Shown: one piece after another, positions 1 through 51,761 of the stretch
Layout of the letters: each line of letters starts with the position of its first letter
How positions within the stretch are numbered: the first letter of the stretch is position 1
Source: an uncultured Candidatus Saccharibacteria bacterium
GTDB lineage: Bacteria; Patescibacteriota; Dojkabacteria; SC72
Length of the DNA: 51,761 nucleotides
Direction of reading: 5' to 3'
Assembly: GCA_964621555.1 (NCBI GenBank)
Contig: CAZUOO010000002.1
Location: forward strand, 1-51,761
Notes under the pieces: model-generated
The model's input: the letters and a program-made list of their open reading frames with translations, nothing else
Database searches by the model: none
What the model was told of the DNA's origin: nothing
Program-made: the position numbers and the translations under genes

Positions 1-775
1 CATCTAGATTAATCTGATCAAGGTTTAGATTAATAAGCTCGGAAATACGCATACCAGTTGAAAAAAGAATCTCCATCATAGCCCTATTACGAATACCAAC
101 ATCAGCGGACTTCTCCAACTCAATTGGTGATTCAATAAGGCGAACAAGATCTTCTAAATCAGCAACCTGACCCTTCTTCTTATCCGCTTTAATTAACTTA
201 ATAGCGTCAGGTGGAATTGGAACATCAATATCCCTATCTATTAAAAATTTCAAATATGACCTCAAAGCACTTAACATTCTATTCACACTCTTAGGATCCA
301 AACCGTCCTTAGACCTGCTCGAAGAATTCTTAGGTTTCCCATATACACCCAAACTCCCAAACACCTTCCTGTAGATGCTCTCTAGGAACTTTCCTTTGAA
401 CTCTGGATTTTCTGAAAGATCCAAAGGTCTACTTATACCATTCAAATCATTATCGCTCGTTCTAGACCCCTTAGAACTCGAAGCACCATTTTTCCCTTTG
501 TCTACGCCATTAATTAGAAATCTCTCCCTTAAACTATCCAAATCCTTCAAATGACTACCACTATTTAGGTATCCTTTGTATAGAGTGACCGTCTCCTTAT
601 TAACTTTCTCAAACCCATTACCATTAACATCTAAAAACACCGCAAAGATACTAAGATCACGGGCATAGTTTAGAACAGTCTGCATACTATAATTATTGTT
701 CTGTATCTCTAGTAGGAAGGAATCCTGCATTGGTAGCTTAGGTATAACACTATTGATAGGTTTTTCATTTAACAT
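1..775 (-). CDS. Tyrosine recombinase, XerC/XerD-like (3' end runs off the window)
   Basis: ATG at 775-773, open reading frame to position 1. It is absent from the ORF track because there is no stop in the window. Translation: MLNEKPINSV...NYSMQTVLNYARDLSIFAVFL (N-terminal core-binding domain) ... SVNRMLSALRSYLKFL ... NRAMMEILFSTGMRISELINLNLDQINLD (box I with catalytic Arg). Confidence 0.8.
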   Translation of the reverse strand, partial: MLNEKPINSVIPKLPMQDSFLLEIQNNNYSMQTVLNYARDLSIFAVFLDVNGNGFEKVNKETVTLYKGYLNSGSHLKDLDSLRERFLINGVDKGKNGASSSKGSRTSDNDLNGISRPLDLSENPEFKGKFLESIYRKVFGSLGVYGKPKNSSSRSKDGLDPKSVNRMLSALRSYLKFLIDRDIDVPIPPDAIKLIKADKKKGQVADLEDLVRLIESPIELEKSADVGIRNRAMMEILFSTGMRISELINLNLDQINLD

Positions 776-776
776 T

Positions 777-789
777 GGGGGTAGGGGGG
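777..789. repeat. G5-TA-G6 tract, left arm of a long-range inverted repeat (partner 1183-1193)
   Basis: GGGGGTAGGGGGG lies directly upstream of the xer ATG. It is complementary, with one bulge, to CCCCCTCCCCC at 1183-1193. The tract is conspicuous in an AT-rich spacer. Confidence 0.5.
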
Positions 790-1133
790 TAAAAATTTAA
801 GATTTGGGACATAAATAGAAATATAGCTAATATATAAAGAAAATAGAGGTTGTATGTAATAGACATATTCATATTTAAATATACAATAATTCAGAATTAA
901 TAAAAACAGCTTAAATAGAGCACTCTTCTACTTTTCGATATACCTTACCGCATATAAGGGCGATTATACTCGGTAATATATTATACAATATATACAGAAA
1001 AGTAAAGGATAGAGTATCTACTCTCTCAATCCATAGATATAAGATTATTGATTGGAATTTATATCCATTAGTTTTAATATAAATAATATTTATGAGAAAT
1101 TAAAAATTACGGTAGAGTGACCCTATTTGAAGA

Positions 1134-1170
1134 TATCCACATATTTACTATAAGCCACATTTACTATAGG
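1134..1170. repeat. Imperfect tandem direct repeat CCACAT(AT)TTACTATA(A/G)G x2, with a DnaA-box-like TATCCACA at its left edge
   Basis: Read directly: TATCCACATATTTACTATAAG CCACATTTACTATAGG, followed by a degenerate CCAATTTGCAC. Function unknown. Confidence 0.5.
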
Positions 1171-1182
1171 CCAATTTGCACT

Positions 1183-1193
1183 CCCCCTCCCCC
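1183..1193. repeat. C5-T-C5 tract, right arm of the inverted repeat with 777-789
   Basis: CCCCCTCCCCC; its reverse complement GGGGGAGGGGG matches the left G-tract. Confidence 0.5.
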
Positions 1194-1222
1194 TTGCTTA
1201 CGTAACATGAAATTTTTGGGTT

Positions 1223-2032
1223 TTACAATATTACACCTAGAACAAATACTGCTGTGATAAGGAAAATATACTGAACCATATTAAAATATGAGAGCAAGTT
1301 CCTCTGTTTTTTGGTAATAAGCTCCAACGCAATATATGCCCCTACCGTTGGTGCCAATGCAATAACCTCGTGTCTTTGTGAAACAAAGGCTAAGGAAACT
1401 ACTGACATAACCATAAAAAGCAGTGTTAATACGGTATACTCCCCTATCCTATCCTTATTAATCTCCATATGTTTCAGATGTAAAAATATCAAACCGAAAT
1501 ATACAACAATCAGCATAGCCATCATGAAAAGCATATTTATATTCCCGTCTAGTAGCCCTACAGTAATAAAGAATATTCCAATCAGAGTAGTCAGAAAGGA
1601 AACCGTCCTAGCGGCCTGAATTAAGGGTAATTCCTTAATGGTTGATACATTGAATACATTAGACATCAAAAATACTACGTAGGTACCTACAAACAGCAGT
1701 ATAAGCATTACTAGAAGAATCAAAACCTCATACACCCTACCCACCCTTCTAAAAAAGAACAGTTCGAGGAAGATTACCTCGGCAAGTATAAAGAGACTGC
1801 TCTGTGGAAGGATGTATAGCAGAGTATGAATAGTAACCTGAAGCCTAAAAGCCCAGATAAGACCAAGATACGTAACTACGAAATAGATAAAAGACCTCAA
1901 TATAACACTAATAGGATTAACCAAATCCGTGGTCTGAGTCACCTTAAAGATAAGAATAGATATTGAAATGGCAAGCGCCAATGTTAGGATCCTCCCCTTC
2001 TTTATATTGTCTACACTTCCCTGTATCTCCAT
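1223..2032 (-). CDS. Polytopic integral membrane protein, unknown function
   Basis: 269 aa, about 8 hydrophobic helices and no recognisable motif. Its start lies 2 nt after the ruvB stop, so it is probably co-transcribed with ruvAB. Confidence 0.6.
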   Translation of the reverse strand: MEIQGSVDNIKKGRILTLALAISISILIFKVTQTTDLVNPISVILRSFIYFVVTYLGLIWAFRLQVTIHTLLYILPQSSLFILAEVIFLELFFFRRVGRVYEVLILLVMLILLFVGTYVVFLMSNVFNVSTIKELPLIQAARTVSFLTTLIGIFFITVGLLDGNINMLFMMAMLIVVYFGLIFLHLKHMEINKDRIGEYTVLTLLFMVMSVVSLAFVSQRHEVIALAPTVGAYIALELITKKQRNLLSYFNMVQYIFLITAVFVLGVIL

Positions 2033-2034
2033 TG

Positions 2035-3087
2035 CTATATTATAGAGGTTAATCCTAAAATCTCAATTGCATGTCTAAGACCTTTCTCAGTTAATACACG
2101 ACCACGAGACGTCCTTTGTAATAAGCCACACTTCATTAAGAATGGTTCATAAACAGACTCAACGGTATTAATATCTTCTGAAATAGCTGCAGAGAGAGTG
2201 GAAAGACCAACTGGCCCTCCATTATAGTTATTGTATATGGAAGTAAGTATCCTTCTATCAATCTCTTCCAAACCCACCTGATCTATTCCTAGTAGTTCGA
2301 GTGCACTAACGGCCGTTGCGTGATCTATATGTGATTTTAATATCTCTGATTCTGCATAATCCCTAACTCTTTTAAGCAATCTAAGGGCAACTCTTGCAGT
2401 CCCTCGAGACCTTTTAGCAATCTCAGAAAGTGATTCCATATCATACCCAACTCCCCATAGATTAGAGGCTCGCTTCAATATAAGTACTAGATCCTCCTCA
2501 CCAAAGTAGTCCAACCGTTGTATCAAACCAAAACGGTCTCTCATTGGAGAACTAATCTTACCTATCTGTGTTGTCGCACCAATCAATGTGAAAGGCTCTA
2601 AAGTTAAACGAATAGTCTTAGCAGACGGCCCTTTCCCCATCATAATATCAATTGCTCTATCTTCCATAGCAGGATATAGAATCTCTTCTACAGTACGGGG
2701 AATCCTATGTATCTCATCTATAAAAAGAATATCGTTTGGTTTTAGATTTGTTAGTATTGCAGCTAGATCCCCTGCCCTTTCAATAGCAGGACCCGATGTA
2801 ATTCTTAGTGAAGCCCCAATCTCATTTGCCAGTGCGACAGCAAAGGTAGTTTTCCCTAATCCTGGTGGGCCGTAGAAAAGAATATGATCTAGTACCTCCC
2901 CTCTTATCTTGGTCGCATTTATCATCATTCTAATCTTACGCTTCTCCGACTCCCTCCCTACAATTTCATCAATTTTAGAAGGTCGGATTGATTGCTCAAC
3001 AGGATTTGATTCAGAATCTTCCTTAACAATGGAAACAGGCTTTGTAGCTTTCACTTTCTTAACCTCTTCCTTACTGGATTGAATCAC
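2035..3087 (-). CDS. ruvB: Holliday junction branch migration ATPase RuvB
   Basis: Walker A GPPGLGKTT, Walker B LFIDEIHR, RGTARVALRLLKRVRD sensor region. GTG start overlaps the ruvA stop by 1 nt. Confidence 0.95.
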   Translation of the reverse strand: MIQSSKEEVKKVKATKPVSIVKEDSESNPVEQSIRPSKIDEIVGRESEKRKIRMMINATKIRGEVLDHILFYGPPGLGKTTFAVALANEIGASLRITSGPAIERAGDLAAILTNLKPNDILFIDEIHRIPRTVEEILYPAMEDRAIDIMMGKGPSAKTIRLTLEPFTLIGATTQIGKISSPMRDRFGLIQRLDYFGEEDLVLILKRASNLWGVGYDMESLSEIAKRSRGTARVALRLLKRVRDYAESEILKSHIDHATAVSALELLGIDQVGLEEIDRRILTSIYNNYNGGPVGLSTLSAAISEDINTVESVYEPFLMKCGLLQRTSRGRVLTEKGLRHAIEILGLTSII

Positions 3088-3683
3088 TATGATTTAAGAA
3101 CTAATTTAATAAGCTCCTCGAGGGAATATTCAGTCTCTTTAGTTATTTCTCTAGCACTCTCTAAGTACTGCTTCAAAGACTCACCTGTAAAGCCCAAAGA
3201 CTTCAATGCACTCTCCAGATCAATTAGAACATTACTCTTAGAACCTGCACGTACATTTACCACCAACAACCCCAGTTTCTCCACCTTACCTTTTAAGTCT
3301 ATTACAATCTTCTGTGCACCCTTTTTACCTAAGCCAGACACTTTACCCAAAGCCGATATATCCTCAGAAAGAATAACGTCGTAGAGCTCCGAATAGTTGA
3401 AGATTGAAAGCACTGATATCGCTATTTTAGGCCCAATTCCAGACACAGATATTAGCATTTCAAAGATTTCTCGCTCCTGAGCACTTCTAAAACCATACAA
3501 GCTATTACTATCCTCTCTCACAATTAGTAAAGTATGAAAAACAACCTCACTACCTATTAAATACCCAGTTAGTTTTGAAGTTATTACCTGATATCCAATC
3601 CCATTGCTCAATAGAACGTCCACCAATCTATATCTATCCTCCTCTTTTATTGCAATTATTTTCCCTTGTAAGTATGTAATCAT
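3087..3683 (-). CDS. ruvA: Holliday junction DNA-binding protein RuvA
   Basis: MITYLQGKI N-terminus and HhH motifs (VSGIGPKIA, VSGLGKKGAQKI). 198 aa, located upstream of ruvB. Confidence 0.9.
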   Translation of the reverse strand: MITYLQGKIIAIKEEDRYRLVDVLLSNGIGYQVITSKLTGYLIGSEVVFHTLLIVREDSNSLYGFRSAQEREIFEMLISVSGIGPKIAISVLSIFNYSELYDVILSEDISALGKVSGLGKKGAQKIVIDLKGKVEKLGLLVVNVRAGSKSNVLIDLESALKSLGFTGESLKQYLESAREITKETEYSLEELIKLVLKS

Positions 3684-3700
3684 ATAGTCCAGTATAAAGG

Positions 3701-4189
3701 TTATTTACCCAATATACCATCCATTTTAAGTGAATTGTAACAACATACAGCGGCAGCAATAGCGTCAGCCGCATCATCAGGGCGAGGGATATCTTCAAGC
3801 CCTAACAACGTTTTCACATTTTCCTGTACCTGCCTTTTATCCGCCCTTCCACTTCCTGAAATTGCACTCTTTATCTGTGGAGGAGTGTACTGATGGATCG
3901 GTAATTTATTCTGTTGCATTACAAGCATACACACACCCCTAGCCTCTCCCACCGCCATCGCTGTCTTCACGTTATTCGTAAAGAGGAGGATTTCAATAGA
4001 AGCTCTCTCGGGTAGGAAAACCTTAACTATATTCTGTAGATCATGATATATTTCCTCCAACCTAAAACTATTCGCTATACCTGCATTGGTTGATATAACA
4101 CCATAATCGACGGCCTTAATGCCTTCATCAAAATCAATAATTGCCCATCCGGTGGTAGCTAAACCCGGATCTATACCTAGAATTCGCAT
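3701..4189 (-). CDS. ruvC: Crossover junction endodeoxyribonuclease RuvC
   Basis: MRILGIDPGLATTGWAI plus the C-terminal DAADAIAAA motif. 162 aa. Confidence 0.9.
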   Translation of the reverse strand: MRILGIDPGLATTGWAIIDFDEGIKAVDYGVISTNAGIANSFRLEEIYHDLQNIVKVFLPERASIEILLFTNNVKTAMAVGEARGVCMLVMQQNKLPIHQYTPPQIKSAISGSGRADKRQVQENVKTLLGLEDIPRPDDAADAIAAAVCCYNSLKMDGILGK

Positions 4190-4217
4190 ATTAGTGAATA
4201 AAATAGTTTATCGGTAC

Positions 4218-4991
4218 TTACGCCTCCTCTAGATCGGTCCAAATTTCTTGCACATCATCATACTCTTCAAGAGTATCTAGAGCTTTTAATATCTTCTCTA
4301 ATTCCTCACCCTCAACCTTTTTCTTCATTTTAGGAAGTTTAACCAGCTGTGCATTCACAACCACATATCCTAAGGATAGTACTGCATCTCTCACCTTTGC
4401 CATAGCCTTATAATCGGTGTATATATCCAAAGAATGATTTTCATTTACCTCAATATCGTCAATCCCTTCTATATCCATTAATATCATCATTACTTGATCA
4501 ATATCCTCTGACACAAAGTAGTCTTCTTCTCCAAACTTCTCTGATTTAACCATCTTTCCTGGCTTCACATTTACATAACCTTTAGTCTCGAAATTCCACG
4601 AAACAGATCCGCTCTCACCTAGGTTACCACCAAAATCTGAAAATATATTCCTCAACTCTGAAACTACCCTATTTGTATTATCTGTTAGTACATCAACTAT
4701 AATTGCCACATTACCTGGTCCAAACCCCTCATATGAAGCCTCAACCAACTGTACTCCATCTCCACCTCCTGCCCCTTTATCTATAGCCTTCTGAATATTA
4801 TCTGCAGGAAAACCCTCTTCCTTAGCCTGCTGTACATACATTCGTAACGTTGGATTCATGTAGATATCTCCCCCACCCTGCCTAGCAGCGTGAGTGATTA
4901 GCTGTGAAAGCTTTGAGAAAACCTTCCCTTTCTTAGCATCATTTATTGCTTTTTTGTGTCTAATTGTAGACCATTTACTATGTCCTGACAT
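4218..4991 (-). CDS. yebC: YebC/PmpR family DNA-binding regulator
   Basis: MSGHSKWSTIRHKKAINDAKKGKVFSKL is the family signature. It sits in the classic position upstream of ruvC. Confidence 0.9.
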   Translation of the reverse strand: MSGHSKWSTIRHKKAINDAKKGKVFSKLSQLITHAARQGGGDIYMNPTLRMYVQQAKEEGFPADNIQKAIDKGAGGGDGVQLVEASYEGFGPGNVAIIVDVLTDNTNRVVSELRNIFSDFGGNLGESGSVSWNFETKGYVNVKPGKMVKSEKFGEEDYFVSEDIDQVMMILMDIEGIDDIEVNENHSLDIYTDYKAMAKVRDAVLSLGYVVVNAQLVKLPKMKKKVEGEELEKILKALDTLEEYDDVQEIWTDLEEA

Positions 4992-5181
4992 GTTTATATT
5001 CTACCACTACTTGCGTAATTGAGAAAGATTTATATGGATATATTCCAGAAGTATAAGTACATTTAGACAATAGTCCGAGGGAGAATAAATAGAGGCAGAT
5101 TTAGGGCGCTACAGCCAGCCTTCAAATATAGATCAGCTATTAGAGGTATAATTAAACATCCTAAGTTAATTACACAATATA

Positions 5182-5436
5182 ATGAATGATATGCTTCCAA
5201 AAATATATAAACAGGTAGAGGATATTGCCAGATCAATATCCGAGTTAAGTATGAAATTAGATAAGCTTGAGAGTAAAATAGATATGGTTAATACGCAAGT
5301 AGATAAAAATGAGAGAAACCCAAAGGATACCAATATGAAAGTGGATGCCATTCAAGGAAAAATCTCCACAATAGAAGCCAAGATTGATACGTTTATTAGA
5401 GATACGGCCAGCGAATTCAGGAAAATATCCAAATAG
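5182..5436 (+). CDS. Small coiled-coil protein, hypothetical
   Basis: 84 aa, charged heptad-like sequence (LSMKLDKLESKIDMVNTQVDK...IEAKIDTFIRD). A TATAAT lies at about 5147. The overlapping minus-strand ORF 5166-5351 is low-complexity and hydrophobic. Confidence 0.45.
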   Translation: MNDMLPKIYKQVEDIARSISELSMKLDKLESKIDMVNTQVDKNERNPKDTNMKVDAIQGKISTIEAKIDTFIRDTASEFRKISK

Positions 5437-5437
5437 G

Positions 5438-7912
5438 CTAATTATCAGCCTCCTGCTTAATAACTATTGGTGATGTAACGATTGGAGAGCTCTCAACCCC
5501 TGTCTTATCCATAACTGCTCTATTACCCTTCTCGCTATACTTCTGCTGACTCCACCTCCTTATCTTCTCCTCTATCTCCGTCTTATTGGTACTATACGTA
5601 TCCCTAGAAGCTTGGATAATCTGCTCTCTGTTCCCAAACTTCTGATACCTAACATCTAAAGACTTTGCACTAAATGGCTTTGATGTCATACCGTTAATAC
5701 ATAGCTTCACATACATAGAGTGCGATTCAAGGGAGACCATATCTTCGGCTGAGAATATAGGTGCAAACTCATTTGAAAGGATTGTAGCGTCAGACTGACT
5801 CACCACAAAAGAAGCCAACGTCCCTACGTTACCGAAAATCGCCTGCCTAACAGTTAGAGGAATCTGATCTACATATTGATTAGTCATGGTTAGGTTCAAC
5901 TTAAACTTTCTAGCTTCAGATAGTATTTTGGCAAAGGAATCGGTGGCAAAATTCTGGAACTCATCAACATAAAGGTAGAAATCTCTTCTCTGATCAATAG
6001 GCACATCAACCCTCTCCATGGCTGTAGACTGCAACCTTGTAATCAACATTCCACCTAAAAGTGCGGAACTCTCTTCACCAATCTTCCCTTGTGCTAAGTT
6101 AACAAGGAGAATCTTTCCCTCATCCATAACCTGCCTAAGATTAAAGGAAGATTTAACCTGCCCTACGATATTTCTAATCACAGAAGAAGATATAAATCTC
6201 CCCACCTTATTCTGTATTGGGGCAATAGCTTCTGACACCAGCTTAGTATTTTGAGACATCTGAGTGAACTCCTCTTCCCAAAACTTCACAAGTATAGGGT
6301 CTTTCACCTGCTTTAATATAAACTTCCTATAATTCTTGTCCATCAACAACCTCATAACCGAGAGAATTGTGGTGCCTTGTGCCTCTAATGCAGTAGATAC
6401 GGCATTCGTTAACAAATACTGCAACCTTGGTCCCCATGAGAATCCGAACTGCTTTTTAAATACCTCCACAACACCATCCGCCACCAAATCCCTCTGTGCA
6501 GAATCATTTAGCTCCAATAGGTTAAAACCAACCGGATTATTAACGTCCCCTGGGTCAAAATAGATAACATCCTTAATTCTTTCTTGTGGAATAAAGTCTA
6601 GAAGTTCATCTATAGCCTCGCCGTGAGGGTCAATAAAACAGGCGCCGTGGCCTGCTAATACATCAGAAACAAACATATTCTTGAAAACCGTAGACTTACC
6701 AACCCCTGTCTTTCCGAGCAGGTAGAAATGCCTCCTACGATCATCCTTCAATACTCCAAACTCAATCTTCTTCCCTCTATAATCTGTTTCCGCAAATGCA
6801 GTTACACCGGCAGTCCCTGCAAGTGGCAGATCCATTGGTGGTTCAGCCTTCCGCGCCCTACTCCATATAATATTAGGTGTTTCTACAGAGATATTTGGTA
6901 GGTGATATAAGGAAGCCAGCTCTTCAATATTAAGTACATCCTCTGGCTCTGAAACAAGCTTTCTCTTTATATAATCGTTATACAACTCCTGTGCAGATAC
7001 ATTAACTGTAGAGTGCACAAAACTATTCAAATGAGCGGTTGTGAACTGCTTGAAACTTGCGACCAAATCTCTAAGTATCTGTTCAGAGCGTATCTGATCT
7101 GGCGATTTACTCACAATCCTAATACCAACCTCAAACCCCAACTTAAGCATCTTCAATTCAATCTGATTTAACTCCTCCTGCTGACCTGGAGCTAACTTAA
7201 CAACCTCTTTCCCCGCACTCTTGCCATCGGTAGATGTTTGAAGCGCATTTGAAACGCTTTTGAAAACCTTGATTAAAGCCTCTCCCAAATTACTCACGGA
7301 AGTCTTCCCCTCCTTTACCTCTGTAATATACTTTTTAGACTCTTCCTGCCAATAGTTGGCCACGGGTCGAAGGTTAAACTGTACCCACGCCTCTTCCCCT
7401 CCCTTTAAATCGGATATCGCACTAGTGATTGCAGCGAGAGGATCAACTTCGAAATTCCTAAAGGTTTTTATAGGGAATATATAACTTTTATCCAATTCAA
7501 TCATCCCTGTACTTACATAACTCTGTCCTTCCTTCGTATTACTTGTATAGTCGGAGACAAACTTGATCTCAGCATTAGGATACTGTGCATATATCTGCCC
7601 TTCTACAAACTCTGCCAAATGCCCTGGGACTACAGCATAGAAACGAATCCCTTGCTCTGAAGTTGAGACAACCTCAAAGGATATTACATCTAGTGACTTC
7701 TTAGCATCACGGAGAATACCGTGAAGAGATGAGAACATCTGCTCAGCGGCTAACGGTGTTTTATCGTTCTCCCTAGGTACAAGTATCTGCAATACCCTTG
7801 GGTTTCTGACCTCCTCAAATACGGTAGCTCCGTCAGGTTTCTTTGCAAAGGTGAAAATAAAGAGGACAAAAATAATAGAGAGTATCAGTAGTATGAGTAT
7901 TGTGACGGCCAT
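5438..7912 (-). CDS. Membrane-anchored P-loop ATPase, type IV coupling protein-like (TraD/VirD4/HerA-FtsK superfamily), with a large N-terminal domain of unknown function
   Basis: N-terminal TM helix (AVTILILLILSIIFVLFIF), about 390 aa with no recognisable motif, Walker A LLGKTGVGKST, Walker B DFYLYVDEFQNF. 824 aa. Confidence 0.7.
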   Translation of the reverse strand: MAVTILILLILSIIFVLFIFTFAKKPDGATVFEEVRNPRVLQILVPRENDKTPLAAEQMFSSLHGILRDAKKSLDVISFEVVSTSEQGIRFYAVVPGHLAEFVEGQIYAQYPNAEIKFVSDYTSNTKEGQSYVSTGMIELDKSYIFPIKTFRNFEVDPLAAITSAISDLKGGEEAWVQFNLRPVANYWQEESKKYITEVKEGKTSVSNLGEALIKVFKSVSNALQTSTDGKSAGKEVVKLAPGQQEELNQIELKMLKLGFEVGIRIVSKSPDQIRSEQILRDLVASFKQFTTAHLNSFVHSTVNVSAQELYNDYIKRKLVSEPEDVLNIEELASLYHLPNISVETPNIIWSRARKAEPPMDLPLAGTAGVTAFAETDYRGKKIEFGVLKDDRRRHFYLLGKTGVGKSTVFKNMFVSDVLAGHGACFIDPHGEAIDELLDFIPQERIKDVIYFDPGDVNNPVGFNLLELNDSAQRDLVADGVVEVFKKQFGFSWGPRLQYLLTNAVSTALEAQGTTILSVMRLLMDKNYRKFILKQVKDPILVKFWEEEFTQMSQNTKLVSEAIAPIQNKVGRFISSSVIRNIVGQVKSSFNLRQVMDEGKILLVNLAQGKIGEESSALLGGMLITRLQSTAMERVDVPIDQRRDFYLYVDEFQNFATDSFAKILSEARKFKLNLTMTNQYVDQIPLTVRQAIFGNVGTLASFVVSQSDATILSNEFAPIFSAEDMVSLESHSMYVKLCINGMTSKPFSAKSLDVRYQKFGNREQIIQASRDTYSTNKTEIEEKIRRWSQQKYSEKGNRAVMDKTGVESSPIVTSPIVIKQEADN

Positions 7913-7950
7913 AATAGTATATTATTATCAATCGTAAATAAAAGTTCAAG

Positions 7951-9165
7951 CTATCTCCATTTCAGATCCTTCTCTTTATCCTTGCCTAGTATAACAATTA
8001 TATCTCCAGTTGTAATGAAGTCGGGTCGGCCTGTAATAACATCACACGACCCACAGACCAAATTCTCAACATTATCAAATGAATTCTCGAACTTTTCAGT
8101 ATTTGAGATATAAATAGTCGTCTTTTCAAGCTCGGTAGGTGAATTATCATATCTAACCACCTTAATACCAAAATTTTGTATCCTTCTAGCATATCTAGAA
8201 GCCAAACCTGCCACCCCACTACCATTATATACTTCAACTCTCGCCTGCTCCTTTTCAACCGATCTAGATCTGATTATATTGAAATTAGACTCTAAGTATC
8301 GGTCATATTCTCCATAGTCCACCACGGTAATCTCCCTACCGTTTGGGTCTTGTATACTGCGGTTTGCCCACGCCTGACTCAAATCAACCATCGAAACATT
8401 TCCGGCTCTAAACTGACTATCAGTGCTCCCAAATAGACGAATTAACTCTAATGAGGAAAGATTTGTATCTACAGATGTGTAAAAGTCCTCCCATGTGGAA
8501 GACTTATATACAGCAGAGAACATAGAGAAACGATCAATGAATGAGTTGATATATAAGGAGCTACTCGAAATCGAGTCACCCTTTAAATAGTAGTTACGAA
8601 ATTCTTCGTCTCGACCCTCAGGAGTATCTCCAAACAGTATATCGAAATTCTCCAACGCTCTATCATCAAGCCATACATAATTCTCAACTGTAAACCCGGT
8701 CATATTCTCCACCTGCCAAATCACATACTCCACACTCCTCTGAGTATTAATAATTTTGCCAGCATATTCCAAATCCGAGAATTGTATATACGACCTAAAA
8801 AGCTCGTTAGGATCGCTTATATATACCCCCGGAGGAATATAGACAACCATAGTTTTCGCTAGGTTGGAATTCGATATTACCAACCACCCACCAAGTAGTC
8901 TGGAGTCAGCAGGAGATTTAAATATATACATTGTAGATTTAACGTCCTCTCGCACCTTTAAAAGGTTTAATTTGGAGTTACATACAGTACATTCCCCTTT
9001 TACAAGAATTATATTAGAAACAACCCTTTGAATTCCCCAAAACAGGGATAAGGAAACGAAGATAACTATAACAACTCTAGCTATGGATTTGAATTTACTA
9101 TCCCCCCTACCCTTGCTCTTCACGAATCCTCTATTTATATTTCTTTTCTGTCTATTAGGTCGCAT
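7951..9165 (-). CDS. LytR_C domain protein, probable LCP (LytR-CpsA-Psr) family envelope protein
   Basis: Basic N-terminus plus a TM helix. The C-terminal ARVEVYNGSGVAGLASRYARRIQNFGIKVV...TTIY...IIVILGKD matches the LytR_C pattern. The central region is only weakly LCP-like. Confidence 0.55.
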   Translation of the reverse strand: MRPNRQKRNINRGFVKSKGRGDSKFKSIARVVIVIFVSLSLFWGIQRVVSNIILVKGECTVCNSKLNLLKVREDVKSTMYIFKSPADSRLLGGWLVISNSNLAKTMVVYIPPGVYISDPNELFRSYIQFSDLEYAGKIINTQRSVEYVIWQVENMTGFTVENYVWLDDRALENFDILFGDTPEGRDEEFRNYYLKGDSISSSSLYINSFIDRFSMFSAVYKSSTWEDFYTSVDTNLSSLELIRLFGSTDSQFRAGNVSMVDLSQAWANRSIQDPNGREITVVDYGEYDRYLESNFNIIRSRSVEKEQARVEVYNGSGVAGLASRYARRIQNFGIKVVRYDNSPTELEKTTIYISNTEKFENSFDNVENLVCGSCDVITGRPDFITTGDIIVILGKDKEKDLKWR

Positions 9166-9570
9166 ACTACATATTACATCAATTTCACCTACAGAAGTAG
9201 CCCCAAATACAACCCATTTTTAGCAAATCCTGCAAACCCTATAGAGTAGAATCCCACCATTTTCTCCAAATTCCACAAGAAGTTTTACGGAACCCTAAAC
9301 CTACCTGAAGATACGAGCACGTTATGCAAAACGACCGTAAATACAACTTATGTTGAGCGGATTTACAACATCCTCTATTCAACCCCCTACTATCGTATAC
9401 ACCTATGAATTGTTATTATTCTATTCCAACCCCCACGTACAATATATTTGAACATCGATATAAAAGCTTATTGACACGGATATAACTCATACAGTGGCGC
9501 CTACTAGGGCCGAAATCTACGAAATCACTACTATTGAGAATTGATTGAAATAGATAGCCGATAGATATGA

Positions 9571-10560
9571 CTATATAACCCACTCACGAAAGCCTACATT
9601 TGGTAATTCGAGACCCAAATATATAGACTCAAGAGCTATCGAATCGTTAGACAAAGTAACTGTGGATCCGTAGAGAGCATCTCCATCGATACAGTATCCT
9701 AGGTAGCGAAGAGTTGCCCTAATCTGATGCATCCTACCCGTTTCGATCTTAATCAAACACTCACCATCTTTAAGCAACTTTATATATGACAGTGCATACT
9801 TAGTACCTTTATTCACCGTAAATGGCTCAAAGCGCATTTTTTTACGATTAACCCCATCCCTACCTATATATCCTTCTGCCCTATACCAAGTATGACCTGG
9901 AATATAGTTATTCTTCTTTAATTTCTCAAGTAGGTTATCCGCATCGTAGTTAGATTCTGTTAACACACCTTTCCCACCAATCATACTCACATTAGCCTTA
10001 TATATCTTAATAACCTTATGACTCTCAAACTGTTCTTTTAGATACGCCTGCATTGTGGCGGTCTTTGCAATTATCATTAAACCTGAAACCCCTTTATCCA
10101 ACCTATGTACAATACCCGCCCTATCTAGCATGCTATCGTAGCTATTCTTTGACTCTAAATACCCTTTAACAATATTAGCCAACGTACCAGTCCAATTCCC
10201 CTCTCCCGGATGCACTACAAGCCCCTTAGGCTTCCTAATTACCATCCACTCATCACTCTCTTCAACAATATCTAAACTTCCCTCTATGCTTTCAATCTCC
10301 TCCTTAATCTCAATACTAGATTTAACAATCCCTACCAACCTCTCCAAATCGACCTCAACCAAATCCCCCTCCTTTAGCTTATATCCCTTCTTAACAACAT
10401 CCAATCCATTGATCTTAACAAATTCAGTAATATGATTGGTTACTAAAGTTCTTGTAATCATTGGGAGATATGTGGATGGAACTAACCCAGTTATATGAGT
10501 ATATACATAAACATCTACTCGCTCTCCCACGTAATCGGATTCAACTGTATACTGATTCAT
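9571..10560 (-). CDS. rluD: RluA-family 23S rRNA pseudouridine synthase (RluD-like)
   Basis: S4-like N-terminus, catalytic HRLDKGVSGLMIIAKT, GRMHQIRATLRYLG. Confidence 0.85.
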   Translation of the reverse strand: MNQYTVESDYVGERVDVYVYTHITGLVPSTYLPMITRTLVTNHITEFVKINGLDVVKKGYKLKEGDLVEVDLERLVGIVKSSIEIKEEIESIEGSLDIVEESDEWMVIRKPKGLVVHPGEGNWTGTLANIVKGYLESKNSYDSMLDRAGIVHRLDKGVSGLMIIAKTATMQAYLKEQFESHKVIKIYKANVSMIGGKGVLTESNYDADNLLEKLKKNNYIPGHTWYRAEGYIGRDGVNRKKMRFEPFTVNKGTKYALSYIKLLKDGECLIKIETGRMHQIRATLRYLGYCIDGDALYGSTVTLSNDSIALESIYLGLELPNVGFREWVI

Positions 10561-11402
10561 TATTTACCCTCCCTTTTAACTCTAACAGTACTACCCACTT
10601 TAGGAAGTTTTGGAGATCTAAACACTGTATCAATTACGATATTCTTCCTCTGCATATCGTATATATATACAGCCACGGAGAGAATCACATAGATTACTAA
10701 TGCATATAGATGATACCTATCAACCACCGTAATCTCACTAGATAGCAGGGAAGCAAGTATAAAGCCGTTGCTTAATGCAAAATATGAGAAATGTACAACA
10801 AAAAGAGACTTCTCGTATGCGTCAGTCATATGCCTATACCTCAATTTCAACAGCATATGTATAAACCTGTAGAGAAGATAGATAACGGCTATAGCCAAGC
10901 CTTGGTTAACCATATTCCCGTTCTCGCTTAACACTCCAGTTATAACAAGTGAAAGACCAAGCATAATACTCCCTGACACGGTTACAACCCCAATCATCTC
11001 CCTCCATCTCCACTTCTTAATAAAGGTTGAAATGAAAAATGCAAAAGTAGTGAAAGCTACATACATACTAATAAAGAGGAAACCTCCATCCCATATTTTA
11101 AAGTATTTCCATGGGAGTAATCTGAAGTAGTATATTCCATCAGAATATTTTTCATATGGAGCCAACGACCATATCAAACCTTCAAAATCGGATGGATTAG
11201 AAAGAATATAACTAAACCTTCCCCATATTATGGTAACCGCAATTACCAATAGAAAAATATCAAAAACAGAGTTCCTGTTCTTACGTGTAGTGTGTGATTC
11301 AGACCAGAAAAGATACAAACCTAAGATTGCCAATATGATAAGGTTGGGTATAAAGCCAATCGCAATAACAGCATTTTGAATCGTTTGTAGTATTTCGTTC
11401 AC
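10560..11402 (-). CDS. Integral membrane protein, unknown function (only weak Lgt-like resemblance)
   Basis: 280 aa, 6-7 TM helices, GTG start. The stop overlaps the rluD ATG by 1 nt. Confidence 0.6.
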   Translation of the reverse strand: MNEILQTIQNAVIAIGFIPNLIILAILGLYLFWSESHTTRKNRNSVFDIFLLVIAVTIIWGRFSYILSNPSDFEGLIWSLAPYEKYSDGIYYFRLLPWKYFKIWDGGFLFISMYVAFTTFAFFISTFIKKWRWREMIGVVTVSGSIMLGLSLVITGVLSENGNMVNQGLAIAVIYLLYRFIHMLLKLRYRHMTDAYEKSLFVVHFSYFALSNGFILASLLSSEITVVDRYHLYALVIYVILSVAVYIYDMQRKNIVIDTVFRSPKLPKVGSTVRVKREGK

Positions 11403-11411
11403 CTTTACTCC

Positions 11412-12125
11412 TTATTTTTTATTTTTATTTCGATTCTTGCGCTTCCCCTTCTTCATTTTCTGAGGCTTTACAGCAACAGTACTTTCAACCATAACCTCTG
11501 CATTATCAGAAGCAACAGTAGTTGTATTTGCAGCCTTCTTAGCCTCTCTATCTCCCACATATTTATAATACTGTCTTCTTGCAAACTCGCTAAACGTCTC
11601 ATACCGAATTCTTTTTACAGGAGGCTTAACAACAGCTTCAGTGACGACCTCTTCTACCTTACTTACATTTGGATTAACCTCTCCACAAAACGGACAGTTC
11701 CCCCACTTCTTATCTATATTCACACCACATTTTGAACACTTAACCTTAATTTCATTACGACAGCTAGGACAGTATACAAACCCGGGTTGGAGCATAACCC
11801 CACAAACCTCACAGTCTTGTAGCTCTGCGGTCTCATACATTAAATATCTTCTCTCTAAGTCACTCCAATACTGCTCCTGTGATGTGCTACGTGGTCGTAA
11901 TATAAGGTAGACAATTAACCCTGGAATTGTTGTGACAAGTACTACAATCACAGCCAATACTCTTAAAAACACATTATCTGTTCTTTCGGATGAATCAAAC
12001 CAAACCCAGGTTACAACTACCAACCAAAAGATTACCAATAGAAACGATGAATATTGCAATACCACGTTAAAATCCACAGAACTAAGTCCTTCAAGTAAAT
12101 CGAGTACTGATTTCTCTAAATTCAT
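11412..12125 (-). CDS. Membrane-anchored double zinc-ribbon protein
   Basis: Two N-terminal TM helices, four CxxC pairs (CEVCG..CPSC..CSKCG..CPFCG) and a Lys-rich tail. Confidence 0.65.
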   Translation of the reverse strand: MNLEKSVLDLLEGLSSVDFNVVLQYSSFLLVIFWLVVVTWVWFDSSERTDNVFLRVLAVIVVLVTTIPGLIVYLILRPRSTSQEQYWSDLERRYLMYETAELQDCEVCGVMLQPGFVYCPSCRNEIKVKCSKCGVNIDKKWGNCPFCGEVNPNVSKVEEVVTEAVVKPPVKRIRYETFSEFARRQYYKYVGDREAKKAANTTTVASDNAEVMVESTVAVKPQKMKKGKRKNRNKNKK

Positions 12126-12155
12126 AACCGGGTATTTAATAAATTAATAGATTTA

Positions 12156-12239
12156 TGGTCGAGGAGGGAATTGAACCCTCACGCTATTGCTAGCATGGGA
12201 TTTTGAGTCCCACGTGTCTGCCAGTTCCACCACTCGACC
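12156..12239 (-). tRNA. tRNA-Leu (anticodon CAA)
   Basis: The reverse complement GGTCGAGTGGTGGAACTGGCAGACACGTGGGACTCAAAATCCCATGCTAGCAATAGCGTGAGGGTTCAATTCCCTCCTCGACCA folds as a cloverleaf. Features: 7-bp acceptor stem, anticodon loop CTCAAAA, long variable arm, TTCAATT T-loop. No CCA is encoded. Confidence 0.9.
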
Positions 12240-12266
12240 TTACAGCAGATTATACAATCAAAACAG

Positions 12267-13595
12267 CTATTTGTCCCCCCTATTATCTCGTTGCAAATTT
12301 TTGAAACTTGCGATATTTTTCACGAAGGCCATTTCAATATCTCCGGTAGGACCATTTCTATGCTTTGCAATGATAATATCAGCAATTCCCTTCTTCTCAG
12401 AATCAGGATTATAGGTTTCCTCTCTATCTATAAAGATAACTAAATCGGCGTCCTGCTCAATAGATCCAGAATCTCTCAAATCAGACAGCTGAGGTCTTCT
12501 AGAAGTACGACTTTCAACAGCACGTGATAGCTGAGAGAGAGCTATAACAGGAACATTTAGTTCTCTGGCAAGGTTCTTCAACCCCTGTGAAATCTCTGCT
12601 ACTTCCTGAGTTCTTCCCTCCTTACTACTACCGTGAATAAGCTGAAGGTAATCAACAAATATTATATCCACACCTCTTTCAAGTGCCACCCTCCTCGCCT
12701 TTGTCCTAATCTCATTTATATGCTGACCAGGGGTATCATCAATCAATATCTGTGATTCAGCCAACTCACCCATGGCTATAGCCAACCTTTCAAACATCTC
12801 GTCATTTAATCTACCTGTTCTTGTATCCCAAAATGACACTTCAGCCTGCATACCTAACAACCTATCTAGTATCTGCGTATTGGACATTTCGAGTGAAAAC
12901 ACCAACGCCCTACTCTTATCCTGAACCGCAACATTCTTAATCATGCTTAGCGCAAATGCGGTTTTTCCCACCGAAGGTCTAGCAGCAAGAATTACAAGAT
13001 CGGACTTTTGGAATCCACCGATTACATTATCCATATCTCTAAAGCCTGAGGGAATACCAAGAAACGCACCCTCTCGCTCCGCCCTCTCCGCCCTTTCATA
13101 TGCGTCTTTAAGCAAATCTTTTATATGCACAAAGTTCGTTTTAACACCACTTTGAGCCACACCGAAGATTAGCTTCTCAGAACGATCCACAACCTCTTTC
13201 AATGGAATACCCTCATCAAAACTCAACTCGGTAATCTCGGAGGCTGAGGTAATCAAACCTCTTCTCAAGGAATTCTCTTTAACAATCTCACCATACTCCT
13301 CTGCGTGTGCAGAAGTTGGAACCAGATTAACCAGATCTGTTAGATATGCACGACCTCCAATCTTAGAAAGCTGTTTAATACCTTTTAACCTATTGGTGAG
13401 AGTGATGATATCTATTGGTTGCCCCTCTTCGAAAAGCTCCATGAGGCACCTATAGATCGTGGCATGCCTTTCATCGTAGAAATGTTCAGGCTTCAACCAA
13501 CCTCCAACTGCTATAACCGCCTCCTTATCTAAAAGCATAGCTCCTAACACCGACTGCTCAGCCTCAATACTCTGTGGAGGAATTTTATATGCCAT
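12267..13595 (-). CDS. dnaB: Replicative DNA helicase DnaB
   Basis: IPPQSIEAEQSVLGAML N-terminus, Walker A ARPSVGKTAF, IFVDYLQL, SQLSR. Confidence 0.95.
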   Translation of the reverse strand: MAYKIPPQSIEAEQSVLGAMLLDKEAVIAVGGWLKPEHFYDERHATIYRCLMELFEEGQPIDIITLTNRLKGIKQLSKIGGRAYLTDLVNLVPTSAHAEEYGEIVKENSLRRGLITSASEITELSFDEGIPLKEVVDRSEKLIFGVAQSGVKTNFVHIKDLLKDAYERAERAEREGAFLGIPSGFRDMDNVIGGFQKSDLVILAARPSVGKTAFALSMIKNVAVQDKSRALVFSLEMSNTQILDRLLGMQAEVSFWDTRTGRLNDEMFERLAIAMGELAESQILIDDTPGQHINEIRTKARRVALERGVDIIFVDYLQLIHGSSKEGRTQEVAEISQGLKNLARELNVPVIALSQLSRAVESRTSRRPQLSDLRDSGSIEQDADLVIFIDREETYNPDSEKKGIADIIIAKHRNGPTGDIEMAFVKNIASFKNLQRDNRGDK

Positions 13596-13604
13596 TTAAA
13601 CTAC

Positions 13605-14198
13605 CTAGTCTAAAAATATTACTTTCATATTCCTATCTTCTGCTTCAGGCTTGCTTTCAACCTTTAACACCTTCTCACTCGTAGAGTTGATAAATCCGAA
13701 GTATTTAATGAAATCATCTTTACTCTTGCTTCCCTCTCCACCAATTCCGTAAGGGACCAAGACTGTAGGCTCTATTTTAGAAATAATATCTTGAAGTAAT
13801 TCATATGATGGGAAATTCTCACCATCACTATATGGAAGCAGTAATACATCAACGTCACCCAAGTCACGAATCTGTTTAACATCCAAATTCTTAGTTCCCA
13901 TACCTACATAAACAACCCTGATTAACTCAAAATCGAATACATAGTGATTAGATCCAATTGGCCTCTGCACCATAAATCCTGAAATTTCGAACTCCCCTGG
14001 AGTACCAATTTCAAAAACTGAAGATCTATTTACAGGTTTAGACTCATACTTTCCCTGACCATTTACATTAACAACCACATCTACATCACTTGGAACCCCT
14101 TTAATCCCGTTCTCCTTTGCGAGTGCAGGATCCGTTACAATAACAAGGTTATCTACATTAAATGTGAAGCTGGTATATCCGTTATATTTGATCTTCAT
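13605..14198 (-). CDS. Hypothetical protein, possibly a degenerate MBL-fold (UPF0173-like) protein
   Basis: The 197-aa MKIKYNGYTSFTF...VIVTDP N-terminus resembles metal-dependent hydrolases, but the HxHxDH motif is absent. Confidence 0.4.
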   Translation of the reverse strand: MKIKYNGYTSFTFNVDNLVIVTDPALAKENGIKGVPSDVDVVVNVNGQGKYESKPVNRSSVFEIGTPGEFEISGFMVQRPIGSNHYVFDFELIRVVYVGMGTKNLDVKQIRDLGDVDVLLLPYSDGENFPSYELLQDIISKIEPTVLVPYGIGGEGSKSKDDFIKYFGFINSTSEKVLKVESKPEAEDRNMKVIFLD

Positions 14199-14250
14199 AG
14201 TATTTCCTCTATCTATAATATTTAAGTATATGGCCTAGTATACCAAAGAG

Positions 14251-14811
14251 TTAATCAATACTCACTACTCTTCCAATCACCACCAACCTATTAACAGGAT
14301 TGAGGATAGGAGTACAGGTATATAGGGTGATAATATGTTGACCCTCACTACTTTTCTCATAATCAACCTCTTTAGATCCCACTACAATTTTTTCATATAT
14401 TTCATACATAAACAGCTCCCCCCCATACTCTACTTTGATAATATCTCCAATTTCCACCCTATTTAAATAGAAAAATGGAGGAGGAATAATACTTCCATAA
14501 TTAATACTATGACCAACTATAACTGTATTCCCGCCTGCATCTGGGGCTGGGGTATATGGCAGATGCCACAAACTATCTTTAAGACCTCTCTCATACCCCC
14601 TACCCTCCTGTACATATTCAGTAAGACCAATAGCAGGAATATACAACCTAAAAGAATCAGCATCCACCTGTAAACCATCTCCCATGACCTCATCGCGAAC
14701 CTTTCCAACCTCCTTGCAACATACATCAGATGAAAAAGCCCCCAGTACAATGGGCGAAAGTAGGTAGAAAAATAACAATATTAAGAAGAATCTTAGGACT
14801 TTTAGAAACAT
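14251..14811 (-). CDS. Sortase family transpeptidase
   Basis: N-terminal TM anchor, VIVGHS (catalytic His), ITLYTCTP (TLxTC catalytic Cys), conserved Arg near the C-terminus. Confidence 0.85.
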   Translation of the reverse strand: MFLKVLRFFLILLFFYLLSPIVLGAFSSDVCCKEVGKVRDEVMGDGLQVDADSFRLYIPAIGLTEYVQEGRGYERGLKDSLWHLPYTPAPDAGGNTVIVGHSINYGSIIPPPFFYLNRVEIGDIIKVEYGGELFMYEIYEKIVVGSKEVDYEKSSEGQHIITLYTCTPILNPVNRLVVIGRVVSID

Positions 14812-14817
14812 TTATAG

Positions 14818-15045
14818 CTACTTAAGCATTGAAACTACATTATCAAGCTGAGCCAGAAGCGTCTTCTTCATCTCAGCTTTGACTAACTCTAGTTTAGCAC
14901 TTTGAAGTGAACTAATTATGGCCTCCATCTGCATCAACACTTTCTGCACGTCTTCCCCCTCTTCTATCAACCTTTCTACACCTCGAAGTTGCCCCTCAAT
15001 CCTATGCAACCTATCTTGAATTGTGGAAGGCCCTGATTTAGCCAT
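14818..15045 (-). CDS. CsoR/RcnR/FrmR-family (DUF156) transcriptional repressor lacking the Cys/His ligands
   Basis: RLHRIEGQLRGVERLIEEGED is the family signature. I prefer the ATG at 15045; the track ORF starts at a TTG at 15063. The gene ends 6 nt before the sortase gene. Confidence 0.75.
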   Translation of the reverse strand: MAKSGPSTIQDRLHRIEGQLRGVERLIEEGEDVQKVLMQMEAIISSLQSAKLELVKAEMKKTLLAQLDNVVSMLK

Positions 15046-15160
15046 AATATAAGCATATTTCAATTAAGTATAAGTAAAGTATATATACCCATGTAGGTAT
15101 ATGTCAATAGCGGATAAATCAAAGCTCCTTACAATTATCTATATATTTCCCTATAACTAT

Positions 15161-15189
15161 TTTACAACAATAAATCCATCTGCTATAAT
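15161..15189 (+). promoter_or_regulatory. Sigma70-type promoter for rpmE-prfA-prmC (TTTACA-17 nt-TGcTATAAT)
   Basis: -35 TTTACA at 15161-15166, extended -10 TGCTATAAT at 15181-15189. The rpmE ATG lies only 9 nt downstream, implying a leaderless or near-leaderless mRNA. Confidence 0.5.
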
Positions 15190-15198
15190 CCCAAAGCA

Positions 15199-15525
15199 AT
15201 GAAAAAGAATATACACCCAAAATATAATCACAACGTAAAAGTCACATGTTCATGTGGCAACGTTTTCACAACAGGATCAGTACTTGAAGAGATTAATACA
15301 GAGCTCTGTTCCAACTGTCACCCATTCTATACGGGTGAGCAAAAGATTGTTGACACAGCAAACCTAGTCTCCAAGTATGAGGAAAGACAGAAGAAAGCAA
15401 GTGCACTCTCCTTCAGAAGCAAGAGAGAAAAGATGGCTTCTAGAAAAGAGAAGTTCCAAAGTCAAGGTAAGACATCAACAGGAACCCTAACTCTAAAGGA
15501 TATGCTTGCAGGTATTTCCAAATAG
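15199..15525 (+). CDS. rpmE: 50S ribosomal protein L31 with a C-terminal extension
   Basis: MKKNIHPKY...CSCG...CSNCHPFYTG is the L31 zinc-ribbon signature. About 40 extra Lys/Ser-rich residues follow. Confidence 0.9.
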   Translation: MKKNIHPKYNHNVKVTCSCGNVFTTGSVLEEINTELCSNCHPFYTGEQKIVDTANLVSKYEERQKKASALSFRSKREKMASRKEKFQSQGKTSTGTLTLKDMLAGISK

Positions 15526-15552
15526 CTAATTCCCATTACCCATACACTATCT

Positions 15553-16662
15553 ATGGATATTAAAACTATAGAGAAGGAGTTAGACTTAGTCGCAATCACC
15601 AATAAAAAGGAATCTCTTGAGAAAGAACTTTCAAACCCTAACGCCATTTCAGGTAATATAGGTGCAGTTGCATCTGAGCTCTCATACTACACCAACCTTC
15701 ACGCCCTCTCCGCATCACTTTCCAATAAAGTTAAGGCATACAATGAAATCCTCGAGATAATCAATCAAGGAAGTAGCAATGAGATGTATGACATTGCTAT
15801 ATCAGAGAAAAGCATACTAGAAGAAAGCATAGAGGAAGAATACAATAAAAGACTGGCCCTAGAAATAGAGCATGAACTTGGTGACCCAGACGACAATCGT
15901 TCCGTGATACTTGAAATCCGTGCAGGAGCAGGAGGTGAAGAAGCCTCACTCTTTGCCGCCGACCTATATAGAATGTACAGCCAGTATGGGCTCAACCGTG
16001 GATGGCAAATAGAGGTAGTAGACAGCAGTATTAGCGACAACGGTGGATACAAAGAAGTAATCGCACATATCAAAGGCCCTAATGCATATAAAACGCTCAA
16101 ATACGAAAGTGGCGTACATAGAGTCCAAAGAATACCTGCAACCGAGTCTGCAGGTAGAATTCATACATCAACAGCCTCTGTCGCCATAATGCCAGAAGCC
16201 AGAGATATAGACATCAAGATCGAGCCACAAGATATTAGAATTGACGTAATGCGTGCCACCGGAGCAGGTGGGCAGAATGTTAACAGAACAGACTCTGCAG
16301 TACGTATCACTCACCTCTCTTCAGGTATCGTGGTCAGTTGCCAAGAAACCAAGCATCAAGATCAGAACAAAGAGAAAGCCCTGGCTCTTCTGCGCACCAG
16401 ACTATACGAGAAGAGGAAAAGAGAAGAAGATGAAAAGCGTGCAAAAATGAGATCATCACAGATCGGTAACTCTATGCGTGCAGAAAAAATCCGCACATAC
16501 AATTTCCCACAGGGAAGAATCACAGACCACCGTATCAAGAAATCATGGTTCAATATGGAAGCAACCCTTTCCGGTGATATTGAAGATATGCTCAAAGATA
16601 TCGAAAAGAGTATACAGAAACTTGAGCTCGAAGCACGACTGCAAGCAAGAAATGAACAGTAA
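15553..16662 (+). CDS. prfA: Peptide chain release factor 1
   Basis: GGQ motif (GAGGQNVNRTDSAVRITH) and the PxT tripeptide context RIPATES (RF1 type). Confidence 0.95.
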   Translation: MDIKTIEKELDLVAITNKKESLEKELSNPNAISGNIGAVASELSYYTNLHALSASLSNKVKAYNEILEIINQGSSNEMYDIAISEKSILEESIEEEYNKRLALEIEHELGDPDDNRSVILEIRAGAGGEEASLFAADLYRMYSQYGLNRGWQIEVVDSSISDNGGYKEVIAHIKGPNAYKTLKYESGVHRVQRIPATESAGRIHTSTASVAIMPEARDIDIKIEPQDIRIDVMRATGAGGQNVNRTDSAVRITHLSSGIVVSCQETKHQDQNKEKALALLRTRLYEKRKREEDEKRAKMRSSQIGNSMRAEKIRTYNFPQGRITDHRIKKSWFNMEATLSGDIEDMLKDIEKSIQKLELEARLQARNEQ

Positions 16663-17473
16663 CGAGCTAAGGAGTATAAAAGCTATCCAAATTTCCCTAG
16701 ACAGTATTAATCACCCCGATTCATTTAGAGTTGCTCGAGAGATATTTGAGCATACCAAAGGAGATCAGGACAGGATATCTTCAATAATTTCCTCACTCAA
16801 GCTCCATAAACCATGGGAATATATCCGAGGCTACGTTGATTTTTTAGGATTGCAAATCACCGTTAACGAACATACCCTAATCCCTAGAGTTGAAACAGAG
16901 GAATTGGTAAGGCGCATCATTGAGCATACCAAACAGAACAAAGGTGCAATTGATACGATCGTAGACATTGGTACGGGCAGTGGTGCAATTATATCGTCAC
17001 TCGCTCACAATCTTAAATCACAAAGTAATCTTAATTTCATAGGTAGTGACTATAGTGAGAGTGCACTAGATGTGGCACGTAGGAATGCCAACCAACTGAA
17101 CCTAACCAACTCAATCAAATTTATACAATCCGACATACTTGAAAACCTTGATGTAAGTACTAGCACTGTAATAGTTGCCAATCTCCCCTATATTCCAACC
17201 CCTGAATATCTCTCCTTAGAGAAGTCTGTTAAAGAGTATGAGCCAAGGTTGGCGCTAGACGGTGGGGAAGAAGGTTTAGATTTAATAGAAAGATTAATCG
17301 TCGAAACGTCAAAGCGAGAGGAAACACCACAAGCTATATTCCTTGAAATAGACCCTAGTCAGAGTGAAGGTATTCACAAACTATTTAGCCAGTACTTAAG
17401 CAATTACGATGTTGAATCTATTAAAGACTATAGAAATGTAATCAGATTTATACAAGCCGTAAAGAGGTTTTAA
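16652..17473 (+). CDS. prmC: Release factor glutamine N5-methyltransferase PrmC/HemK
   Basis: The true start is taken as ATG 16652 (MNSNELRS...), overlapping the prfA stop by 11 nt. SAM motif VDIGTGSGAI and the NPPY-variant ANLPYIP are present. The track ORF start at 16478 lies inside prfA. Confidence 0.85.
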   Translation: MNSNELRSIKAIQISLDSINHPDSFRVAREIFEHTKGDQDRISSIISSLKLHKPWEYIRGYVDFLGLQITVNEHTLIPRVETEELVRRIIEHTKQNKGAIDTIVDIGTGSGAIISSLAHNLKSQSNLNFIGSDYSESALDVARRNANQLNLTNSIKFIQSDILENLDVSTSTVIVANLPYIPTPEYLSLEKSVKEYEPRLALDGGEEGLDLIERLIVETSKREETPQAIFLEIDPSQSEGIHKLFSQYLSNYDVESIKDYRNVIRFIQAVKRF

Positions 17474-18579
17474 GAAGCCTCTTCCAACTTGAGTTTAACT
17501 TCCACTGTCTTTGCATTCCTCCAAATCTTCAATGTAATCTCGTCCCCAACTTTATATCCTTGAATAATTGAGGCAAGAGACTTACTCACCTTTTCTCCAT
17601 TGATATGTGTAATTATATCTCCCTTGCTAATACCAGATTTTGAAGCAGGGCTATCTGCGGTAACTCTAACTACGAGGACTCCCGCTACAACGTTTTTATA
17701 ATACAAAGCTGTTTCTTCCGAGATCATCTGGTATTCAACACCAATGTATGGTCGAATAAACTTACCATATTTCCTATACTCCTCTACCCTACTCTTAACC
17801 ATATTAGAAGGAAGAGCAAAAGAGATATTATCTGCCCCTGCTGTTGTGGCAAAGTTAACACCTATTACCTCACCTGAACTACTAATCAAAGGACCTCCCG
17901 AATTACCGGGGTTAATCGCGGCGTCAGTTTGAATCACATCAAAGTATTCTTTAGTAGTAGCACCTAAGAAGCTGTCCTTTGTTGACACAGACCTATTCAG
18001 CCCACTTATTACCCCCGTCGTAACGCTACCTGCATAGTCTCCAAGTGGGGTTCCGATTGCAATTACCAATTGCCCTGCAAGCAGTTTATCTGAATCTCCC
18101 AATTTAATAACGGGAAGATCCTTACCCCTAACCTTCAATACCGCGATATCATTTACAGAATCAACTAGTATGTCTTCCACCAGATACTCTTTCCCATCAG
18201 ATGTAATAACCTTATATTCAGCATTCTGGCTTGAGACCACGTGCTGATTGGTCACAATAATACCCGTGGAGTCCACAATAAAGCCCGTACCGATATTATT
18301 ATTTGTATCAACTACACCTTGCCCAGGCTTAAACTCCATCTGACTTATTGCAATACTTACAACAGATGGCATAGACTTCTTAACCACATCTATGACTACG
18401 CTCTCCTCGCTTACTACAACCGTTTTCACATTCTCAAAGTCATTCTGATTTCCTGCATTTGTATTTGGCCAATTAATATTTGGCCCCACAAACTTCCATG
18501 CGATCACCACAACAGATACCAGTACCAATACTACTACGAACCAAATAGTTAGCTTTATTACCCTTTTATTTTTATCCAT
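17470..18579 (-). CDS. HtrA/DegP-family serine protease with PDZ domain
   Basis: N-terminal TM helix, TNQHV (His), DIAVLK (Asp), GNSGGPL (Ser) and a C-terminal PDZ domain. Confidence 0.9.
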   Translation of the reverse strand: MDKNKRVIKLTIWFVVVLVLVSVVVIAWKFVGPNINWPNTNAGNQNDFENVKTVVVSEESVVIDVVKKSMPSVVSIAISQMEFKPGQGVVDTNNNIGTGFIVDSTGIIVTNQHVVSSQNAEYKVITSDGKEYLVEDILVDSVNDIAVLKVRGKDLPVIKLGDSDKLLAGQLVIAIGTPLGDYAGSVTTGVISGLNRSVSTKDSFLGATTKEYFDVIQTDAAINPGNSGGPLISSSGEVIGVNFATTAGADNISFALPSNMVKSRVEEYRKYGKFIRPYIGVEYQMISEETALYYKNVVAGVLVVRVTADSPASKSGISKGDIITHINGEKVSKSLASIIQGYKVGDEITLKIWRNAKTVEVKLKLEEAS

Positions 18580-18598
18580 ATCTTAAAACAATAATAAA

Positions 18599-19840
18599 TT
18601 ATTTGATCTTCTTTAATATCTCGCTCAAAGCTTTCTCAAACTGAGGGTCTTTTCCTGCGAGGAAATCCTCATCAGTTAATTCGAGTAGTATATCTGGTTT
18701 AATTGGGTTCTCCCTATTTAACCACTTGCCATTTGGAAGTAGCCATTTGAGGGTGGTAATGTGCAAACTAGAGCCATTATTTAAAGGTAGGATACTCTGT
18801 GCAGTACCTTTTCCATATGTTTCCTCCCCTATCACCTTCGCTCTATTATTTAATTGTAATGCACCAGAGAGAATCTCAGAAGCAGAAGCACTACCAGAGT
18901 TTACAAGAATAACCACAGGGATAGTTAGAAGTTTCCCTTTTCTAGTAGCCTTGAATTCCTTCACCTTCCCACTCCTATCTTCCTGCTGGGATATTATTTT
19001 CCCCTTTGCAAGAAACTCATTTGCAGCATACACAGATGAATCAAAGAAACCTCCAGGGTTGCCTCTTAAATCGAGAATTATTCCCTTAGCGTTACTCTTT
19101 TCTATTTCTTCAACCGCCTTATCCCAGTTACTATTCCACTCGGCAACTGAAGAATCTGTAAATCTTGAAACCTTGAGTATCTTAACTTTGGAGTTATCAG
19201 TATCCTTCACCTCAATACTTGGAATAGTGATTGCACCTCTCACAATCTCAATATCAGCCGCCTTAAGATCACCTTGGTGTAACACAGTTAAGGTAACCTT
19301 GGTACCTGCCTTCCCCCTTATCTTCTGAACTACGTCATAGATATTATCCGAAGGTTTTACATCCACTCCATCAATTTTGAGTATAATATCCCTTGGTTTA
19401 ATACCAGCAGCCTGAGCAGGAGATCCTTCGATTGGAGAGATGATAATTATCTGTCCATTATCATACCCCAATTCCGCCCCTATACCTTCAAACAGCTTGC
19501 CTTCGTTAGATGAGTTAAAGGAGTCTGTCTCATCTGGATCTAGAAATACTGTAGCAGGGTCATCCAAAGAGTTCACCAAACCTTTTATACTTCCATAGAA
19601 CATTTTCTCAATATCAATACTCTCCTCCGCAACATAGTTATCTACAAGTGTATCCCAAATATTCCAGAAAAGTCCGAAGTCTAGCTTTCCGATATCCTTA
19701 TCTTTTTCTCCGATTATTAGTGATTTATTACCTTTAAGATCACTTCCACCTCCTTCAAATACCCGACCAGAAGAGAAACCTACCACAAAGGTACAGATGA
19801 CCAGGACTATTATTCCGACATTTTTATACGTTCGACTCAT
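18599..19840 (-). CDS. S41 family C-terminal processing peptidase
   Basis: N-terminal TM helix, PDZ domain (GSPAQAAGIKPRDIILKIDG), LDLRGNPGG, NSGSASASEI (Ser), YGKGT (Lys). Confidence 0.9.
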   Translation of the reverse strand: MSRTYKNVGIIVLVICTFVVGFSSGRVFEGGGSDLKGNKSLIIGEKDKDIGKLDFGLFWNIWDTLVDNYVAEESIDIEKMFYGSIKGLVNSLDDPATVFLDPDETDSFNSSNEGKLFEGIGAELGYDNGQIIIISPIEGSPAQAAGIKPRDIILKIDGVDVKPSDNIYDVVQKIRGKAGTKVTLTVLHQGDLKAADIEIVRGAITIPSIEVKDTDNSKVKILKVSRFTDSSVAEWNSNWDKAVEEIEKSNAKGIILDLRGNPGGFFDSSVYAANEFLAKGKIISQQEDRSGKVKEFKATRKGKLLTIPVVILVNSGSASASEILSGALQLNNRAKVIGEETYGKGTAQSILPLNNGSSLHITTLKWLLPNGKWLNRENPIKPDILLELTDEDFLAGKDPQFEKALSEILKKIK

Positions 19841-19901
19841 AATGATATACGACTTATACTAACTTATCTTTCATTATATGAAGTATCGAGAATATGTACA
19901 A

Positions 19902-20951
19902 CTATATATGCAAAGGAAGGAGCAGATCCTCTGGTACAAAGGTTCTTTTACCATCTTCAAGCTCAATGGTTACTGCGTGTTCCTCTTTATTTACATCCAA
20001 AACCCTTGCTACAGACCTATAATTATCGATATCCACTACCCTTACATACATTCCAACTTTAAGGTCTGAAATGAACTGAGCATTGGTATCAATTGGGCTT
20101 TTATTCAAATACTTCCCCTGGTCTGGCCATATAATACGATTCTTTTCCAAATCTACTGATGTAAATGAATCTATCATTGCGCTGAAGATTGCAGAGTATT
20201 CTTTTGGATATGGAATATTTCCGAAGCCTCCCACAATTCCCACAGAGAAATTTAGAGAAGAGAAATCAATATAATCCATAGAGTATACAATCACATACTC
20301 TGCACCCCTACCGTATATCTCCCGAAGCAATTCAGGGTATGCAAACCTACCTGCATAAACAATCTTCCCTCGGTATGATTCCTTAAGATCTTTGTTCACA
20401 TAGATTGAGCTACCATCTCCCACCGTTTCGAATTTACCAATCCTTACATTTTTATATTCATTAGGCTTCTCGTGATAGTTATCTGTGAGCATTGGCATAT
20501 TCCATACCATAGTCTCTATACTCAACCCATTGCTCAAATCCACATCCACCACTCTTCCGTGTGATTGTGAGACATACTCGTCAGACTGATTCTCGCTCAG
20601 GATATCAATACGTCCCTGTTTGATTCTAGAGAGACTAATTATACCCTCGACAGGTGTATACAACCTTTTGAGGGCAAGACCACCTGCAGAAACCCTTTCA
20701 GCAAGTACCTCACCTTGTAATACATACTCACCGTTAAGTCTTACTATGTAATCCATTGACTCCTCAATTTTCACTCCAAGCTCCGAGGGCACATACAGAC
20801 TACTTAGCACCTTTTTACTCGTATTGGTAAATAGAACATCACCTGGTTTAACTACATCACCTTTACGAACCTTTACATCTACCCTACCTTCAAAAGGTAT
20901 TACTAAACGGTAGTTGACTTGTCTGTATACCAATCTAGAGAACTGATGCAT
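19902..20951 (-). CDS. Hypothetical protein with lipoyl/barrel-sandwich-like N-terminal repeats and a KOW/Tudor-like C-terminus
   Basis: 349 aa. Motifs: VKVRKGDVVKPGDVLFT, LQGEVLAERV, PVEGIISL; C-terminal VGMYVRVVDIDNYRSVARVLDV. It overlaps the upstream gene by 17 nt. Confidence 0.65.
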   Translation of the reverse strand: MHQFSRLVYRQVNYRLVIPFEGRVDVKVRKGDVVKPGDVLFTNTSKKVLSSLYVPSELGVKIEESMDYIVRLNGEYVLQGEVLAERVSAGGLALKRLYTPVEGIISLSRIKQGRIDILSENQSDEYVSQSHGRVVDVDLSNGLSIETMVWNMPMLTDNYHEKPNEYKNVRIGKFETVGDGSSIYVNKDLKESYRGKIVYAGRFAYPELLREIYGRGAEYVIVYSMDYIDFSSLNFSVGIVGGFGNIPYPKEYSAIFSAMIDSFTSVDLEKNRIIWPDQGKYLNKSPIDTNAQFISDLKVGMYVRVVDIDNYRSVARVLDVNKEEHAVTIELEDGKRTFVPEDLLLPLHI

Positions 20952-22296
20952 TTATCCACCCACTAATTTTAATATTGTTATTCTTCGGTTCAGGTCCATA
21001 GACAATTGGTCTATACCTGCTATCAATTATTACGCTATTGTACTTTTTCTTCCCAACTATCAATCCATATTTAAACTCAGAATATATACTACTGCTTTTG
21101 ATAAACTCTCCAGAGATTTCCTGTATATCAACGTCCCTATCTACCATAATCTGACTAATTTCATTGGATAATGCATATACATCCCTGTTATCTCCGTTTA
21201 CATTCTGAATATTAGCTGTAAATATAACCCTTTTGGTTCCACCTTCAACCGCAACATCGGGTACCAATATCTGATCAAGTCTATCTACAAAGTCTGTAAA
21301 TTCAGCAAAGAAACCGGATTTGGCTATGCCAGTTGCGTACGCCTTTCCAAGAGATAGTATGGAATTATTATAGTCAATTCCTAGGTCTATACAGTTATTT
21401 ATTTCAAGTCCATCTATCACAGAAAGAAGTATATCTTTATACTCAAGCTGACGAGGTACACTTCCTGTAATTAGAAGTAGCGTGGAGTACTTCATCTCTC
21501 CCACTCCATCAAACACCCCTTTGTTATCATTTCTAATAGTTAGGTTTTGAAGAGTTGAGAAAGATCGAAGTATATCTTTAACAATCTTAGAACCTGTAGC
21601 TTTACGCTCACCAAGTACGTAGTTAGCCCACATATTACTCAGTCTGCTTGATGTAGTTTCATATTGCAAAAACGCCTTTGATTTAGGAGTTAATACAGAA
21701 TCAATCAATCTCCACTCATTACCAAGCTGCACTTTCCCATGATTGAACTTATATCCTGTGCTCAACGGTTGGCTCAATGAATTCCTCTGCTTATCCCTCT
21801 TTAATCGATATAGAAAGGTGTCTTCAAGCCCCATATCTAATAGTAATACGTCTTCATATCCCAACTTATTTGCCACACCAAGTAATAGGTCTTGAATATA
21901 TGAATTATCCATTGTGATGATTGTAATATCTTTGGAGACCTCTCTAATCACTTCAAGCAATCTCCTACCGTCATGGTGCCTAGAATCCACATATACATTT
22001 ATAGAATCAAGCCCAAATCCCTCATTGGTAAAGGGCATAACTTGATCAGACGAGTTCCTAAAGAATTGCCAATCCCACTGTTTTTCGACCGCAGAAATAT
22101 AATCCTTAAGAAATTCTGATGTTAACAACGAAGGTACGGGAGAAAGAATGTCAGACAATACATAGTGCCTACCAATATCATAGTCGGTATAAGCAAGCTT
22201 AGTCACAATTCGATTATGACTAAGCTCAATGAGTAAGTTTGCAGATTTTTCTAGATTAGGCAGTTTTAGCACAACATTAGTAGTATATATGTACAA
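20935..22296 (-). CDS. Hypothetical protein, possibly an actin-like (ASKHA) fold
   Basis: 453 aa with a TTG start. VLLLDMGLEDTFLYRL and LLLITGSVPRQL weakly resemble the ASKHA phosphate and adenosine motifs. No confident family assignment. Confidence 0.6.
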   Translation of the reverse strand: MYIYTTNVVLKLPNLEKSANLLIELSHNRIVTKLAYTDYDIGRHYVLSDILSPVPSLLTSEFLKDYISAVEKQWDWQFFRNSSDQVMPFTNEGFGLDSINVYVDSRHHDGRRLLEVIREVSKDITIITMDNSYIQDLLLGVANKLGYEDVLLLDMGLEDTFLYRLKRDKQRNSLSQPLSTGYKFNHGKVQLGNEWRLIDSVLTPKSKAFLQYETTSSRLSNMWANYVLGERKATGSKIVKDILRSFSTLQNLTIRNDNKGVFDGVGEMKYSTLLLITGSVPRQLEYKDILLSVIDGLEINNCIDLGIDYNNSILSLGKAYATGIAKSGFFAEFTDFVDRLDQILVPDVAVEGGTKRVIFTANIQNVNGDNRDVYALSNEISQIMVDRDVDIQEISGEFIKSSSIYSEFKYGLIVGKKKYNSVIIDSRYRPIVYGPEPKNNNIKISGWINASVL

Positions 22297-22346
22297 TACT
22301 ACATTAATTTACAGTATATTGATTATCTTTTCAATTGAAGATCTCT

Positions 22347-22700
22347 TTACTCTGCTGCTACGTATGGAAGAAGAGCCATAAACCTTGCTCTCTTAGCTGA
22401 GGTTGTAAGCTGTCTTTGATGTGCACTACATACACCAGACTTTTCAGTAGCAATAATCTTACCTCTTACTGAAGTAAACTTCTTAAGCTGGTAAACATCT
22501 TTATAAGACACTGTTTTAACACCTGACTCACAAAGAGGACACTTTAAGTTCAAGATTACTCTTCTCTTTCTCTTCTGCTTCTTCTTTCCGAATGGAGAAT
22601 GTGACTCCTCTTCTTCAGCAGCAGCTGGTTTTACATCTAATACCTCATCTAAAGAAGGTACAACTACTTTTTCTTCTATTTTTTTAGCTAACTCTGCCAT
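22347..22700 (-). CDS. rpsR: 30S ribosomal protein S18 with an N-terminal extension
   Basis: SYKDVYQLKKFTSVRGKI...CSAHQRQLTTSAKRARFMALLPY is the S18 core. About 40 extra acidic/basic residues lie at the N-terminus. Confidence 0.9.
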   Translation of the reverse strand: MAELAKKIEEKVVVPSLDEVLDVKPAAAEEEESHSPFGKKKQKRKRRVILNLKCPLCESGVKTVSYKDVYQLKKFTSVRGKIIATEKSGVCSAHQRQLTTSAKRARFMALLPYVAAE

Positions 22701-22722
22701 AATCGTTTATTTTCTAATCATA

Positions 22723-23211
22723 TTAAAATGGTAAATCGGCCAATGGATCCTCATCTGCCTTATCATCGTCTGATGTCTTGTCATCTGAAACAGCTGGAGA
22801 GCTCTTAGGAGAAACTCCATCACTATCCATACCTTCAGAAGTAGATACTCCATCAGTTCCGATTCCTTTCCTACCTTTATCATCTAGAAGAATCATATCT
22901 TCAACTCTAATTTCTGTTTTATACTTTGTACCACCGCTCTCATCTTGCCAAGACCTAGTATTGAGTGAACCTTGTACATAAACTTTCATTCCTTTTGCAA
23001 GAAGCTGATTACAAATCTCAGCCATCTTGTTCCATGCAACTACATTATGGAATTCAGTAGACTCTTCAACAGCACCTTCCTGGTTCTTCCATGTTTTGTT
23101 AGTAGCAATACCAAACGTTACAACTGGTGTACCATTTCCTGTATATCTTAACTCTGGATCTCTTGTTAAATTTCCAATGAGTTGGACTAAGTTTAATGAT
23201 CTTGCAGACAT
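22723..23211 (-). CDS. ssb: Single-stranded DNA-binding protein
   Basis: OB fold LNLVQLIGNLTRDPELRYT, acidic tail ending DLPF. Located between rpsF and rpsR. Confidence 0.95.
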   Translation of the reverse strand: MSARSLNLVQLIGNLTRDPELRYTGNGTPVVTFGIATNKTWKNQEGAVEESTEFHNVVAWNKMAEICNQLLAKGMKVYVQGSLNTRSWQDESGGTKYKTEIRVEDMILLDDKGRKGIGTDGVSTSEGMDSDGVSPKSSPAVSDDKTSDDDKADEDPLADLPF

Positions 23212-23274
23212 TTTGTAAAAATAATAATTTAAGTTATATACAATTATACTCCCTAAAGATGAATTCGAAATGAA

Positions 23275-23634
23275 CTACACTTCTACTTCCAACTCTTTCT
23301 TTTTAATACCCTTTCCAACTAGCTCTGGATGCTCAACATTGGTAATCATAAATCTCAATATTTCACTCTTCAATCCTAATTTTCTTTTCAATTCTCCAAC
23401 AGCATCTGCTGCCATATGGAAGTTATAGACAATGTAATATCCTTCATCATGACCACTAATTTTGTAAGCAAGATATCTCTTTCCCCAAACATCTACATCT
23501 GTAACATTACCCTGAGCAGCTTTAATGAAATCACTCATCTCTTTGTGCAATGCTTTTCTAACGTCATCAGGTAGCAATGGTTTAAGTGCAACCATCATCT
23601 CATAATGCTTCATATTTGTATCTTTCTTAGCCAT
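23275..23634 (-). CDS. rpsF: 30S ribosomal protein S6
   Basis: The MKHYEMMVALKP core is present; the start may be the internal ATG at 23613. The gene is in the rpsF-ssb-rpsR arrangement. Confidence 0.9.
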   Translation of the reverse strand: MAKKDTNMKHYEMMVALKPLLPDDVRKALHKEMSDFIKAAQGNVTDVDVWGKRYLAYKISGHDEGYYIVYNFHMAADAVGELKRKLGLKSEILRFMITNVEHPELVGKGIKKKELEVEV

Positions 23635-23749
23635 TCTTGTCTATTTACTTATATATTAATGCTTTCAAACGCATTGGGATTGTATCAGAAAACGATTAGT
23701 TATGGAAGATACATTATAAAGAATAACCGGAGTTTCTCAAATGCCCTAT

Positions 23750-24868
23750 TTAGTTAGAGAAAACTATCATGTAATCGCCATCCTGTACTACATACTCTTT
23801 ACCTACATTCTTAACTATACCAACCTCTTTCGCCTTTACCCAACCCCCAACTTCTAACATTTTATCAACATTTACTACCTCTGCGGTGATAAAGCCTTTT
23901 GAGAGGTCAGTATGAATTACACCTGCAGCTTCTTTAGCACTTGCTCCTGCCTCAATAGTCCATGCGTTTACCTCTTTCTCACTACCTGTATAGAAAGTAA
24001 TCAAATTCAACCTTTTGTATGCCGTAGTGATAATATCTTCTATCAAAACAGGCTTAGAATCTAGCATACTCATATACTCTTCCCTCTCTTCCACTCCCAT
24101 ATCAGATAGTTCTCCAATCATCTTCACATCTCCCTCAATGACATAATTTTTATCAGAAGCAGGAAGTGACTCTAAAAAGTCTTCCATCCAAACCTCACGG
24201 TCTCCACTATCCATACCCTCACGAATATTTAAGAGATACATCCCCTGCTTATTACTTAACAACCATAAATCATTCATATATGCCTTCTCATCATCACTCA
24301 TTTGCATATTTACAATCATCTTTCCCTCCCCCATCCATTCCATAGCTCTCTCCAAAACGCCAATGGATAGGCTAAGCTCAGGAGTTAATCCCGACCTTGA
24401 ATTCTTTTTAAGCTCTCCTAGTTTCTTCTCAACAGTTTCAATATCCTTCAAAATCAACTCGGATTGTACAATTGCTAGATCCTCTTTAGGATTAACTCTG
24501 TTATATACATGAACAATATTCTCGCTCTTAAATGCTCTAATCACATATAGAATAACATCAACTTCTCGAATATGAGATAGGAACTGATTACCCAACCCCT
24601 CCCCTTTTGACGCCCCTTTTACCAATCCCGCAATATCAACAAATGTAATAGCAGAGGAGACTTTCTTCTTTGCTTCAAAAAAAGTATTCAAACTCTCCAA
24701 CCTATTATCAGGTACCACCACTACCCCCACGTTCTTATCTATAGTTGTAAATGGAAAGTTCTCTGCAGGCACCAAGTTCTTGGTGAGAGAATTGAATAGA
24801 GATGACTTACCCGCGTTAGGCAAACCAACGATACCAATAGAAAGTGAATGTGACCTAACAACTGACAT
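23750..24868 (-). CDS. ychF: Ribosome-binding ATPase YchF
   Basis: G1 motif GIVGLPNAGKSSLFN, DIAGLVKGAS, and a C-terminal TGS-like domain (RLNLITFYT...WTI). Confidence 0.9.
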   Translation of the reverse strand: MSVVRSHSLSIGIVGLPNAGKSSLFNSLTKNLVPAENFPFTTIDKNVGVVVVPDNRLESLNTFFEAKKKVSSAITFVDIAGLVKGASKGEGLGNQFLSHIREVDVILYVIRAFKSENIVHVYNRVNPKEDLAIVQSELILKDIETVEKKLGELKKNSRSGLTPELSLSIGVLERAMEWMGEGKMIVNMQMSDDEKAYMNDLWLLSNKQGMYLLNIREGMDSGDREVWMEDFLESLPASDKNYVIEGDVKMIGELSDMGVEEREEYMSMLDSKPVLIEDIITTAYKRLNLITFYTGSEKEVNAWTIEAGASAKEAAGVIHTDLSKGFITAEVVNVDKMLEVGGWVKAKEVGIVKNVGKEYVVQDGDYMIVFSN

Positions 24869-24913
24869 ATATTTATGTATAATGTAATCTAATGAGTATA
24901 ATTATACATTAGA

Positions 24914-26761
24914 ATGAAGATTATTAAAGCCATTATCCTAACAATCGCGCTTCTGTTGAATGGGATATACATTCCCACCCCTGCTTTGGCAGCAAACGAA
25001 GACTTCGTTATTTCCAGCGATATAATAATGAAATATGAATACCCTAACGAGTATGTGGAGATATCTGAAACGTACACCATAAACATCAACAATAACGACT
25101 ACTTCTACAGATCTGGAATACAACAAAGCTTTTTCATGCCAGACTTCAAAAGCCCCAGAGATACTACAGCAGAGAGAAAGTTCAAGCAGGACTCTATCAA
25201 ACTCACAGACAGTAATAACTTGGATCTGATATACACGATCGAGCAAGAGGATGATGGAATGTCCCTAACTACCAATACCACATCAGTTATAAATAGTAAC
25301 AATAGTTATTACATGACTCTCACATATAGAACCCACGACCTTGTAAGTGTAAATGGTAATATTTCAAACGTATATATTCCTGGATTGCCGCAAAACACCA
25401 AATTCTCAGAACAGGAAGGAAAATTTGGACTCTCAATCAAGTACAACTACTCTGCAACTCTCTTTACCAACCTAAACTCCCCTGAAATATCCCACCTACA
25501 GCCCAAAAACATAAAGGTAGAGAAAACAGACAAGGCTATTAAATACACAATCCCCACCGAGGAAAGAATTGGAAAAAACTCATGGATACAACTTGGAACC
25601 AACCAATACTACTATTTCAGAATTGAACAGGAAGCAAAGAAAACCGACAATTTAACACCAGCAATTGTCACAGATATAACCGATATCGCATCTTCAAACA
25701 TATATAGAATTGCACTACCTAGGGAATATGAGGAGACGGATCAGAAAACACTAATCAAATCCATTACACCCGAACCATACAAAGTGGAAAGAGACGAAGA
25801 AGGTAATATTTTTGCACTATTCAAAATGCCTGCCAATGCGAATAAAACAATCACGATTGAGGGGTATATTACACAATACAAACCCTCTATATCAGATCAG
25901 AAAGCTATTCCTCAAACTCCGATAACAGAATATCTTAATTCCATAAACTCCGACTCAAGGTTAAATAAATATATACAACCAGACAAATATTGGGAGACTA
26001 ATGACCCAACAATTAAGAAGATTGCCTCCGAGCTATATTCAGACTCCCTCACTATCGATCAGTTAATCAGAAAGAACTACCAATATATAGTAGATAACTT
26101 CAACTATAGCTATGAAAAACTAGGCAGCGAGAATAAACGACTTGGAGCAAAGGCCGCCCTGACGGGAGCACCAACAATATGTATGGAATATTCAGATGCC
26201 CTCACTGCAATACTACGTGCACAGGGAATACCGGCGAGAATTGCAATTGGATATGGAAATGACCCAACAGGTGCAGAAAATAAAATATCGAACACCACTC
26301 CAGTTCAACAAAAAATAGCTCACCAATGGACCCAAGTATGGATTCCAAATTTCGGTTGGCTTTCGGTAGACCCAACGTGGGGAGAATCAAACCGAGAGTA
26401 CATAGGAAGTGACCTTGACCATATACTTTGGTATGCGGTTGGATCATTTGACGAGAGTATAGCTGAAACCACTGTTTATACAGCAGACAGTATCAATAGT
26501 AATGGGATTGGAGACTACAGAATTTACCTACAGGCGCTAGATAAGAATAGCTATGAAAGTGTTGAAGGGATTGAAGAAGCCTCCCACCTCGTAGATAAGT
26601 ATAAGGATGTAAATACATTCAATGTAGATTTCACATTAAGAACCAGTATGTTAGGGAGAATGCTTGTATATATTGTACCTGCAATTACCGTATTTACACT
26701 AGTACTATTATCAACCTTGTTGATAAAGATGATGCTTAAGAGATTTCAACGATCGTCTTAA
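24914..26761 (+). CDS. Transglutaminase-like cysteine protease-fold protein, membrane-tethered at both ends
   Basis: Signal/anchor at the N-terminus. Core triad context: CMEYSDALTAILRAQGIPARIAIGY (Cys), HQWTQVW (His), SVDPTWG (Asp). C-terminal TM helix. Confidence 0.8.
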   Translation: MKIIKAIILTIALLLNGIYIPTPALAANEDFVISSDIIMKYEYPNEYVEISETYTININNNDYFYRSGIQQSFFMPDFKSPRDTTAERKFKQDSIKLTDSNNLDLIYTIEQEDDGMSLTTNTTSVINSNNSYYMTLTYRTHDLVSVNGNISNVYIPGLPQNTKFSEQEGKFGLSIKYNYSATLFTNLNSPEISHLQPKNIKVEKTDKAIKYTIPTEERIGKNSWIQLGTNQYYYFRIEQEAKKTDNLTPAIVTDITDIASSNIYRIALPREYEETDQKTLIKSITPEPYKVERDEEGNIFALFKMPANANKTITIEGYITQYKPSISDQKAIPQTPITEYLNSINSDSRLNKYIQPDKYWETNDPTIKKIASELYSDSLTIDQLIRKNYQYIVDNFNYSYEKLGSENKRLGAKAALTGAPTICMEYSDALTAILRAQGIPARIAIGYGNDPTGAENKISNTTPVQQKIAHQWTQVWIPNFGWLSVDPTWGESNREYIGSDLDHILWYAVGSFDESIAETTVYTADSINSNGIGDYRIYLQALDKNSYESVEGIEEASHLVDKYKDVNTFNVDFTLRTSMLGRMLVYIVPAITVFTLVLLSTLLIKMMLKRFQRSS

Positions 26762-28238
26762 GATCTAACACAGATAATGCATTATCAATTCTAGACTGTG
26801 AAGATGTGTAAAGGGTGATTAATGTATCTCCCTTCTTCACTTTATCTCCTGCCACCTTATGTACATAAATTCCTGCCTCCTTCACAATTGGAGTACCAAG
26901 ATACTTTGTAACTTTCCTCACATCCCTATTATTCCATCTTTTAATAGTACCCTCTTGATCTGAAACTACATCATACTTAAACTCACCTAGTTTGATTTCT
27001 GCAAGTGCCAATTCTTTGGTAGCACCTTGAGCAAAGGCAATCTCCCAAAACTTCTTCTTTGCCTCACCACTTGTTAAGAATTTTAGAGCCATCTCTTTCC
27101 CCTCTCCTTTTTTAGCAACCTCACACAATTCAAATAGTTGGCCTGCCATATCAACAATTGTTTCCTCCAAATCCTTAGCACGATCCTCAGCTTGATTGAG
27201 CAACTTCAAAACTTCAATCATTTCTAAATTAGGACCAATCCCATTACCATCTAGATTCTTAATATCTCTAACGTAATACACGGCCTTTATACCCACCGCC
27301 TTAAACAGCTTATCAAAACCTTTACGTATCATCTCCACATCCTCTATATTCTGAACCTTTGTACCCTTTCCATGAGGGATATCTATAATCACATGAGTAA
27401 TACCCATTGCAATCTTTTTAGCCACAATGCTCACAAGAAGCTTTTGATATGACTCAAGATGAATAACCCTTTCCACATGAATCAGAACATCGTCTGCAGG
27501 TGCTAAATCAAGCGCCCCACCCCATACCATACACGCCCCCGCCTTACGTACCGTCTCCATAATCTCCTCGCTGTCTAAACTAACAGGCATAGCAACTTCA
27601 AGAATATCGGACGTACCTGCAGGAGTAGTAATGGCTCGTGTAGATGTATTCGGAACAATCAATCCTCCGCATGCAAGAATTGGAACTATAACTGGGGTAA
27701 TAGCCTTACCTGCCACCCCACCAATCGAGTGTTTATCCGCTACAATCCCACCTTTTCCTAAATCTGTGAAAGAAAGTTTAAGACCGGACTCTGCCATACC
27801 AATTGTCATTGCCAATACCTCCTCATCATCGAAACCTGGATTAAAGAAAGTACTCATGAAATATGCCACCTCAATCATCCCCAACTTACGAGACCCCATA
27901 TCTTTAGTAATAGAAAGCAGCTGCTCTTTTGTAAGCTTGTTCCCCAACATCTTCTTTTTAATATACTCAATAGACTCAGAAGGAGTTATCAACTGCACCA
28001 TAGCCATAACATCATTAACAATCTCAAACTTCATCCAAATATCTCTATATATACCAACCTGTCCGATCTCAATCGCAGTATCTGTAACACTTGCCCGCAC
28101 GTTGAGCGAAATATCACCCATTCCGAGCTCGACCAAATCACCATCGTAAATACCCTCTTTAATTGCATCTACCGAGTTGAGCATAATATAGAACTCATCC
28201 CCGTTATCAATATCAATTTTGTTAATCCTCAAGTACAT
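26736..28238 (-). CDS. deoA: AMP phosphorylase (archaeal-type thymidine phosphorylase family)
   Basis: 500 aa with an extra N-terminal domain. KHSIGGVAGK and STRAITTPAGTSDILE match family motifs. Adjacent to an R15P-isomerase-like gene. Confidence 0.75.
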   Translation of the reverse strand: MYLRINKIDIDNGDEFYIMLNSVDAIKEGIYDGDLVELGMGDISLNVRASVTDTAIEIGQVGIYRDIWMKFEIVNDVMAMVQLITPSESIEYIKKKMLGNKLTKEQLLSITKDMGSRKLGMIEVAYFMSTFFNPGFDDEEVLAMTIGMAESGLKLSFTDLGKGGIVADKHSIGGVAGKAITPVIVPILACGGLIVPNTSTRAITTPAGTSDILEVAMPVSLDSEEIMETVRKAGACMVWGGALDLAPADDVLIHVERVIHLESYQKLLVSIVAKKIAMGITHVIIDIPHGKGTKVQNIEDVEMIRKGFDKLFKAVGIKAVYYVRDIKNLDGNGIGPNLEMIEVLKLLNQAEDRAKDLEETIVDMAGQLFELCEVAKKGEGKEMALKFLTSGEAKKKFWEIAFAQGATKELALAEIKLGEFKYDVVSDQEGTIKRWNNRDVRKVTKYLGTPIVKEAGIYVHKVAGDKVKKGDTLITLYTSSQSRIDNALSVLDLKTIVEIS

Positions 28239-28255
28239 TATATTCGTATACTAAA

Positions 28256-29209
28256 CTAAAATACCCACTCGTAGTTTTCACGAAGTGTTTTAACCACATC
28301 CTCTGCTTTAACAAGACCGAATTCAGTTAAATATCCCGTAACAAACTCCTTGTTAATAAAGTCAAAGGCAGGATTAAAAAGCTTCAACCCAGCTGGCGCC
28401 TCTGGCCATAATTCATCTGCCTCACGTACTTCAATTTTAACTGCCTGATATGCACTTGCAGGATTCACTTTCAAAAGAGGGGTAACAACATACACAGGTA
28501 TATTTGCATAGTATGCAGCTAACCCTATCCCCCAACTTCCCACCTTGTTTACAAAATCCCCATGGATCGTAATCTCATCGGCTCCTACAAAAACCGCCTC
28601 AATTGGAATTCCTGATCTACCGATAATATATGTTTCAGCTGCACTATCTGCAATCATCGTAGTATCTAAACCCTTCTCCAATAGATTAGCTGCAGTTATC
28701 CTCCCTTGAAATAATGGTCGGGTTTCGGTACACACAACTTTAAACCCATCCTTCCCTTTTGAGATTTCATATATAAGTCGCTCTGCAGTTGAGGAATGAC
28801 AATGCGTAAATGCATATTGAGTATCTTTAAACATACCCAAAGACTTATTCACAATACTCTCCTTAGTTTCTTTAATCATATTCAAGTATTCATCACACAA
28901 TGCAAGCAGCGTTTGCCTAATTTCGTTTGAATCGGTGGGAGATCTATACTTAACTATAAAGTGATAGTTAATATACTTAAGACCATTTTGCGCCAAAGGT
29001 TCATTCTGTCTCGCATATGCCAACCTACTTCCCACGCTCATTGCTTTCTCGAAAACATCACTATCAAGATTCGAACCTATATTTTGTAGGTAGATTTTAA
29101 TACCCTCGAAGGTTGCAATAGCTACATTGGTAGCCCCCTGTATTTTTACAGACTTAATATCTTTATATACATCCTCAATATTGTTGTACTGAAACTTGCT
29201 TTGACTCAT
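28256..29209 (-). CDS. Ribose-1,5-bisphosphate isomerase (eIF-2B alpha/beta/delta-like family)
   Basis: 317 aa. VCTETRPLFQGR and VFVGADEITIHGDFVNKVGSWGIGLAAYYANIPVYVV are typical IF-2B-family segments. Paired with the AMP phosphorylase gene. Confidence 0.75.
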   Translation of the reverse strand: MSQSKFQYNNIEDVYKDIKSVKIQGATNVAIATFEGIKIYLQNIGSNLDSDVFEKAMSVGSRLAYARQNEPLAQNGLKYINYHFIVKYRSPTDSNEIRQTLLALCDEYLNMIKETKESIVNKSLGMFKDTQYAFTHCHSSTAERLIYEISKGKDGFKVVCTETRPLFQGRITAANLLEKGLDTTMIADSAAETYIIGRSGIPIEAVFVGADEITIHGDFVNKVGSWGIGLAAYYANIPVYVVTPLLKVNPASAYQAVKIEVREADELWPEAPAGLKLFNPAFDFINKEFVTGYLTEFGLVKAEDVVKTLRENYEWVF

Positions 29210-29214
29210 CTCCC

Positions 29215-30645
29215 TTACTCTAAAGTTACAATTTCAAACATATCTGGCACGTGGGTATCAACAGATAGCTCTTCTTTCATCTCCTGTGCAAACTGAGTTG
29301 CTACACTCTCCTCACCATGCACCATAAAGACTCTTCGTGGTGAGTGACCAAAACCTCTTAACCAATATCTAAGATCATTCTGATCAGCGTGAGCAGAGAA
29401 ACCTCCAAGTGTATGAACCTGAGCTCTAACTTCAAGATTCTTTCCCTTGATATACACCTCAGGTGCACCTTCAACAATATCACGACCTAATGTTCCTTCA
29501 ACCTGAAACCCTACAAATACTATACTCGTTCGACTACTCTCAATATTATTTTCTAAATGATGAATAATTCTTCCACCTGTACACATTCCACTACCCGCAA
29601 TTATAATTGCACCTCGCTTTGATACCAATCTCTTAGAGTCCTCTGCAGACTCGGTCTCGTGAAAACCTGGGAAATCAAATGGATCATCACCCTTTTCGAG
29701 TAGTCTCTGAGCATCTTCATCGTAGAAGTTTGGAAACTGCTTAAATATCTTTACGGTCTCGGAAGCCATTGGGCTATCCAAGTACACCGGCATATCTGTT
29801 AGCAACCTATTTTCAAAGAAAAGGTTCAATTCGTAAAGTATTTCCTGTGCACGCTCAATTGCAAAAGAAGGAATTAGAACATTACCACCTTTCTGTTGCG
29901 CATCTTTAAGAATAGAAAGAAATTCTAATAAAGTTTCATCTTTATTCCTATGTGACCTATTACCGTATGTGGATTCCACTATAACGTAATCAGCCTCTCT
30001 AACTAGATCAGGATCTTTAACAATCCTCTGACCAGCTTGTCCCATATCTCCTGAAAACACCACCTTTCGTGTTCTACCGTCACCATTCTCCAACCAAAGT
30101 TCAAACATAGCTGACCCTAAAATATGCCCAGCATCTCTCATTCTAAACTCAACTCCATTTCTAAAATCTACGGAATCACCATATGGATACACATCAAAGT
30201 ATGTGAGAAGCTCATTAACATCCTCCTGAGTATACATAGGCTCTCGAACTTCAAATCTATCCTTCCCACCTGATTCCAAGTTAGGATTATCCGCCCTCTT
30301 CTTAGCTTTAATAGTCCACCTCCTATACTCCTCTTCCTGCAACCCAGCCGCATCCAATAGTACCACCCTAGCAATCTCTCGAGTGGGTTGAGTTGAAATA
30401 ATACGGCCCTTAAAACCCTGCTTAATTAACAAAGGTAATCGACCACAGTGATCAAAATGACCATGAGTTAGGAAAACATAATCAAGTTCTGCAGGATTAA
30501 AGGGAAAAGGCTCATAATTGAGGTTATACAACTCTTTAGTCCCTTGGAAAGACCCACAATCAACGATAAATTTAACCTTACCCGTATCCATGTAGAAACA
30601 AGATCCCGTTACAGTTTTAGCCGCTCCACAGAATTGCAATTTCAT
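29215..30645 (-). CDS. MBL-fold beta-CASP RNA-metabolising nuclease (CPSF/RNase J-like)
   Basis: HGHFDHCG (HxHxDH). The 476-aa length and C-terminal GFSAHAD...MVHGE are typical of the beta-CASP/RMMBL architecture. Confidence 0.8.
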   Translation of the reverse strand: MKLQFCGAAKTVTGSCFYMDTGKVKFIVDCGSFQGTKELYNLNYEPFPFNPAELDYVFLTHGHFDHCGRLPLLIKQGFKGRIISTQPTREIARVVLLDAAGLQEEEYRRWTIKAKKRADNPNLESGGKDRFEVREPMYTQEDVNELLTYFDVYPYGDSVDFRNGVEFRMRDAGHILGSAMFELWLENGDGRTRKVVFSGDMGQAGQRIVKDPDLVREADYVIVESTYGNRSHRNKDETLLEFLSILKDAQQKGGNVLIPSFAIERAQEILYELNLFFENRLLTDMPVYLDSPMASETVKIFKQFPNFYDEDAQRLLEKGDDPFDFPGFHETESAEDSKRLVSKRGAIIIAGSGMCTGGRIIHHLENNIESSRTSIVFVGFQVEGTLGRDIVEGAPEVYIKGKNLEVRAQVHTLGGFSAHADQNDLRYWLRGFGHSPRRVFMVHGEESVATQFAQEMKEELSVDTHVPDMFEIVTLE

Positions 30646-30712
30646 TTAATCAGGGCAGTTTATTTTATTTCCTTTAATACTAGCAGGTTGGGTAACTACT
30701 GACAAGGACACG

Positions 30713-32137
30713 CTATACCTCTCTAGCTAGATCAAGGAGAGAATCTTTAGTATTAAGCATAGGATCGTCAATAACTTTTTCTAAAAGTGCAGATAATACA
30801 CGACCAATCTCCTTTCCGTCTACAATACCAATTTCCTTCAAGTCATTACCGTTAACCTTAAGATCGGTAACCTTCAATGCCATATCACGGCTACGCACAT
30901 CTGAGATTCTCTTTTGCAATTCAGTTATCTCTTCAGGCTTGAAAGATGTCATAGGGTTGGAAGATGCGTCCGCTATTCGTAGGGAGAACAGATCTTCTAA
31001 GTTCTCCTCCCCCACCCTTGCAATGAACCTTCTAACGGCTGAATCTGACCACTCCTTCTCCTTCAAAGATCGAATCTGTTCCTCGCTCATTCCATCTTCA
31101 TAATGTGGATAGAAGAACATATGATTTCGGACCAGATTAGCAACCTTCTTAATTTCACTCTTTGGAAATTTCATTCTTGTCATAATAGTTTCAACCATAG
31201 TTGCACCTTCAGTATCATGCCCATAGAAGTGTCCGTTACCCATATCCTTTCTTGGCTTTCCAATATCATGAAGTAGTGCAGCGAGCTTCACTTTATCGGG
31301 AGCCACGTCACAAGTTTTAAGGCTATGATAGTACACATCATCTGCATGAAATTTCCTCTGTACTACACCATACCCTTCCAATAGTTCTGGAAGAAACAAC
31401 TCCAACAGTCCAGTCTTTCTCATAAGTTCAATACCTATGGATGGCTTGCTAGAATGCATCAACATCTTCATAAACTCATCCCTAATTCTCTCCATTGAAA
31501 TCTGAGCCGCTACAGGTAGTGCGCCTCGAATAGCTTCGAAGGTATCGGTCTCTATATCAAAACCAAGCTGAGATGCCATCCTACACGCCTTATAAGCCCT
31601 CAAACCGTCCTCTTTAAATCTCTCTATTGGCGTACCCACCGCCCTCACAACCCTCAACCCCAGATCCCTCATTCCACCAAATGGATCATAGACCTCCCAT
31701 TCTTTCTCCTCTTCCACGCCATCAAGTTCAGTTGAAGAGAGATCAAGAGCCATAGCGTTGAAAGTGAAATCCCTACGTCCCAAATCTAAATCTAGATCGG
31801 TTATGAAATTCACCTTAGTTGGCCATCTACCATCCACATACCCTTCTTCACTTCTAAAGGTTGTAACCTGTACCTCAAAATTCTCCCCTTTATCATCAGG
31901 CACAATTGCAGACACCATTCCAAACCTCATACCTGTTGCAACCGACTTAGGAAAAATATCTAACATCTGATCAGGTTTTGCATCCGTAGCAAGGTCATAG
32001 TCATCAGGAACAATACCCAATACTACATCTCTCAATGCCCCCCCAACTAAATAGCACTGATACCCTTCTTTTAGGAGCATCCTAGCCACTTTTTGAACAT
32101 AACCTGGAATTGTAAACTTCACCCTATTGTTTCCCAT
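30713..32137 (-). CDS. cca: CCA-adding tRNA nucleotidyltransferase with HD domain
   Basis: The GGALRDVVLG...DYDLAT head domain and the LLHDIGKP HD motif are present. Confidence 0.85.
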   Translation of the reverse strand: MGNNRVKFTIPGYVQKVARMLLKEGYQCYLVGGALRDVVLGIVPDDYDLATDAKPDQMLDIFPKSVATGMRFGMVSAIVPDDKGENFEVQVTTFRSEEGYVDGRWPTKVNFITDLDLDLGRRDFTFNAMALDLSSTELDGVEEEKEWEVYDPFGGMRDLGLRVVRAVGTPIERFKEDGLRAYKACRMASQLGFDIETDTFEAIRGALPVAAQISMERIRDEFMKMLMHSSKPSIGIELMRKTGLLELFLPELLEGYGVVQRKFHADDVYYHSLKTCDVAPDKVKLAALLHDIGKPRKDMGNGHFYGHDTEGATMVETIMTRMKFPKSEIKKVANLVRNHMFFYPHYEDGMSEEQIRSLKEKEWSDSAVRRFIARVGEENLEDLFSLRIADASSNPMTSFKPEEITELQKRISDVRSRDMALKVTDLKVNGNDLKEIGIVDGKEIGRVLSALLEKVIDDPMLNTKDSLLDLAREV

Positions 32138-32663
32138 TGTGCATTTTAATAATTAAACGTACTAAATATTCAATATCTTCATACCTATGATTGTCCTCCA
32201 CCTCACCCTCTCTTGCATATTCTAACACAGAAATCTTAGGATTTTGCACCACCTCCCTAATCCTCTCATAACTACCAAAAGGATCACCTGCTTTCTGCAA
32301 AATAGTAGTTGGAACCTGTAAATTACCTATCCAACTCCCCATACTATACCCCGCTTTAATAGCAGCATCATATGGAAACCCCACAAAAATTGCCAATTGA
32401 GGATTTAATACCCCACTAGCACAACCTTTCATCGTTATTACCGTACCTATAGACTTTGCAAAAATAACGTACTCAGAATCTGAACCTATGAGTTCAACCA
32501 ATTTACCCAACTCATAATCTACATCGGTCTCATTCTCCCCCTCCCTCCAATTTCGATAAATAAGAGAGACGGCATTCACACTTTTTGCCTTAAGTGCACC
32601 CTCAATTTCCCTGATCCAATCCATATTTGAAGGAGACTGTCCTCCTAGTAGTAGTACTTTCAT
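32124..32663 (-). CDS. Small alpha/beta-fold serine hydrolase (YdeN/RBBP9-like)
   Basis: 179 aa with a nucleophile elbow FAKSIG and a C-terminal DNHRY. It overlaps the cca start by 14 nt. Confidence 0.5.
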   Translation of the reverse strand: MKVLLLGGQSPSNMDWIREIEGALKAKSVNAVSLIYRNWREGENETDVDYELGKLVELIGSDSEYVIFAKSIGTVITMKGCASGVLNPQLAIFVGFPYDAAIKAGYSMGSWIGNLQVPTTILQKAGDPFGSYERIREVVQNPKISVLEYAREGEVEDNHRYEDIEYLVRLIIKMHNGKQ

Positions 32664-32717
32664 ATAAATATTCTATCTACATCTTCACAGCAATACAACT
32701 TCTGATATACTAAAAAT

Positions 32718-33767
32718 ATGACATCAATAATGAACGTGATTCGAATAATACTAATAATCCCCCTCTTCATAGCACTTCTGGCCACATTGCTAATTGCCCC
32801 ATATATAATTTCCTTCAAATACACTGTCTTTAGTTCCTCATACATTAAAAATATTGCAACAGATAGTAGGATGGTTGAGATTATAGAAGAAAGCGTGTTT
32901 AAACAGAGTACTAATGACAATACAAATCAACTAAAAGACCTAATCTTTAAAGATAAAAACTTCATAACAGGCGCAATATCTTCAGGAATCGATAGCATAT
33001 TTGTATGGCTAGATCGAAACTCGGAGGAAATAAACGTAACCGCGAATAAAGAAGAGACACAGCAGAAATACCTCACAATACTATACTCCAAAATGCAGGA
33101 AGAGATTTTTAAAGGGTTTGGTAAGAACATAGACCCGTCGAAAATCCCTACATGTAAAGAATCCAACCTCTCAATAGAGGAACTTAGAATAAGATTCATA
33201 AACGGTAGTCCATGTTTTCCAATGGATCTAGAACAAGCTACAGACAACGCTTTTAATGAAATCGGGCTGAAATCAGATAACGATAAGGTTGTACTACTTT
33301 CCGTCCCAAAGGATAAACTCGCCGAGCTTAACTCAGTTAGAGACATATACTGGATTATAGATAATTCAGAGGCTCTGACAATCGGAATACTGCTAACATT
33401 AATATCCCTAATAGTATTAATATCCCCCAAGAAAACATCGGGATATATACTCACGGGGGTATCCATATTTATCATATCAACCACCAATTACGCACTTCTC
33501 TCATCAATCCCATACCTAGAGATAGACGAGATTTTGAAGTATCTAAATATTAAGAGGGACGATATTACAAAAGATACTTTAGATGTTGTGTACAATCAGA
33601 TATTCTCTAGAATAATAGAGGATGTAGCAAACATTGGAAAACGAGCTTCTCTATACCTCCTAATTCTTTCGATAATTATAATTACCTCCTACATCACCTA
33701 TAAGGTAGTAAAGAAGAGGAAGGAGAGATTAGAACCAATAGAGACCGAGAAAGTAGTTAGTAAGTAA
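32718..33767 (+). CDS. Membrane protein, unknown function
   Basis: 349 aa: an N-terminal TM helix, a soluble region of about 180 aa, and 3-4 C-terminal TM helices. The antisense ORFs in this interval look like shadows. Confidence 0.6.
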   Translation: MTSIMNVIRIILIIPLFIALLATLLIAPYIISFKYTVFSSSYIKNIATDSRMVEIIEESVFKQSTNDNTNQLKDLIFKDKNFITGAISSGIDSIFVWLDRNSEEINVTANKEETQQKYLTILYSKMQEEIFKGFGKNIDPSKIPTCKESNLSIEELRIRFINGSPCFPMDLEQATDNAFNEIGLKSDNDKVVLLSVPKDKLAELNSVRDIYWIIDNSEALTIGILLTLISLIVLISPKKTSGYILTGVSIFIISTTNYALLSSIPYLEIDEILKYLNIKRDDITKDTLDVVYNQIFSRIIEDVANIGKRASLYLLILSIIIITSYITYKVVKKRKERLEPIETEKVVSK

Positions 33768-33770
33768 AGA

Positions 33771-34799
33771 CTAATCTCTTCTAGCCGCTTTCATATTACC
33801 TACAATTACATCTTCAACCTTCTTAACAGCCTCCTCCAAACTATCCGCAACCACATCTGCACCAGCAGATCCGGCATGCCCTCCCCCACCCAATACACGC
33901 GCAAATACAGACACATCGAAATACTCTTCATATGACCTAAAAGAGATCCGATAGGTATTAGAAACCTCACCATTTGGGTACAATAGAAAGCCTAGACTGT
34001 TACTAGTGGCACGAAGATAGTTATTTGCTAAATAATTAGTTAATCTCTTCAAATCATTCCTACCTATTTCAAAAGAACGAATAGAATCCAAATCAAGGAA
34101 CATGTAATTATAACCTTCCTTGACATGATAGTTTGAGAAAAATGCAGTCATAACCTTAAAATCAGTTTCAGTAAAGATATTGAGATTCCGTAGCATTTTT
34201 GCCACACCCGCTCCATTATCAAGTAGCTGAGAGTAGATATTGAGAGATTTATGGTAATCGTACACCGGCTGAAAGGTAAAACTCATGGTATCTGTAACCA
34301 TTCCTAATGCAACTTCATCATACGCTCCATCATAGATTTCATATCCAAGTTTATTTACAAGCAAATCAAATAGAATCTCTACCGTGGAAGATGCATTAAC
34401 AATCATATGCAACTTATATTCACTATTAATAGTTTCACTCTGATGATGATCGATGCAAACAATAGAGGTAGAATTATCAGACACAGCTTTATCAAGCGCT
34501 TCAACATCATCCGACACACGAGAAAAATTAGAAACATCGAGAATAAATAAGGTGTCTATTTTCGAATCCGCAACAACCTCTGCAATATCTCTAGTATCAA
34601 AACTCTCAGCACCATCTAATGAAGTTAAACCAGGCAATGCCCCACCCTTAACAACAGGCACAACAAATTTATCTGGGAAATTCTTCTTAATCATCTTGAA
34701 GAGAAAAAGTACAGAAATAATGCTATCTGGATCAGGACCTAAATGCCCTACAATTGCAATACGGTTTGATTTAGAAATGATACTTGTAAGCTTCTCCAA
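33771..34799 (-). CDS. nrnA: DHH/DHHA1 phosphoesterase (NrnA-like nanoRNase/pAp phosphatase)
   Basis: IAIVGHLGPDPDSI, CIDHHQS and GGGGHAGSAGA motifs are present. The start is moved to the TTG at 34799, because the first 35 codons of the track ORF translate tRNA-Ser. Confidence 0.8.
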   Translation of the reverse strand: MEKLTSIISKSNRIAIVGHLGPDPDSIISVLFLFKMIKKNFPDKFVVPVVKGGALPGLTSLDGAESFDTRDIAEVVADSKIDTLFILDVSNFSRVSDDVEALDKAVSDNSTSIVCIDHHQSETINSEYKLHMIVNASSTVEILFDLLVNKLGYEIYDGAYDEVALGMVTDTMSFTFQPVYDYHKSLNIYSQLLDNGAGVAKMLRNLNIFTETDFKVMTAFFSNYHVKEGYNYMFLDLDSIRSFEIGRNDLKRLTNYLANNYLRATSNSLGFLLYPNGEVSNTYRISFRSYEEYFDVSVFARVLGGGGHAGSAGADVVADSLEEAVKKVEDVIVGNMKAARRD

Positions 34800-34822
34800 A
34801 TAACTACACAGTGAAGTTAATA

Positions 34823-34910
34823 TGGCGGAGAGGCAGGGATTCGAACCCTGGGTAGGTTGCCCTACGACGGTTTTCAAGACCGTTCCATTCGACCACTCTG
34901 GCACCTCTCC
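34823..34910 (-). tRNA. tRNA-Ser (anticodon UGA), CCA encoded
   Basis: The reverse complement GGAGAGGTGCCAGAGTGGTCGAATGGAACGGTCTTGAAAACCGTCGTAGGGCAACCTACCCAGGGTTCGAATCCCTGCCTCTCCGCCA folds as a tRNA. Features: anticodon loop CTTGAAA, long variable arm, TTCGAAT T-loop. Confidence 0.9.
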
Positions 34911-34950
34911 AACTTGTGCATTCTACTAGAAAAAGGAGATTATATCTAGA

Positions 34951-35928
34951 CTAACCCTTCGTAAAGATCTCTCTAATAACATCATCAAGACCCATTTCAT
35001 CAATGTTTAAATCCTCAACTTGAAAACTCTTTAATAGTTTTGCAGAAACATTAGGAACACTATCCCTATGAACTTTCAATACGCCATTAATATCATCCAA
35101 CCTAACGATCTCCCCTATCGCTTCTAAATCAGACCTTAAAATCTTTTTATTAGCTACAAAAGAAATAGTCTTATACTGTGCATGAACTTTAATTAAGTTT
35201 GATACACTACCGTCGTACATAATACGACCATCATCAATAATTATAACCCGCTTACAAAGCTCCTTAACATCATCCATATAGTGACTAGTTAACATCACGG
35301 TTGTTTCATACTTACGATTATACTCTTTAAAGAAAGTCCTCAACTTCTTCTGCATAACAACATCCAAACCAATGGTAGGTTCATCAAGAAATAGTACCTG
35401 TGGACTATGCAATAAGGAGGAAAGCAGTTCACACTTCATCCTCTGTCCAAGTGATAATTTACGAACAGAAATATTAACTACACTCCCAATATCAAGAAGA
35501 TCAATCAAATCGTCCAATCTTGGATAGAAGTCGGAATCACTAATCTCGTATATCTCTTTATTCATAAGGAAGGAATCCATAGCAGGAAGATCCCACCACA
35601 ACTGATTCTTCTGCCCCATAACCAATGAAATCCTCTTAAGAAACTCTGTATTTCTCTCCCATGGAGTATATCCAAGCACAGAAACAGAACCGCTAGTTGG
35701 GTAAAGTAAACCTGATAGACTCTTTAAAGTAGTTGTTTTTCCTGCTCCATTTGGACCAATGAAACCAACAAACTCTCCCCTCTCTATATTAAAGGAAACA
35801 TTATCAACCGCTTTAACAGTACTATACTCTCTCTTAAATAGATTCTTGATAGTCCCTTTAAGACCTGGAGCTTTTCTATATATTTGAAACTCTTTCCGAA
35901 GATTTTTAACCTTAACGTCGTACTTCAT
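34951..35928 (-). CDS. ABC transporter ATP-binding protein (ABC-2 type); no permease gene adjacent
   Basis: Walker A GPNGAGKTT, signature LSLGQRMK, Walker B LFLDEPT, plus a C-terminal domain of about 90 aa. Confidence 0.85.
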   Translation of the reverse strand: MKYDVKVKNLRKEFQIYRKAPGLKGTIKNLFKREYSTVKAVDNVSFNIERGEFVGFIGPNGAGKTTTLKSLSGLLYPTSGSVSVLGYTPWERNTEFLKRISLVMGQKNQLWWDLPAMDSFLMNKEIYEISDSDFYPRLDDLIDLLDIGSVVNISVRKLSLGQRMKCELLSSLLHSPQVLFLDEPTIGLDVVMQKKLRTFFKEYNRKYETTVMLTSHYMDDVKELCKRVIIIDDGRIMYDGSVSNLIKVHAQYKTISFVANKKILRSDLEAIGEIVRLDDINGVLKVHRDSVPNVSAKLLKSFQVEDLNIDEMGLDDVIREIFTKG

Positions 35929-35950
35929 GTCCTCATTCTATCATATAAGA

Positions 35951-35979
35951 TTGACGTGGGAATAGTATTAAAATAATAT
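35951..35979 (+). promoter_or_regulatory. Candidate promoter of the surface-module operon (TTGACG-17 nt-TAATAT)
   Basis: -35 TTGACG at 35951-35956 and -10 TAATAT at 35974-35979. The -10 overlaps the first ATG (35978). The predicted TSS is near the second ATG (35987), suggesting a leaderless mRNA starting at MKIFRL. Confidence 0.35.
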
Positions 35980-37195
35980 GATTAGTATGAAAATATTCCG
36001 ATTATCTATATCTACAATTCTAGTATTAATCCTTTGCACTAATCCTGTAATTGCCAACAACCTACAATCCGATAATTTTAAGATTGTGGACGCCACAACA
36101 AACTCTGGAGGGGAAGTAACAGGATCGAGCAACTTTAACCTCCTCAATACTGTAGGTAGTTTCTCTGGAGACCCTCGTCTGCTATCCACCAACTATAGAG
36201 CGGGAATTGGAACCGTTGAAATATACCTTGCAAATACCCCTAAGATTAGCTGTTTTGAAACCACTACAAATGGGACATCACAGTGCACCACAGGTCCCTC
36301 ATACTTAAATAGCGATGGAATGACAACCGTATGTGGACCTAACGGATGTTATGACCGAGGTAGATTTGAAATAGACATACAGAGAAACCCTGCAGATACG
36401 TTATACGGAATACAAGTGTCCACAGATAGCTTTACCACAGATACTAGATACCTAGACGGAGTAACCGGGAAGCCTAAAAACTCCAGTCTCAGAACAATAG
36501 CTGACTATAAAACAAAGGCAGGTTGGGAAACTGACGTGACCAATGTTAAAGGTCTCACATCAGGAACGCAATATACTATTCGCGCCGTGGCTCTTCACGG
36601 TGACTTCACGGAATCAGAGGTAGGACCATCTGTATCCGCAACCACTGCAAATACACACATGAGTTTCGACCTAGATATAAGCGATGTAAACGGAATAACA
36701 ACCGAAAGCGCACCACCATACCTTGTTGAATTCAACAACACCAGAACTTTAATACAAACAGGACCCCCACGAACATCCTTAAATGTAATATGGATGGATA
36801 TATCAACCAACGCTCAGGGAGGATTTGCACTAGTACAAAAGGGCGAGTATGGAGGATTATTTAGTACGTCGCAAAGCTACACGGTACCATCAGAGAATGC
36901 CAATCTAGATGGAGAAAGTGAAGGATTTGGCCTACAAAGCTACTACACAGCACAAGAGAAGCAAACAGGAAGTGGGAGTGGAGATCTTGGAGCTATCACC
37001 ACCAATGCCAACTACGCAGGTTCAGGCAATACGGTAGGGAAAATTGCGCAAGTCTATTTAAAAATGTATGAGTCAAATAAACCGCTTCTTAATGGGAGAA
37101 TGGGGATACAGCTTAAAGCTAGAGTATCTGGATTAACCCCTGCCTCTACCGATTACTCAGAAGACATTACTTTTATTATGATTCCTAGATATTAA
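35978..37195 (+). CDS. Secreted beta-rich surface protein (S-x-N-F/Y mini-repeats, FN3-like middle, shared C-terminal domain)
   Basis: Signal peptide MKIFRLSISTILVLILCTNPVIA/NN (start at 35978 or 35987). Mini-repeats SDNFKI, SSNFNL, STNYRA. FN3-like GLTSGTQYTIRAVALHGDFTESEVGPSVSATT. The C-terminus ends DYSEDITFIMIPRY. Confidence 0.75.
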   Translation: MISMKIFRLSISTILVLILCTNPVIANNLQSDNFKIVDATTNSGGEVTGSSNFNLLNTVGSFSGDPRLLSTNYRAGIGTVEIYLANTPKISCFETTTNGTSQCTTGPSYLNSDGMTTVCGPNGCYDRGRFEIDIQRNPADTLYGIQVSTDSFTTDTRYLDGVTGKPKNSSLRTIADYKTKAGWETDVTNVKGLTSGTQYTIRAVALHGDFTESEVGPSVSATTANTHMSFDLDISDVNGITTESAPPYLVEFNNTRTLIQTGPPRTSLNVIWMDISTNAQGGFALVQKGEYGGLFSTSQSYTVPSENANLDGESEGFGLQSYYTAQEKQTGSGSGDLGAITTNANYAGSGNTVGKIAQVYLKMYESNKPLLNGRMGIQLKARVSGLTPASTDYSEDITFIMIPRY

Positions 37196-37292
37196 CCCCA
37201 TATCTTATAACCTAATAAAGTTGACTTCCAACATCAATTTGTCATATTCTTAAAAGACAATTAACCTATACTATATAACCTAATACTTCGAT

Positions 37293-38420
37293 ATGAAAAC
37301 ACTTCTCAGAGCAGGACTATTAGTCGTTGCTACAACCTTCCTTCTCTCGCTAATACTTCCGAAATTCACTGCAAATGCAGACAATCTTAATGCGGTATAC
37401 TTCTTCCTCTCAAGAATGCAAACAAATATCAACGGTAGTTCAGCGACAGTTGAATATTTAATTGCACTCTCCCCTACCCAAACAATACCAACCAACGGTA
37501 CTGTAACAATACAGTTTCCGGATGCAGACGACACCAACTGGTGTAGAACTGCGGGTGCACTAACCGTAACCGGTGAGTCATCATCAATTGTAGACCTAAC
37601 ATCCACAAACTGGGATATCGATGCAGTACTACCAAACAGCGGTTCAGCCCTAACAGCTACATGTACACAAGGAGCAGGAGCAAATTCATCAGATACAATA
37701 GTAGTATCAAACGTTGGTGCGCTAACAGCATCCACAACATATGGATTCAAATTAACAAATGGTACAGCTGCAGGTGTGATTGGAACTGACGATACCGCAG
37801 GTAGCCACCCAACAACCGTAACCACACAAAGTGGTGCCACATTAGACTCTGGAACATTCGACGTAGAATTGGTATCTAACGACACAGTTACAGTTTCCGC
37901 AACAGTTAACGCAGCACCAACCGTAAACTGTTCAATAAGTACAAATACAGTAGATTTAGGAGTACTCTTCCCAGGTGGTGCATATTCAGCAGCCAGTCAT
38001 ACAATTTCAACATCAACATCCCTTTCAACCAGTGGATACTACTGGGCAGCATACGGAACGGGTGACGGAAGTACCGACGCAGGATTGTACAAGTCAACAG
38101 CTACTACATACCTTCTTCCGTCGACAGGAAGTACTACGATTGACCTAACAGGTGTTGGGACTGAAGGATTTGGAATGACAGTATCTGACCCTGACGCAGG
38201 CGGTGCAGCAGTAGTTCCTGCAGATTTCTCAGACGCATCACCAGGAATATTTGGCGCATTGGACAGGACAAGTGCAGGAGCAAGATTAATACTATATCAG
38301 AACGGTTCACAAGCCAGCCCTGATAACTCAACGATTACATACGGTGCGAAAGCAGGAGGCTCTGCAGAGGCAGGATCATACTCGGAGAATGTACATTTCA
38401 TCTGTGGAGCATACTATTAA
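37293..38420 (+). CDS. Secreted Thr/Ser/Gly/Ala-rich surface protein sharing the C-terminal domain of the preceding gene
   Basis: Signal peptide MKTLLRAGLLVVATTFLLSLILPKFTANA/DN. Very few Lys/Arg, 4 Cys. TEGFGMT and the terminal SYSENVHFICGAYY parallel SEGFGLQ and DYSEDITFIMIPRY of gene 1. Confidence 0.75.
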   Translation: MKTLLRAGLLVVATTFLLSLILPKFTANADNLNAVYFFLSRMQTNINGSSATVEYLIALSPTQTIPTNGTVTIQFPDADDTNWCRTAGALTVTGESSSIVDLTSTNWDIDAVLPNSGSALTATCTQGAGANSSDTIVVSNVGALTASTTYGFKLTNGTAAGVIGTDDTAGSHPTTVTTQSGATLDSGTFDVELVSNDTVTVSATVNAAPTVNCSISTNTVDLGVLFPGGAYSAASHTISTSTSLSTSGYYWAAYGTGDGSTDAGLYKSTATTYLLPSTGSTTIDLTGVGTEGFGMTVSDPDAGGAAVVPADFSDASPGIFGALDRTSAGARLILYQNGSQASPDNSTITYGAKAGGSAEAGSYSENVHFICGAYY

Positions 38421-38455
38421 AAAACTCCTATGTTTAAAAATGTCTAACTACATAA

Positions 38456-39505
38456 ATGAAATTAATACCAGGAAAATATATCCTCACCACAGCAATATCC
38501 CTCTACCTTCTCTTTTCCCTAGCTCTTAAACCAGCAGATGCTCTTGGAGAAGCTAGCCTCTCATTAGGATTTGCCCCAACTGCAATGTACCTAACCCTTG
38601 AACCTGGAGAAACATATGAAGATGATATAACATTTTGGAATCTCTCCCCTTCCACGTTAAAATATCGAGTGCAAGTTAAAGGTTTCAAACAGATTGAAGA
38701 TGTCCCTGGAACTTCTCGTATACATACAGACTTCGAAGAAAGCAACGACCCATACTCAGCGTCTAAATGGGTTGAGGTTGAAGCTACAGACGTAGAACTT
38801 CATCCCAACGAATATTTCAAACTGCCTTTCAAAATCACTGTACCCAAAGATGTGGCTATTGGAGAATTCCACACCCTAATCTTCCTACAATCAATTCCAA
38901 ATCAAAACCCACTACAAGGATCAAGTACACTTGCAGACTTAGGATCTGGTCCTGCGATACTAATCAATACAGGGGATAATATAAGCGAGAGCGCTTCACT
39001 AGAATACTTCAAAACAGAGAAGAAATTCTATGAATACCCTCCTGTAACCTACCTAACAAGATATCTAAACAATGGCAATACACACATAACTCCAGCCGGA
39101 GATATTGTAATTGAAAACTTCCTAGGACAAGAGATAGATAGGATAACGTTCAATCCAAACAGACAAAGTTTGCTCAGAGCAAACTCAGCTGTATATACCA
39201 ACGATTGGGAAAATCCTCCAATATTCTTTAAAAATGGCAAAATAGCAATCGGACCTATAAAAGCCAAACTCATAACCACATATCGAGCAAACTTCCCCGG
39301 TTTCTCACCATTGAGTGCCACAACAACTTTTTGGATACTCCCATGGAAGATAATCTTGGGTGTAATTCTCGCAATCTCCTTCATCATCTACCTAATATCT
39401 AGAAACAAGGCTGAAAAAAAGAATGCAAAAAAAGCAATCCAAACTTCAGCTCCATACATTAATAATCCATCTACAAATTCCAATGAGTATAGAGAATACC
39501 CTTAA
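38456..39505 (+). CDS. Signal-peptide protein with two beta-sandwich-like halves and a C-terminal TM anchor (DUF916/DUF3324-like architecture)
   Basis: Signal ILTTAISLYLLFSLALKPADA. Motifs LTLEPGETYEDDITFWNLS and ITPAGDIVIENFLGQEIDRITFNPNRQ. TM helix ILPWKIILGVILAISFIIYLI followed by the basic tail SRNKAEKKNAKK. Confidence 0.75.
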   Translation: MKLIPGKYILTTAISLYLLFSLALKPADALGEASLSLGFAPTAMYLTLEPGETYEDDITFWNLSPSTLKYRVQVKGFKQIEDVPGTSRIHTDFEESNDPYSASKWVEVEATDVELHPNEYFKLPFKITVPKDVAIGEFHTLIFLQSIPNQNPLQGSSTLADLGSGPAILINTGDNISESASLEYFKTEKKFYEYPPVTYLTRYLNNGNTHITPAGDIVIENFLGQEIDRITFNPNRQSLLRANSAVYTNDWENPPIFFKNGKIAIGPIKAKLITTYRANFPGFSPLSATTTFWILPWKIILGVILAISFIIYLISRNKAEKKNAKKAIQTSAPYINNPSTNSNEYREYP

Positions 39506-40439
39506 AACATTTGCGATTGTATCAATAGCCACAATACTACTAACCTCTTTCCCACTAGAAAAGGATGCAGAAGCCAGCTCCATATCGACATCCCTCCAAG
39601 AATATACCCTTCAACCAGGTGACATTGAATTCGGTACTCTGGAATTTACAAGTAGTGAGAAAGAAGACCTTAAAATTAAATTAGATGTAAAATCATACGA
39701 CCCTGAAAAAGAAGTATTTTTAGACACCACCCCATTTATAGCTGTAAAACAGAGTAGCTACACTGTAAAACCTGGGCAGGAGATATCAATTGACTACGCC
39801 CTATCCATCCCCCTCCAACAACCCACCGGCACATATTTTAATGTAATTACAATTGAGCCTGAATTAGGAAACGACATTAACGGAAAAGGTGGAAGTATTA
39901 GCCTCAAAAACGGATTTGGATCACTATTTGCATTCCATATAGAAGATGGTGAAAACACCATAGATAAAATATTCATAGAAAAAAGCGACACTACATTAAT
40001 AATTGAAAAACGTGGATTCCCACTAATATCACCTATGACTGTGAAATATATATATAAAAACAACTCCAACTTCGTATTCAAGCCCCAAGGTGAAATACGC
40101 ATAGTGGATAAGGAGGGAAACCAGATACTAGAAAGAGTACAAATAAATCCTCAAAATAAAACCATATACCCAGGTGGAGAAATAGAAATACAGGAAAGCT
40201 TCAAAACATGGGACGACCTTGAAAAAGCACTCGATACTAAAATAATCACCGCAAGAATATACAATGGATTTACAGACAACTACCTAACCAATCAAGTAGA
40301 AGTATCCATAAAAGAACCTATTGGAGTTGTTGCAGTGCTAGCATCAATGATGATACTAGGAACAATCGCTGGAGTAGCTCGATTAATAAGCTATAAAATG
40401 GGATCTAGAAAGAAAGTTAAAGTAGAACCTGCGCAGTAG
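39483..40439 (+). CDS. Paralogue of the preceding anchored protein
   Basis: The start is taken at ATG 39483 (MSIENTLKTFAIVSIATILL), a 23-nt overlap with the upstream gene. Motifs YTLQPGDIEFGTLEF and FKPQGEIRIVDKEGNQILERVQINPQNK. TM helix VVAVLASMMILGTIAGVARLI followed by SYKMGSRKKVK. Confidence 0.7.
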   Translation: MSIENTLKTFAIVSIATILLTSFPLEKDAEASSISTSLQEYTLQPGDIEFGTLEFTSSEKEDLKIKLDVKSYDPEKEVFLDTTPFIAVKQSSYTVKPGQEISIDYALSIPLQQPTGTYFNVITIEPELGNDINGKGGSISLKNGFGSLFAFHIEDGENTIDKIFIEKSDTTLIIEKRGFPLISPMTVKYIYKNNSNFVFKPQGEIRIVDKEGNQILERVQINPQNKTIYPGGEIEIQESFKTWDDLEKALDTKIITARIYNGFTDNYLTNQVEVSIKEPIGVVAVLASMMILGTIAGVARLISYKMGSRKKVKVEPAQ

Positions 40440-41286
40440 TTCTGAAAGATACTTTAGCTACACTATCAAGTTCATCTCTCCCATACTTCTCTACAAACCT
40501 CCTACCACTATCAACTACATTAGACGCACCCTTAGGAAAAGGGAAATCAAACTTCAAGGACATATTCTCCATATACGTTAGAAAATATCTACGCGCTATA
40601 ATTGAGGCAACAGCGGTAGGAAGATCCGAGCTCTCCGCTTTATGCATCTGCTTAAACTCAATACCCTTCATTACATCCCCCAACCTCCCTTTATTTGCAG
40701 AAAACTGATCAATCATAACGAAATTATAATCAATCGAACTACTACTCAACTCACCCACCAACTCCCTAATATTCTCACCATGAAGGTTCGCAAGCACCTT
40801 TGCAATATTATTAACCCTAGCATACTCACTATTAAATTTGGAAGGCTCCAACACCTTTACAGAGTATCTAACTAAATCTTTAACCTGATTATATATTTTA
40901 AGGATTGAAACGTCAGAAATGGCCTTAGAATCGCCGGCACCTGCACTAACAATAGTCGCATAACTCTCACTTGGTACGAAGCAAGCGCAAACCACCAAAG
41001 GACCGAAATAGTCACCCTTCCCCACCTCGTCTGCCCCAACATGTGCAACATAACTACCTACACTTGGCTTCCCAGATGAAACTAATTCAAGGATAGAAGA
41101 GAGATCTCCCTTTCCTTGCAATACCAATTTCCCACTACTATAGTACATGGCAGTAATAGACATAGATGCAAGCTTCCATGATAGGTATGGATTGGGATCG
41201 CTCTTAACCACAAAACCCATCTGTAATAGGTTGTGGTATAACTCTTTTGCCACCCCGCTTTCAATTTTAAGACTCTCTGTATTCAT
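40417..41286 (-). CDS. rnhC: Ribonuclease HIII
   Basis: GADEVGKGDYFGPLVVCACFV catalytic motif, preceded by an N-terminal domain of about 80 aa typical of RNase HIII. Confidence 0.85.
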   Translation of the reverse strand: MNTESLKIESGVAKELYHNLLQMGFVVKSDPNPYLSWKLASMSITAMYYSSGKLVLQGKGDLSSILELVSSGKPSVGSYVAHVGADEVGKGDYFGPLVVCACFVPSESYATIVSAGAGDSKAISDVSILKIYNQVKDLVRYSVKVLEPSKFNSEYARVNNIAKVLANLHGENIRELVGELSSSSIDYNFVMIDQFSANKGRLGDVMKGIEFKQMHKAESSDLPTAVASIIARRYFLTYMENMSLKFDFPFPKGASNVVDSGRRFVEKYGRDELDSVAKVSFRTTAQVLL

Positions 41287-41290
41287 ATAA

Positions 41291-42745
41291 CTATAATTTC
41301 TCTATAACTTGACCCTCTGAAGTATCTTTAACTACATACCCTAAATCCATAATCTCGTTGCGAATAGTATCCGAGAGGCCAAAATCTTTATCCTTTCTAG
41401 CCTGTTCTCTTTTCTCAACCAACTCCTTTACACTATCAGGAATATCAACTAAATCACTCGCATAGATTGCCTCAGCTAGCTTAAGCCCAAATAGCCTATC
41501 GAAGTCTAATACCGTGGTAACTACATCTGCATCACTCTCACTAGACCTAACAAGATCAGCAAGTACCGCGAAAGCCTCAGACATATTCAAGTTATCATGA
41601 AGAGCACTCTTAAGCCGCTCTTTATATTCATCAAGCACCTTACCTTCCTTCCCTTCCGCTTTCTCTACCCTACCCTTTAACCTACTTATAACCGCAAGAC
41701 GAGAGTTCTTTGCTCCATCCAACGACTCAGTTGAAAACTTAAGCGGAATTCTATAATTCGCAGAGATTAACAACCACCTAATATCCATAGGATCATAACC
41801 AAGTTCTAGAAGTTCGGATATTGTATTTGCATTCCCAGCACTTTTAGCCAGCTTCTCCCCCACTTTAGATTGTAGGTGTTCATTATGAACCCACATATCT
41901 ACAACTTCCTTCTCCAATGCACCGAAATTTTGAGCCCTTTCGTTGGAATGATGTACAGGAATGTGTTCAATACCACCCGTATGAATAGATATAAAATCAC
42001 CAAGGTGCTCTACACCCATTGCAGAACACTCAATATGCCATCCAGGAAAGCCATCACCCCAAGGTGAATTCCAGTGCATTGTATGGTCGGCATACTGACC
42101 GTATCGCTTCATCCACAGCACAAAATCTGCAGGATTCCTTTTCTCAGAATCTACGTTTACATCGTCTCTCACTCCTACCAGTTTATCTTCAAGCTTCTGC
42201 CCAGAAAGTTCAGTATATTCTGCATATTTGGTTACATCAAAATATACCGCCTGTTTAGTTTCATATACATAACCCTTCTCTTCCATACTTTTTATCAACG
42301 CGATCATCGGGTCTATGCTGGCAGTCGCTCTAATCCAACCCCACTGTGCAAGCTCATTTACATCAAGATTATCAACCATCTCTTTACCTGAAGGAGAGAG
42401 AATATTTAAAAGGTAGAAGTCATGGATAAAAGATTTTGTGTAGTAGTTGGCAACCTCGTAGGGATCTTTCACACCCAATCGCTTTGCTCCCGTCTCCATT
42501 TTATCCTCTCCGTAGTCTTCATCACTAGTTAAATGACCTACATCGGTTATATTCATTATCCTTTTGACATCATATCCAAGGTATAGAAGAGCCCTGTGGA
42601 GAATATCCCAGTTTGAATATGCACGATAGTTACCTATATGTTGATGGTGGTATACGGTTGGTCCACAATTATATACGGTTATGACACCATCGGAGTTTGG
42701 CTTAATTTCTTCTAATTGTCTTGAGAGGGTATTGTATAATTTCAT
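41291..42745 (-). CDS. cysS: Cysteine--tRNA ligase
   Basis: [31 protein letters not shown] (HIGH region), KLAKSAGN (KMSKS region). Confidence 0.95.
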
Positions 42746-42870
42746 GAATATATTGCTAATATTAAAACATCACTATACTGCTAGATAATATCATAGCAGA
42801 AAAAAGGGAGAAAATAGTTAGCAACAACAGTATATATTATTATTTCTACGAGGATTCATGGCTAATAATA

Positions 42871-43494
42871 TCATAAAGCGTTTCTTCCTTCAAAAGACCG
42901 CTTCAATGTTAGTTGGTCGGCATACTCTAAATCAGCCCCTGTAGGTAATCCCATTGCCAACCTGCTCAACTTCACTTTTTCTGAAACTCCCATCTGCTCA
43001 ATCATGTCATTAATATAGTTTGATGTAGCTTCACCTTCTAAGTTAGGATTGGTGGCAATAATTAGTTCAAGCATACTATGTTCCTCTAGAAGTTTGGCAA
43101 CCCTCCCTTTTAATTCTTTAAACCTCAACTCATCTGCTCCAATACCGTCGGCAGGAGATATTAATCCACCTAGTACAAAGTATAGCCCTCTAAATATACC
43201 AGCATTTTCGAAGGCCACCACATCAAGAGGATCTTCAACAATACAAACCTTGCTAGAATCTCGTAAAGGGGATGAACATATATTACATATTTCAGAGTCA
43301 GAAACGTTAAAACATAGGGTACAATTTACAATCTTCTCATCCATCTCAGTTAATACATTGGCAAGTCTAGTGGCATCTTTTTTAGAAGACCTAAGAAAAT
43401 GATATGCCATTCTAGCGGCAGACTTTGGGCCCACCCCCGGTAGTTTACTGAACTCATCTATAACTTTTTCAACAGAGAGAGGAAGAACTGCCAT
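42871..43494 (-). CDS. recR: Recombination protein RecR
   Basis: HhH motif LPGVGPKSAARMAYH, C4 zinc finger CTLC...CNIC, Toprim domain. This is the only TGA stop in the window. Confidence 0.95.
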   Translation of the reverse strand: MAVLPLSVEKVIDEFSKLPGVGPKSAARMAYHFLRSSKKDATRLANVLTEMDEKIVNCTLCFNVSDSEICNICSSPLRDSSKVCIVEDPLDVVAFENAGIFRGLYFVLGGLISPADGIGADELRFKELKGRVAKLLEEHSMLELIIATNPNLEGEATSNYINDMIEQMGVSEKVKLSRLAMGLPTGADLEYADQLTLKRSFEGRNAL

Positions 43495-43495
43495 A

Positions 43496-43786
43496 TTAAC
43501 CTAACATACTTTTAATCTTCTCTAGATCAAAGTCTTTCATGGCTTCTTTCTGAAGAATCTTTTGATAGTCTTTGAATGCTTCATCGAACAGTTTCTTTAT
43601 CAAACCCATACTCTCTGGCTCGAGCAATGACTCATCAATATGTAGATCTTCAAACTCCTGTGCAAGATTCATAAATATAACCACACGACCGTCTTTGGAT
43701 GACCCAGATACTTTTTTCTCTCTAAGCTTCTTTTGCATCTGTTTAGCCTCACTCTGCATTTTGAGAAGTTTTACAGGATTTATCAT
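43496..43786 (-). CDS. ybaB: YbaB/EbfC nucleoid-associated protein
   Basis: 96 aa, MQSEAKQMQKKLREKKVSGSS. It sits in the conserved dnaX-ybaB-recR position. Confidence 0.85.
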   Translation of the reverse strand: MINPVKLLKMQSEAKQMQKKLREKKVSGSSKDGRVVIFMNLAQEFEDLHIDESLLEPESMGLIKKLFDEAFKDYQKILQKEAMKDFDLEKIKSMLG

Positions 43787-43845
43787 AAATATAATGAAAT
43801 AACTTATCTAGGTAATAATATCAGATGTTATTGTTTAATTAAACA

Positions 43846-45465
43846 TTACATACCTTCAAATATAGCCTCTACCTTCTTGCTCACCTTAACAGGTTCAGCA
43901 GTTTTAGCAGGAGAGGATACTGAAGAAGTTTCTTTGGGGATATTTGCCAGAATGACATCAGCAGATACCTGTTTCTTCTTCTTAACACTACCGTTTACAA
44001 TACACGAAATTTTATAACTCACACCCATTAGATCTTTAATAGCTCCGTTGATAATCTCCCTACTCTTCCCCTCTTCCACCCTATCTTTATAGAACTGGAA
44101 TGGTACTTGAATATTCATTATCCCACCATCAATGTTTAGTAGCTGAGAGTTTCTTAAAATTGCTGCCAGAGGAGAGTTGGTTGATTGTACAATCTGCAAT
44201 ACACTCTTCCATTTCTCTTGTATCTCTTCAAATGTCACATTACCTGGATCAGCAGTTCCTGAATCACTTGGACTATTGGAAGGTACCTCCTCTTCCACTG
44301 TATCGTCCTCCTGTATAACTTCAACCTTTACCTCTTCCTTTTTAACTACCTCCTCCTTTTTTACGACCTTTTCAACTTTAACAGGGTTGCTAACAGTCTG
44401 AGGTATGGAAATTGAATACTGAGATATTAGTAATTCAAAAGAAAGAATTGGAAAAGAAGAATACTTAATATTCTTATCCAAATTAATGAACTCGAAGATA
44501 ACTTTATTAATAGCATTTGTATCCAATCCCTCTAATATACTCCCTATCTTACTACCGGTAATCTTTGCCACCAATACCTTCCTTAACCTCTCTAAAATCT
44601 GTTTAACAAACTGAGAATGATTCACACCATCCTTCTCCACCTGATATATCAAATTAAGGGCATCAACTGATTTACCGCTCACCATATTGAAAACAAAGGT
44701 ATCAACTGAATCATCACTTGTCATTCCAAGTATACTTCGAACTTCATCCTCAGATATCTCCTTAGGATTATCACTCTGAGCCTGACCACTAACCACCACA
44801 TCCAATAGCGACATGGCGTCTCGATAGCTACCTTTAGCATTATGTATAAGGATGTTAAGGGCATTCTCTGAAAAAGTAACTCCCTCAGATTTTGCGGAAC
44901 GTAATATCACACTCTTAATCTGATCTTCACTACCTAATTTAAAATCATATCGCTGACACCTAGAGAGGATTGTAGGGGGGAGTTTATGCACGTCGGTGGT
45001 AGCGAGGATGAAGACAACATGCTTTGGAGGTTCTTCTAAGGTTTTTAGCAGAGCGTTAAAAGCCTCCTTGGTCAACATATGAACCTCGTCAATTATATAT
45101 ATTTTATACTTACCCTCAGATGGTGAAAATTCTAGCTTCTCCTTTAACTCTCTAATCTGATCTATACCTCTGTTTGATGCTGCATCAATCTCTATCAAAT
45201 CCAAGAAACTCCCTGTAGCTATGGCCTTACAATGAGTGCACCCATTACATGGATTTCCATCTTCTCCCATTTTTGAGCAGTTTAGGGCTTTAGCAAGAAT
45301 TCTAGCTGTGGAAGTTTTACCGGTACCACGAGAACCAACAAGCAGGTATGCATTCGCAACCTTCCCCTTCTTAATAGCGTTTTTCAATAGACGAGTCACA
45401 CTCTCTTGGCCGATGAGCTCATCAAAGGTCTGTGACCTGTATTTGTTATATAGAGATTTGGACAT
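43846..45465 (-). CDS. dnaX: DNA polymerase III subunit gamma/tau
   Basis: Walker A GSRGTGKTSTARILAK, zinc module CNGCTHC, IIDEVHMLT, SRCQRYDF. Confidence 0.95.
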   Translation of the reverse strand: MSKSLYNKYRSQTFDELIGQESVTRLLKNAIKKGKVANAYLLVGSRGTGKTSTARILAKALNCSKMGEDGNPCNGCTHCKAIATGSFLDLIEIDAASNRGIDQIRELKEKLEFSPSEGKYKIYIIDEVHMLTKEAFNALLKTLEEPPKHVVFILATTDVHKLPPTILSRCQRYDFKLGSEDQIKSVILRSAKSEGVTFSENALNILIHNAKGSYRDAMSLLDVVVSGQAQSDNPKEISEDEVRSILGMTSDDSVDTFVFNMVSGKSVDALNLIYQVEKDGVNHSQFVKQILERLRKVLVAKITGSKIGSILEGLDTNAINKVIFEFINLDKNIKYSSFPILSFELLISQYSISIPQTVSNPVKVEKVVKKEEVVKKEEVKVEVIQEDDTVEEEVPSNSPSDSGTADPGNVTFEEIQEKWKSVLQIVQSTNSPLAAILRNSQLLNIDGGIMNIQVPFQFYKDRVEEGKSREIINGAIKDLMGVSYKISCIVNGSVKKKKQVSADVILANIPKETSSVSSPAKTAEPVKVSKKVEAIFEGM

Positions 45466-45597
45466 ACGATATACAATATGGTTTTAAGACACTACCTACA
45501 ATATTATTCTCTAGGTTATTTCTATAAACTGTTATAGAAAGGTTTATGCAGTATATCCAATTATCTAGCCTAAATAGAGAGAGAAGGAAACTACGCT

Positions 45598-47985
45598 TTA
45601 CCTCAAACTTTCCACCGCTTCTTTGAGCATTTTAGAGTATAAGCCGTAACCCACGGTATTGATTACACCTGACTGCTCCTTTCCTAATATATTTCCAGCG
45701 CCTCGAATTTCTAGGTCTCTGTTAGAAAGCAGAAAACCTGCTCCCAAAGAATCAGATTCCTTAAGTGCGTCCAATCTAAGCTCCGACTTGCCCTTTAAAA
45801 CATGGTACATAAAATGAGCGTAGGCTTGCACATCAGCACGTCCAATTCTCCCTCTAATCTGATATAACTGGGATAATCCATATCTATGAGAATCGTCTAC
45901 AATTAAGGTATTAACGTTTGGAAGATCAAGACCGTTTTCAATTATAGTAGTGCTAAGCAAGACATCATACTTCTTATCAATAAAATCACCCATCAACTTA
46001 TTCAACGTTTTCCCACTCATCTGACCATATACAAGCGCTACCTTTATCCCTGAAACCAAAGACTCCAGCTTATACTTAATGTCTTCCAGATCCTTTATTT
46101 TATTATGTAGATAATATACCTGACCACCTCGTATTATCTCTTTTGTAATTGCATCAACTACCTTCTCCCAATCAAACTCACCAAAGGAGTTAACTATCGG
46201 CTTACGGTTATTAGGAACGGAAGCGAGTATACTCATCTCCCTCACCCCGTTTATCGCCAAACTTAGGGTTCTAGGTATTGGGGTGGCAGTTAGGGAAAGC
46301 ACGTTTGTATCCGACCTCTTCCTTTTCAAGACCTCTTTCTGCTTCACACCAAAACGTTGCTCCTCATCTACAATAATTAGCCCAAGATTCTTGAACTTCA
46401 CCCTATCCTGAAGTAGCGAGTGAGTCCCAATCACAATATCAACCGTTCCGTTTTCTAGCTGTGCTAATGTTTCCAATTTCTGTTTGGTATCGACAATACG
46501 TGAAAGCTCAGCGACACGAAACGGATACATCTCAAACCTCTTCACCACATTATTGAAGTGCTGATGAGAGAGAATGGTTGTAGGAGAGAGAATTGCCACC
46601 TGCTTTCCTGCATTAAGCACCGCAAACGCACTTCGCAACGCCAACTCAGTTTTCCCGAAACCTACATCACCCACAATCAACCTATCCATAGGCCTATCTT
46701 TTTTAAAATCTTCTAATATCTGATTACTAATTACATACTGATCTTCAGTATCTTCATGTGTAAAACTTTTTACAAAATCCCAATACTCAACCTCTTTAGA
46801 ATACTCGTCTACAATTGGAGATATTTTTGTGAGAGACCTCACTGCATATAATTGTACGAGCTCCTTTGCGATCTCCATAACATCAACCTCCACACCTTTC
46901 TTCATCCTCTTCCATATCCCACTATTCAATCCAGTTAATGTTGGAGTTCTCATACCCGCGCCAATATATTTGGAGATTTTCGAACACTGTTTAAGTGGAA
47001 TCAATAGTCTATCTTTGCCTGCATAGGAGATTTCAATATACTGCGACCCACCGTTTTCAACAATACCTTTAAAGATTCCAATTCCATGATCTTCGTGCAC
47101 AATGTAATCACCGATTATGAACTTCTTAAAGATATCATCCCCCGTCACCTCCCTACCCTCTTCATAATCAGTTAGGTCAACTTGACCTAAAAGATCGGCT
47201 TCAGTTATATAGAGAACCTTGTTTCCCTGAACGATGAACCCGCGAGACTTCACATCTGTAGTATATTCAACTACTTCAGTGAAAAGAGGTTGAATACTGC
47301 GACTAACATCTGAAAGTGATCCTGAATATATAATTGAATACCCCTGTTTACGATATATGGAGAGGGTTTTCCCCCATACAGTTTCCATATCACGATAGTC
47401 AAGATTAGGGATATTTCTCACACCTAAAGAGTATACATTTACACCATTCACATCCCCTACAGAACCTCGTGACAAACCTTTAATGTAGTACAGGATGAGG
47501 TCAGTACTTTCAAAAGGCTCAATGGAGTATATGATTCTACTGTCGTTATGAAAGCTAACCTCCTCAACCACCCTACTCTTCTGCCTAGTATCTATATCTA
47601 TATAGGCTAGCTCCTCTACAATATTATCAAAGAGAGAGATTCTGATTGGAGCCTCCTCACTACTCGCCCAAAGTATTACCACATCACCGATTACTGAATA
47701 CTCCCCCCTCTCCCATACCCTCTCCACCCTATTAAGGCTATGAGATTCTAATATGGAAGGGGTGAAGCTATCACCCACCTTAATACCTAGAGACTTACCC
47801 TGTGAATTAAGTATGTCCATATCAAACTCACTAACCACCTTAATTGTAGAGCTGATCCCATGATTGTTCTTAATTATATATGGAAGGAAGTGGAGAAAGG
47901 CCTCCTCACTATTTGAAATAATTCCAACCCCTTTTGAAAAAGAGGTACCCCAACCATTAAAATATTTTACTATTTCACTATACAT
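45598..47985 (-). CDS. mfd: Transcription-repair coupling factor Mfd, compact form
   Basis: CarD/TRCF RNAP-interaction motif GDYIVHEDHGIGIFKGI, helicase motif I GDVGFGKTE, motif II DEEQRFG, TRG-region RGRIGR. The ATG at 47985 is preferred over the TTG at 48003. Confidence 0.85.
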   Translation of the reverse strand: MYSEIVKYFNGWGTSFSKGVGIISNSEEAFLHFLPYIIKNNHGISSTIKVVSEFDMDILNSQGKSLGIKVGDSFTPSILESHSLNRVERVWERGEYSVIGDVVILWASSEEAPIRISLFDNIVEELAYIDIDTRQKSRVVEEVSFHNDSRIIYSIEPFESTDLILYYIKGLSRGSVGDVNGVNVYSLGVRNIPNLDYRDMETVWGKTLSIYRKQGYSIIYSGSLSDVSRSIQPLFTEVVEYTTDVKSRGFIVQGNKVLYITEADLLGQVDLTDYEEGREVTGDDIFKKFIIGDYIVHEDHGIGIFKGIVENGGSQYIEISYAGKDRLLIPLKQCSKISKYIGAGMRTPTLTGLNSGIWKRMKKGVEVDVMEIAKELVQLYAVRSLTKISPIVDEYSKEVEYWDFVKSFTHEDTEDQYVISNQILEDFKKDRPMDRLIVGDVGFGKTELALRSAFAVLNAGKQVAILSPTTILSHQHFNNVVKRFEMYPFRVAELSRIVDTKQKLETLAQLENGTVDIVIGTHSLLQDRVKFKNLGLIIVDEEQRFGVKQKEVLKRKRSDTNVLSLTATPIPRTLSLAINGVREMSILASVPNNRKPIVNSFGEFDWEKVVDAITKEIIRGGQVYYLHNKIKDLEDIKYKLESLVSGIKVALVYGQMSGKTLNKLMGDFIDKKYDVLLSTTIIENGLDLPNVNTLIVDDSHRYGLSQLYQIRGRIGRADVQAYAHFMYHVLKGKSELRLDALKESDSLGAGFLLSNRDLEIRGAGNILGKEQSGVINTVGYGLYSKMLKEAVESLR

Positions 47986-48054
47986 AACCCCCGATTTTAT
48001 CAATCTATCAATTATTTGTATAATGGTAGTGAAATAATATTAGGTAGATATCCC

Positions 48055-49269
48055 ATGTTTATTGCTCATGGACCATTAAGTGCACTCCTTATGGAGAAGA
48101 TTAGAAGAAGATACTTCAACAAGATTGATGGGAAATTTATTCCTGGATTTATCATTCTAACAATTCTAGCAGGCATTCTTCCTGACTTCGATTTCTTCAT
48201 ACTAGCTGCACAAGCTAAACCCGCCTTCCTACACCATAGCCTCATTACACATACCCCAATATTCTGGATAGCAGTATCGGGAGTAGTATATATAGTACTG
48301 AAGTTTGTACAAAGATATGCCAAGGAAGCTATTGGTACCTTCCTTAAAAATGGGGGTACAAACTTGATTACACTATCACTCCTAATTGGTTCACTATCTC
48401 ACGTATTCTCAGATATGTTCACTGGTCACATCATGATCCTATACCCTCTCACTTCCAAGGCCTTCACATTAACTGCAAATATTCTCCCCATTAATCCAAT
48501 CACCTCATACTTCTTCCACCCGTTCTTCATTGTGGAGTTAGGTATGGTATTAATATTCCTAGCTGTAATAACTCCGCTCCTATTCAATATTCCTCTTAAA
48601 ATACAGCGCATTGTAACAGGGGCATCAATTCTAATTATCACAATACTGCTTGTCGGCACTACATACCTTCATCAAAACACATACAATCCCGGACTACCTA
48701 AAGACAGTAGAGGGATGTATGTATATGACAGGGATGAGGATTACGTCCACGACTATAGGGATTATGATATTAACAACAACGGAATTGATAATATTGAGGA
48801 TGCCAATAGAAATGTAATAGCGAAGAATGCTAAAACCATAATTATGAGCAATACACTTGCCACATTTAACAACCCTAGATTAGAGAGGATTGGATACATT
48901 TCTCCATTTGGCCTCATATCAGCAACGTACTATAAGTCGGGATATACATTAGAGCCTGTGATAAAGAGAATACTTTCAAGTCAAGATCAAGACCTAGATA
49001 TTCGATACAACCTCAATACATACTACGATACGCTCACAGTTAAAGATGGCCTTAGAAAGATAGATAGAGGGGCTCTAAATATAGGTAAAGCAGATTTAGG
49101 AAAGACAATATTTATAATTGTTGATGGAAAAGTGGAGACGGCAGGGATAATAATAGAAGGGGGATATATAGCAACCGTCTTTAAAAATGACAGGAGGCTG
49201 AAACTACATACAATAGATGAGTTTATAGAGCAGTTTAAAGATGGAGCTACTTTAGAAATTGAGCGATAA
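48055..49269 (+). CDS. Membrane-bound metal-dependent hydrolase-like (DUF457/YdjM) domain fused to a soluble C-terminal domain of about 200 aa
   Basis: Start ATG 48055 (MFIAHGPLS). His-rich TM motifs HHSLITHTPIFW and SHVFSDMFTGHIMILYPL are present. The C-terminal part contains an Asp/Asn-rich loop, DYDINNNGIDNIED. Confidence 0.65.
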   Translation: MFIAHGPLSALLMEKIRRRYFNKIDGKFIPGFIILTILAGILPDFDFFILAAQAKPAFLHHSLITHTPIFWIAVSGVVYIVLKFVQRYAKEAIGTFLKNGGTNLITLSLLIGSLSHVFSDMFTGHIMILYPLTSKAFTLTANILPINPITSYFFHPFFIVELGMVLIFLAVITPLLFNIPLKIQRIVTGASILIITILLVGTTYLHQNTYNPGLPKDSRGMYVYDRDEDYVHDYRDYDINNNGIDNIEDANRNVIAKNAKTIIMSNTLATFNNPRLERIGYISPFGLISATYYKSGYTLEPVIKRILSSQDQDLDIRYNLNTYYDTLTVKDGLRKIDRGALNIGKADLGKTIFIIVDGKVETAGIIIEGGYIATVFKNDRRLKLHTIDEFIEQFKDGATLEIER

Positions 49270-49801
49270 AGGATTCCACCGCTCTACTTAAAGACTCGTC
49301 TAACTTTGTACTACTCTCTGGGGTAAGTTTCTGCAGTACATATTGATCTGAAGGAATAGTTCTATCCACCCTATCATCCACACCAATTCTCAATCTATTG
49401 AATTCAATACTTTTAAGTTTGGACTCAATATCATTCACTCCATTATGACCTTTAGGACTAATTCCAAACTGTATTTTAAATTCACCTAGTTTAATATCTA
49501 AATCGTCATGAGCCAGATATAATTCTTTGTGGTAGTGATCGATACCCTTCTTTGCCATGTATTTGGCAACTACTTCTCCCGACCTATTCATAAAGAGCAT
49601 AGGCTTAATTAGTACAATCTCATTGTCACCTACCTGCGCTTTGGATATCTCACAATCAAATGCGGACTCCCTTTTCCAAGGTGACATAGGTACATTCATT
49701 GAGAGTAGTTCATCATGTAGCTTATCTACAAACATAAATCCTGCATTGTGCCTAGATTGTGAATACTGACTACCTGGATTTCCTAAACCTACAACTATCA
49801 T
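49247..49801 (-). CDS. pth: Peptidyl-tRNA hydrolase
   Basis: MIVVGLGNPGSQYSQSRHNAGF and GHNGVNDI are present. Confidence 0.95.
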   Translation of the reverse strand: MIVVGLGNPGSQYSQSRHNAGFMFVDKLHDELLSMNVPMSPWKRESAFDCEISKAQVGDNEIVLIKPMLFMNRSGEVVAKYMAKKGIDHYHKELYLAHDDLDIKLGEFKIQFGISPKGHNGVNDIESKLKSIEFNRLRIGVDDRVDRTIPSDQYVLQKLTPESSTKLDESLSRAVESFIAQFLK

Positions 49802-49802
49802 A

Positions 49803-50099
49803 TTACTTCCTAATTATATTATTTAATATCTCTTCCTGTTTTTTAAACATATCTTCAGAGTCACTCTTTAGTATATCGAATTTCCCTTTATGGTCTAGTC
49901 CATGTATATGCAAAATCCCATGAACAATCATACGTAGTATCTCCTCCATGAACTTTCCCCCACGATATCTTCGATATATATATGAAGGACAGATATATAC
50001 CTCATTACTCTCATCATCTATATTAAAAGACAGTACATCTGTAGCTTCATTAACTTTGCGAAACTCGCTATTCAATCTCTTCATCTCGGTACTTCCCAC
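49803..50099 (-). CDS. ybeY: rRNA maturation endoribonuclease YbeY (the conserved frame extends upstream to about 50228 without a canonical start)
   Basis: HGILHIHGLDH zinc motif and TDVLSF. The track ORF starts at a GTG at 50099, but the frame stays open to 50234 and encodes a YbeY-like N-terminus. Confidence 0.85.
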   Translation of the reverse strand: MGSTEMKRLNSEFRKVNEATDVLSFNIDDESNEVYICPSYIYRRYRGGKFMEEILRMIVHGILHIHGLDHKGKFDILKSDSEDMFKKQEEILNNIIRK

Positions 50100-50241
50100 G
50101 AAGATAATGGAGATTGGCAGTTTGGTGTAGGCGGTGGGGAGAAGAGATATAGCACGAGAGATATTCGTTTTACTTAATGTCGAATATTTATCTAGATATT
50201 TAGGGTTGAGGAGATTAACTATCTTTATGGGTAATTATAAG

Positions 50242-50685
50242 TTATTTGGAAAGGAGCTCCTTTACCACCTTACTCACCAAAGCCCCATCAGCCTTTCCTT
50301 TGAGCTCCTTCATTGCCAGTCCGATAATCATACCCATTTCACGTATTGTGGCATTTGGAGTACCTTCAAGCACCTTAGATACAACCTTGGTAACGTCTTG
50401 CTCACTCATCAATGATGGAAGGTATACATTTAGTGTATCCATCTGCTCCTTCTCATGATTTGCAAGGTCTTCTCTTCCTCCTACCTTATACTGATTATAT
50501 GCATCTTCAAGTTTCTTAACTTCCTTTCTTACAATTTCAACAACCTGTTCTTCACTTAACTCCCCTTTATCTATCTGTACATTCTTTATGGACGCAAGTG
50601 CCATACCTAGTATTTCAGCACGTGAAATGAGACCATCTTTCCTGGCCTTAAACATATCGTTTCGAATGGAATCAACTATACTCAT
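50242..50685 (-). CDS. yqeY: GatB/YqeY domain protein
   Basis: 147 aa. MSIVDSIRNDMFKARKDG...ILGMALASIKN and the C-terminal GKADGALVSKVVKELL are family-typical. Confidence 0.85.
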   Translation of the reverse strand: MSIVDSIRNDMFKARKDGLISRAEILGMALASIKNVQIDKGELSEEQVVEIVRKEVKKLEDAYNQYKVGGREDLANHEKEQMDTLNVYLPSLMSEQDVTKVVSKVLEGTPNATIREMGMIIGLAMKELKGKADGALVSKVVKELLSK

Positions 50686-50707
50686 AGTATATAAGTATAT
50701 GAATTAT

Positions 50708-50908
50708 TTACTTAGCTTTTCTGCTTGCGCTCCTTCTTCTTCTTTTTGTTTTTGCGTAAGCTCTTCGCTTCTCTGCATCAACAACAGATTTCTTAACTCT
50801 GAAAGCCTTTTCTCTGTATGTTTCGAGAATCTTCTCTCTAAGGACTTCTCTGTGAAGTCTTCTTAAAGCGCTATCTACATTTTCATTTGAGTGTACTATT
50901 ACTGCCAC
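50708..50908 (-). CDS. rpsU: 30S ribosomal protein S21
   Basis: 66 aa with a GTG start. VDSALRRLHREVLREKILE...KRRAYAKTKRRRR is present. Confidence 0.9.
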   Translation of the reverse strand: MAVIVHSNENVDSALRRLHREVLREKILETYREKAFRVKKSVVDAEKRRAYAKTKRRRRSASRKAK

Positions 50909-50955
50909 AAAAGTATAATTATAACTAAGTCGAGGTGATTATAGCATATGGTTGA

Positions 50956-51761
50956 TTAGCTGACTACCCTCTTTTCAAATTTCTCACGGCTTTTTCTCAA
51001 TCTGCCTTCTGGAGTGATATTATCCGCTAATTTACCGAACATTTTATTAACTCCTGTTTCAAAAGGATCAATAAATACATATGCTAATGCTACAAGGATT
51101 AGGAATACACCCACAGCAAGTCTAGATTGAACAGTGTCGAATATTGCAGTATCAGGGATATCACATGATGCAATGATTGTTTCATCCACAACTATATTTT
51201 CATCAGAACCCACAGGTGTAATCTCCGCTTTATTGTAGTATGTACCAAAGGCTGTCTTAGGTACTACGATTGTATATGTAAAGGTTTTGGTTTGTCCTGG
51301 GTTGAACTTAGCAGCATCTCCAGTTAGGTTCCATGTTATAACATTTCCCTCAACGGTGGCTCCCGGATTAATGGTTTGTAATTGTATGTAGCTACTTTGT
51401 ACCTTGGTATCCAATGTATCTACAATCTTACTAATCTCCTTTATTTCTTCCGCTGAGTTTGTGATTGTAATGGTGTAGTTGAGTTGTACCTTAACATCGT
51501 TAGGGTCACTGTCTACACACATTCTTGCTGCATTCTTATCTACTACCCATTCGTCTTGTACAACCGCAGTTGTAAACTCACGTGAGGCTTTACAACTTGC
51601 TCCTGTTACTCCCTTAGTATCTTTCCATTCCGCACTTATCACTTTATCTCCTTCTGTTGTAGCGGTGTATGTATAGCACCACTTAACAGGTTTCTTACCT
51701 GCATATTGTGTACAGATTGGATCTGCTGGATTGGTACATGCATCAGTTACAGTTGCCTTCC
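50956..51761 (-). CDS. Surface protein with DUF11/CARDB-like repeat domain and a C-terminal TM anchor (5' end runs off the window)
   Basis: The frame stays open from 51642 to the window edge (KATVTDACTNPADPICTQYAGKKPVKWCYTYTATTEGDK...). Motifs: VQLNYTITITNS...VITWNLTG...GQTKTFTYTIVVPK...YYNKAEITP. Then IPDTA plus the hydrophobic helix LAVGVFLILVALAYVFI. Confidence 0.7.
   Translation of the reverse strand, partial: KATVTDACTNPADPICTQYAGKKPVKWCYTYTATTEGDKVISAEWKDTKGVTGASCKASREFTTAVVQDEWVVDKNAARMCVDSDPNDVKVQLNYTITITNSAEEIKEISKIVDTLDTKVQSSYIQLQTINPGATVEGNVITWNLTGDAAKFNPGQTKTFTYTIVVPKTAFGTYYNKAEITPVGSDENIVVDETIIASCDIPDTAIFDTVQSRLAVGVFLILVALAYVFIDPFETGVNKMFGKLADNITPEGRLRKSREKFEKRVVS

What the first reader, a model, noticed from the sequence alone, without database searches (positions are those of the whole stretch)
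35951..40439. Four-gene secreted/anchored surface module with no enzyme or known pilus machinery: candidate undescribed cell-surface complex
This is the largest plus-strand island in a minus-strand housekeeping stretch. Genes 1 and 2 (405 and 375 aa) have cleavable-looking signal peptides, are Thr/Ser/Gly/Asn-rich and Lys/Arg-poor, and share a C-terminal domain. Genes 3 and 4 (349 and about 318 aa) are paralogues. Each has a signal peptide, two beta-sandwich-like halves, one C-terminal TM helix and a Lys-rich tail. This 2+2 layout resembles the Csc/WxL loci of Lactobacillales, which pair WxL-domain secreted proteins with a DUF916/DUF3324 membrane-anchored protein. Here the positions equivalent to the two WxL motifs would carry Phe (EGFGL/EGFGM and TFIM/HFIC). 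The host looks like a CPR-type reduced genome. To my knowledge no such complex has been characterised in that group. No sortase, usher, ATPase or prepilin peptidase is encoded in the island. An adhesive fibre or host-attachment role is speculation.
Basis: partly seen in the sequence, partly recalled or inferred. Interest (0 to 1): 0.8.

Follow-up and report, generated by a model that had tools for sequence, protein, structure and literature searches.

The report
WxL-like surface complex in CPR bacteria
Four adjacent genes of an uncultured Dojkabacteria (candidate phyla radiation) genome encode two membrane-anchored proteins distantly related to the WxL-interacting anchor proteins of lactic acid bacteria, plus two secreted proteins that share a previously unannotated C-terminal domain. 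Together they look like a conserved cell-surface display complex that has not been described in this large group of bacteria.

Summary
Four plus-strand genes at 35978-40439 encode two secreted Ser/Thr/Gly/Asn-rich proteins (g1, g2) and two paralogous proteins (g3, g4) with a signal peptide, one C-terminal TM helix and a Lys-rich tail.

The host is Candidatus Dojkabacteria (WS6). The gene order is kept in 46 of 46 untruncated species-level genomes.

g3/g4 are remote homologues of WxLIP (DUF916-DUF3324-TM): hhalign probability 95%, and a profile hit to PDB EfmWxLIP1 at E 8e-5. Other CPR relatives bridge both Ig-like domains.

g1 and g2 share a roughly 180-aa C-terminal domain ("Cdom", hhalign E 2.6e-7). 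It is not detectably a WxL domain: there is no PF13731 hit, hhalign probability is 2% or less, and the solved WxL chain 9i25_A is not among the top 50 Foldseek matches shown.

Cdom has no Pfam model. It defines 621 clusters at 50% identity, almost always sits at the extreme C-terminus of proteins of 113-2564 aa, lies next to WxLIP-like genes across CPR, and occurs fused to them in three lineages.

Best reading: a non-covalent surface-display complex analogous to Csc/WxL clusters, and possibly very distantly related to them. It is a new variant of a known kind. The fibre or adhesion role remains inference.

The parts
35978..37195 (+). g1: secreted 405-aa protein. It has a signal peptide, a conserved N-terminal motif, a 4-Cys segment, an FN3-like domain and the C-terminal domain (Cdom).
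   Evidence: ORF. Hydropathy. Family alignment A3 has invariant C92/C103/C119/C124. Weak fn3 hits in 22 of 40 members. AF2 model pLDDT 85, pTM 0.73.
36056..36223 (+). g1 N-terminal motif (aa 27-82). It contains three S-x-N-[FY]-x-[LI]-like repeats. The motif is conserved, but residues 21-63 are modelled as disordered in the monomer, so it is a candidate partner-binding or donor segment.
   Evidence: Conservation in A3. pLDDT below 50 for residues 21-63. The motif HMM hits 45 of 153 Cdom representatives and all Dojkabacteria g1 orthologues.
36641..37192 (+). Cdom of g1 (aa 222-405). It ends ...STDYSEDITFIMIPRY at the C-terminus.
   Evidence: hhalign g1 versus g2, E 2.6e-7. Alignments A6 and A7. 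Cdom HMM E 1.4e-73.
37221..37250 (+). Promoter-like site in the g1-g2 spacer: TTGACT, then 16-18 nt, then CATATT or TATTCT. It suggests g2 is transcribed on its own.
   Evidence: Consensus scan; not above chance within the window alone. However, TTGAC[AT] is present in the g1-g2 spacer of 47 of 48 Dojkabacteria loci, against 6% of control windows.
37293..38420 (+). g2: secreted 375-aa protein with a signal peptide, an N-terminal beta-sandwich domain (aa 28-195) and Cdom (aa 196-375, nt 37878-38417). It has four invariant Cys residues and is the most conserved gene of the four.
   Evidence: ORF. Homologues are 58-82% identical, with invariant C84/C124/C213/C371. AF2 model pLDDT 84.8. Conservation is comparable to CysS, DnaX and RecR.
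38456..39505 (+). g3: WxLIP-like membrane anchor. It has a signal peptide, a DUF916-like domain (aa 45-147, nt 38588-38896), a second domain, a TM helix (about aa 291-315, nt 39326-39400) and a Lys-rich tail.
   Evidence: Pfam PF06030 at 15.1 bits, E 0.023. 35 of 39 family members hit PF06030. PDB EfmWxLIP1 at E 8e-5. hhalign against genuine WxLIPs gives probability 95%, E 3e-8. Hydropathy.
39423..40439 (+). g4: paralogue of g3 and second WxLIP-like anchor. The likely start is 39483 (318 aa). The TM helix is about nt 40320-40394. It is the fastest-evolving gene of the four.
   Evidence: BLASTP g3 versus g4, E 3e-6. Hydropathy. 24-53% identity across Dojkabacteria. A second WxLIP-like ORF follows the first in every untruncated Dojkabacteria locus.

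Best explanation
The four genes encode a non-covalently assembled cell-surface complex of a monoderm CPR bacterium.

All four products are exported by Sec. This is inferred from their signal-like N-termini.

g3 and g4 stay in the membrane through a single C-terminal helix with the Lys-rich tail inside the cell. They expose two tandem Ig-like domains, the first of which is homologous to the DUF916 domain of WxL-interacting proteins (shown).

g1 and g2 have no anchor of their own. They are held at the surface because their shared C-terminal domain (Cdom) binds the DUF916-like domain of g3 or g4. The likely mode is beta-strand complementation of an incomplete sandwich, as predicted and now solved for WxLIP with WxL. 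This binding step is inferred by analogy, from gene linkage and from natural fusions.

The N-terminal parts are thereby displayed outward. These are the Cys-rich and FN3-like domains of g1, which carry added lectin-like domains in some relatives, and the beta-sandwich of g2.

g2 has its own conserved promoter-like site and housekeeping-level sequence conservation. It is probably the abundant structural component. g1 is probably the variable or adhesive component.

The same two-part system (Cdom proteins plus WxLIP-like anchors) is used across CPR to display proteins of very different size.
For: Homology of g3/g4 to WxLIP:
- 35 of 39 family members give PF06030 hits, best E 1.1e-5.
- The family profile hits PDB 9i25_C and 9i1y_A (EfmWxLIP1) at E 8e-5.
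- hhalign against five annotated WxLIPs gives probability 95%, E 3.2e-8.
- The alignment is collinear from signal peptide to TM helix when the stringency (mact) is relaxed.
- The g3-family HMM hits E. faecium and L. plantarum WxLIPs at about 1e-9 to 1e-10 in small local databases.
- A Firmicutes WxLIP HMM aligns over positions 32-272, covering both domains, in CPR relatives (E 1e-12 to 1e-6). Those relatives match the g3 HMM at about 1e-57.

Shared Cdom:
- hhalign g1 versus g2, E 2.6e-7.
- 621 clusters at 50% identity with E of 1e-3 or better.
- The domain ends within 5 aa of the C-terminus in 138 of 149 proteins, whose lengths run from 113 to 2564 aa.
- Cargo domains upstream of Cdom include Laminin_G_3, DUF2341, fn3, GH16 and Fib_succ_major.

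Linkage between Cdom proteins and WxLIP-like anchors:
- The order g1-g2-g3-g4 is kept in 46 of 46 untruncated Dojkabacteria species genomes, with the same flanking RNase HII, CysS, RecR, YbaB and DnaX genes.
- Cdom genes lie next to WxLIP-like genes in CPR3, Nomurabacteria, Parcubacteria, Kaiserbacteria and Saccharibacteria loci. These distant Cdoms are validated by hhalign probability 98.8%.
- The gene order alternates secreted protein and anchor in L001.
- Three independent natural fusions have the layout WxLIP-like ectodomain, TM, basic loop, TM, g1-type protein: P0338, P0353 and P0389/P0464.

Precedent for the binding step:
- WxLIP binds WxL (PMC10599100, PMC9772566).
- PDB entry 9i25 is titled 'WxLIP ... 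bound to long WxL'.

g2 as the major component:
- Its identity across the phylum is comparable to housekeeping genes.
- A conserved TTGAC[AT] is present upstream in 47 of 48 genomes.
Against: - No interaction was computed or measured.
- Cdom is not detectably a WxL domain, so the binding mode is transferred by analogy only.
- g3 falls below Pfam's gathering score for PF06030 (15.1 versus 27.3 bits).
- No DUF3324 Pfam model is among the families listed for the 39 members.
- The conserved WxLIP motif NQIDKxxxYFDLK is absent.
- g3/g4 were not modelled.
- Signal peptides and TM helices rest on hydropathy only.
- The very high conservation of g2 is unusual for an adhesin. It fits a lattice or fibre subunit at least as well.
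Confidence: 0.6

Rival explanations
1. The module is a true, extremely divergent Csc/WxL cluster. [quoted passage not shown]
For: - The partner is the same: WxLIP homologues.
- The cluster grammar is the same. Cdom is always C-terminal, small and large forms exist, and 2 Cdom proteins plus 1 anchor occur in L081, L086 and L089. This matches the '2 WxL + 1 WxLIP' minimum of PMC10599100.
- There is a collinear motif resemblance. WxL 'SDxRGxxGWTLxVKQxxQF' resembles Parcubacteria L082 'TTNASDGFQVTVTQNSDF'. WxL 'KYSTSLTWSL..P' resembles 'DYETTLTYVVTP' and g1 'DYSEDITFIMIP'.
- The best local hhalign segment falls exactly on WxL motif 1.
Against: - All statistics are non-significant. hhalign probability is 0.3-2%.
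- The WxL HMM gives at most 9.6 bits on one domain, even with --max.
- PF13731 never hits.
- Foldseek of the whole g1 and g2 models does not list 9i25_A among the top 50 matches shown.
- The terminal 'AGxYxxxLT[aromatic]' strand is generic to pilin-like sandwiches. One weak SCPU hit (E 0.0094) and a sub-threshold pH 6 antigen hit (E 0.29) show this.
Confidence: 0.25
2. The module builds a donor-strand-linked fibre or pilus without an usher. g2 would be the polymerising major subunit and g1 a tip or adaptor subunit whose disordered, conserved N-terminal motif acts as a donor strand. g3 and g4 would be membrane-tethered, two-Ig-domain, chaperone-like assembly platforms.
For: - g1 residues 21-63 lie in a conserved region but are modelled as disordered.
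- Cdom ends in an aromatic residue with Y at position -13, as in chaperone-usher pilins.
- There are weak Foldseek matches to the CfaB pilin (4y2l_F, probability 0.99, TMt 0.46) and to a CFA/I chaperone-adhesin complex.
- g2 has housekeeping-level conservation and its own promoter-like site.
- WxLIP completes the WxL sandwich by a parallel strand, much like chaperone donor-strand complementation (PMC10599100).
Against: - g2 has no disordered N-terminal extension. Its N-terminal strands are confidently packed in the model.
- The pilin matches are weak and partial.
- Many family members are huge multidomain proteins with a single terminal Cdom, which fits display better than polymerisation.
- No polymer was modelled.
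Confidence: 0.15
3. g2 forms an S-layer-like coat that is tethered to the membrane by g3 and g4, with g1 as a minor accessory protein.
For: - g2 is extremely conserved for an exposed protein.
- g2 has its own promoter-like site.
- g2 is acidic and very Lys/Arg-poor (2.0%), a composition typical of S-layer proteins (the comparison rests on general knowledge).
Against: - g2 is small (about 345 aa when mature).
- No SLH or other S-layer model hits it.
- No lattice evidence is available.
- Other CPR carry several divergent Cdom paralogues per locus, which fits modular display better than a single lattice protein.
Confidence: 0.1

Closest known systems
Csc / WxL gene clusters of Lactobacillales and Listeria: small WxL, large WxL and WxLIP (DUF916-DUF3324-TM). 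Sources: Siezen 2006, PMC1534035; Hassan and Williamson, PMC9772566 and PMC10599100; PDB 9i25 and 9i1y.
   Same: - The membrane partner is homologous: signal peptide, DUF916-like domain, second Ig-like domain, C-terminal TM helix and basic tail, 320-350 aa.
- The secreted partners carry a shared domain at the extreme C-terminus.
- Relatives have domain-only 'small' forms and cargo-bearing 'large' forms.
- The genes are clustered, commonly as 2 secreted proteins plus 1-2 anchors.
- The cluster contains no enzymes.
   Different: - The secreted proteins do not match the WxL Pfam model or WxL profiles, and they have no Trp-x-Leu motifs.
- The WxLIP signature NQIDKxxxYFDLK is absent.
- No LPXTG protein or sortase is present in the cluster.
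- There are two anchors rather than one.
- The host is CPR rather than Bacilli.
- The module sits at a fixed chromosomal position and is conserved phylum-wide like a core gene set.
Chaperone-subunit complexes of chaperone-usher pili. Examples are the CFA/I subunit CfaB, Csu/SCPU pilins and pH 6 antigen.
   Same: - A two-Ig-domain protein is proposed to complete an incomplete beta-sandwich of a secreted subunit by donating a strand.
- The Cdom terminal strand, 'A-G-x-Y-x-x-x-L-T-aromatic ... aromatic-COOH', resembles pilin C-termini.
- There are weak Foldseek and HMM echoes of pilins.
   Different: - There is no usher and no outer membrane.
- The 'chaperone' is membrane-anchored.
- No significant sequence or fold match was found.
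- There is no evidence of polymerisation.
Non-covalent cell-wall display modules of monoderm bacteria, such as SLH, LysM and CWB2 domains.
   Same: A conserved terminal module retains variable cargo proteins at the surface without sortase.
   Different: Here the proposed receptor is a dedicated membrane protein encoded next door, not a wall polymer. No homology was detected.

Membership tests
WxLIP (DUF916-DUF3324-TM, WxL-interacting protein) | N-terminal signal peptide and an overall size of 320-380 aa | tested here: met
   Hydrophobic N-termini with A-x-A-like sites. g3 is 349 aa and g4 is 318-338 aa. No SignalP was available.
WxLIP (DUF916-DUF3324-TM, WxL-interacting protein) | DUF916 / WxLIP_PGBD domain (PF06030) | tested here: met
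   This is remote homology. g3 scores 15.1 bits against a gathering score of 27.3, so it is below Pfam's cut-off. However, 35 of 39 family members hit PF06030, the family profile hits PDB EfmWxLIP1 at E 8e-5, hhalign against genuine WxLIPs gives probability 95% and E 3e-8, and reciprocal HMM hits were obtained. g4 qualifies only through its paralogy to g3.
WxLIP (DUF916-DUF3324-TM, WxL-interacting protein) | Second domain: DUF3324 / WxLIP_HBD | tested here: inconclusive
   No DUF3324 Pfam model is among the families listed for the 39 members. The confident part of the hhalign alignment stops after domain 1. A Firmicutes WxLIP HMM does span both domains (positions 32-272) in other CPR relatives that are clearly g3 homologues. 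g3 was not modelled.
WxLIP (DUF916-DUF3324-TM, WxL-interacting protein) | Single C-terminal TM helix followed by a basic tail | tested here: met
   The hydropathy peak is at g3 aa 289-318 and g4 aa 274-303. The tails read RNKAEKKNAKK and KMGSRKKVK.
WxLIP (DUF916-DUF3324-TM, WxL-interacting protein) | Conserved N-terminal motif NQIDKxxxYFDLK (PMC10599100) | tested here: not met
   g3 has SLSLGFAPTAMYLTLEPGE at the aligned position. Only the [YF]-x-L-x-x-x-P part is retained.
WxL domain proteins (PF13731) | Match to the WxL Pfam model or to profiles of genuine WxL proteins | tested here: not met
   PF13731 gives no hit for g1, g2, 81 family members or 77 distant representatives. hhalign probability is 0.3-2%. 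The WxL HMM run with --max gives no significant hit.
WxL domain proteins (PF13731) | Two Trp-x-Leu motifs on adjacent strands | tested here: not met
   There is no Trp at either candidate position. The candidates are GGFAL or EGFGL plus TFIM in g1, and SGYYW or EGFGM plus HFIC in g2. The assignment of motif 1 is ambiguous between forced alignments.
WxL domain proteins (PF13731) | The domain is always C-terminal, small and large forms exist, and the genes are clustered with a WxLIP | tested here: met
   Cdom ends within 5 aa of the C-terminus in 138 of 149 proteins, whose lengths run from 113 to 2564 aa. Cdom genes lie next to WxLIP-like genes across CPR. This is an architectural criterion and does not show homology.
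WxL domain proteins (PF13731) | Fold similarity to a solved WxL domain (PDB 9i25_A) | tested here: inconclusive
   Whole-model Foldseek of g1 and g2 does not list 9i25_A among the top 50 matches shown, although that chain is hit by a WxL profile in the PDB sequence search. A domain-only search was not possible with these tools.
Chaperone-usher or sortase-dependent pili | An usher with a periplasmic chaperone, or a sortase with an LPXTG sorting signal on the subunits | tested here: not met
   The island holds only the four genes, and no Pfam or NCBIfam model of such machinery hits them. g1 ends ...FIMIPRY and g2 ends ...FICGAYY, with no LPXTG motif, TM helix or basic tail (direct reading).

The most novel reading that the evidence does not exclude
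The pair of Cdom proteins and WxLIP-like anchors is the general, CPR-wide machinery for attaching proteins to the cell surface. It would be a sortase-independent system in which a membrane-tethered, two-Ig-domain, chaperone-like protein permanently complements an incomplete pilin-like sandwich at the C-terminus of its cargo.

In Dojkabacteria the phylum-wide, housekeeping-grade g1-g4 set would build an essential coat or fibre that mediates the episymbiotic contact with host cells.

The WxL clusters of Firmicutes would then be one late, Trp-bearing offshoot of this older system, or a product of transfer from it.
Probability: 0.25. Interest if true: 0.8.

Novelty: new variant of a known kind. 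Interest (0 to 1): 0.62.

Why it matters
CPR/Patescibacteria make up a large share of bacterial diversity and appear to live attached to other cells. Apart from type IV pili and a T4SS, the proteins that build their surface are mostly 'hypothetical'.

This module gives a testable handle on that surface. It is a conserved anchor-and-cargo system with 621 Cdom clusters at 50% identity and 288 anchor relatives among species-representative genomes. It has a recognisable, Pfam-unannotated C-terminal tag that would allow surface-displayed proteins to be predicted in CPR genomes. These include lectin-like and glycosidase-bearing proteins.

The module also extends the WxLIP family far beyond Bacilli. 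It shows that the anchor can work with a partner domain that is not recognisably WxL, which bears on how the WxL system itself evolved and works.

Saccharibacteria carry a three-gene version (L081, L086) and are now genetically tractable, so the hypothesis can be tested directly.

Tried and rejected
- BLASTP of g1 against g2 found nothing. The shared domain needed profiles.
- NCBIfam gave only noise for the four proteins.
- Whole-model Foldseek against PDB returned only generic tandem-Ig matches with TM-scores of about 0.2: integrin legs, MSCRAMMs, Bap, and 9i25_C at rank 42 for g2. The queries are multidomain and no domain-only search is offered. The third Foldseek job was not used for this reason.
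- Profiles of g1, g2 and the combined Cdom against PDB sequences gave nothing significant.
- Several attempts were made to link Cdom to WxL, and all were non-significant. They used Dojkabacteria-only, broad (147 sequences) and distant-CPR (33 sequences) profiles against 8 genuine WxL proteins, and a WxL HMM run without filters.
- The consensus promoter/terminator scan of the island alone was not above chance. Only the cross-genome comparison made the g2 promoter-like site credible.
- Looking up names for Cdom representatives returned no taxonomy.
- Literature searches for DUF916 or WxL in CPR, and for Dojkabacteria surface structures, found nothing relevant.
- The Southlakia Tn-seq paper mentions essential adhesins with FN3 or VCBS domains, but these could not be mapped to this family without sequences.
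- The idea that the four genes are merely neighbours was rejected because of 46 of 46 synteny, CPR-wide linkage and natural fusions.

Full report
OBSERVATION. Four ORFs lie head to tail on the + strand.
- g1: 35978-37195, 405 aa.
- g2: 37293-38420, 375 aa.
- g3: 38456-39505, 349 aa.
- g4: 39423-40439, 338 aa from the first ATG. The start is probably M21 at 39483, giving 318 aa.

Together they form the largest + strand block of the window. A hydropathy and composition script gave the following.
- All four proteins have an N-terminal signal-like segment.
- g1 and g2 have no other hydrophobic segment. They are 41% and 44% Ser+Thr+Gly+Asn, and 6.9% and 2.0% Lys+Arg.
- g3 and g4 each end in one hydrophobic helix followed by a Lys-rich tail.

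g3 and g4 are paralogues (BLASTP E 3e-6). g1 and g2 show nothing by BLASTP. Their family profiles, however, align over about 200 columns (hhalign probability 93%, E 2.6e-7; g2 138-374 with g1 187-404).

HOST AND CONSERVATION. Homologues of all three query proteins carry Candidatus Dojkabacteria / WS6 names.

A scan of one genome per species found 288 relatives of g3. I scored the 80 fetched loci with HMMs for the g1 N-terminal motif, the shared C-terminal domain and the g3/g4 family. All 46 Dojkabacteria-type loci that are not cut by a contig end have the same order: g1-type, g2-type, anchor, anchor. The 13 exceptions all abut contig ends. In a 734-kb relative the block is followed by the same RNase HII, CysS, RecR, YbaB and DnaX genes as in the window.

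g2 is as conserved as housekeeping neighbours. Against L003, for example, it is 59% identical, compared with CysS 55%, DnaX 49% and RecR 67%. g4 evolves fastest, at 24-53% identity.

The g1-g2 spacer carries TTGAC[AT] in 47 of 48 genomes, against 6% of control windows. Often a TAxx[CA]T hexamer follows 16-18 nt downstream. The window's copy is at 37221-37250. g2 thus probably has its own promoter.

THE ANCHORS ARE WxLIP HOMOLOGUES.
- g3 gives a sub-threshold hit to PF06030, the WxLIP peptidoglycan-binding domain formerly called DUF916 (15.1 bits against a gathering score of 27.3).
- 35 of 39 family members do the same, with a best E of 1.1e-5.
- The family profile hits the solved EfmWxLIP1 chains 9i25_C and 9i1y_A at E 8e-5.
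- I fetched five annotated WxL clusters from Enterococcus, Lactiplantibacillus, Listeria and Lactococcus plasmids. hhalign of the g3/g4 family against their WxLIPs gives probability 95% and E 3.2e-8 over the first domain.
- With relaxed stringency the alignment is collinear from signal peptide to TM helix.
- The g3-family HMM hits the E. faecium and L. plantarum WxLIPs at about 1e-9 to 1e-10 in small local databases.
- The Firmicutes WxLIP HMM aligns across positions 32-272, covering both Ig-like domains, in CPR3, Parcubacteria and other CPR relatives (E 1e-12 to 1e-6). Those relatives match the g3 HMM at about 1e-57.

Taken together, g3/g4 belong to the WxLIP superfamily. They are divergent members: the NQIDKxxxYFDLK signature is missing, and no DUF3324 Pfam model is among the families listed for them.

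THE SECRETED PROTEINS CARRY AN UNANNOTATED C-TERMINAL DOMAIN ('Cdom').

The g1 family has this architecture:
- a signal peptide;
- a conserved N-terminal motif of three S-x-N-[FY]-x-[LI]-like repeats;
- a four-Cys segment;
- an FN3-like domain (weak fn3 hits in 22 of 40 members);
- Cdom.

The AF2 model of g1 is confident (pLDDT 85, pTM 0.73), except that residues 21-63, which cover most of the conserved N-terminal motif, are modelled as disordered. The g2 family has an N-terminal beta-sandwich plus Cdom and four invariant Cys residues.

A combined Cdom profile was searched against 1.84 billion representative proteins. It found 621 clusters at E of 1e-3 or better, and 262 at 1e-10 or better. 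Among the listed hits:
- the domain ends within 5 residues of the C-terminus in 138 of 149;
- protein lengths run from 113 to 2564 aa;
- the terminal consensus is A-[GTS]-D-Y-[TS]-[DE]-T-[LI]-T-[FLV]-[IV]-A-x-[GA]-x-[FY]-COOH.

No Pfam model covers Cdom. The upstream 'cargo' includes Laminin_G_3, DUF2341, fn3, GH16, Fib_succ_major, Lcl_C and PT-HINT domains. g1 homologues with an added lectin-like domain also exist.

IS Cdom A WxL DOMAIN? I could not show it.
- PF13731 never hits.
- hhalign of three different Cdom profiles against genuine WxL proteins gives probability 0.3-2%.
- An unfiltered WxL HMM gives no significant hit.
- Foldseek of the two whole models does not list the WxL chain 9i25_A among the top 50 matches shown, although that chain is hit by a WxL profile in the PDB sequence search.

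What remains is a collinear motif resemblance. It is best seen in less diverged CPR relatives.
- L082 'TTNASDGFQVTVTQNSDF' resembles WxL 'SDxRGxxGWTLxVKQxxQF'.
- L082 'AGDYETTLTYVVTP' resembles WxL 'KYSTSLTWSLxxxP'.
- The best local hhalign segment falls on exactly that motif.

The terminal strand pattern is generic to pilin-like sandwiches. Weak echoes of SCPU, pH 6 antigen and CfaB show this. I therefore treat homology to WxL as open, at roughly one chance in four.

LINKAGE OF Cdom PROTEINS AND ANCHORS BEYOND DOJKABACTERIA.
- In loci from CPR3, Nomurabacteria, Parcubacteria, Kaiserbacteria and Saccharibacteria, and from several MAGs with doubtful labels, the WxLIP-like gene has one to four neighbours that end in ...AGxYxxxLTY[IV]xTPx[YF].
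- An alignment of 33 such distant Cdoms matches the broad Cdom profile at probability 98.8%, E 1e-16.
- Some loci have 2 Cdom proteins plus 1 anchor (L081, L086, L089). That is the minimal composition used to define WxL clusters (PMC10599100).
- L001 alternates secreted protein, anchor, secreted protein, anchor.
- Three independent lineages encode single polypeptides with the layout WxLIP-like ectodomain, TM, basic loop, second TM, g1-type N-motif, FN3, Cdom: P0338, P0353 and P0389/P0464. This is the classic fusion argument for a physical or functional partnership.

MECHANISM PROPOSED.
- Shown: the domain architectures, the homology of the anchors to WxLIP, the shared terminal domain, the linkage and the fusions.
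- Inferred: Sec export; type I topology of g3/g4 with the tail inside the cell; retention of the anchorless g1 and g2 by binding of Cdom to the DUF916-like domain; and outward display of the N-terminal domains.

The likely binding mode is strand complementation, as predicted for WxLIP with WxL (PMC10599100) and as represented by PDB 9i25, 'WxLIP ... bound to long WxL'. Two anchors and two secreted proteins suggest specific pairs. The conservation and promoter-like site of g2 suggest that it is the abundant structural component. g1, with its variable insertions, is the candidate adhesive component.

RIVALS.
(a) A true but extremely divergent WxL cluster.
(b) An usher-less donor-strand fibre, with the g1 N-motif as the donor strand.
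(c) An S-layer-like g2 coat.

None of these is excluded. Each is addressed by the multimer and domain-level fold comparisons listed under next steps. Chance adjacency of the four genes is excluded by the synteny, linkage and fusion evidence.

NOVELTY. The 24 papers in the library that mention DUF916 or DUF3324 all concern Firmicutes or unrelated topics. None of the 20 listed CPR papers mentions WxL or DUF916. The published survey places over 91% of WxL sequences in Firmicutes (PMC9772566). This is therefore a new variant of a known kind of system: WxLIP-type anchors working with a different, unannotated partner domain, conserved across CPR and at core-gene level in Dojkabacteria.

LIMITS.
- No multimer prediction was possible.
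- g3 and g4 were not modelled, because both prediction jobs went to g1 and g2.
- Only whole-model fold searches are offered.
- The local HMM E-values refer to small databases.
- The taxon labels of several MAGs are unreliable.

Noticed in passing
window 34823-34910 (- strand): A tRNA-Ser(TGA) gene overlaps the 5' end of the ORF 33771-34904. The ORF's listed N-terminus ([24 protein letters not shown]...) is a read-through of the tRNA. The real DHH-family gene must start further downstream.
   Followed up: partly
window 37206-37217 and 37274-37285: An exact 12-nt direct repeat, TATAACCTAATA, occurs only at these two places in the window. The copies lie 68 nt apart and flank the promoter-like TTGACT in the g1-g2 spacer. 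The repeat was not seen in the spacers of the related loci that were printed.
   Followed up: partly
L017-L038, g1-g2 spacers (for example L017, L018, L024, L028, L036): A subclade of Dojkabacteria has a 200-290 nt g2 leader with a conserved CTCTGCCCAATGTGAGAAG-like block. Other genomes have a CTGCCC motif just upstream of the first in-frame ATG of g2, which was taken as its start. This could be a leader RNA element or an unusual ribosome-binding context. It is absent from the window's spacer.
   Followed up: no
L072/L071/L074/L077/L087 (labelled Gammaproteobacteria) and L085/L089 (labelled Nanoarchaeia): The record titles look wrong. L089 carries ComEC, ComEA and a bacterial-type LeuRS next to the cluster. 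L072 is a 661-kb contig with CPR-like content. These loci are probably Patescibacteria.
   Followed up: partly
L001 1827-3775 and L089 622-2452: In two unrelated CPR loci the cluster of Cdom and WxLIP-like genes sits directly beside the competence genes comEC and comEA. This may be coincidence, or it may be a link to the DNA-uptake surface machinery.
   Followed up: no
P0338, P0353, P0389/P0464 (proteins); L080 705-2288: These are natural fusions of a WxLIP-like anchor to a g1-type Cdom protein, joined through TM, basic loop and TM. L080 also has one ORF that matches both HMMs, which may be a fusion or a frameshift.
   Followed up: partly
P0290, P0304, P0311, P0314, P0315; L024, L046, L047, L055 (g1 orthologues of 611-655 aa): Some Dojkabacteria g1 orthologues are enlarged to 611-655 aa. 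Those listed in the protein search (P0290, P0304, P0311, P0314, P0315) carry a Laminin_G_3 or pentraxin-like lectin domain. This suggests lineage-specific changes in what g1 binds.
   Followed up: no
window 34951-35928 (- strand): An ABC-transporter ATPase is transcribed divergently from g1. It is also adjacent in several close relatives (L013-L015, L035, L048) but not in L003, so it is probably not part of the module.
   Followed up: partly
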